A stretch of 22,324 nt of DNA from contig JBILDU010000046.1 of the NCBI GenBank assembly GCA_044352465.1, forward strand, positions 1 to 22,324. The letters run 5' to 3'. Position numbers and translations under genes: made by a program. The DNA is from Bdellovibrionota bacterium. Its GTDB lineage: Bacteria > Bdellovibrionota_C > UBA2361. The notes under the pieces are model-generated. The model worked only from the letters and a program-made list of their open reading frames with translations. It did no database searches and was not told the origin of the DNA. Below are positions 1 to 22,324 of this stretch, one piece after another. How positions within the stretch are numbered: position 1 is the first letter of the stretch; every line of letters starts with the position of its first letter.

Positions 1-278
1 TCAAAACCGGTGGTCACATCGATTACGGGGAAATCGAGCGCTGTAAGTGCACTGACAAGGGGGAGTAGCTCCCTCGGCACACCTAGCTCCCCCGCCTGAA
101 TACGGGCGGCAACGGTGGCCTCGGCGTGGCGAAAATGCCGACGGATTTCGGTAAGCTCAGATTGTTGGAGCGGCTGAGCGTGAGGAGTTACTGAAGGTCG
201 TGGGGGAGCACTCTCGTTTGTAGATTCGCGCCCCCTTGAAAAGTCCGGCTTCCCGTCGTGTCGATTATCCTGAAACAT
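1..278 (-). CDS. Hypothetical protein, N-terminal part (runs off the window start)
   Basis: Manual translation from ATG at 278 (AGGGGG RBS-like upstream) stays open to position 1: MFQDNRHDGKPDFSRGRES...ELTEIRRHFRHAEATVAARIQAGELGVPRELLPLVSALTALDFPVIDVTTGF. Not in the ORF track; no family recognised. Confidence 0.55.
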   Translation of the reverse strand, partial: MFQDNRHDGKPDFSRGRESTNESAPPRPSVTPHAQPLQQSELTEIRRHFRHAEATVAARIQAGELGVPRELLPLVSALTALDFPVIDVTTGF

Positions 279-331
279 TTAGCCCCCTGGAGGGCGTCCC
301 CCCCAAATAACTTAAACGGTGCCAACGTCGC

Positions 332-1216
332 TTACTTTCCTTTGAACTCGCGTTGAAGTCGCTCTCGTTCAGGCACATATTCCCAATGCCACGGCTCGTT
401 ACTTACTTTGCGTCCGTTTTCCATTTGCCCCCGCTTGGGCCGGTCAAATCCGAATTTTTCACCGTTTTTATCGAGCCAGGTCAGTACGCGAGCATCCTCA
501 CGAAGCCTGATATCGACCGCAAAACCGCTTTGGTGGTCGGAGAATCCGGGTCGGTTGGCTGGGTTTCCGATACCGGCTTCGAAGTCAGCTCGAAGCTTGG
601 CTTGCTGCTCGTTCGATCGAAAGGCGCTGTTGATCTTAAGCGTTATCCCATCTTGGGCGGCGGCGGCACGCATTTTCTCAAACGCCTGAGCTGCGGATGT
701 ACATAGAACGAAACGGGTACCCCCAATGTCGAGGATCTCTGAGGCGTTAAATGAGTACGGTTTCCCCTTGTGATATCCCTCCTGGACGAAGGAAGGTGTC
801 GCGGCTGGCTTTGGTACAGCAGCCTCCTTCACCGCATCGACTTGGCGCTGCCCCCATGCGCGAAGAGCCTCATTCGAACGGGGGCCCCATTTGCCATCAA
901 CGGCGAGGGGCGGGTCGAGTTTAAGCTCCTTATTCAGACTTCCCTGAATCGTTTTGACTGCGGCCTCAGTTTTTGGACCGAAGTCTCCATCGACGTTGAT
1001 TCGCGGGAGACCGTTCGCTATCCGGTGGTGGTTGATCTGCTCTTGTAGCTCGAAGACAGCCACTCCCGAGGAGCCCCTCTTGAGTATCTCGGTTTGGGTA
1101 AGCGTTTGCGCTTGGTCGAGATACGTCTCCCGACCGGAGATATGACTCGCGTTCAGTGGACTTTGTTCGACCGCTCTCTCGGCGGGGCGCTGGACCGCGG
1201 GGCCGGGGGTAACCAT
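332..1216 (-). CDS. Peptidoglycan-binding domain + M15B (VanY-like) D,D-carboxypeptidase/endopeptidase
   Basis: PG_binding_1 motifs LKRGSSGVAVFELQ, VDGDFGPKTEAAVK and VDGKWGPRS. M15B motifs INSAFRS..Q, PGFSDHQSGFAVDI and EPWHWEY. Start moved to ATG 1216 (GAGG RBS); the ORF is open to 1303. Confidence 0.9.
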   Translation of the reverse strand: MVTPGPAVQRPAERAVEQSPLNASHISGRETYLDQAQTLTQTEILKRGSSGVAVFELQEQINHHRIANGLPRINVDGDFGPKTEAAVKTIQGSLNKELKLDPPLAVDGKWGPRSNEALRAWGQRQVDAVKEAAVPKPAATPSFVQEGYHKGKPYSFNASEILDIGGTRFVLCTSAAQAFEKMRAAAAQDGITLKINSAFRSNEQQAKLRADFEAGIGNPANRPGFSDHQSGFAVDIRLREDARVLTWLDKNGEKFGFDRPKRGQMENGRKVSNEPWHWEYVPERERLQREFKGK

Positions 1217-1490
1217 GCTACAACCTCTGATCAGGGGAGCGTCTGCCGGGGGGGCGACCGAGCAAAACCTTATCAAAGAGGGGTTATGACGGTGAACGAG
1301 CAACAGATGCTCTATGACTCGACGCGCCGATGGATTTTAGTCCATAGACCCATCGACAGGCTCCCAAACGGTGCCTTAAATCGCCCCTATTCTGTGGTTT
1401 TGCCAAAGCTTTTTCGCTTACCGCACCATCCGTACGGTAGTCTGGAATCTCGCCCACAACACTCTGGCAGACGAAAAAAAACCGGACGGG

Positions 1491-2450
1491 CTAGGCGCGT
1501 CCGAGTAGAATTGCTACGTAAATTGCGTAGAACCCGACCAAAACGCCCCCCTCGAGGCGTGAGATCCTTAAATGGGTATACATGAACGGGAAGATGAGGA
1601 GGGTCGCGGCGAGCATCCACCAGTTATCAGAGGTGATAATATCGGGATTGATACCGATCGGTTTCACGAGCGCAGTGATTCCGAGGATCACGAGGACGTT
1701 GAAGAGGTTGGAGCCGATAAGGTTCCCAACGGCAACATCGTCACGCCCTTTGAGACTTGAAATCACGCTCGCCACGATTTCTGGGAGCGATGTCCCTACC
1801 GCTACGATCGTGAGTCCGACGACCCGGTCGCTCATACCAAAGGTCTTAGCGATATCGATCGCTCCAGCTACCGTCACCTCGGCACCACCCCACAAGAGAG
1901 CTATCCCTGCGACTAGGAACAAGGATGCAGGGACAAATCCGCCTCTGCCGCCCATCTTTTGAGATTCGGCAGCGAAATCAGCCTCCTCTTGAGGGGTCAT
2001 TTGGCCCCGGACGAGCGAGACCATGTAGACTGTAAAGAGCACATATATAACGAGTAAGAGTGAGCCATCGAACCCGTCGATTAAACCGTCTTTCGCCAGC
2101 ACGATGAAAGCCCACGTAATAAGGGCTAAGACCGGATATTCCAATTTAATCGTTCGTCCACCGATGGCGAGTCCACCGATGAGCGCAGCTACACCGAGGA
2201 TCAGGGTAATGTTGACGATATTTGAACCGACCACGTTGCCGACGGCGATATCACTTGAGCCTTTGATCGCTGCCGAGAGACTCACCGCGAGTTCCGGTAC
2301 CGAGGTTGCGGCGGCAACGATGGTAAGACCGACAAGCGCCGGTGATAGTTTCAAGAGTCGGGCAAAAGATACCGCTCCCCTTAGAAGGAGCTCGCCTCCG
2401 CCGGCGAGGAGAACGAGACCGATTACGATGAAGAGGATAGGCATGAACAT
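1491..2450 (-). CDS. yrbG: Calcium/sodium antiporter (CaCA family, YrbG-like)
   Basis: Two alpha repeats (GLTIVAAATSVPEL...GNVVGSNI; GLTIVAVGTSLPE...GNLIGSNL) and about 10 hydrophobic segments. Start placed at ATG 2450 (AGGA upstream). Confidence 0.93.
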   Translation of the reverse strand: MFMPILFIVIGLVLLAGGGELLLRGAVSFARLLKLSPALVGLTIVAAATSVPELAVSLSAAIKGSSDIAVGNVVGSNIVNITLILGVAALIGGLAIGGRTIKLEYPVLALITWAFIVLAKDGLIDGFDGSLLLVIYVLFTVYMVSLVRGQMTPQEEADFAAESQKMGGRGGFVPASLFLVAGIALLWGGAEVTVAGAIDIAKTFGMSDRVVGLTIVAVGTSLPEIVASVISSLKGRDDVAVGNLIGSNLFNVLVILGITALVKPIGINPDIITSDNWWMLAATLLIFPFMYTHLRISRLEGGVLVGFYAIYVAILLGRA

Positions 2451-2686
2451 AACGGTTCCTGGAGGTGGATTTGTAAAGGGGTTCGGCTTCGTCGGCGCTC
2501 TGGCCGCCCTAACGGGGCTAACGGTCATGGCTCGTCGCGATTCGTAACATATTGAAATAGCTCTTCTCAATGGTGTGCGGAGATAGACGGAGGGGAGGCC
2601 AAATTAACGACACTCCGATCCTTCGGCGAAATAGCTAACTAATTGAATATAGCTCTCTAAATCCCAGCTCCGGTGGGGGAGCCTCG

Positions 2687-2702
2687 TGGCACGCCGGATG
2701 CA
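2687..2702 (+). promoter_or_regulatory. Sigma54 (-24/-12) promoter for the lytic transglycosylase
   Basis: TGGCAC-GCCGG-ATGCA, with exact GG-N10-GC spacing, 26 nt before the ATG. Confidence 0.7.
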
Positions 2703-2728
2703 CATCTCCCCATAGAAGGAGCAGTGCG

Positions 2729-3640
2729 ATGAAGATAAATTTGGACGGCGTATTTCGGGAAGTATCCCAGTTAGTCGGTGCGCCGGTCTCCCTACCCCCA
2801 GGCGAAGCAAAAGCGGCTGAGTTCGCTAGTCTCCTCGCATCGCTATCCCCCGACGCTGTTCAACCATCTAAAACGAATGCGGAAAATGAGCCGGTCGGGC
2901 CTCTTCCAGTGAAGGATGGTGGCGATATTCGGGCGCGTTTGAATCTTGAGAGGCCGACGCTCGCACCGCCACAACCTGAGCCGGTCTTTCCCACTGAGCA
3001 CGAGGTCGCGCCGGTACAGGGAAATGACGGGGGTGTCAAAACACCAGCTGTCGTGGCGGTGACACGGATCCGTTCAGCCGAGGCGTTTAATGCTCTGACG
3101 CGGAGTGAGCGCATTAATGAGGTTTCAAAACTTGTATCCGCGGCGGGACTGAAGCACGGAGTCGACCCGGCGCTCAGTATCGCGGTAGTAGCAGCCGAGT
3201 CGAGTTTCGACGCTGCGGCTATCAGTAGTGACGGTCATGAGAGTAAGGGGCTCATGCAGCTTCTCGATGGCACCGGCCGCCACCTTTTAAAGCATGCCGG
3301 ACTTGAATCGCAGTACGACCCATTTAATCCGTCACTCAATATTGATCTCGGTGTGGGGTATCTCCGTAAGTTGCACGACACCTTTAGCACCCCTACGGCA
3401 CTCGCGCCGACCGTAACGACCGTGGCGGCGGCAAATTCCTCCTCTTTGGAAAAACTTGCCGTAGCAGCATTCAACGCTGGTGAAGGTCGAGTGGCGGCAG
3501 CTCAAGAGCGGGCCCAGAAAGCGGGATTAAACCCGGCGCTCTATCTCGACGTCGAGAGTTATCTTCCTCAATCAACTCAGGAATACGTTCAAAAGGTTTT
3601 GAAGCTCAAGACGAGCTTTGAGTCCCTCCCCCTCGGCTAA
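2729..3640 (+). CDS. Lytic transglycosylase (SLT domain) with Pro-rich N-terminal extension
   Basis: GVDPAL..AVVAAESSF (catalytic Glu), GLMQL, FNPSLNIDLGVGYL, AVAAFNAGEG, TQEYVQKV; AGAAGGAG RBS. Confidence 0.92.
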   Translation: MKINLDGVFREVSQLVGAPVSLPPGEAKAAEFASLLASLSPDAVQPSKTNAENEPVGPLPVKDGGDIRARLNLERPTLAPPQPEPVFPTEHEVAPVQGNDGGVKTPAVVAVTRIRSAEAFNALTRSERINEVSKLVSAAGLKHGVDPALSIAVVAAESSFDAAAISSDGHESKGLMQLLDGTGRHLLKHAGLESQYDPFNPSLNIDLGVGYLRKLHDTFSTPTALAPTVTTVAAANSSSLEKLAVAAFNAGEGRVAAAQERAQKAGLNPALYLDVESYLPQSTQEYVQKVLKLKTSFESLPLG

Positions 3641-3672
3641 TTTAGTCTGTGACTTTAGGGGAATTTTGATCT

Positions 3673-3688
3673 TGGCAAGGTGCTTGCA
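3673..3688 (+). promoter_or_regulatory. Sigma54 (-24/-12) promoter for flagellin 1
   Basis: TGGCAA-GGTGC-TTGCA, a near-consensus match with GG-N10-GC spacing. Confidence 0.75.
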
Positions 3689-3730
3689 GTGAGTCGCTTG
3701 TGGAGTAGGTAACGAAGTTTTTTCTTTGTG

Positions 3731-3812
3731 TCTGTGTGGCTGGTTTAACAGCTTCGCGACCAGAGGCACCTTTAAGGATAACTGTTAACACGATAGCCAC
3801 GGAGAAGAGGCA
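3731..3812 (+). promoter_or_regulatory. Structured flagellin 5' UTR with two ANGGA (CsrA-like) sites
   Basis: TCTGTGTGGCT (3731-3741) pairs with AGCCACGGAGA (3795-3805); TTAACAG (3745-3751) pairs with CTGTTAA (3782-3788). AAGGA at 3774 and ACGGA at 3799, the latter next to the RBS. Confidence 0.5.
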
Positions 3813-4676
3813 ATGGGCATTAACATCAGAACGAACGTCACGTCACTCCAAGCGCAACGGCAGCTTGGTGACAGTACCGGTTTGCTGACCACTGCGTACG
3901 AGCGTTTATCGTCCGGTTTACGTATCAACCGAGCGAAAGACGACGCGGCAGGTCTCGCCATCGCTGAGAGCTTGAAAGCTGATGCGCGGGTGGCGAACGT
4001 CGGTATTCGTAACGCGAACGACGGTATCTCGGTCATCTCGATCGCTGACCAAGCGATCGGTCAGATCGCGAACGTGCTCGGTCGTCTGGCGGAGCTCGCC
4101 TCGCAATCAGCCAACGGCGTGTACGGAAATACCCAACGCTCCGCGCTCCAGAACGAGTTCATCGCCCTTACGAGTGAGATTGAGCGTATCGCCTATAGCA
4201 CTGAGTTTAACGGCCTCCGGCTCCTCAGCGGCGGTGGAACGGTGGTCTTCCAAGTTGGTTTCGACGGCGACTCGCTCTCTCGAGTATCGTATACCGGGGT
4301 GGAGGCGACCTTGGCCTCGCTCGGTCTTGCAACCGCTGGTAGTTCGGTTCCGACCTTCTCCATCGTCGGTGCAAACGACCTCGAGTCGCAGTCCGCGGCC
4401 CGCCTTGCTCTCGACGCAGTCAACGCCGCAATTAGCTCGGTCAACCGCAACAGAGGTACCCTCGGTGCTGCGGAAAGCCGACTCGAGGTTACGATCAGTA
4501 ACCTGCAGATCGCCCGGGAGAACTTCAAGGCTGCTGAAAGTCGTATTCGTGACGTCGACGTTGCGGCGGAAGCAGCGGAGCTCACCCGATTGAACATCTT
4601 GCAACAGGCTGGTGCTGCCGTGCTCGCGCAAGCGAACTCGCAACCGCAGCTCGCACTGCGTCTGCTCCAAGGTTAA
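3813..4676 (+). CDS. fliC: Flagellin (short, 287 aa)
   Basis: N-terminal ERLSSGLRINRAKDDAAGLAIAE; C-terminal RGTLGAAESRL...AESRIRDVDVA.EAAELTR..ILQQAG.AVLAQAN..PQ.ALRLL. Confidence 0.98.
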   Translation: MGINIRTNVTSLQAQRQLGDSTGLLTTAYERLSSGLRINRAKDDAAGLAIAESLKADARVANVGIRNANDGISVISIADQAIGQIANVLGRLAELASQSANGVYGNTQRSALQNEFIALTSEIERIAYSTEFNGLRLLSGGGTVVFQVGFDGDSLSRVSYTGVEATLASLGLATAGSSVPTFSIVGANDLESQSAARLALDAVNAAISSVNRNRGTLGAAESRLEVTISNLQIARENFKAAESRIRDVDVAAEAAELTRLNILQQAGAAVLAQANSQPQLALRLLQG

Positions 4677-4763
4677 TAGAGGATAAGCGGAAGCTCACCG
4701 TTCATCGAATAACCGCTGAACGATAAGGATATTATCTGGGCTGACGAGAAAGGATAGCGCGAT
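4677..4763 (+). promoter_or_regulatory. Flagellin 1-2 intergenic leader with GGA-loop hairpins
   Basis: Four GGA in 87 nt: AGC-GGAA-GCT, GATAA-GGATA-TTATC (GGA in the loop), AGAGGA, and AAAGGA at the RBS. There is also a CGTTCA/TGAACG stem. Confidence 0.45.
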
Positions 4764-5627
4764 ATGAGTCTTAATATACGTTCAAACCTCGCCTCGATAG
4801 GAGCTCAACGTAACCTCTCCGAATCGAGTAGCCGACTCCAGACGGCGTATCAACGCCTCTCCTCGGGTCTGCGTATCAACCGGGCCTCCGATGACGCGGC
4901 GGGCCTCGCGATCGCTGAGTCGTTGAAAGCGGATGCTCGAGTGGCTAGCGTAGCGATACGAAACGCGAGTGACGGTATCTCGATTATCGCGATAACCGAC
5001 GGGGCGATCGGCCAGATAACGAACATCATGAGTCGACTCGCCGAGCTGGCCTCGCAATCGGCCAACGGTGTGTACAGTAACGGGCAGCGCTCCGCGCTCC
5101 AGCTCGAGTTCACGGCGCTGATGAGTGAGGTCGAGCGTATCGCCCTCACGACGGAATTCAACGGTCTGAATCTGTTGAGTAACGGCGCGCCGGTGACCTT
5201 CCAGGTCGGCTTCGACGGGACATCGATGTCGCAGGTTGCCTACTCCGGCATCCAAGCGACCCTCCAGTCGATGGGGCTTGCAACCGCAGGTTCGTCGGAA
5301 CATATGTTCTCGATTACCGCGGCTTCCGACCTCGAGTCGCAGTCAGCAGCGCGACTAGCTCTCGATGCGATTAATTCAGCGATCGTCTCGATTACCCGGA
5401 ATCGCGGTACCCTCGGAGCGGCGGAGAGTCGGCTCGATACGGCGATTAACAACCTCCAGGTCGCGCGTGAGAACTTCGGTGCGGCGGAAAGCCGTATCCG
5501 AGACGTCGATGTCGCCTTTGAAGCTGCAGAGCTTACCCGCTTGTCGATTCTGCAACAGGCAGGAACGGCGATCTTGGCCCAAGCAAACCAGCAGCCGCAG
5601 CTCGCACTCCGACTACTCCAGGGATAA
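4764..5627 (+). CDS. fliC: Flagellin (short, 287 aa), paralogue of the upstream gene
   Basis: Same flagellin N- and C-terminal motifs; colinear with the upstream flagellin and the same length. Confidence 0.98.
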   Translation: MSLNIRSNLASIGAQRNLSESSSRLQTAYQRLSSGLRINRASDDAAGLAIAESLKADARVASVAIRNASDGISIIAITDGAIGQITNIMSRLAELASQSANGVYSNGQRSALQLEFTALMSEVERIALTTEFNGLNLLSNGAPVTFQVGFDGTSMSQVAYSGIQATLQSMGLATAGSSEHMFSITAASDLESQSAARLALDAINSAIVSITRNRGTLGAAESRLDTAINNLQVARENFGAAESRIRDVDVAFEAAELTRLSILQQAGTAILAQANQQPQLALRLLQG

Positions 5628-5898
5628 CGCCGTAAGCGGAACGTGAGCCGGAGCTCGTCGAGGACGGTGCTCTTGCGATTGTGGATGAGGTTGACCGACA
5701 TTCAAGTACGAGTGCGGAGGTACCCCTCGCCATGACCGGAGTTCTTGACTACAGACAGGCTGGGTGTCGCCTAGTCGTATTTCCTTCGATCTCCTCTGAA
5801 CGACAGAAGCCTGCCTCGTCCAACACTGCACCCCAGCTGGCCTGCGGTTCTTTGCGTCGATATAAAATTCATCGCTTCTAAAGTTAGTGCCGTTTCAC

Positions 5899-6936
5899 TC
5901 AGGGCAGCTCCAGCCCGGGTAATTGAAAACCTTGAGCGCTGAAATGCGCGGCATCCTCTGGAGCACCATCGGCAAGTCCGTAGTTGAGGGATACGCCGTT
6001 GGCGAGAGTGTCAGACGTGAGGGACCCGGCTACGAGGGCGACCTGAACTTTGGAAAATAGTTGAAGGGTCAGATCGATCGCCTGCTCATCGAGCTGAAAT
6101 AGCGAGGTCGTCGCCGCTGCCCCAGAGAGGGGATTATGATAGTTCCACGGCTCATGAAATATGCCGTGATGGCCGCGCCTGCCCCGAGCGAAAAGAACTT
6201 CAAATTGATGGAGTCGATCTCGAGAGATTCGGTTAAGCCCTTGTGCGATCGCCCCCCAGACCGGTGAGAGAAAAAGCATCTGAAAACGCCCCATTTCTCT
6301 TAGTGAGCGATTCCATTCCTGCGGGAGGGACGGAACGAGCTCGGGATCGTACCTGGTGACCCCCTCGGTGACCGCTTGGGCGAGTGCTTCATCGACGACC
6401 CGCAGGGTTGATTTCGATATCTCACCGAGCATCGTTTGGATCGAGACAGGCCAGGGGAAGTTCGTGCCGTGCGCACTCCGGTCCTCGTCGAGATAGACCT
6501 CAAATAAACGATGTCGCGCTCGCGCGTTGGATCGTTCCCGCTCGTCCACGGCGTAGTAATCCCCCGTAAAAAAGAATATCGGGGGGTGATAGATCACATC
6601 GACGGCATAATGCGAGAGCAGCCCCATGAGAAAGGCAATCCCCGCGTCGCGGGTCTCGCAGTCCTCTTGCAGAGACACGGCTGCTCCAAATGAGCTGAGT
6701 GGTCGAAGGGTATCGGATAGATTGGTGCTTCCGCCTATTCCATGAAGCAATGATCCGACCCATTCGAATCGCGAGCCGCCCCCGTGGCGATAGTAAGGGG
6801 CATCGTGCGCAACGGCCCCAAGTGCGAGACTCAGTGGGTGCGTTTGAGCGACCCGCACAAGATCCGGGTGACTCTTTTGCGAGAGTCTTCCAACGGCTCG
6901 ATGAAGGAGGTCCCAATGCACTATTTCGCGAGGCAT
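5899..6936 (-). CDS. Zinc-dependent phospholipase C / S1-P1-like family protein
   Basis: MP...H N-terminus, LGAVAHDAPYY, LLHG, GLLSHYAVDVIYHP and HRLFEVYLD match the Zn_dep_PLPC metal-ligand pattern. Confidence 0.8.
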   Translation of the reverse strand: MPREIVHWDLLHRAVGRLSQKSHPDLVRVAQTHPLSLALGAVAHDAPYYRHGGGSRFEWVGSLLHGIGGSTNLSDTLRPLSSFGAAVSLQEDCETRDAGIAFLMGLLSHYAVDVIYHPPIFFFTGDYYAVDERERSNARARHRLFEVYLDEDRSAHGTNFPWPVSIQTMLGEISKSTLRVVDEALAQAVTEGVTRYDPELVPSLPQEWNRSLREMGRFQMLFLSPVWGAIAQGLNRISRDRLHQFEVLFARGRRGHHGIFHEPWNYHNPLSGAAATTSLFQLDEQAIDLTLQLFSKVQVALVAGSLTSDTLANGVSLNYGLADGAPEDAAHFSAQGFQLPGLELP

Positions 6937-7688
6937 AAGCGATTCAGAAATTCACTCACCGTATGACTGACTTCGGTATGTCGGGGCCCTAAAGTCAGTT
7001 CATGCTCAGCACCAGGGAGCCAGACGGTGTCTACCTCCGTATGCTCGGCTGCTTCGATGAACGGGTCAACACCGTCCGGGTGGACAAGATGATCGTGCGG
7101 GTCTTGAACTATAAGAATGGGAATCCCCAATTCCGTAAGCTTCGGCATGATGAGCTCACGGAGCTTCACAAGGCGCACAATGCTCGCAACCGAGTGAGCT
7201 TCAAGACAGCTCCGAGGAAGCGAAAGGCGGCCCTCGCGACCTCTGTTTTTGGCGCGCGTACCGAGACGATCGATGATCGTCTCCGGGAGTTGCGCTAAGA
7301 TTCGAAGCCGCGCTTCATCGAATCTCCGACGGAGCCTCAAGGGTGGGGCAAGTAGGACGAGCCCGTTGATAGGCCACCGTTGCAGGGTGGCGATGTAGAG
7401 CGCTAAGAGCGCTCCGAACGAAGACCCCCCAACAAAAAGGGGGCCCGCATCAGCGGAGATGGAGGCCAAGGTTCCTACCGCATCTTCAAGCCATACCTTC
7501 AGGTGGGTTCGGCGAAGGAGCTCGATATCGGTGTGGCCTGCCAAATGAGGAGTCGACACCTCAAAGCGATGTCCGCGGAGCACGCCGGTCAGAGAGCTCA
7601 ACTCCTCCGGGGAGCTTGTGAGCCCGTGAAAGAGTATGATGGAGCCGCGTTGAGTCAACTCTCGCCGGTGTTTTTGCGACCACTCCAC
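6921..7688 (-). CDS. Alpha/beta hydrolase (carboxylesterase/monoacylglycerol lipase-like)
   Basis: FHGLTSSP oxyanion motif, PHLAGH, nucleophile GSSFG, DHLV (Asp), AEHEL (His); GTG start. Confidence 0.88.
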   Translation of the reverse strand: MEWSQKHRRELTQRGSIILFHGLTSSPEELSSLTGVLRGHRFEVSTPHLAGHTDIELLRRTHLKVWLEDAVGTLASISADAGPLFVGGSSFGALLALYIATLQRWPINGLVLLAPPLRLRRRFDEARLRILAQLPETIIDRLGTRAKNRGREGRLSLPRSCLEAHSVASIVRLVKLRELIMPKLTELGIPILIVQDPHDHLVHPDGVDPFIEAAEHTEVDTVWLPGAEHELTLGPRHTEVSHTVSEFLNRLCLAK

Positions 7689-8623
7689 AGGTATCCTGTG
7701 GCCGGCTCTATCGGGGCGTCTTTGGATTTGCTCGACATCCAGTTGAATGAGGAGCCCTCTTTAACAACCTCATTGATATCGTCGACGAGGTCCGCGACGT
7801 TACTTTGAGTACATCCACTCGGCAAGTTGTCGAGTGCGGGCGCTTTGCCCGTCCACTTGATCGTCTCAATCCATTCGAGGGCGATCTTCCAACTGTGGAG
7901 ATCCCGCGGTGCACCGTCCATCGACTCGTTTCGAAAGGCCCGGGTCATATCGTGCACATCGTTACGAAACCCTAAGGCGCGGATAAGACACGCGGTAATC
8001 TGGGCATGATCACACCCCCAGATGGAGCGCTCATACTCGAGATCGAGCGCCCGCCGTTTCGTTCGGCGGTAGCGAGTATAATGCTGGGGAGTCCAGAGGA
8101 GTAGGGTTGCCAGCGCTGCGTAGCGGATGCCGCCGATGAGCATTCCCGCAACGGGTCCAAGTTCGGGGAGAGTGGAGCCGGTCATGTGACCTAGCTCCAT
8201 GTTGACGATGTACTCCTCGGAGAGCTTTGCCCAATCATCGTGGGTGACTATTTTGATACATCGCCGATGGAGATAAACGAGCCCCAGGATCGCCGCAAAA
8301 GCCCCCGGACCAAGGACCTGTAACAGTGCGACCGAGGCATCGTCATCGCTTGCTTTAGCGAACTCCTCAGGGTGTAAAGCCATCGCCGCAAAGTAGATCG
8401 GGGTTTTAAGCTTTGCACTTCTATCGACCTGACGTATCGCCAAGATCGACTCATCCCAGATAGCTGAGGAGCTTAGTGCGACGTTGTCGATGTGGTTGGT
8501 CCAGAGAGCCTGAATAGCTGACGAAACAGTGAAGGGTATTGGGTTAAGCAGGTTGGCGAATTGGCGCGCACGAACCCAGCTTGTCTGACTGTCTTTAACG
8601 TTTTCGAGCGATGGCTGAGACAT
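7655..8623 (-). CDS. HDOD-like domain protein (degenerate HD motif)
   Basis: ERSIWGCDHAQITACLIRALGF resembles the HDOD signature E...G.DHA.iga.l...W.f. AGMLIGGIRYAAL sits where AGLLHDIG is expected. Start at ATG 8623 with a GAGGTGG RBS. Confidence 0.65.
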   Translation of the reverse strand: MSQPSLENVKDSQTSWVRARQFANLLNPIPFTVSSAIQALWTNHIDNVALSSSAIWDESILAIRQVDRSAKLKTPIYFAAMALHPEEFAKASDDDASVALLQVLGPGAFAAILGLVYLHRRCIKIVTHDDWAKLSEEYIVNMELGHMTGSTLPELGPVAGMLIGGIRYAALATLLLWTPQHYTRYRRTKRRALDLEYERSIWGCDHAQITACLIRALGFRNDVHDMTRAFRNESMDGAPRDLHSWKIALEWIETIKWTGKAPALDNLPSGCTQSNVADLVDDINEVVKEGSSFNWMSSKSKDAPIEPATGYLWSGRKNTGES

Positions 8624-8720
8624 AACCACCTCATAATCTAAACCGAAGGAGGTAAACGCGAAAGGTATTTCGGTTGGGCCCCCAATCAGCATCGAGCGAG
8701 AGCTATTTCCTGGACCAGCC

Positions 8721-8785
8721 CGCCGAGCGGGAAAGGAATTGGGCCTGAGCGCCGAGCGGGAAAGGAGTCGGGCCTGAGCGGGAAA
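8721..8785. repeat. 29-bp tandem direct repeat, 2 copies plus a partial
   Basis: CGCCGAGCGGGAAAGGAATTGGGCCTGAG (8721-8749), CGCCGAGCGGGAAAGGAGTCGGGCCTGAG (8750-8778), then CGGGAAA. Confidence 0.85.
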
Positions 8786-8837
8786 CCAATAAGAGCTTTA
8801 ACGGATAAGAGCCCTTCGCCTGGCCATAATTCGAGTA

Positions 8838-8887
8838 GCCATAAAATGGCCTGCCATGAGCGAGCCCCGTAGGGGCGAGTCGAATGG
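8838..8887. repeat. REP-like palindromes abutting the tRNA-Ala 3' end
   Basis: GCCAT-AAA-ATGGC (8838-8850) and CCAT-GAGCGA-GCCCC-GTA-GGGGC-GAGTCGA-ATGG (8854-8887). Confidence 0.6.
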
Positions 8888-8957
8888 ACCCAAGCGGGAT
8901 CGAACCGCTGACCTCTACAATGCCATTGTAGCGCTCTACCAGCTGAGCTATGGGCCC
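8885..8957 (-). tRNA. tRNA-Ala(GGC)
   Basis: GGGCCCATAGCTCAGCTGGTAGAGCGCTACAATGGCATTGTAGAGGTCAGCGGTTCGATCCCGCTTGGGTCCA: full cloverleaf, anticodon GGC, G3:U70 alanine identity pair. CCA tail not encoded. Confidence 0.97.
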
Positions 8958-8989
8958 GAAGTGACCGGAAATACCCGGATTGCGTCGGA

Positions 8990-9018
8990 ATCTTAGTTGG
9001 AAACAGCGGATTTGTATA
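8990..9018 (-). promoter_or_regulatory. Sigma70-like promoter for tRNA-Ala
   Basis: Minus strand TATACA-N17-TAAGAT, 32 nt upstream of the tRNA. Confidence 0.5.
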
Positions 9019-9079
9019 GAGTCGCTAGGGCGAAAAAGTGCTTTAGACGCCTCCTATTTGGGGATGTATCCCCGCTCAT

Positions 9080-9106
9080 TTGCACAATTTCCTACACTTG
9101 TATAAT
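9080..9106 (+). promoter_or_regulatory. Sigma70-like promoter for the tRNA-Pro unit
   Basis: Perfect TATAAT at 9101-9106; TTGCAC at 9080-9085 (15-nt spacer, shorter than optimal). Confidence 0.55.
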
Positions 9107-9133
9107 CTCCCCAGGCTTGAGCCCGGTTTTAGC

Positions 9134-9170
9134 CGAGCTTTAGCAAAGACCGGTAGGGTGTTCCCTTGGG
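9134..9170 (+). pseudogene. Degenerate copy of the tRNA-Pro 5' half, ending at the anticodon
   Basis: CGAGCTTTAGCAAAGACCGGTAGGGTGTTCCCTTGGG versus tRNA 9286-9322 CGGGCTGTGGCGCAGACTGGTAGCGCGTTCCCTTGGG: 29/37 identical, no gaps. Confidence 0.8.
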
Positions 9171-9280
9171 TTCGCATGTCAGTAAGAGCAGAGCTCTTGA
9201 GACTCATGCGGATAACGACTTGATGGGTTCTCGCGACCATCAAGACGGCCCCAACCCGAGGCCAAATACCGGTGACCTTT
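9145..9280 (+). ncRNA. Candidate structured RNA leader (long stem closing a two-hairpin junction) upstream of tRNA-Pro
   Basis: Pairings: ACCGGTA 9149-9155 / TACCGGT 9267-9273; CCTTGGGTT 9164-9172 / AACCCGAGG 9253-9261; CGCATG 9173-9178 / CATGCG 9205-9210 enclosing AAGAGC-AGA-GCTCTT; CTTGATGG 9219-9226 / CCATCAAG 9237-9244. Confidence 0.5.
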
Positions 9281-9285
9281 CATTT

Positions 9286-9359
9286 CGGGCTGTGGCGCAG
9301 ACTGGTAGCGCGTTCCCTTGGGGTGGGAGAGGTCGGAGGTTCAAATCCTCTCAGCCCGA
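9286..9359 (+). tRNA. tRNA-Pro(GGG)
   Basis: CGGGCTGTGGCGCAGACTGGTAGCGCGTTCCCTTGGGGTGGGAGAGGTCGGAGGTTCAAATCCTCTCAGCCCGA: cloverleaf, C1-G72, A73, anticodon GGG. CCA tail not encoded. Confidence 0.97.
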
Positions 9360-9366
9360 TTCGTTT

Positions 9367-9528
9367 TATGCCTAGCCGCTTATACCTAGCCGAACTCGGC
9401 GAAGCCGAGATTGGGCTGACGGGCAGGGCGAAGCCCTGCAGCCGTCTCGGTGAATCCCCGAAAAAGATTTGAACCGACGACCTCGCAGAGGCTGACGAGG
9501 TAGCGCTCACGGAGCGAGCGACATCTTT
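9367..9528. repeat. Hairpin-rich tRNA trailer containing an inverted copy of the tRNA-Pro 3' half
   Basis: TATRCCTAGCCG twice; CTCGGC-GAA-GCCGAG; GCAGGGC-GAA-GCCCTGC; CCTCG/CGAGG; CGCTC-ACG-GAGCG. ATTGGGCTGA (9410-9419) and GATTTGAACCGACGACCTC (9466-9484) are complementary to 9351-9360 and 9329-9347. Confidence 0.75.
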
Positions 9529-9534
9529 AGTAAC

Positions 9535-10311
9535 CTATTTCGCGTGGCCGCCTCGCGAAAGCTCCCAAAGCTTCGCGTATTTCATGAAGACGTAATACGA
9601 TTCGAGCAGCGCGACGATTAATCCAGGCAGTCCCTCGCGAAATCCCCGCTTCACTAAGTAAAACTTGAGAAACCGGGCCGGCGGATTGAACAAGAGCTTT
9701 ATCATCGAGGCCTTCTTCCCGTTCTCGAACATCGAGCGGGCAGCGGTTGAGGAGTAGTTGTTCAGCGAACGAATCTGGTGTCCCATGTCGCTATAGGTGT
9801 AGTGGCGGAGCTCCCCCTTGAGCCGTTTGGTGCGCCCTACAACGGTTGCCTTTTCGTGTGGGTCTTTTCCTCCCCATGTGGTCGCTGCCCGACGGCAAAG
9901 CCGGAGGCGATATTCGGGGTACCATCCGCCCTTACGCCACCATCGGTTGAGATAGAAAACAACTCGGGAAAGCTGGAAACCATTCAACCCGTCCGAATGA
10001 GGGGGCTCAATGGCCCTCAGAATCTCGTCTCTCAGCTCTGGTGAGACCTCCTCATCAGCGTCCAAATTCAGAATCCACTCACCCCGACATTGCTCGAGGC
10101 CAAATTGCTTCTGAGCCACAAAACCTGGCCAGGGGCGCTCAAAGATACGCTGGGTGTATTCGCGACAGATTTCGAGGGTTTGATCGGTGCTACCGCTGTC
10201 GATGACGAGAATCTCGTCGCACCAGCGAACGCTCTCAAGGCAGCGCCGAATATTTCGCTCTTCGTTACAGCAAACGATGAATGCAGATATGAGCGGTGCG
10301 GTGGGCTCCAT
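9535..10311 (-). CDS. Glycosyltransferase family 2 (LPS-core beta-1,4-glucosyltransferase, WaaE/LgtF-like)
   Basis: ISAFIVCCNEERNIRRCLESV, VIDSGSTD, WPGFVAQKQF, WILNLDADE, GWYPEYRLRL, FLKFYLVKRGFREGLPG, KYAKLWE. Start at ATG 10311 (10329 is an alternative). Confidence 0.93.
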   Translation of the reverse strand: MEPTAPLISAFIVCCNEERNIRRCLESVRWCDEILVIDSGSTDQTLEICREYTQRIFERPWPGFVAQKQFGLEQCRGEWILNLDADEEVSPELRDEILRAIEPPHSDGLNGFQLSRVVFYLNRWWRKGGWYPEYRLRLCRRAATTWGGKDPHEKATVVGRTKRLKGELRHYTYSDMGHQIRSLNNYSSTAARSMFENGKKASMIKLLFNPPARFLKFYLVKRGFREGLPGLIVALLESYYVFMKYAKLWELSRGGHAK

Positions 10312-10636
10312 GGGAGTGCGAATAAACATCGGCGGCGAGGCTACCATACTTCGTATGGTTGGCGAACCGGCGGTTCGATTGGAGCGGCGGGGGCTTGAAA
10401 ATCGATCCCATTTAAAACCTTCTTGGAAACCCACCGGTTTCCCCGCAAGCCTGAGATTTGCTAGGCGAATCAATAGCTTGGTCGATAAAGAGCTCTTTGC
10501 ATCACCTCGACAAGCCCACCGAGACCGTGTATGACTGGAAAGCTCATAAAACTGGGCTGGAGATAGCAAAAAATCAGTCCTTCAAAGGGGGGAACTCTCC
10601 GGTTTGGTTCAACCGTTCTCAACTCTAAGTGGCTCT

Positions 10637-12454
10637 ATGAACATACTGGGTATATCCGCCTTTTATCACGATAGCGCTGCGTGTCTCGTGCGTGACGGAA
10701 AGATCGTCGCTGCGGCGCAGGAGGAGCGGTTTACCCGTAAAAAACACGACTTCAATTTCCCGAAACACGCATCGGACTTCTGCCTTAAATCGCAGAGCCT
10801 CGAGGTCAAAGACCTCGATTACGTCGTTTTTTATGATAAGCCGGTGCTCAAATTTGAGCGTCTTCTCGAAACGTACCTCACTACCTCACCGCAAGGCTTC
10901 ACCTCCTACGCAAAGGCGATGCCGTTGTGGCTGAAGCATAAGTTGTGGATTCCAGACACGATTAAGAACGAGCTTAATTACTCAGGCGAAATCCTTTTCA
11001 CGGAACACCACCAAAGCCATGCTGGAAGCGCTTTCTACCCGTCGCCTTTTCAGGAGGCGGCGATCTTAACGATCGATGGCGTAGGGGAGTGGACCACGAA
11101 CAGTCTTGGTATCGGTAGGGGTAACTCCTTCTCCCTCATCAAAGATATCAAGTTCCCTCATTCGCTTGGGCTCTTGTATTCAGCGTTCACCTATTTCACG
11201 GGATTCAAAGTGAATTCCGGCGAGTATAAAGTGATGGGGCTCGCCCCATACGGGGAGCCCAAGTACGTTCAGCCGATCTACGATAATCTGATCGATCTGA
11301 AGGAGGACGGCTCATTCCACCTCAATCTGAAGTACTTTAACTACATGGCCGGTCTCAGCATGACGACCGAAGAGTTCGGCGACATCTTCGGGGGGCCGCG
11401 GCGAAAGCCCGAATCCCCCCTGACCCAGCGCGAGATGGATCTGGCTCGCTCCATCCAGGAGGTGATCGAGGAGTGTATGTTGCGCCAGGCCCGTTTCCTT
11501 CATAAGGAGTCGGGCCTCGATAACCTGTGTCTCGCCGGCGGCGTGGCACTTAACTGCGTTGGCAACGGGAGGGTCCTTCGCGAGGGGCCGTTTAAGAATT
11601 TATGGATCCAACCTGCCGCAGGCGATGCCGGGGGGGCCCTCGGCGCGGCGCTATGTGTTTGGTACGGGTATCTCAACAATCCCCGTCTCACCGATAATCA
11701 GCGCGACTTCCAACAGGCGTCTCTGCTTGGGCCCGAGTACTCCAACGAAGAGGTCATGGAGAGCCTGAACAAACTCGGCGCGACTTATCATAAGATCGAT
11801 GGCGACGGCCTCTACTCAGGTGTGGCTGACTTGTTGGCTGAAGGGAAGGTCATCGGGTGGTTCCAAGGTCGGATGGAGTTTGGACCTCGTGCGCTGGGTG
11901 CGCGGAGTATCCTCGGCGATCCGCGCTCATCCGAGATGCAATCGAAGATGAACCTCAAGATTAAATTCCGCGAATCGTTTCGACCGTTCGCTCCAGCGGT
12001 GATGCGGGAGCGGGTATCCGATTATTTTGAGCTCGATGCGGATTCCCCTTACATGCTCTTGGTTGCGCCGGTAAAGCAGGAGCGGCGCCGGGCAATGACA
12101 CCTGAGCAAGAGAAGCTTTTTGGAATCGCAAAGCTTAACGTGCCCCGTTCTGATATCCCAGCGGTAACGCACGTCGACTACTCCGCCCGGGTTCAAACGG
12201 TGACGAAGGGGGAAAACCCCAATTTCTACCGGCTCCTTGCAGCCTTCGAGAAGAAGACCGGTTGTGCCGTTCTCGTGAACACAAGTTTTAACGTGCGCGG
12301 TGAGCCGATCGTTTGCACCCCAGAGGATGCCTACACATGTTTCATGCGAACAGAGATGGATTGTCTGGTGATAAACAACTTCCTGATGTTGAAGGAGGAG
12401 CAGCCCAAATGGCAGGACAAGGTGGAGTGGCAGAAGACATTCGAGCTAGATTGA
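10637..12454 (+). CDS. O-carbamoyltransferase (NodU/CmcH/TobZ family)
   Basis: MNILGISAFYHDSAA, EERFTRKKH, EHHQSHAGSAF, DGVGEW, SLGLLYS, GEYKVMGLAPYG, AGGVALN, QPAAGDAG, EFGPRALGARS, KFRESFRPFAP, NTSFNVRGEPIV. Confidence 0.96.
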   Translation: MNILGISAFYHDSAACLVRDGKIVAAAQEERFTRKKHDFNFPKHASDFCLKSQSLEVKDLDYVVFYDKPVLKFERLLETYLTTSPQGFTSYAKAMPLWLKHKLWIPDTIKNELNYSGEILFTEHHQSHAGSAFYPSPFQEAAILTIDGVGEWTTNSLGIGRGNSFSLIKDIKFPHSLGLLYSAFTYFTGFKVNSGEYKVMGLAPYGEPKYVQPIYDNLIDLKEDGSFHLNLKYFNYMAGLSMTTEEFGDIFGGPRRKPESPLTQREMDLARSIQEVIEECMLRQARFLHKESGLDNLCLAGGVALNCVGNGRVLREGPFKNLWIQPAAGDAGGALGAALCVWYGYLNNPRLTDNQRDFQQASLLGPEYSNEEVMESLNKLGATYHKIDGDGLYSGVADLLAEGKVIGWFQGRMEFGPRALGARSILGDPRSSEMQSKMNLKIKFRESFRPFAPAVMRERVSDYFELDADSPYMLLVAPVKQERRRAMTPEQEKLFGIAKLNVPRSDIPAVTHVDYSARVQTVTKGENPNFYRLLAAFEKKTGCAVLVNTSFNVRGEPIVCTPEDAYTCFMRTEMDCLVINNFLMLKEEQPKWQDKVEWQKTFELD

Positions 12455-12915
12455 CCCCAACGTCGATTGCGGTTGTGGCGGCTAAGCCTGTCGACCCACT
12501 GGACGAGTTGTCGTTTCGTAAGCCGATTCGGCAGCATGTTCGCGAGTTCGGGGCGCTCATCGGGTTGATACTGGTGCTGGTAGCGGCATACCTCGCGTGG
12601 CGAGAGCGCTCTCTTGCCACCGCGGGAGCGCTGGCCTTTGCCGGGTGCGCCTTATATGGAGTCGGTGCGCGCGCGCCTCAATTGCTCGTTGGCGTCTGGC
12701 GTGGCTGGATGCGATTCGCCGAGAAGATCGGTGTCGTTATGACGACGCTCATCCTCTCGGTTGGTTGGTTTCTCGTTGTTGTGCCGACGAGTATCGCGCT
12801 GAGGCTTTTTCGGATTAAGGTCATGGATACGACCTTTCGCTCCCCAGTACCCTCCTATTGGGAGACTCGGAACCCCAAGATGGACGATTTTAAGCTTCTT
12901 GAGCGTCAGTTTTGA
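12451..12915 (+). CDS. SxtJ-family membrane protein
   Basis: REFGALIG, W..W..FAEKIG.V....IL...WFLVVVP, SYW and a C-terminal ERQF; typical position after this carbamoyltransferase subfamily. The TTG start overlapping the upstream TGA is inferred. Confidence 0.8.
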   Translation: MTPTSIAVVAAKPVDPLDELSFRKPIRQHVREFGALIGLILVLVAAYLAWRERSLATAGALAFAGCALYGVGARAPQLLVGVWRGWMRFAEKIGVVMTTLILSVGWFLVVVPTSIALRLFRIKVMDTTFRSPVPSYWETRNPKMDDFKLLERQF

Positions 12916-13201
12916 CGGATTAAGACGTATCCAAGGCCATGCGGTACAGCAGCTGCGGGGCCGAACCGGCGCGAAATAAACACCGTCTTTTTGCCGAGTG
13001 AGTCTATAGTCTCATAGAGACCACTTAAATCTTCTTTTTTGTATCGAGGAGCAGTTTTGATTGAAATGCTCTCCCACTGTCGAGTAGAACCCTCATCATC
13101 TGATGTCGCCGCACCGGGCGACTTTATTTTGAGGTGTTATGGGTCAGACGGCGCATATCGGAAAGCTTGGCACATACGACGGGGGAGTTAAGCTTAAAGC
13201 T

Positions 13202-13600
13202 ATGACTGAGCCGGTTATTAAGGTCTTGTGTGTTGACGATAATCTCGCCGTAGCCGGGATGTTTGCTCTTTCCATCTCTCAAGAGCCTGACATGGATCAT
13301 GTCGGCACTCTGCATTCAGCTGATGGGCTCGGGGCTGCGATAGCCGAAAAGAGACCCTCAGTGGTGCTCCTTGATCTCTCGATGCCGGGCCGCGAACCGC
13401 TTGAGGTACTGGCGGAGGTTTCAGCAAGCTATCCCGATACCCGGGTGATCGTCTGCACGGGCTATGAGGACCCAGTCCTCGTTAGTAGAGCGATTGAGGC
13501 AGGCGCCTGGGGCTACGTCTGTAAAGACTCGACTCCTGAGGAGATCATGCGGGCGATTCGCGAAGTGAGCGCCGGCAGATTTGTGATGCCACCGGCATAG
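13202..13600 (+). CDS. Stand-alone response regulator receiver (NarL-type REC, no output domain)
   Basis: IKVLCVDD, VVLLDLSMPG, VIVCTGY, AGAWGYVCK; ends right after the REC domain. GGGGAG RBS before ATG 13202. Confidence 0.9.
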   Translation: MTEPVIKVLCVDDNLAVAGMFALSISQEPDMDHVGTLHSADGLGAAIAEKRPSVVLLDLSMPGREPLEVLAEVSASYPDTRVIVCTGYEDPVLVSRAIEAGAWGYVCKDSTPEEIMRAIREVSAGRFVMPPA

Positions 13601-13630
13601 GATGCAGTTGTTTCATCTTCTCCCGCATTT

Positions 13631-14299
13631 TTAACATTCCTTTCGAGGGAAGAGGGTGATGTCGCGGTCAAGCACACCCATCAACATTTCAGTGTAGCGC
13701 TCGCGCGGAACCTCGACCGCGCCAAACGAGTGAAAGAGGGGCGTCACCATTTGGCAATCGATCCATGAAACGTCGAGCGATTTGAGGTGGTCTACCAACC
13801 ACCACAGCGCGAGCTTTGAGGCATCGGATCTTTTAAAGAACATCGATTCTCCGGCAAAGAATCCCCCGATCGCGACCCCGTAGAGACCACCGACTAAATC
13901 GCCCTCGAAATAGCTCTCCACACTGTGGGCGAAACCAGCGCGGTGAAATTCGTTGTAGCCGCGCACCATCTGCTTGGTAATCCATGTCCCGGACTGTCCC
14001 GGGCGATGCGAGGAGAGCGCGCAGGCGGTGATTACTTCATCGAACCTCTTGTTGAATGAATACGACCAGCCCGGACGATTTCGCACCTTCTGGAGGGTCC
14101 GTCCGGGGCGGAAGTCCTTGAGGAAAAGCACACCTCGCTGGGGAGGGGAGAACCAGGCGAGCTGCCGCTCCCGAAGGGGCCATGGAAATATTCCGTTTCG
14201 ATAGGCGAGCAGTAACGATTCAGGCTCAAGGTCGCCCCCCACAGCAAGAAAACCGTTCTCATCGGCCTCGGAGAGGGGGGGAAACGCCTCGATAACCAT
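13631..14299 (-). CDS. aat: Leucyl/phenylalanyl-tRNA--protein transferase
   Basis: AVGGDLEPESLLLAYRNGIFPW, WFSPPQRGVL, TWIT, AHSVE, LVGGLYGV, FAGESMF, DASKLAL, IDCQ. Confidence 0.97.
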   Translation of the reverse strand: MVIEAFPPLSEADENGFLAVGGDLEPESLLLAYRNGIFPWPLRERQLAWFSPPQRGVLFLKDFRPGRTLQKVRNRPGWSYSFNKRFDEVITACALSSHRPGQSGTWITKQMVRGYNEFHRAGFAHSVESYFEGDLVGGLYGVAIGGFFAGESMFFKRSDASKLALWWLVDHLKSLDVSWIDCQMVTPLFHSFGAVEVPRERYTEMLMGVLDRDITLFPRKEC

Positions 14300-14411
14300 A
14301 CCGCACGTTCAACTCGTTATGTTTGATGTCCTCTTCTTAGGCTATACTAACTGTACCCGGTTTGCTTCTCCGGAGGGAGATGCAAGATGTTGGCAAAAGT
14401 AGGCACCGCTA

Positions 14412-14720
14412 ATGCCCAAACACGAGTCAGGCACCGAAACGGTTTCGAGGGAAGACACACGGATTAAAGAGCCGAGCCTCTTCCGCGTCATACTCTTGAA
14501 CGATGATTACACCACGATGGATTTTGTGGTTGCTATCCTTGAGACGGTCTTTAAGAAATCTCCGGCTGAGGCGGTTCAGATTATGCTTCAGGTACATCAA
14601 CGGGGTCAGGGGGTTTGCGGTGTTTTCCCGAAACAGATCGCCGAGGCAAAAGTCGCCCTGGTGCACGACCGGGCCCAACGAGAGGGGCACCCTTTACGTT
14701 GTATCCTTGAGGAGGCGTAA
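14412..14720 (+). CDS. clpS: ATP-dependent Clp protease adaptor ClpS
   Basis: VILLNDDYTTMDFVV, IMLQVHQRGQGVCGVF, AEAKV, GHPLRCILE. Confidence 0.98.
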   Translation: MPKHESGTETVSREDTRIKEPSLFRVILLNDDYTTMDFVVAILETVFKKSPAEAVQIMLQVHQRGQGVCGVFPKQIAEAKVALVHDRAQREGHPLRCILEEA

Positions 14721-14722
14721 CG

Positions 14723-17026
14723 ATGTTCAGTGCAGAGCTGGGCTATACCCTGGAAGCGGCGTTTCGAGAGGCGGCGAGCCGCCGCCACGCCTTTTTCTGT
14801 CTGGAACATATTCTGTATGCATTTCTTTTCGATGAAGAGATCGCTGCGATCTTAAAAAAATGCGGCGGCGATATTGTAACGATAAAAAAAGACCTCGAGG
14901 ATTTCTTTGACCATCACGTTGAGAAATCAACTCCGTCGAGTGGGGTTCAAGCGATGGCGGATGAGGCCGAGCCGATCCAGACTCCGGCAGTGAAGCGGGT
15001 CCTCCAGCGAGCTATTCTTCATATGCACTCCGCCGCGAAGGGGTCGATAACCTCAAAAGAGGTTTTAGTCGCCATGTTCTCAGAGGAGGACTCGCACGCG
15101 ATCTTTGCCCTTAAAAAATACGATATATCGAGGCTCGATGTCTTGAACTGTATCACGCACGGCGTGTCGAAAGTCGGAGCGGATCTCGAGGACGAGACAG
15201 CAACAGAGTTCGGTGACGAAGATGAGCTGGGGAGTGAGGGAGAGGAGTTCGATGAGCCACGAGAGCCGAAACGGGGCGCCCTAAAACGGTTCACTGAAGA
15301 CCTTACGGAGCTTGCCGCCCAGCATGAGCTCGATCCGATTATTGGGCGGGAGGGCGAGATTGATCGCGCCCTGAAGATACTTGGCCGACGACAAAAAAAT
15401 AATCCCCTTTTTCTGGGCGATCCTGGCGTGGGGAAATCGGCCATGGCGCATGCGATAGCACAAAAGATAGCTGGTGGCGATGTTCCCGAGTCGCTCAAAG
15501 GTGCTCGGCTATTTTCCTTAAGCCTGGGTTCACTCATCGCCGGGACCAAGTTCCGTGGAGAGTTCGAGGAGCGGCTCAGACTCATTGTGAAGGAGCTGGC
15601 GGCCATACCGAAAGCGATTCTCTTCATCGACGAGATTCACACGATCGTCGGCGCCGGAGCCACAGGTACTGGCTCAATGGATGCAGCTAATCTCCTTAAG
15701 CCGGCCTTGGCGTCGGGTAAACTTCGCTGTATCGGAAGTACCACCCATGAAGACTATAAAAAGACCTTTGAGAAAGATCGGGCTTTAAGTCGGCGCTTCT
15801 CAAACATTGACCTGCGGGAACCAACCATCGCTGAAACGGTTGAGATTCTGCGAGGGCTGAAAGAAGCTTTCGAGAAACACCATGGGGTGCGCTACTCCGA
15901 AGCGGCGCTGAAGGCAGCTGCGGAACTTTCAGCGAAGCATATTAACGACCGATTTCTGCCCGATAAAGCGATCGATGTAATCGATGAAGCGGGCGCTGCG
16001 AATGCCCTCAAGCCTCTCGCAAAGCGAAAAAAGGTTCTGGTTGAAAAAGATATCGAATCGGTCGTTTCGGCGGTGGCGAAGGTTCCGGTGAAATCGGTTA
16101 GCTCCTCGGATGAGGCTCTACTTCAAAATCTAGAGTCCAATCTCAAGGGGCGCGTCTTCGGGCAAGAAAAAGCTGTTGAGGCGGTCACGCGAGCTATGAA
16201 GCGGAGCCGTGCGCAGTTAAAAGCTGATAACAAGCCGGTCGGATGCTTTCTGTTTGCCGGGCCGACCGGCGTCGGGAAGACCGAGCTTGCAAAGGCGCTG
16301 GCCGGGGAATTGGGGGTCCAGTTTCATCGCTTCGATATGAGCGAATACATGGAGAAGCACGCAGTAGCACGGCTCATCGGCGCGCCCCCAGGGTACGTCG
16401 GGTATGAGGAAGGTGGCATACTCACCGATCTCATTCGAAAGCAACCGTATGCGGTTCTTCTCTTCGATGAGATCGAGAAAGCGCATGAGGATATCTATAA
16501 TATCCTGCTCCAAGTAATGGATGATGCGACCTTAACCGATTCGCACGGCAAGAAGGCTGATTTCCGGAACGTCGTTCTTATCATGACGACCAATGCGGGT
16601 TCGGAGAAGGCCGCGGCTCTCGGGTTTGGACAAGCGGTTTCATCAGGGAATCAGGACGCCGCCATAAAGCGGCTTTTTAAGCCGGAGTTCCGGAATAGAC
16701 TTGATGAGGTGATTCATTTTAATCCGCTCTCGCGAGGTATCATTGAGGAGATCGTTCTCAAGCTCATTGGGGAGCTCGAATTGCAGCTCAAAACTCGTGA
16801 GGTCAAGCTCCATCTTGCCGACGCAGCTCGTGGTTGGCTCGCTGAGAACGGCTTCGATCCGTTGCTCGGTGCTCGACCGATGGCACGGCTGATTCAGCGG
16901 GAGATTAAGGACCATTTGGCGGATGAGATTTTATTTGGAAAGCTTAAAAAGGGAGGTCGTGTCTCCATCGATCTTCAACAGGGGAATCTTCATTTTTCGT
17001 TCGAGTCTAGTAACGCTTCTCGATAA
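14723..17026 (+). CDS. clpA: ATP-dependent Clp protease ATP-binding subunit ClpA
   Basis: Clp N domain, NBD1 GDPGVGKS / ILFIDEIH, NBD2 GPTGVGKT / LLFDEIEKAH, a LGF ClpP-docking loop and no long M domain; follows clpS. Confidence 0.97.
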   Translation: MFSAELGYTLEAAFREAASRRHAFFCLEHILYAFLFDEEIAAILKKCGGDIVTIKKDLEDFFDHHVEKSTPSSGVQAMADEAEPIQTPAVKRVLQRAILHMHSAAKGSITSKEVLVAMFSEEDSHAIFALKKYDISRLDVLNCITHGVSKVGADLEDETATEFGDEDELGSEGEEFDEPREPKRGALKRFTEDLTELAAQHELDPIIGREGEIDRALKILGRRQKNNPLFLGDPGVGKSAMAHAIAQKIAGGDVPESLKGARLFSLSLGSLIAGTKFRGEFEERLRLIVKELAAIPKAILFIDEIHTIVGAGATGTGSMDAANLLKPALASGKLRCIGSTTHEDYKKTFEKDRALSRRFSNIDLREPTIAETVEILRGLKEAFEKHHGVRYSEAALKAAAELSAKHINDRFLPDKAIDVIDEAGAANALKPLAKRKKVLVEKDIESVVSAVAKVPVKSVSSSDEALLQNLESNLKGRVFGQEKAVEAVTRAMKRSRAQLKADNKPVGCFLFAGPTGVGKTELAKALAGELGVQFHRFDMSEYMEKHAVARLIGAPPGYVGYEEGGILTDLIRKQPYAVLLFDEIEKAHEDIYNILLQVMDDATLTDSHGKKADFRNVVLIMTTNAGSEKAAALGFGQAVSSGNQDAAIKRLFKPEFRNRLDEVIHFNPLSRGIIEEIVLKLIGELELQLKTREVKLHLADAARGWLAENGFDPLLGARPMARLIQREIKDHLADEILFGKLKKGGRVSIDLQQGNLHFSFESSNASR

Positions 17027-17093
17027 ATACGTTCTCCTCTCCTCGCCTCGTCTTGTGTAGACTAATACAGTCTTCCTCCTTACTGGGTACGCC

Positions 17094-18170
17094 ATGGCTC
17101 GAAAACAAGTCGTCACTATCTCCGGTATCCGACCGGATTTTATTCGCATGTCCGAAATATTTCACAAACTTGATCGAGACTTCGAGCACGTTCTTATCCA
17201 CTCGGGGCAACATGTCGATTCCAATCTCTCAGATGTTTTTTTTAAGGGCCTCCAAATTCGTCAGCCCGACTTCAACCTCGGAATCGGGGGTCCAGGGAAG
17301 TATCACTATCATCAACTTGCAGAGATCTCGGTAAAGATCGTTGAGCTATTTGAAAGAGAGAAGCTTCATCCCGATGTTGTCATGTTTCTTGGTGATAGTA
17401 ATTCAGTGTTAGCGTCGGTGGTTTTAAAGAAGGAGGGCTACCGTATCGCGCATATCGAAGCAGGTATGCGGAGTTACGACTCGCGTATGCTTGAGGAGAA
17501 TAATCGCGTCGTTTGCGATCACATGAGTGATCTTCTGTTTGTGTACCATGAAAACTACAAGACCAATCTCCTTAAGGAAAATATACCGAGTGAAAAGATC
17601 CACGTTGTGGGAAATACGATCGTCGAGGTTGCTCGGCGCTGGATGAGCGAAGTCGGGCCGCGTCAGAGTGAGCATATCCTCGTCGATATCCACCGCCCTG
17701 AGAACTTCCGTAGTCCCGAGCGGATGCGGGCGATCGTCGCGTACATCGACGAGCTCGCCCGTCAGGTTCAAAAGCCGGTACTTTGGCTCAACTTCCCTCG
17801 AGCGATGAGCGTGATGGCGGAGAGTGGGGTTACATTGCCCGGCTCCTTCCGGGTTGTTCCACTGATGGGGTATATCGAGTTTTTGACCGCGCAGCGCCGT
17901 AGTTACTGTATGGTGAGCGATAGCGGCACCGCTCAAGAGGAGCCGGCCATCCTCGATGTGCCTGTGCTGGTGCCGAGGGATTTCACAGAGCGGTGGGAAT
18001 CGGTGCGGTCTGGAAACAGTGCGATGGTGGACCTGGCGCGGCCCTGTCATGAGCTCGTCCGAGAAGGGATAGATTTTGTAACGAACTTCAAGACGCCGGC
18101 TGATACGGTGTGGATGGGGAGTGGTAATACGGCCGAAAGGATTATTTCAGTTCTCGACCAAAAACTGTAA
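17094..18170 (+). CDS. UDP-N-acetylhexosamine 2-epimerase, non-hydrolysing (WecB/WbjD/FnlC family)
   Basis: GIRPDFIRM, IHSGQH, LGDSNS, AHIEAGMRS, EENNR, VGNTIVE, IHRPEN, SDSGTAQEE, TER.E. Confidence 0.92.
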   Translation: MARKQVVTISGIRPDFIRMSEIFHKLDRDFEHVLIHSGQHVDSNLSDVFFKGLQIRQPDFNLGIGGPGKYHYHQLAEISVKIVELFEREKLHPDVVMFLGDSNSVLASVVLKKEGYRIAHIEAGMRSYDSRMLEENNRVVCDHMSDLLFVYHENYKTNLLKENIPSEKIHVVGNTIVEVARRWMSEVGPRQSEHILVDIHRPENFRSPERMRAIVAYIDELARQVQKPVLWLNFPRAMSVMAESGVTLPGSFRVVPLMGYIEFLTAQRRSYCMVSDSGTAQEEPAILDVPVLVPRDFTERWESVRSGNSAMVDLARPCHELVREGIDFVTNFKTPADTVWMGSGNTAERIISVLDQKL

Positions 18171-18230
18171 TGCCAACAATAGGATAGGTAATATCTCTTA
18201 AGCAGCAAAGCCAGCGCGGGGAGCATCTAA

Positions 18231-18695
18231 ATGAGTATGAAAGGGAATGAAGAGGGACCGTCGATTACCAAAGGTGGCCTCGCGGTTGATGACCGGGGCA
18301 CGTTACGCTTCGTCAATGATTTTAACTTCGATGGAGTGAAGCGTTTCTACATGGTTGAGAACCATGCTGCTGGGTTCATTCGTGCTTGGCACGGACATCG
18401 GCATGAAGCTAAGTATGTCTATGTTGTCTCCGGGGCTGCGCTCGTCGTGGCAGTTCGCCTTGAGGATGCCCGACTCGATCTTCCGATAGAAAAAGCCTTT
18501 CGCACCGTTGTGAGCGACAGCGCGCCGGCGATCGTGCGTATCCCGGGTGGGTATTATAACGGATTTAAAACCTTAACCCCGGGTTGTCGAGTGATCTTCT
18601 TTTCCGATGCATCGCTTGAGGAGAGTAAGTCCGACGACCTCCGCTTGCCGTTCGAAGCCGTGAATGAAAAAATCTGGGAGATAGCTTACCGATGA
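18231..18695 (+). CDS. Cupin-fold NDP-sugar 3,5-epimerase-like protein (RmlC/FdtA-like)
   Basis: DDRG, VKRFYMV, IRAWHGHRHE, RIPGGYYNGF. Confidence 0.85.
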   Translation: MSMKGNEEGPSITKGGLAVDDRGTLRFVNDFNFDGVKRFYMVENHAAGFIRAWHGHRHEAKYVYVVSGAALVVAVRLEDARLDLPIEKAFRTVVSDSAPAIVRIPGGYYNGFKTLTPGCRVIFFSDASLEESKSDDLRLPFEAVNEKIWEIAYR

Positions 18696-19504
18696 GACGG
18701 ATAGGAGTGTTTGGGGCCTCAGGAATGCTCGGGGCCTACGTTGAAGCGTATTTCCGACAGAATGATTTTGATGTCATGTCTCTCTCCCGAGAGGACGTGA
18801 TCACCGATCCGGCGAAGCTGCGAGAGCGACTTGGGGCGCTCTCTTCGACCCCACTCACTCTCATAAATTGCGTCGGTGTCATTAAGCCGCAGGTGAGTAT
18901 TCAGGGAGCCGCTGAGACGATTCGGGTGAACTCTCTTTTCCCCCATATCCTCGCCGTGGTTGCGAAGGATCTCGGTCACCAGGTTCTTCATATCACCACT
19001 GATTGCGTCTTTTCAGGGCAAGAGGGCGGCTACACCGAGAAATCCCCGCACGATGAAACCGATATCTACGGGCGGTCAAAGAGTCTCGGCGAATCTGAGG
19101 ATTGTATGGTGATCCGCACCTCGATTATCGGAGAGGAGCGAACGCATAAGCGCTCGCTCATCGAATGGGCGAAGAGCCAAGCTGGCAAAGAGGTGAAGGG
19201 GTTCACCAATCACACTTGGAACGGCGTTACGTGCCTTGAATTCGCCAAGATAGTCCACCGTCTAATTAACGCGGGGGTCTCATGGCAAGGTGTCCGCCAT
19301 GTATATTCACCAACGGCGGTCAATAAGCTTGAGCTTCTCCAGCTCATTGATGATGCCTTCGGATTAAACCTCAAGATTCAATCTTTTGAGACACCGAGTC
19401 CGTGTCATCGTACTCTGGCAACAGACTATCCTGAGATTCTCAGCTGGTGTGAAGTTCCGGAGCTACGGGAACAACTGCAGGACCTAAAGACTTTCAAATG
19501 GTAG
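18692..19504 (+). CDS. NDP-4-keto-6-deoxysugar reductase (RmlD-like SDR)
   Basis: GASGMLG, INCVGVIK, VNSLFPH, HITTDCVFSG, YGRSKSLGE, RTSIIG; ATGA overlap with the cupin gene. Confidence 0.9.
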   Translation: MRRIGVFGASGMLGAYVEAYFRQNDFDVMSLSREDVITDPAKLRERLGALSSTPLTLINCVGVIKPQVSIQGAAETIRVNSLFPHILAVVAKDLGHQVLHITTDCVFSGQEGGYTEKSPHDETDIYGRSKSLGESEDCMVIRTSIIGEERTHKRSLIEWAKSQAGKEVKGFTNHTWNGVTCLEFAKIVHRLINAGVSWQGVRHVYSPTAVNKLELLQLIDDAFGLNLKIQSFETPSPCHRTLATDYPEILSWCEVPELREQLQDLKTFKW

Positions 19505-20760
19505 TCGCTCCTCAATCGATCGACCTCGCTGTTATCGGTGGAGGCCTTGTCGGTCTCGCCACCGCGTATCAGTACCTACGGGCCTTTCCTGGTGCAGGGG
19601 TAGTCGTCCTGGAAAAGGAGGAGGATGTCTGCCGCCATCAAAGTGGCCGTAATTCAGGGGTCATCCACTCGGGCATCTACTACAAACCGGGAAGTTTGAA
19701 GGCGCGAAACTGCCTCAGAGGCAAAGCTCTCCTAGAGGAGTTTTGTACCGAGCACAATCTCCCGTGGAAACGAACCGGTAAAGTGATTGTCGCCTCCTCA
19801 GCAGCTGAAATTCCACGACTGGAGACGCTCCTTGAGCGGGGGCGCGCCAATGGTGTTCCGGTTGAGCGGATCTCTCAAGAGAGGCTCAAAGAGATCGAGC
19901 CAGCAGTTGCAGGAGTCGATGCGTTGTATGTATCGAGCACTGGAGTGGTTGATTTCAAAGCGGTCGCATACAAGCTGCGGGAGCTCATCGTATCGATGGG
20001 GGGGCAGGTTGTCTGCTCGGCGGAGGTTAAAGCGATTGACAGTGCCAGGACACCGCTCCGAATCGTGACTACTGTCGGAGACTTCGAGTCGGAGCGATTG
20101 GTTAATTGCGCGGGACTGTACAGCGATAAAATCCTGGAATTATGCGGTGAAAAGCCGGAGATGCGGATTGTCCCGTTTCGGGGAGATTATTATTTCTTAA
20201 CCGAAGCCGCGGCAGGGCTGTGTCGCACCTTGATATATCCGGTGCCGAACCCTGATTTTCCCTTTCTTGGGGTTCACTTCACACGCGGGGTGCACGGAGA
20301 GGTCGACTGTGGCCCGAATGCTGTCTTGGCCTTCGCACGTGAGGGCTACACCCTTGGCGATATTAACTTGCGGGAGCTCTGGGAGTCCCTCTCTTTCGTC
20401 GGGTTTAGGCGCCTCGTGAGATCTCAGTGGCGCGAAGCTGCCCGGGAGCTCAGCGTTAGTATATCAAAGGCGCGTTTTGTCCGAGCGGCGCAACGGCTTG
20501 TGCCTGATGTCACGACGGCTGATCTCGTCCCGGCCCCATCTGGGGTGCGAGCTCAAGCAGTTTCTCCGGATGGGCGTGTCATTGACGACTTTGTCGTGAG
20601 GTATACCCCGAATGCGGTCCATATTCTTAACGCCCCGAGTCCAGCAGCCACGAGTTGCTTGAGTATAGGGTTGACGGTGGTACAGGAGGCTCTTTCCTGC
20701 GGGGCGGCGAGCACGCTATCCGCTGCGGCAAACGCGCGGGTTGGCGAAGGCTTCGCCTGA
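19498..20760 (+). CDS. lhgO: L-2-hydroxyglutarate oxidase family FAD oxidoreductase
   Basis: IGGGLVGLATA, HQSGRNSGVIHSGIYYKPGSLKA, NCAGLYSD, IVPFRGDY, IYPVPNPDFPFLGVHFT, SGVRAQA, NAPSPAATS. Confidence 0.95.
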   Translation: MVVAPQSIDLAVIGGGLVGLATAYQYLRAFPGAGVVVLEKEEDVCRHQSGRNSGVIHSGIYYKPGSLKARNCLRGKALLEEFCTEHNLPWKRTGKVIVASSAAEIPRLETLLERGRANGVPVERISQERLKEIEPAVAGVDALYVSSTGVVDFKAVAYKLRELIVSMGGQVVCSAEVKAIDSARTPLRIVTTVGDFESERLVNCAGLYSDKILELCGEKPEMRIVPFRGDYYFLTEAAAGLCRTLIYPVPNPDFPFLGVHFTRGVHGEVDCGPNAVLAFAREGYTLGDINLRELWESLSFVGFRRLVRSQWREAARELSVSISKARFVRAAQRLVPDVTTADLVPAPSGVRAQAVSPDGRVIDDFVVRYTPNAVHILNAPSPAATSCLSIGLTVVQEALSCGAASTLSAAANARVGEGFA

Positions 20761-20762
20761 GG

Positions 20763-20985
20763 TTAGATGGCGTAATGATTAGGTTTATAGCGTTCGAGAT
20801 TAGTGGGAATACTAAACCACTCGATCGTCTGCTTGAGGCCCTCCCGCAATCCTTCGAGGCCTCCAAAACGCGGATACCAACCCAAGAGTTTTTGAGCCTT
20901 CTTGGTTGAAGCCCAAAGGCGCGTCACTTCGCTTGCCTCCGGCCGTATTCGCTTGTCCTCGGAACGAAGTGAGACCGGTGAATCT
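20763..20985 (-). pseudogene. C-terminal remnant of an NAD-dependent 4,6-dehydratase (LegB-like)
   Basis: EDKRIRPEASEVTRLWASTKKAQKLLGWYPRFGGLEGLREGLKQTIEWFSIPTNLERYKPNHYAI matches the last ~70 aa of LegB-type SDRs. No Rossmann or YxxxK region upstream; the 5' boundary is approximate. Confidence 0.8.
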
Positions 20986-21135
20986 GGAGTATCTGCTCGG
21001 AATTTAGTTCCACTATCCTTTCCATTTCGATACCATCGAGAGGTATGTCGATAAGCGCGCATGGAATCGGCTCTGTGACGGGGATGAATAGATCGTCAGC
21101 AACGTGAGTATCTCAAGACTGAGGATGGACGAGGG

Positions 21136-21553
21136 GTGCTCTGCTCCGGGCGTCGGGTGTCGTTTCCACCGACCAGCCCGCGTGAATCGACCCAGAACCT
21201 GGCGGCAGCGGAGAGAAAAAATCAGGATGGGGTAGCGCTCGTTCAAGCGGGACGTCTGGCTGAGGCGATGGAGATATTTAAGGCGGGGCTGGTGCTAGCA
21301 CCTATTCGCGGCGCCCTCGCGACCAATTTCGGCGTGACGAGCTGGAGTGCGCGCCAGGAAGCGGATGCCGTTACCTACCTTTCGCTGGCCCTCTTGAGTG
21401 AGCCCGAATAACCGCCAGTCGGTGCTCAATCGGTCGTATGTACCCGTGAGCCTTGGCGATTGCGAAGCGACTCAAACCGTGTGCTTCGGGTACCTTCAGC
21501 GGCACGCCGATGGCGCCGGTGTCTCCGAGTTGTGGGGAAGCTTGCAGGGCTGA
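21136..21553 (+). pseudogene. Frameshifted TPR-domain remnant
   Basis: NQDGVALVQAGRLAEAMEIFKAGLVLAP...TNFGV..W.....DAVTYLSLALLSEP stops at 21411. Removing one C in GAGCCCG (~21400-21406) continues PNNRQSVLN..V..SLGD.EA......YLQRH to TGA 21553, completing a TPR-like pattern. Confidence 0.65.
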
Positions 21554-21616
21554 TTCTCCGATGGAGAGAGAATTTAAAGAGGACGCCCGGTGAACCGCTT
21601 TAACTTTAGGGGAGCG

Positions 21617-22258
21617 ATGACGGGGATCGTAGTCATCGGTTCCGGTCCCAGCTTGGTATCGGACGATGTGCGGATGGTGCAGGAGTTCCCAACTTTTGCA
21701 TTCAATCGGAGTTATCTGATCTTTGATGCATGGGACTTCCGTCCGACCTACTACGCCGCGCTCGATCCGGTAGCGCTCGAGCGGGTGAGGAGCGATCTAG
21801 TGTCGAAGGTGTTTCCGTCTGTTGGTCAAAAGGCCTTTCTGGAAAGGTGTGGTGGAGAGTCGTTCGCGCTTCTCCCGCGCGTCGCCCTCGTCGATTACGA
21901 CGCGGCGACCTCACCGCGAGTGGCTCTCGATCGAATCGCTGACTGCGGGACGGTGGGGGCGTCAAGCCTCCAGATCGTGGCGGCGCTCGGCTTTAAAAAG
22001 GTACTTCTGCTCGGAATGGATGCACACTATGATCTAGCAGACGGCGTACGGTCGCTCAGTTATTTCCACCCTGAGTATGCGCGTGGGGCTGCGTCGTATG
22101 ACCTCGCGGACCAATCTTTCGTGCTTCGGGGCTGGGAGCGGATAGCAGCGCTGTGCGCTGAGCAGGGTATCGAAGTTATCAATGCCTCGCGGCGAACGCG
22201 TTTGACCTGTTTCCCACGGGTCTCGGTTGAGGAGGGGGTGACATGGCTACGAACGTAA
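21617..22258 (+). CDS. DUF115 / Maf (MptE-like) fold protein, putative nonulosonate-related transferase
   Basis: VVIGSGPSL, TFAFNRSY, RPTYYAALDP, ALGFKKVLLLGMD, YFHPEY, VINAS...LTCFPRV; GGGGAG RBS before ATG 21617. Confidence 0.78.
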   Translation: MTGIVVIGSGPSLVSDDVRMVQEFPTFAFNRSYLIFDAWDFRPTYYAALDPVALERVRSDLVSKVFPSVGQKAFLERCGGESFALLPRVALVDYDAATSPRVALDRIADCGTVGASSLQIVAALGFKKVLLLGMDAHYDLADGVRSLSYFHPEYARGAASYDLADQSFVLRGWERIAALCAEQGIEVINASRRTRLTCFPRVSVEEGVTWLRT

Positions 22259-22324
22259 AAAGAGTAGCGCTCATCGGCGCTGGGTATATGGGCGCAGAAT
22301 ACGCCAAAGCCCTCACGCAGGCGG
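22243..22324 (+). CDS. Gfo/Idh/MocA-family oxidoreductase, N-terminus (partial)
   Basis: MATNVKRVALIGAGYMGAEYAKALTQA after a GGAGG RBS; overlaps the upstream stop and runs off the window. Confidence 0.75.
   Translation, partial: MATNVKRVALIGAGYMGAEYAKALTQA

Follow-up and report, generated by a model that had tools for sequence, protein, structure and literature searches.

The question raised by this locus is why an intact proline tRNA gene should lie among segments that copy or complement parts of the tRNA itself. The window analysed here is a stretch of 22,324 nucleotides from a member of the Bdellovibrionota, and an earlier note made from its sequence had offered two explanations for the arrangement: a cis-acting RNA switch controlling the maturation of this isoacceptor, or the footprint left by a non-autonomous element with tRNA genes as its targets. 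Every segment which that note listed is indeed present in the sequence, and on balance we favour an explanation of the second kind, in which tRNA-Pro(GGG) is flanked by two decayed copies of an element that is specific to the lineage and behaves as a small non-autonomous mobile insertion. The parts of the locus are as follows.

8885-8957, minus strand: tRNA-Ala(GGC), the divergent neighbour (ARAGORN and alignments); the Ala/Pro pair is syntenic across the order.
9079-9106, plus strand: promoter-like site TTTGCA-16-TATAAT, sigma-70-like, 5' of the partial tRNA copy.
9133-9170, plus strand: degenerate copy of tRNA-Pro(GGG) positions 1-38, which stops in the anticodon loop after GGG (alignment with the intact copies of relatives).
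9172-9211, plus strand: hairpin A of the core (predicted fold, core alignment and pair counts).
9219-9244, plus strand: hairpin B of the core, with stem 9219-9226/9237-9244, CTTGATGG/CCATCAAG (inverted repeat, alignment and fold).
9249-9263, plus strand: antisense segment CCCCAACCCGAGGCC, a conserved block among relatives.
9268-9274, plus strand: ACCGGTG, complement of the D-loop ACCGGT in the upstream copy at 9150-9156 (minimum-energy fold).
9285-9360, plus strand: intact tRNA-Pro(GGG) (ARAGORN; RF00005 at 60 bits against a threshold of 29).
9410-9419, plus strand: first half of an antisense block that is split in two; this half, ATTGGGCTGA, is antisense to the 3' strand of the acceptor.
9423-9439, plus strand: small GC hairpin GCAGGGC-GAA-GCCCTGC, which sits inside the antisense block.
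9466-9484, plus strand: second half of the same antisense block, antisense to the T arm.
9476-9520, plus strand: remnant of a downstream-type unit, with hairpins at 9481-9500 and 9504-9516 (alignment with the same-genus genome G001).

Upstream of the gene, 9134-9170 forms a direct repeat with 9286-9322 over 37 nt at 78% identity (29/37 positions, tRNA positions 2-38), and ARAGORN makes no tRNA call on the copy at 9133-9170. Hairpin A has an outer stem, TCGCATG/CATGCGG (9172-9178/9205-9211), and an inner stem, AAGAGC/GCTCTT (9184-9189/9193-9198). The loop of hairpin B reads GTTCTCGCGA and thus differs from the family consensus, GAGCTAGCGA. Compared with CCCCACCCCAAGGGC, which is complementary to the anticodon arm across position 37/38, the antisense segment CCCCAACCCGAGGCC is degenerate, and in the minimum-energy fold this segment pairs with 9163-9171 of the upstream copy. 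The pairing of ACCGGTG with the D-loop (columns 39-44/201-206) shows two-sided changes at one pair, in 2 of 8 sequences.

Downstream, the two halves of the antisense block form inverted repeats with the tRNA: 9351-9360/9410-9419 (10 nt, 90%) and 9329-9347/9466-9484 (19 nt, 89%). The block is split by an insert of about 9420-9465 that is also found in G001, and it occurs unsplit, as the GGGCTGAGAGGATTTGAAC type, 3' of tRNA-Pro in G010, G009, G016, G002 and G014. The remnant in the window lacks hairpin B and the 3' tRNA copy, both of which come next in G001, where the downstream core is matched by the model R2 (C247:2624-2702, 38.9 bits) and hairpin B by R3 (28.5 bits, E 1e-5).

Positions 8885-9521 align end to end with G001 at 71%, with a mean column identity of 79% over 9060-9540, and the same order of parts is found upstream of tRNA-Pro(GGG) in G001, G004, G007, G008, G015, G021 and G051; the architecture of the flanks is thus beyond chance. 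The earlier note would have given up its idea had the flanks been absent from relatives or shown no compensatory change; they are present there and their stems covary. The upstream unit of the window (9133-9284) is complete yet diverged, and the downstream unit (9410-9520) is truncated. With the decayed 5' copy and the loss of hairpin B from the upstream unit of G001, this pattern speaks for a remnant in decay more than for a conserved switch. In lake metagenomes, 8928-9313 is reproduced without differences in two DNA runs and as a variant in a third, and contigs from one RNA run cover only the two tRNA genes and, judged by their differences, come from other organisms.

The core shared by these units is 75-85 nt long and consists of hairpin A, joined through a short AACAU-like stretch to hairpin B (loop GAGCUAGCGA), and then GAUUC. 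Among 25 cores, 88.4% of the pairing cells are paired against 66.3% in shuffles (0/500 shuffles as high), two-sided changes are found at 18 of the 19 core pairs, and slid controls of the core alignment reach 28-40% pairing. As to the strand of the active form, the helices give no more than a hint, with 18 G-U against 7 A-C. The covariance model R3, from whose training set the window sequence was left out, has a sole match in the 22-kb window, at 9169-9242, and this is weak (17.3 bits, E 0.0064); the core so located lies between the 5' copy and the antisense segment, a position also seen in relatives. A clean unit occurs in the same genome at tRNA-Val(UAC) (G000:C80), with a 46/46 copy and a 12/12 antisense segment, and scores 47.2 bits (E 2.6e-10) with a model not trained on it. 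This unit was detected by covariance model only; BLAST of the flanks against their own genome returned no second copy, only tRNA-like pieces.

The earlier note did not recognise the architecture as a described family, and Rfam holds no family that matches it. In a search of 8700-9700 against Rfam 15 (E up to 10) only the two tRNAs rise above threshold, and at seven loci with intact units (E up to 1) there are just tRNAs and sub-threshold noise. No description of such units was found in the literature searched, which took in few subscription-journal papers. The core family is previously unannotated.

Within the order, model R2 gives over 100 matches, at 1-17 copies per genome, and finds the core in 45 of 91 genomes; elsewhere in the phylum it matches one genome out of 33. 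All of the genomes are draft metagenome assemblies, in which arrays break contigs. Thirty of the 38 copies examined adjoin tRNA sequence and share its orientation, 20 of them with a same-strand tRNA within 100 nt and, by eye, 10 more next to partial tRNA copies within an array or at the end of a contig; two others, at one locus, lie by tRNA-Tyr in inverse orientation and six are located elsewhere. About ten tRNA species serve as hosts overall: ARAGORN identifies Pro-GGG, Pro-UGG, Val-UAC, Trp-CCA, Thr-UGU, Met/Ile-CAU, Arg-CCU, Asp-GUC, Ser-GGA and Tyr-GUA, to which Gly-UCC and Arg-UCU were added by eye. Fifteen Promicromonospora loci that came from a pattern scan of genome contigs were set aside as unrelated, as their leader differs.

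The units follow one of two orders. In the upstream type, the 5' part of the tRNA as far as a point X is followed by the core, an antisense segment across X, a linker and the intact tRNA; in the downstream type, the intact tRNA is followed by a trailer, the antisense segment, the core and the 3' part of the tRNA from a point Y. The partial copies beside the insert are 31-50 nt long, the copy of tRNA positions 1-46 is identical at 46/46 positions in 7 cases, and the junction, in the cases judged by eye, falls after GG and before T. The antisense segment of 11-17 nt is complementary to the intact tRNA across the junction and is specific to each tRNA while the core stays constant. Automatic scoring of 26 cases found it to cross the junction in 16, and by eye it is perfect in several (12/12 or 13/13, the latter in G007). 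Units are commonly tandem, with array unit lengths of 150-181 nt. No recent pair of filled and empty sites was found at any tRNA gene in the genomes compared.

Copies away from tRNA genes show what the core itself is. It lies inside the 3' non-coding region of IS110-family elements in G074 and G064; at the aligned site G012, G070 and G076 have a small hairpin in its place, and BLAST finds the same gap in G058 and G068. No large target duplication accompanies this insertion. When R2 was run on 22 loci (21 of the IS110 family and one in G016), three matched, all with cores in 3' non-coding regions. The core is antisense to the IS110-family transposase and is absent from 6/6 sister IS copies searched with R2, whose transposases are 77-80% identical, which makes it a guest there and not the RNA of the IS itself. 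We accordingly rejected the core as a seek or bridge RNA of the adjoining element, on its antisense orientation, the sister copies without it and the lack of co-occurrence described below. A further copy is found in domain I of a group II intron in G031 and is absent from those of G075, G076 and G020; these three related introns without a core at that place led us to reject it as an integral part of domain I. Group II intron signatures (RF00029, RF019xx) were found in neither the window flanks nor the tRNA-linked units, only in the G031 host intron. Spread within a single genome is also seen: in G008 the cores at four different tRNA genes (Gly, CAU, Arg and Pro) are mutual nearest neighbours, at 72-79% identity. 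In G005 the core is carried by a repeat of about 268 nt in 13 copies; a search for an autonomous parent of this repeat gave only contig-end fragments and no transposase by three copies. The core is a discrete insertion, present in some IS110-family and group II intron copies and absent from their sisters. The footprint of a non-autonomous, tRNA-targeting element that the earlier note had proposed thus gains support from a covarying core that is dispersed over about half of the genomes, some ten tRNA species and these IS110 and intron sites.

The same observations bear on the other proposal of the earlier note, a cis-acting RNA device in which antisense segments in the leader and trailer would switch between local partners and the body of the tRNA and so control folding, RNase P or 3' processing, or isoacceptor output. 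A promoter-like site stands 5' of the partial copy, as it does by eye at tRNA-Val and tRNA-Pro in relatives, so that the unit would belong to the primary transcript; a promoter scan saw one sigma-70-like site against a mean of 0.4 in shuffles, and TTTGCA..TAnnnT sites also lie, by eye, directly 5' of tRNA-Pro in relatives that have no unit. The covarying stems would suit such a device, as would the persistence of units on one and the same tRNA in several families (six or more for Pro, two for Val), in which the stems are retained and the 5' copies frequently match the tRNA exactly; selection on a function of the transcript would look just like this. As to folding, the earlier note held that the precursor could form with the cloverleaf either free or sequestered. 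The alternative pairing of the antisense segment with the intact tRNA does exist, and in G007 the minimum-energy fold places the segment on the true anticodon arm. In the predicted fold of the window precursor, however, the unit pairs within itself and leaves the cloverleaf free, and the energy z-score of 9114-9365 is a modest -2.16, with 5 of 200 shuffles folding as well. The device is also at odds with cores that have no tRNA to mature (those in the non-coding region of an IS110-family element, within a group II intron and in a 13-copy repeat), with the plain tRNA-Val and tRNA-Pro genes of close relatives and the lack of a core in about half of the genomes, and with tandem arrays and decay within the genus, which suit a dispensable insert. 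We therefore regard a cis-acting device as improbable.

If the insertion is mobile, an enzyme that moves it may be sought. The window has no integrase or transposase, as the earlier note had stated: Pfam searches on its 19 ORFs gave housekeeping-type matches for 18 and no match for one. Across the order, RVT_1 occurs in 20/45 genomes with the core and 19/46 without it, which is no association, and an IS110-like (DEDD) transposase in 18/45 and 24/46, respectively, with no match in G000, the genome of the window, and again no co-occurrence. Y1_Tnp is found in 84/91 genomes and, being near-universal, cannot discriminate carriers of the core. Among these three candidates in 91 genomes, no partner enzyme was found by co-occurrence.

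This result weighs on a second rival, which has about the same small chance of being correct: the core would be a protein-binding scaffold and the antisense segment a guide that brings a recombinase, nuclease or ligase acting in trans to the tRNA gene or its transcript, much as bridge and seek RNAs serve the IS110/IS1111 recombinases, with the partial tRNA copies as reaction products. In favour of this proposal, the antisense segment changes with each tRNA beside an unchanged core, is perfect across the junction in several cases and spans it in 16 of the 26 scored. The cores at four tRNA genes of one genome, G008, have near-identical hairpins B, which implies retargeting. Three cores lie in 3' non-coding regions of the IS110 family, and seekRNAs, 70-100 nt long and with short stretches complementary to their target, have been described (PMC11187229). 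Nevertheless, the core is antisense to the transposase and missing in sister IS copies, and it does not co-occur with IS110-like transposases; moreover seekRNA guides lie within the fold and match both target strands (PMC11187229), whereas here there is one antisense segment and it lies outside the core.

It is still less probable that the partial copies are scars of classical integrases at a tRNA hot spot, that is, old attL and attR sites of lost islands. tRNA-Pro(GGG) is a real integration site in the order, since G015 has a tyrosine integrase (PF00589) immediately 3' of the gene, together with a 49-nt 3' copy 19 kb off, and 3' part copies also occur in G010, G032, G013 and G005; island integration that leaves partial tRNA genes is well documented (PMC9897764). 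An att-site repeat, though, would be expected at the far end of an island with an integrase; the copy in the window is of the 5' part of the tRNA and lies 115 nt upstream, and there is no integrase in the window. Independent deletions would be unable to leave one covarying core of 75-85 nt beside ten tRNAs, many units have upstream 5' copies together with an antisense segment, which are foreign to island integration, and the core also occurs at sites without a tRNA. That the 5' region of the tRNA was neutrally and locally duplicated in tandem, with hairpins arising by chance and without element or function, can be given next to no credence, for while direct repeats of 37-50 nt favour slippage or unequal crossing-over and arrays of 150-181-nt units exist, the covariation controls oppose chance hairpins, the core recurs at unrelated loci in 45/91 genomes, and the antisense is perfect and tRNA-specific.

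A small non-autonomous insertion, the reading that we prefer, resembles the REP/REPIN elements (RAYT, Y1 HUH) and the palindrome-associated elements derived from IS200/IS605, which are likewise about 80-110 nt long, hairpin-based, geneless and dispersed within a lineage; the absence of an obvious short target duplication at the IS non-coding region and the abundance of Y1_Tnp in these genomes add to the resemblance. REPINs are characterised by a single REP present as an inverted doublet, by copy numbers in the tens to hundreds, and by copies that flank a RAYT gene. In contrast, our core consists of two hairpins that differ in sequence and loop, with no inverted REP doublet and at only 1-17 copies, it targets mainly tRNA genes, and its units bear a partial tRNA copy and a target-specific antisense segment. 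Miniature elements of the IS200/IS605 type insert 3' of a fixed short target, which is not duplicated, and have subterminal hairpins. In the copies judged by eye the junction here is GG/T, and no large duplication is seen at the IS non-coding region, but at tRNA genes the insert is accompanied by the partial copies of 31-50 nt and no link to a transposase was found.

Group II introns carry a short segment complementary to the sequence 5' of their insertion point and a few bases beyond it, and in this respect the units, with their complement of the sequence that flanks the junction, are alike; they have, however, no domain V/VI and no reverse transcriptase, and a core of about 80 nt is far too small. 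The T-box motif comprises a specifier codon plus the T-box bulge. Our units resemble T-box leaders as structured leaders with complementarity to a tRNA, but differ in that they have no Rfam match, the complementarity is to the anticodon stem or variable region across the insertion point, and the unit stands upstream of a tRNA gene.

With tRNA-targeting integrative elements (tyrosine integrase, attL/attR), of which G015 has an example at tRNA-Pro(GGG), the units share an intact host tRNA, which is preserved because part of the gene is duplicated (PMC9897764). They differ in size, at 100-180 nt against 9-23 kb or more, in the lack of an integrase, and in the common upstream 5' copies, the antisense segment and the sites without a tRNA. 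The bridge and seek RNAs of IS110/IS1111 elements are similar as short structured RNA-like modules with a target-complementary stretch (PMC11187229), and free-standing small-RNA modules have been reported for ISPpu9 (PMC12288879); the core here has one antisense segment outside the fold and not two guides inside it, and within IS110-family elements it is antisense to the transposase.

How such an insertion might persist beside essential genes can be sketched. The partial duplication would leave the tRNA gene intact, so that the insertion should be tolerated, and the direct repeats would then permit tandem gain and precise loss through recombination. The antisense segment may serve in target recognition, on DNA or on the transcript, and the unit would be co-transcribed in the leader or trailer of the pre-tRNA and then trimmed off. 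The flanks in the window are probably worn copies that do nothing essential. A more speculative extension of this reading, to which we give perhaps a small part of our belief, is that the core and the antisense segment together form a self-retargeting, protein-free guide module of about 100 nt, which would find a tRNA gene or its transcript through 11-17 nt of complementarity across GG^T and be written in beside the gene with a partial tRNA copy. This could come about if a piece of the tRNA were cleaved, joined to the core on the transcript and copied back into DNA, or through a guide-dependent recombinase of a new type.

Small hairpin repeats are usually dismissed as anonymous intergenic clutter, but the family described here has a defined, covarying structure and a strong preference for tRNA genes, and it spares its essential target by a fixed rule of partial gene copy, junction-crossing antisense and intact gene. 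It also explains ‘tRNA fragments’ that gene finders may miscall, such as the copy upstream of tRNA-Val, which at 29.5 bits against 29 is barely above the Rfam tRNA threshold, and the models R2 and R3 can be used to annotate such units in the order. The antisense segment particular to each tRNA suggests that the target is recognised through base pairing, with no protein gene alongside, which, if confirmed, would bear on the origin and retargeting of guide-directed mobile elements. Should the guide module prove true, mobile elements would have a new means of picking and yet sparing an essential target, and one that is naturally reprogrammable, with about ten tRNA targets and four of these in a single genome.

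At the tRNA-Pro(GGG) gene every one of the segments described in the earlier note was found in the window sequence, and the locus is comprised of the following parts:

8885–8957, minus strand: tRNA-Ala(GGC) (ARAGORN and Rfam)
9079–9106: promoter-like site, the sole such site, ahead of all the parts listed below it
9134–9170: 5' tRNA copy, a direct repeat of 9286–9322 (37 nt, 78%), ending in the anticodon loop
9172–9211 and 9219–9244: two hairpins 3' of the 5' copy
9249–9263 and 9268–9274: antisense segments, complementary to the anticodon region and D loop
9285–9360, plus strand: tRNA-Pro(GGG) (ARAGORN and Rfam)
9410–9419 and 9466–9484: trailer antisense, complementary to the acceptor 3' strand and T arm

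A search of the tRNA-Pro(GGG) flanks against Rfam found no family. The absence of an integrase or transposase from the window, also noted earlier, was borne out by a Pfam search of 19 ORFs, in which housekeeping-type genes were found and neither of these enzymes. Just 3' of tRNA-Pro lies a 13-nt direct repeat, TTATGCCTAGCCG / TTATACCTAGCCG (9366–9392, start-to-start spacing 14), which is single copy in the same-genus relative G001.

Positions 8885–9521 align with G001 at 71%, with a mean column identity of 79% over 9060–9540, and the same order of parts occurs 5' of tRNA-Pro(GGG) in G001 and in the further genomes G004, G007, G008, G015, G021 and G051. These upstream units are often tandem, with a unit length of approximately 150–181 nt, and read as follows:

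Part 1: tRNA-Pro(GGG) positions 1–37/38
Part 2: hairpin A
Part 3: hairpin B, with loop GAGCTAGCGA
Part 4: CCCC(A)CCCCAAGGGC, complementary to the anticodon arm across position 37/38
Part 5: linker of approximately 24 nt (longer in G008), followed by either a further unit or the intact tRNA

RNAalifold predicted 35 pairs for eight tRNA-Pro units, 17 of them with compensatory change. A scan for the antisense-linker-tRNA pattern, using one genome per species, returned 22 loci, of which seven were in metagenome genomes labelled Bdellovibrionota, Deltaproteobacteria, Dadabacteria or Pseudomonadota and 15 were in Promicromonospora, where the leader is of another kind. In the latter (L041 2480–2625 and 14 further loci) a GGCCCCAAGGGGCC hairpin is found upstream of tRNA-Pro(GGG), as is CTTGAgcatgcTCAAG, a repeat of the tRNA's anticodon stem.

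A covariance model of the whole unit also matched sites without tRNA-Pro, through the hairpin part alone; the two hairpins, a core of 75–85 nt, are a family of their own. When 25 cores were aligned, 88.4% of cells paired compared with 66.3% in shuffles (0 of 500 reached the observed value), both-side changes were seen in 18 of 19 pairs, and a slid-register control gave 28–40% pairing. The first core model found more than 100 matches, 1–17 per genome, in 45 of the 91 genomes of the order, and of 124 genomes sampled across the phylum, 33 were outside the order and only one of these had a match. As this model contained the window copy, another was built without it; its sole match in the window was 9169–9242 (17.3 bits, E 0.0064), and a second locus of the window's genome, present in no model, scored 47.2 bits. 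The core helices hold 18 G-U versus 7 A-C, which mildly favours folding of the tRNA-sense strand.

The surroundings of the cores were surveyed for 38 with flanks. Same-strand tRNA genes lay within 100 nt of 20 cores, and 10 more were judged by eye to be in arrays or at contig ends adjoining partial tRNA copies; two, both at one G045 locus, lay beside a tRNA-Tyr in opposite orientation, and six were elsewhere. The host tRNAs are Pro-GGG, Pro-UGG, Val-UAC, Trp-CCA, Thr-UGU, Met/Ile-CAU, Arg-CCU, Asp-GUC, Ser-GGA and Tyr-GUA, with Gly-UCC and Arg-UCU added by eye. Two types of unit were recognized: upstream (tRNA from position 1 to a stop point, core, antisense, linker, intact tRNA) and downstream (intact tRNA, trailer, antisense, core, tRNA from a start point to its end, often with a trailer copy added). 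By automatic comparison the antisense crossed the junction, the tRNA position at which the copy stops or starts, in 16 of 26 cases, and antisense matches of 12/12 to 16/16 were common; the other 10 were arrays, wrongly picked neighbour tRNAs or worn copies, the window's unit among them. The copy of tRNA positions 1–46 was identical (46/46) in seven cases. The 5' copy stops at position 31 in Arg, 38 in Pro and 46–50 in Val, Trp, Thr, Met and Asp, and in the cases read by eye the junction falls after GG (or TG) and before T. A clean unit of the upstream type is found in the window's genome on contig C80, at tRNA-Val(UAC). For tRNA-Val in one genus, reading by eye found that close relatives have plain genes, immediately preceded by the promoter, that G076 has a worn unit, and that others have full units, in which the promoter-like site is 5' of the partial copy.

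Comparison of IS110-family elements and group II introns with and without a core shows that the core is an insertion. G074 and G064 each have an IS110-family element (PF01548 and PF02371) whose 380-nt 3' non-coding region contains the core, in antisense orientation relative to the transposase, whereas the first core model found no match in IS copies with transposases 77–80% identical (G012, G068, G058, G076, G070 and G066). The non-coding regions of G012, G070, G058, G068 and G076 align on both sides of the core; at the aligned site G012, G070 and G076 have a small hairpin, ..CGGGG^TCACACCG.., in place of the insert of approximately 85 nt. A third IS-linked core, in G016, is approximately 250 nt beyond another IS110-family gene (24% identical). 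G031 has a group II intron without an ORF (RF01998 and RF00029; L127 ~1350–2139, contig C29) that holds a core in its domain I, and three related introns are without the core at that site. In G005 the core is carried by a repeat of approximately 268–290 nt with terminal inverted repeats of approximately 14–18 nt (L086, L090 and L092), present in 13 full copies at approximately 90% identity to the query copy; no transposase was found beside the three copies inspected. The cores at four tRNA genes of G008 are mutual nearest relatives (72–79% identity), closer to each other than to same-tRNA cores of other genomes, which amounts to spread, or gene conversion, within the genome across different tRNA targets. 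Among candidate movers, neither RVT_1 (20/45 genomes with a core, 19/46 without) nor the IS110-like transposase (18/45 and 24/46) was associated with core presence, and Y1_Tnp, found in 84 of the 91 genomes with several genes in each, cannot discriminate.

Other repeats adjoin these loci. Downstream of tRNA-Ala(GGC) are three tandem 29/22-nt units of CCGAGCGGGAAAGGA type (8711–8790), which resemble the reverse complement of the tRNA-Ala 3' end and so look like partial 3' copies of it; the hairpin-rich stretch adjoining this gene (8844–8887) recurs beside tRNA-Ala in relatives and is dispersed in G034 in at least six partial copies. There are many short GC hairpins with a GCGAAGC-type loop (window 9396–9410 and 9423–9439; L011, L033 and L031), and these nest in other repeats; in G015, G016 and G004 they are found within the D loop of partial tRNA copies. 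G015 also has a tyrosine integrase (PF00589, E 5.9e-27; L042 730–1881) directly 3' of tRNA-Pro(GGG) and, 19 kb away, 49 nt copied from the 3' part of this tRNA; this is a classical island, and its site is the tRNA-Pro(GGG) gene.

The window holds one complete but diverged upstream unit and one truncated unit, both worn. The 5' copy agrees with the tRNA at 29 of 37 positions, the loop of hairpin B differs from the consensus, the upstream antisense is degenerate, and a small GC hairpin interrupts the downstream antisense block; the downstream unit is without hairpin B and the 3' tRNA copy, both of which are still present in G001. Folding prediction gave a self-closed upstream unit and a free cloverleaf. 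Positions 8928–9313 occur exactly in two lake metagenomes, and a third has a variant that carries a CATGT insertion in hairpin A, after 9174, and a duplication of GAGGCTGAC after 9487. In one RNA run coverage was limited to the two tRNA genes, on contigs judged by their differences to come from other organisms.

A search of mainly open-access literature found no description of such a tRNA-linked two-hairpin unit. Among near kinds, the unit differs in at least one tested feature from group II intron exon-binding pairing, tRNA-targeting islands (PMC9897764) and seek/bridge RNAs (PMC11187229, PMC12288879), and it appears to do so from REPINs and IS200/IS605 miniatures. We consider it probable that the unit is a small non-autonomous mobile element that nests at tRNA genes, where partial duplication spares the gene; the earlier note had offered the footprint of a tRNA-targeting element as one alternative, and this is the best-supported account. 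It is tentatively suggested that the antisense serves as a guide for the reaction by which the unit is written. The cis-acting switch which the note had also proposed seems unlikely, as it does not account for the presence of the core in an IS element, an intron and a dispersed repeat, for its uneven occurrence among genomes, or for the decay at the window locus. For a mobile element nesting at tRNA genes, the partial duplication would leave the target tRNA gene intact.
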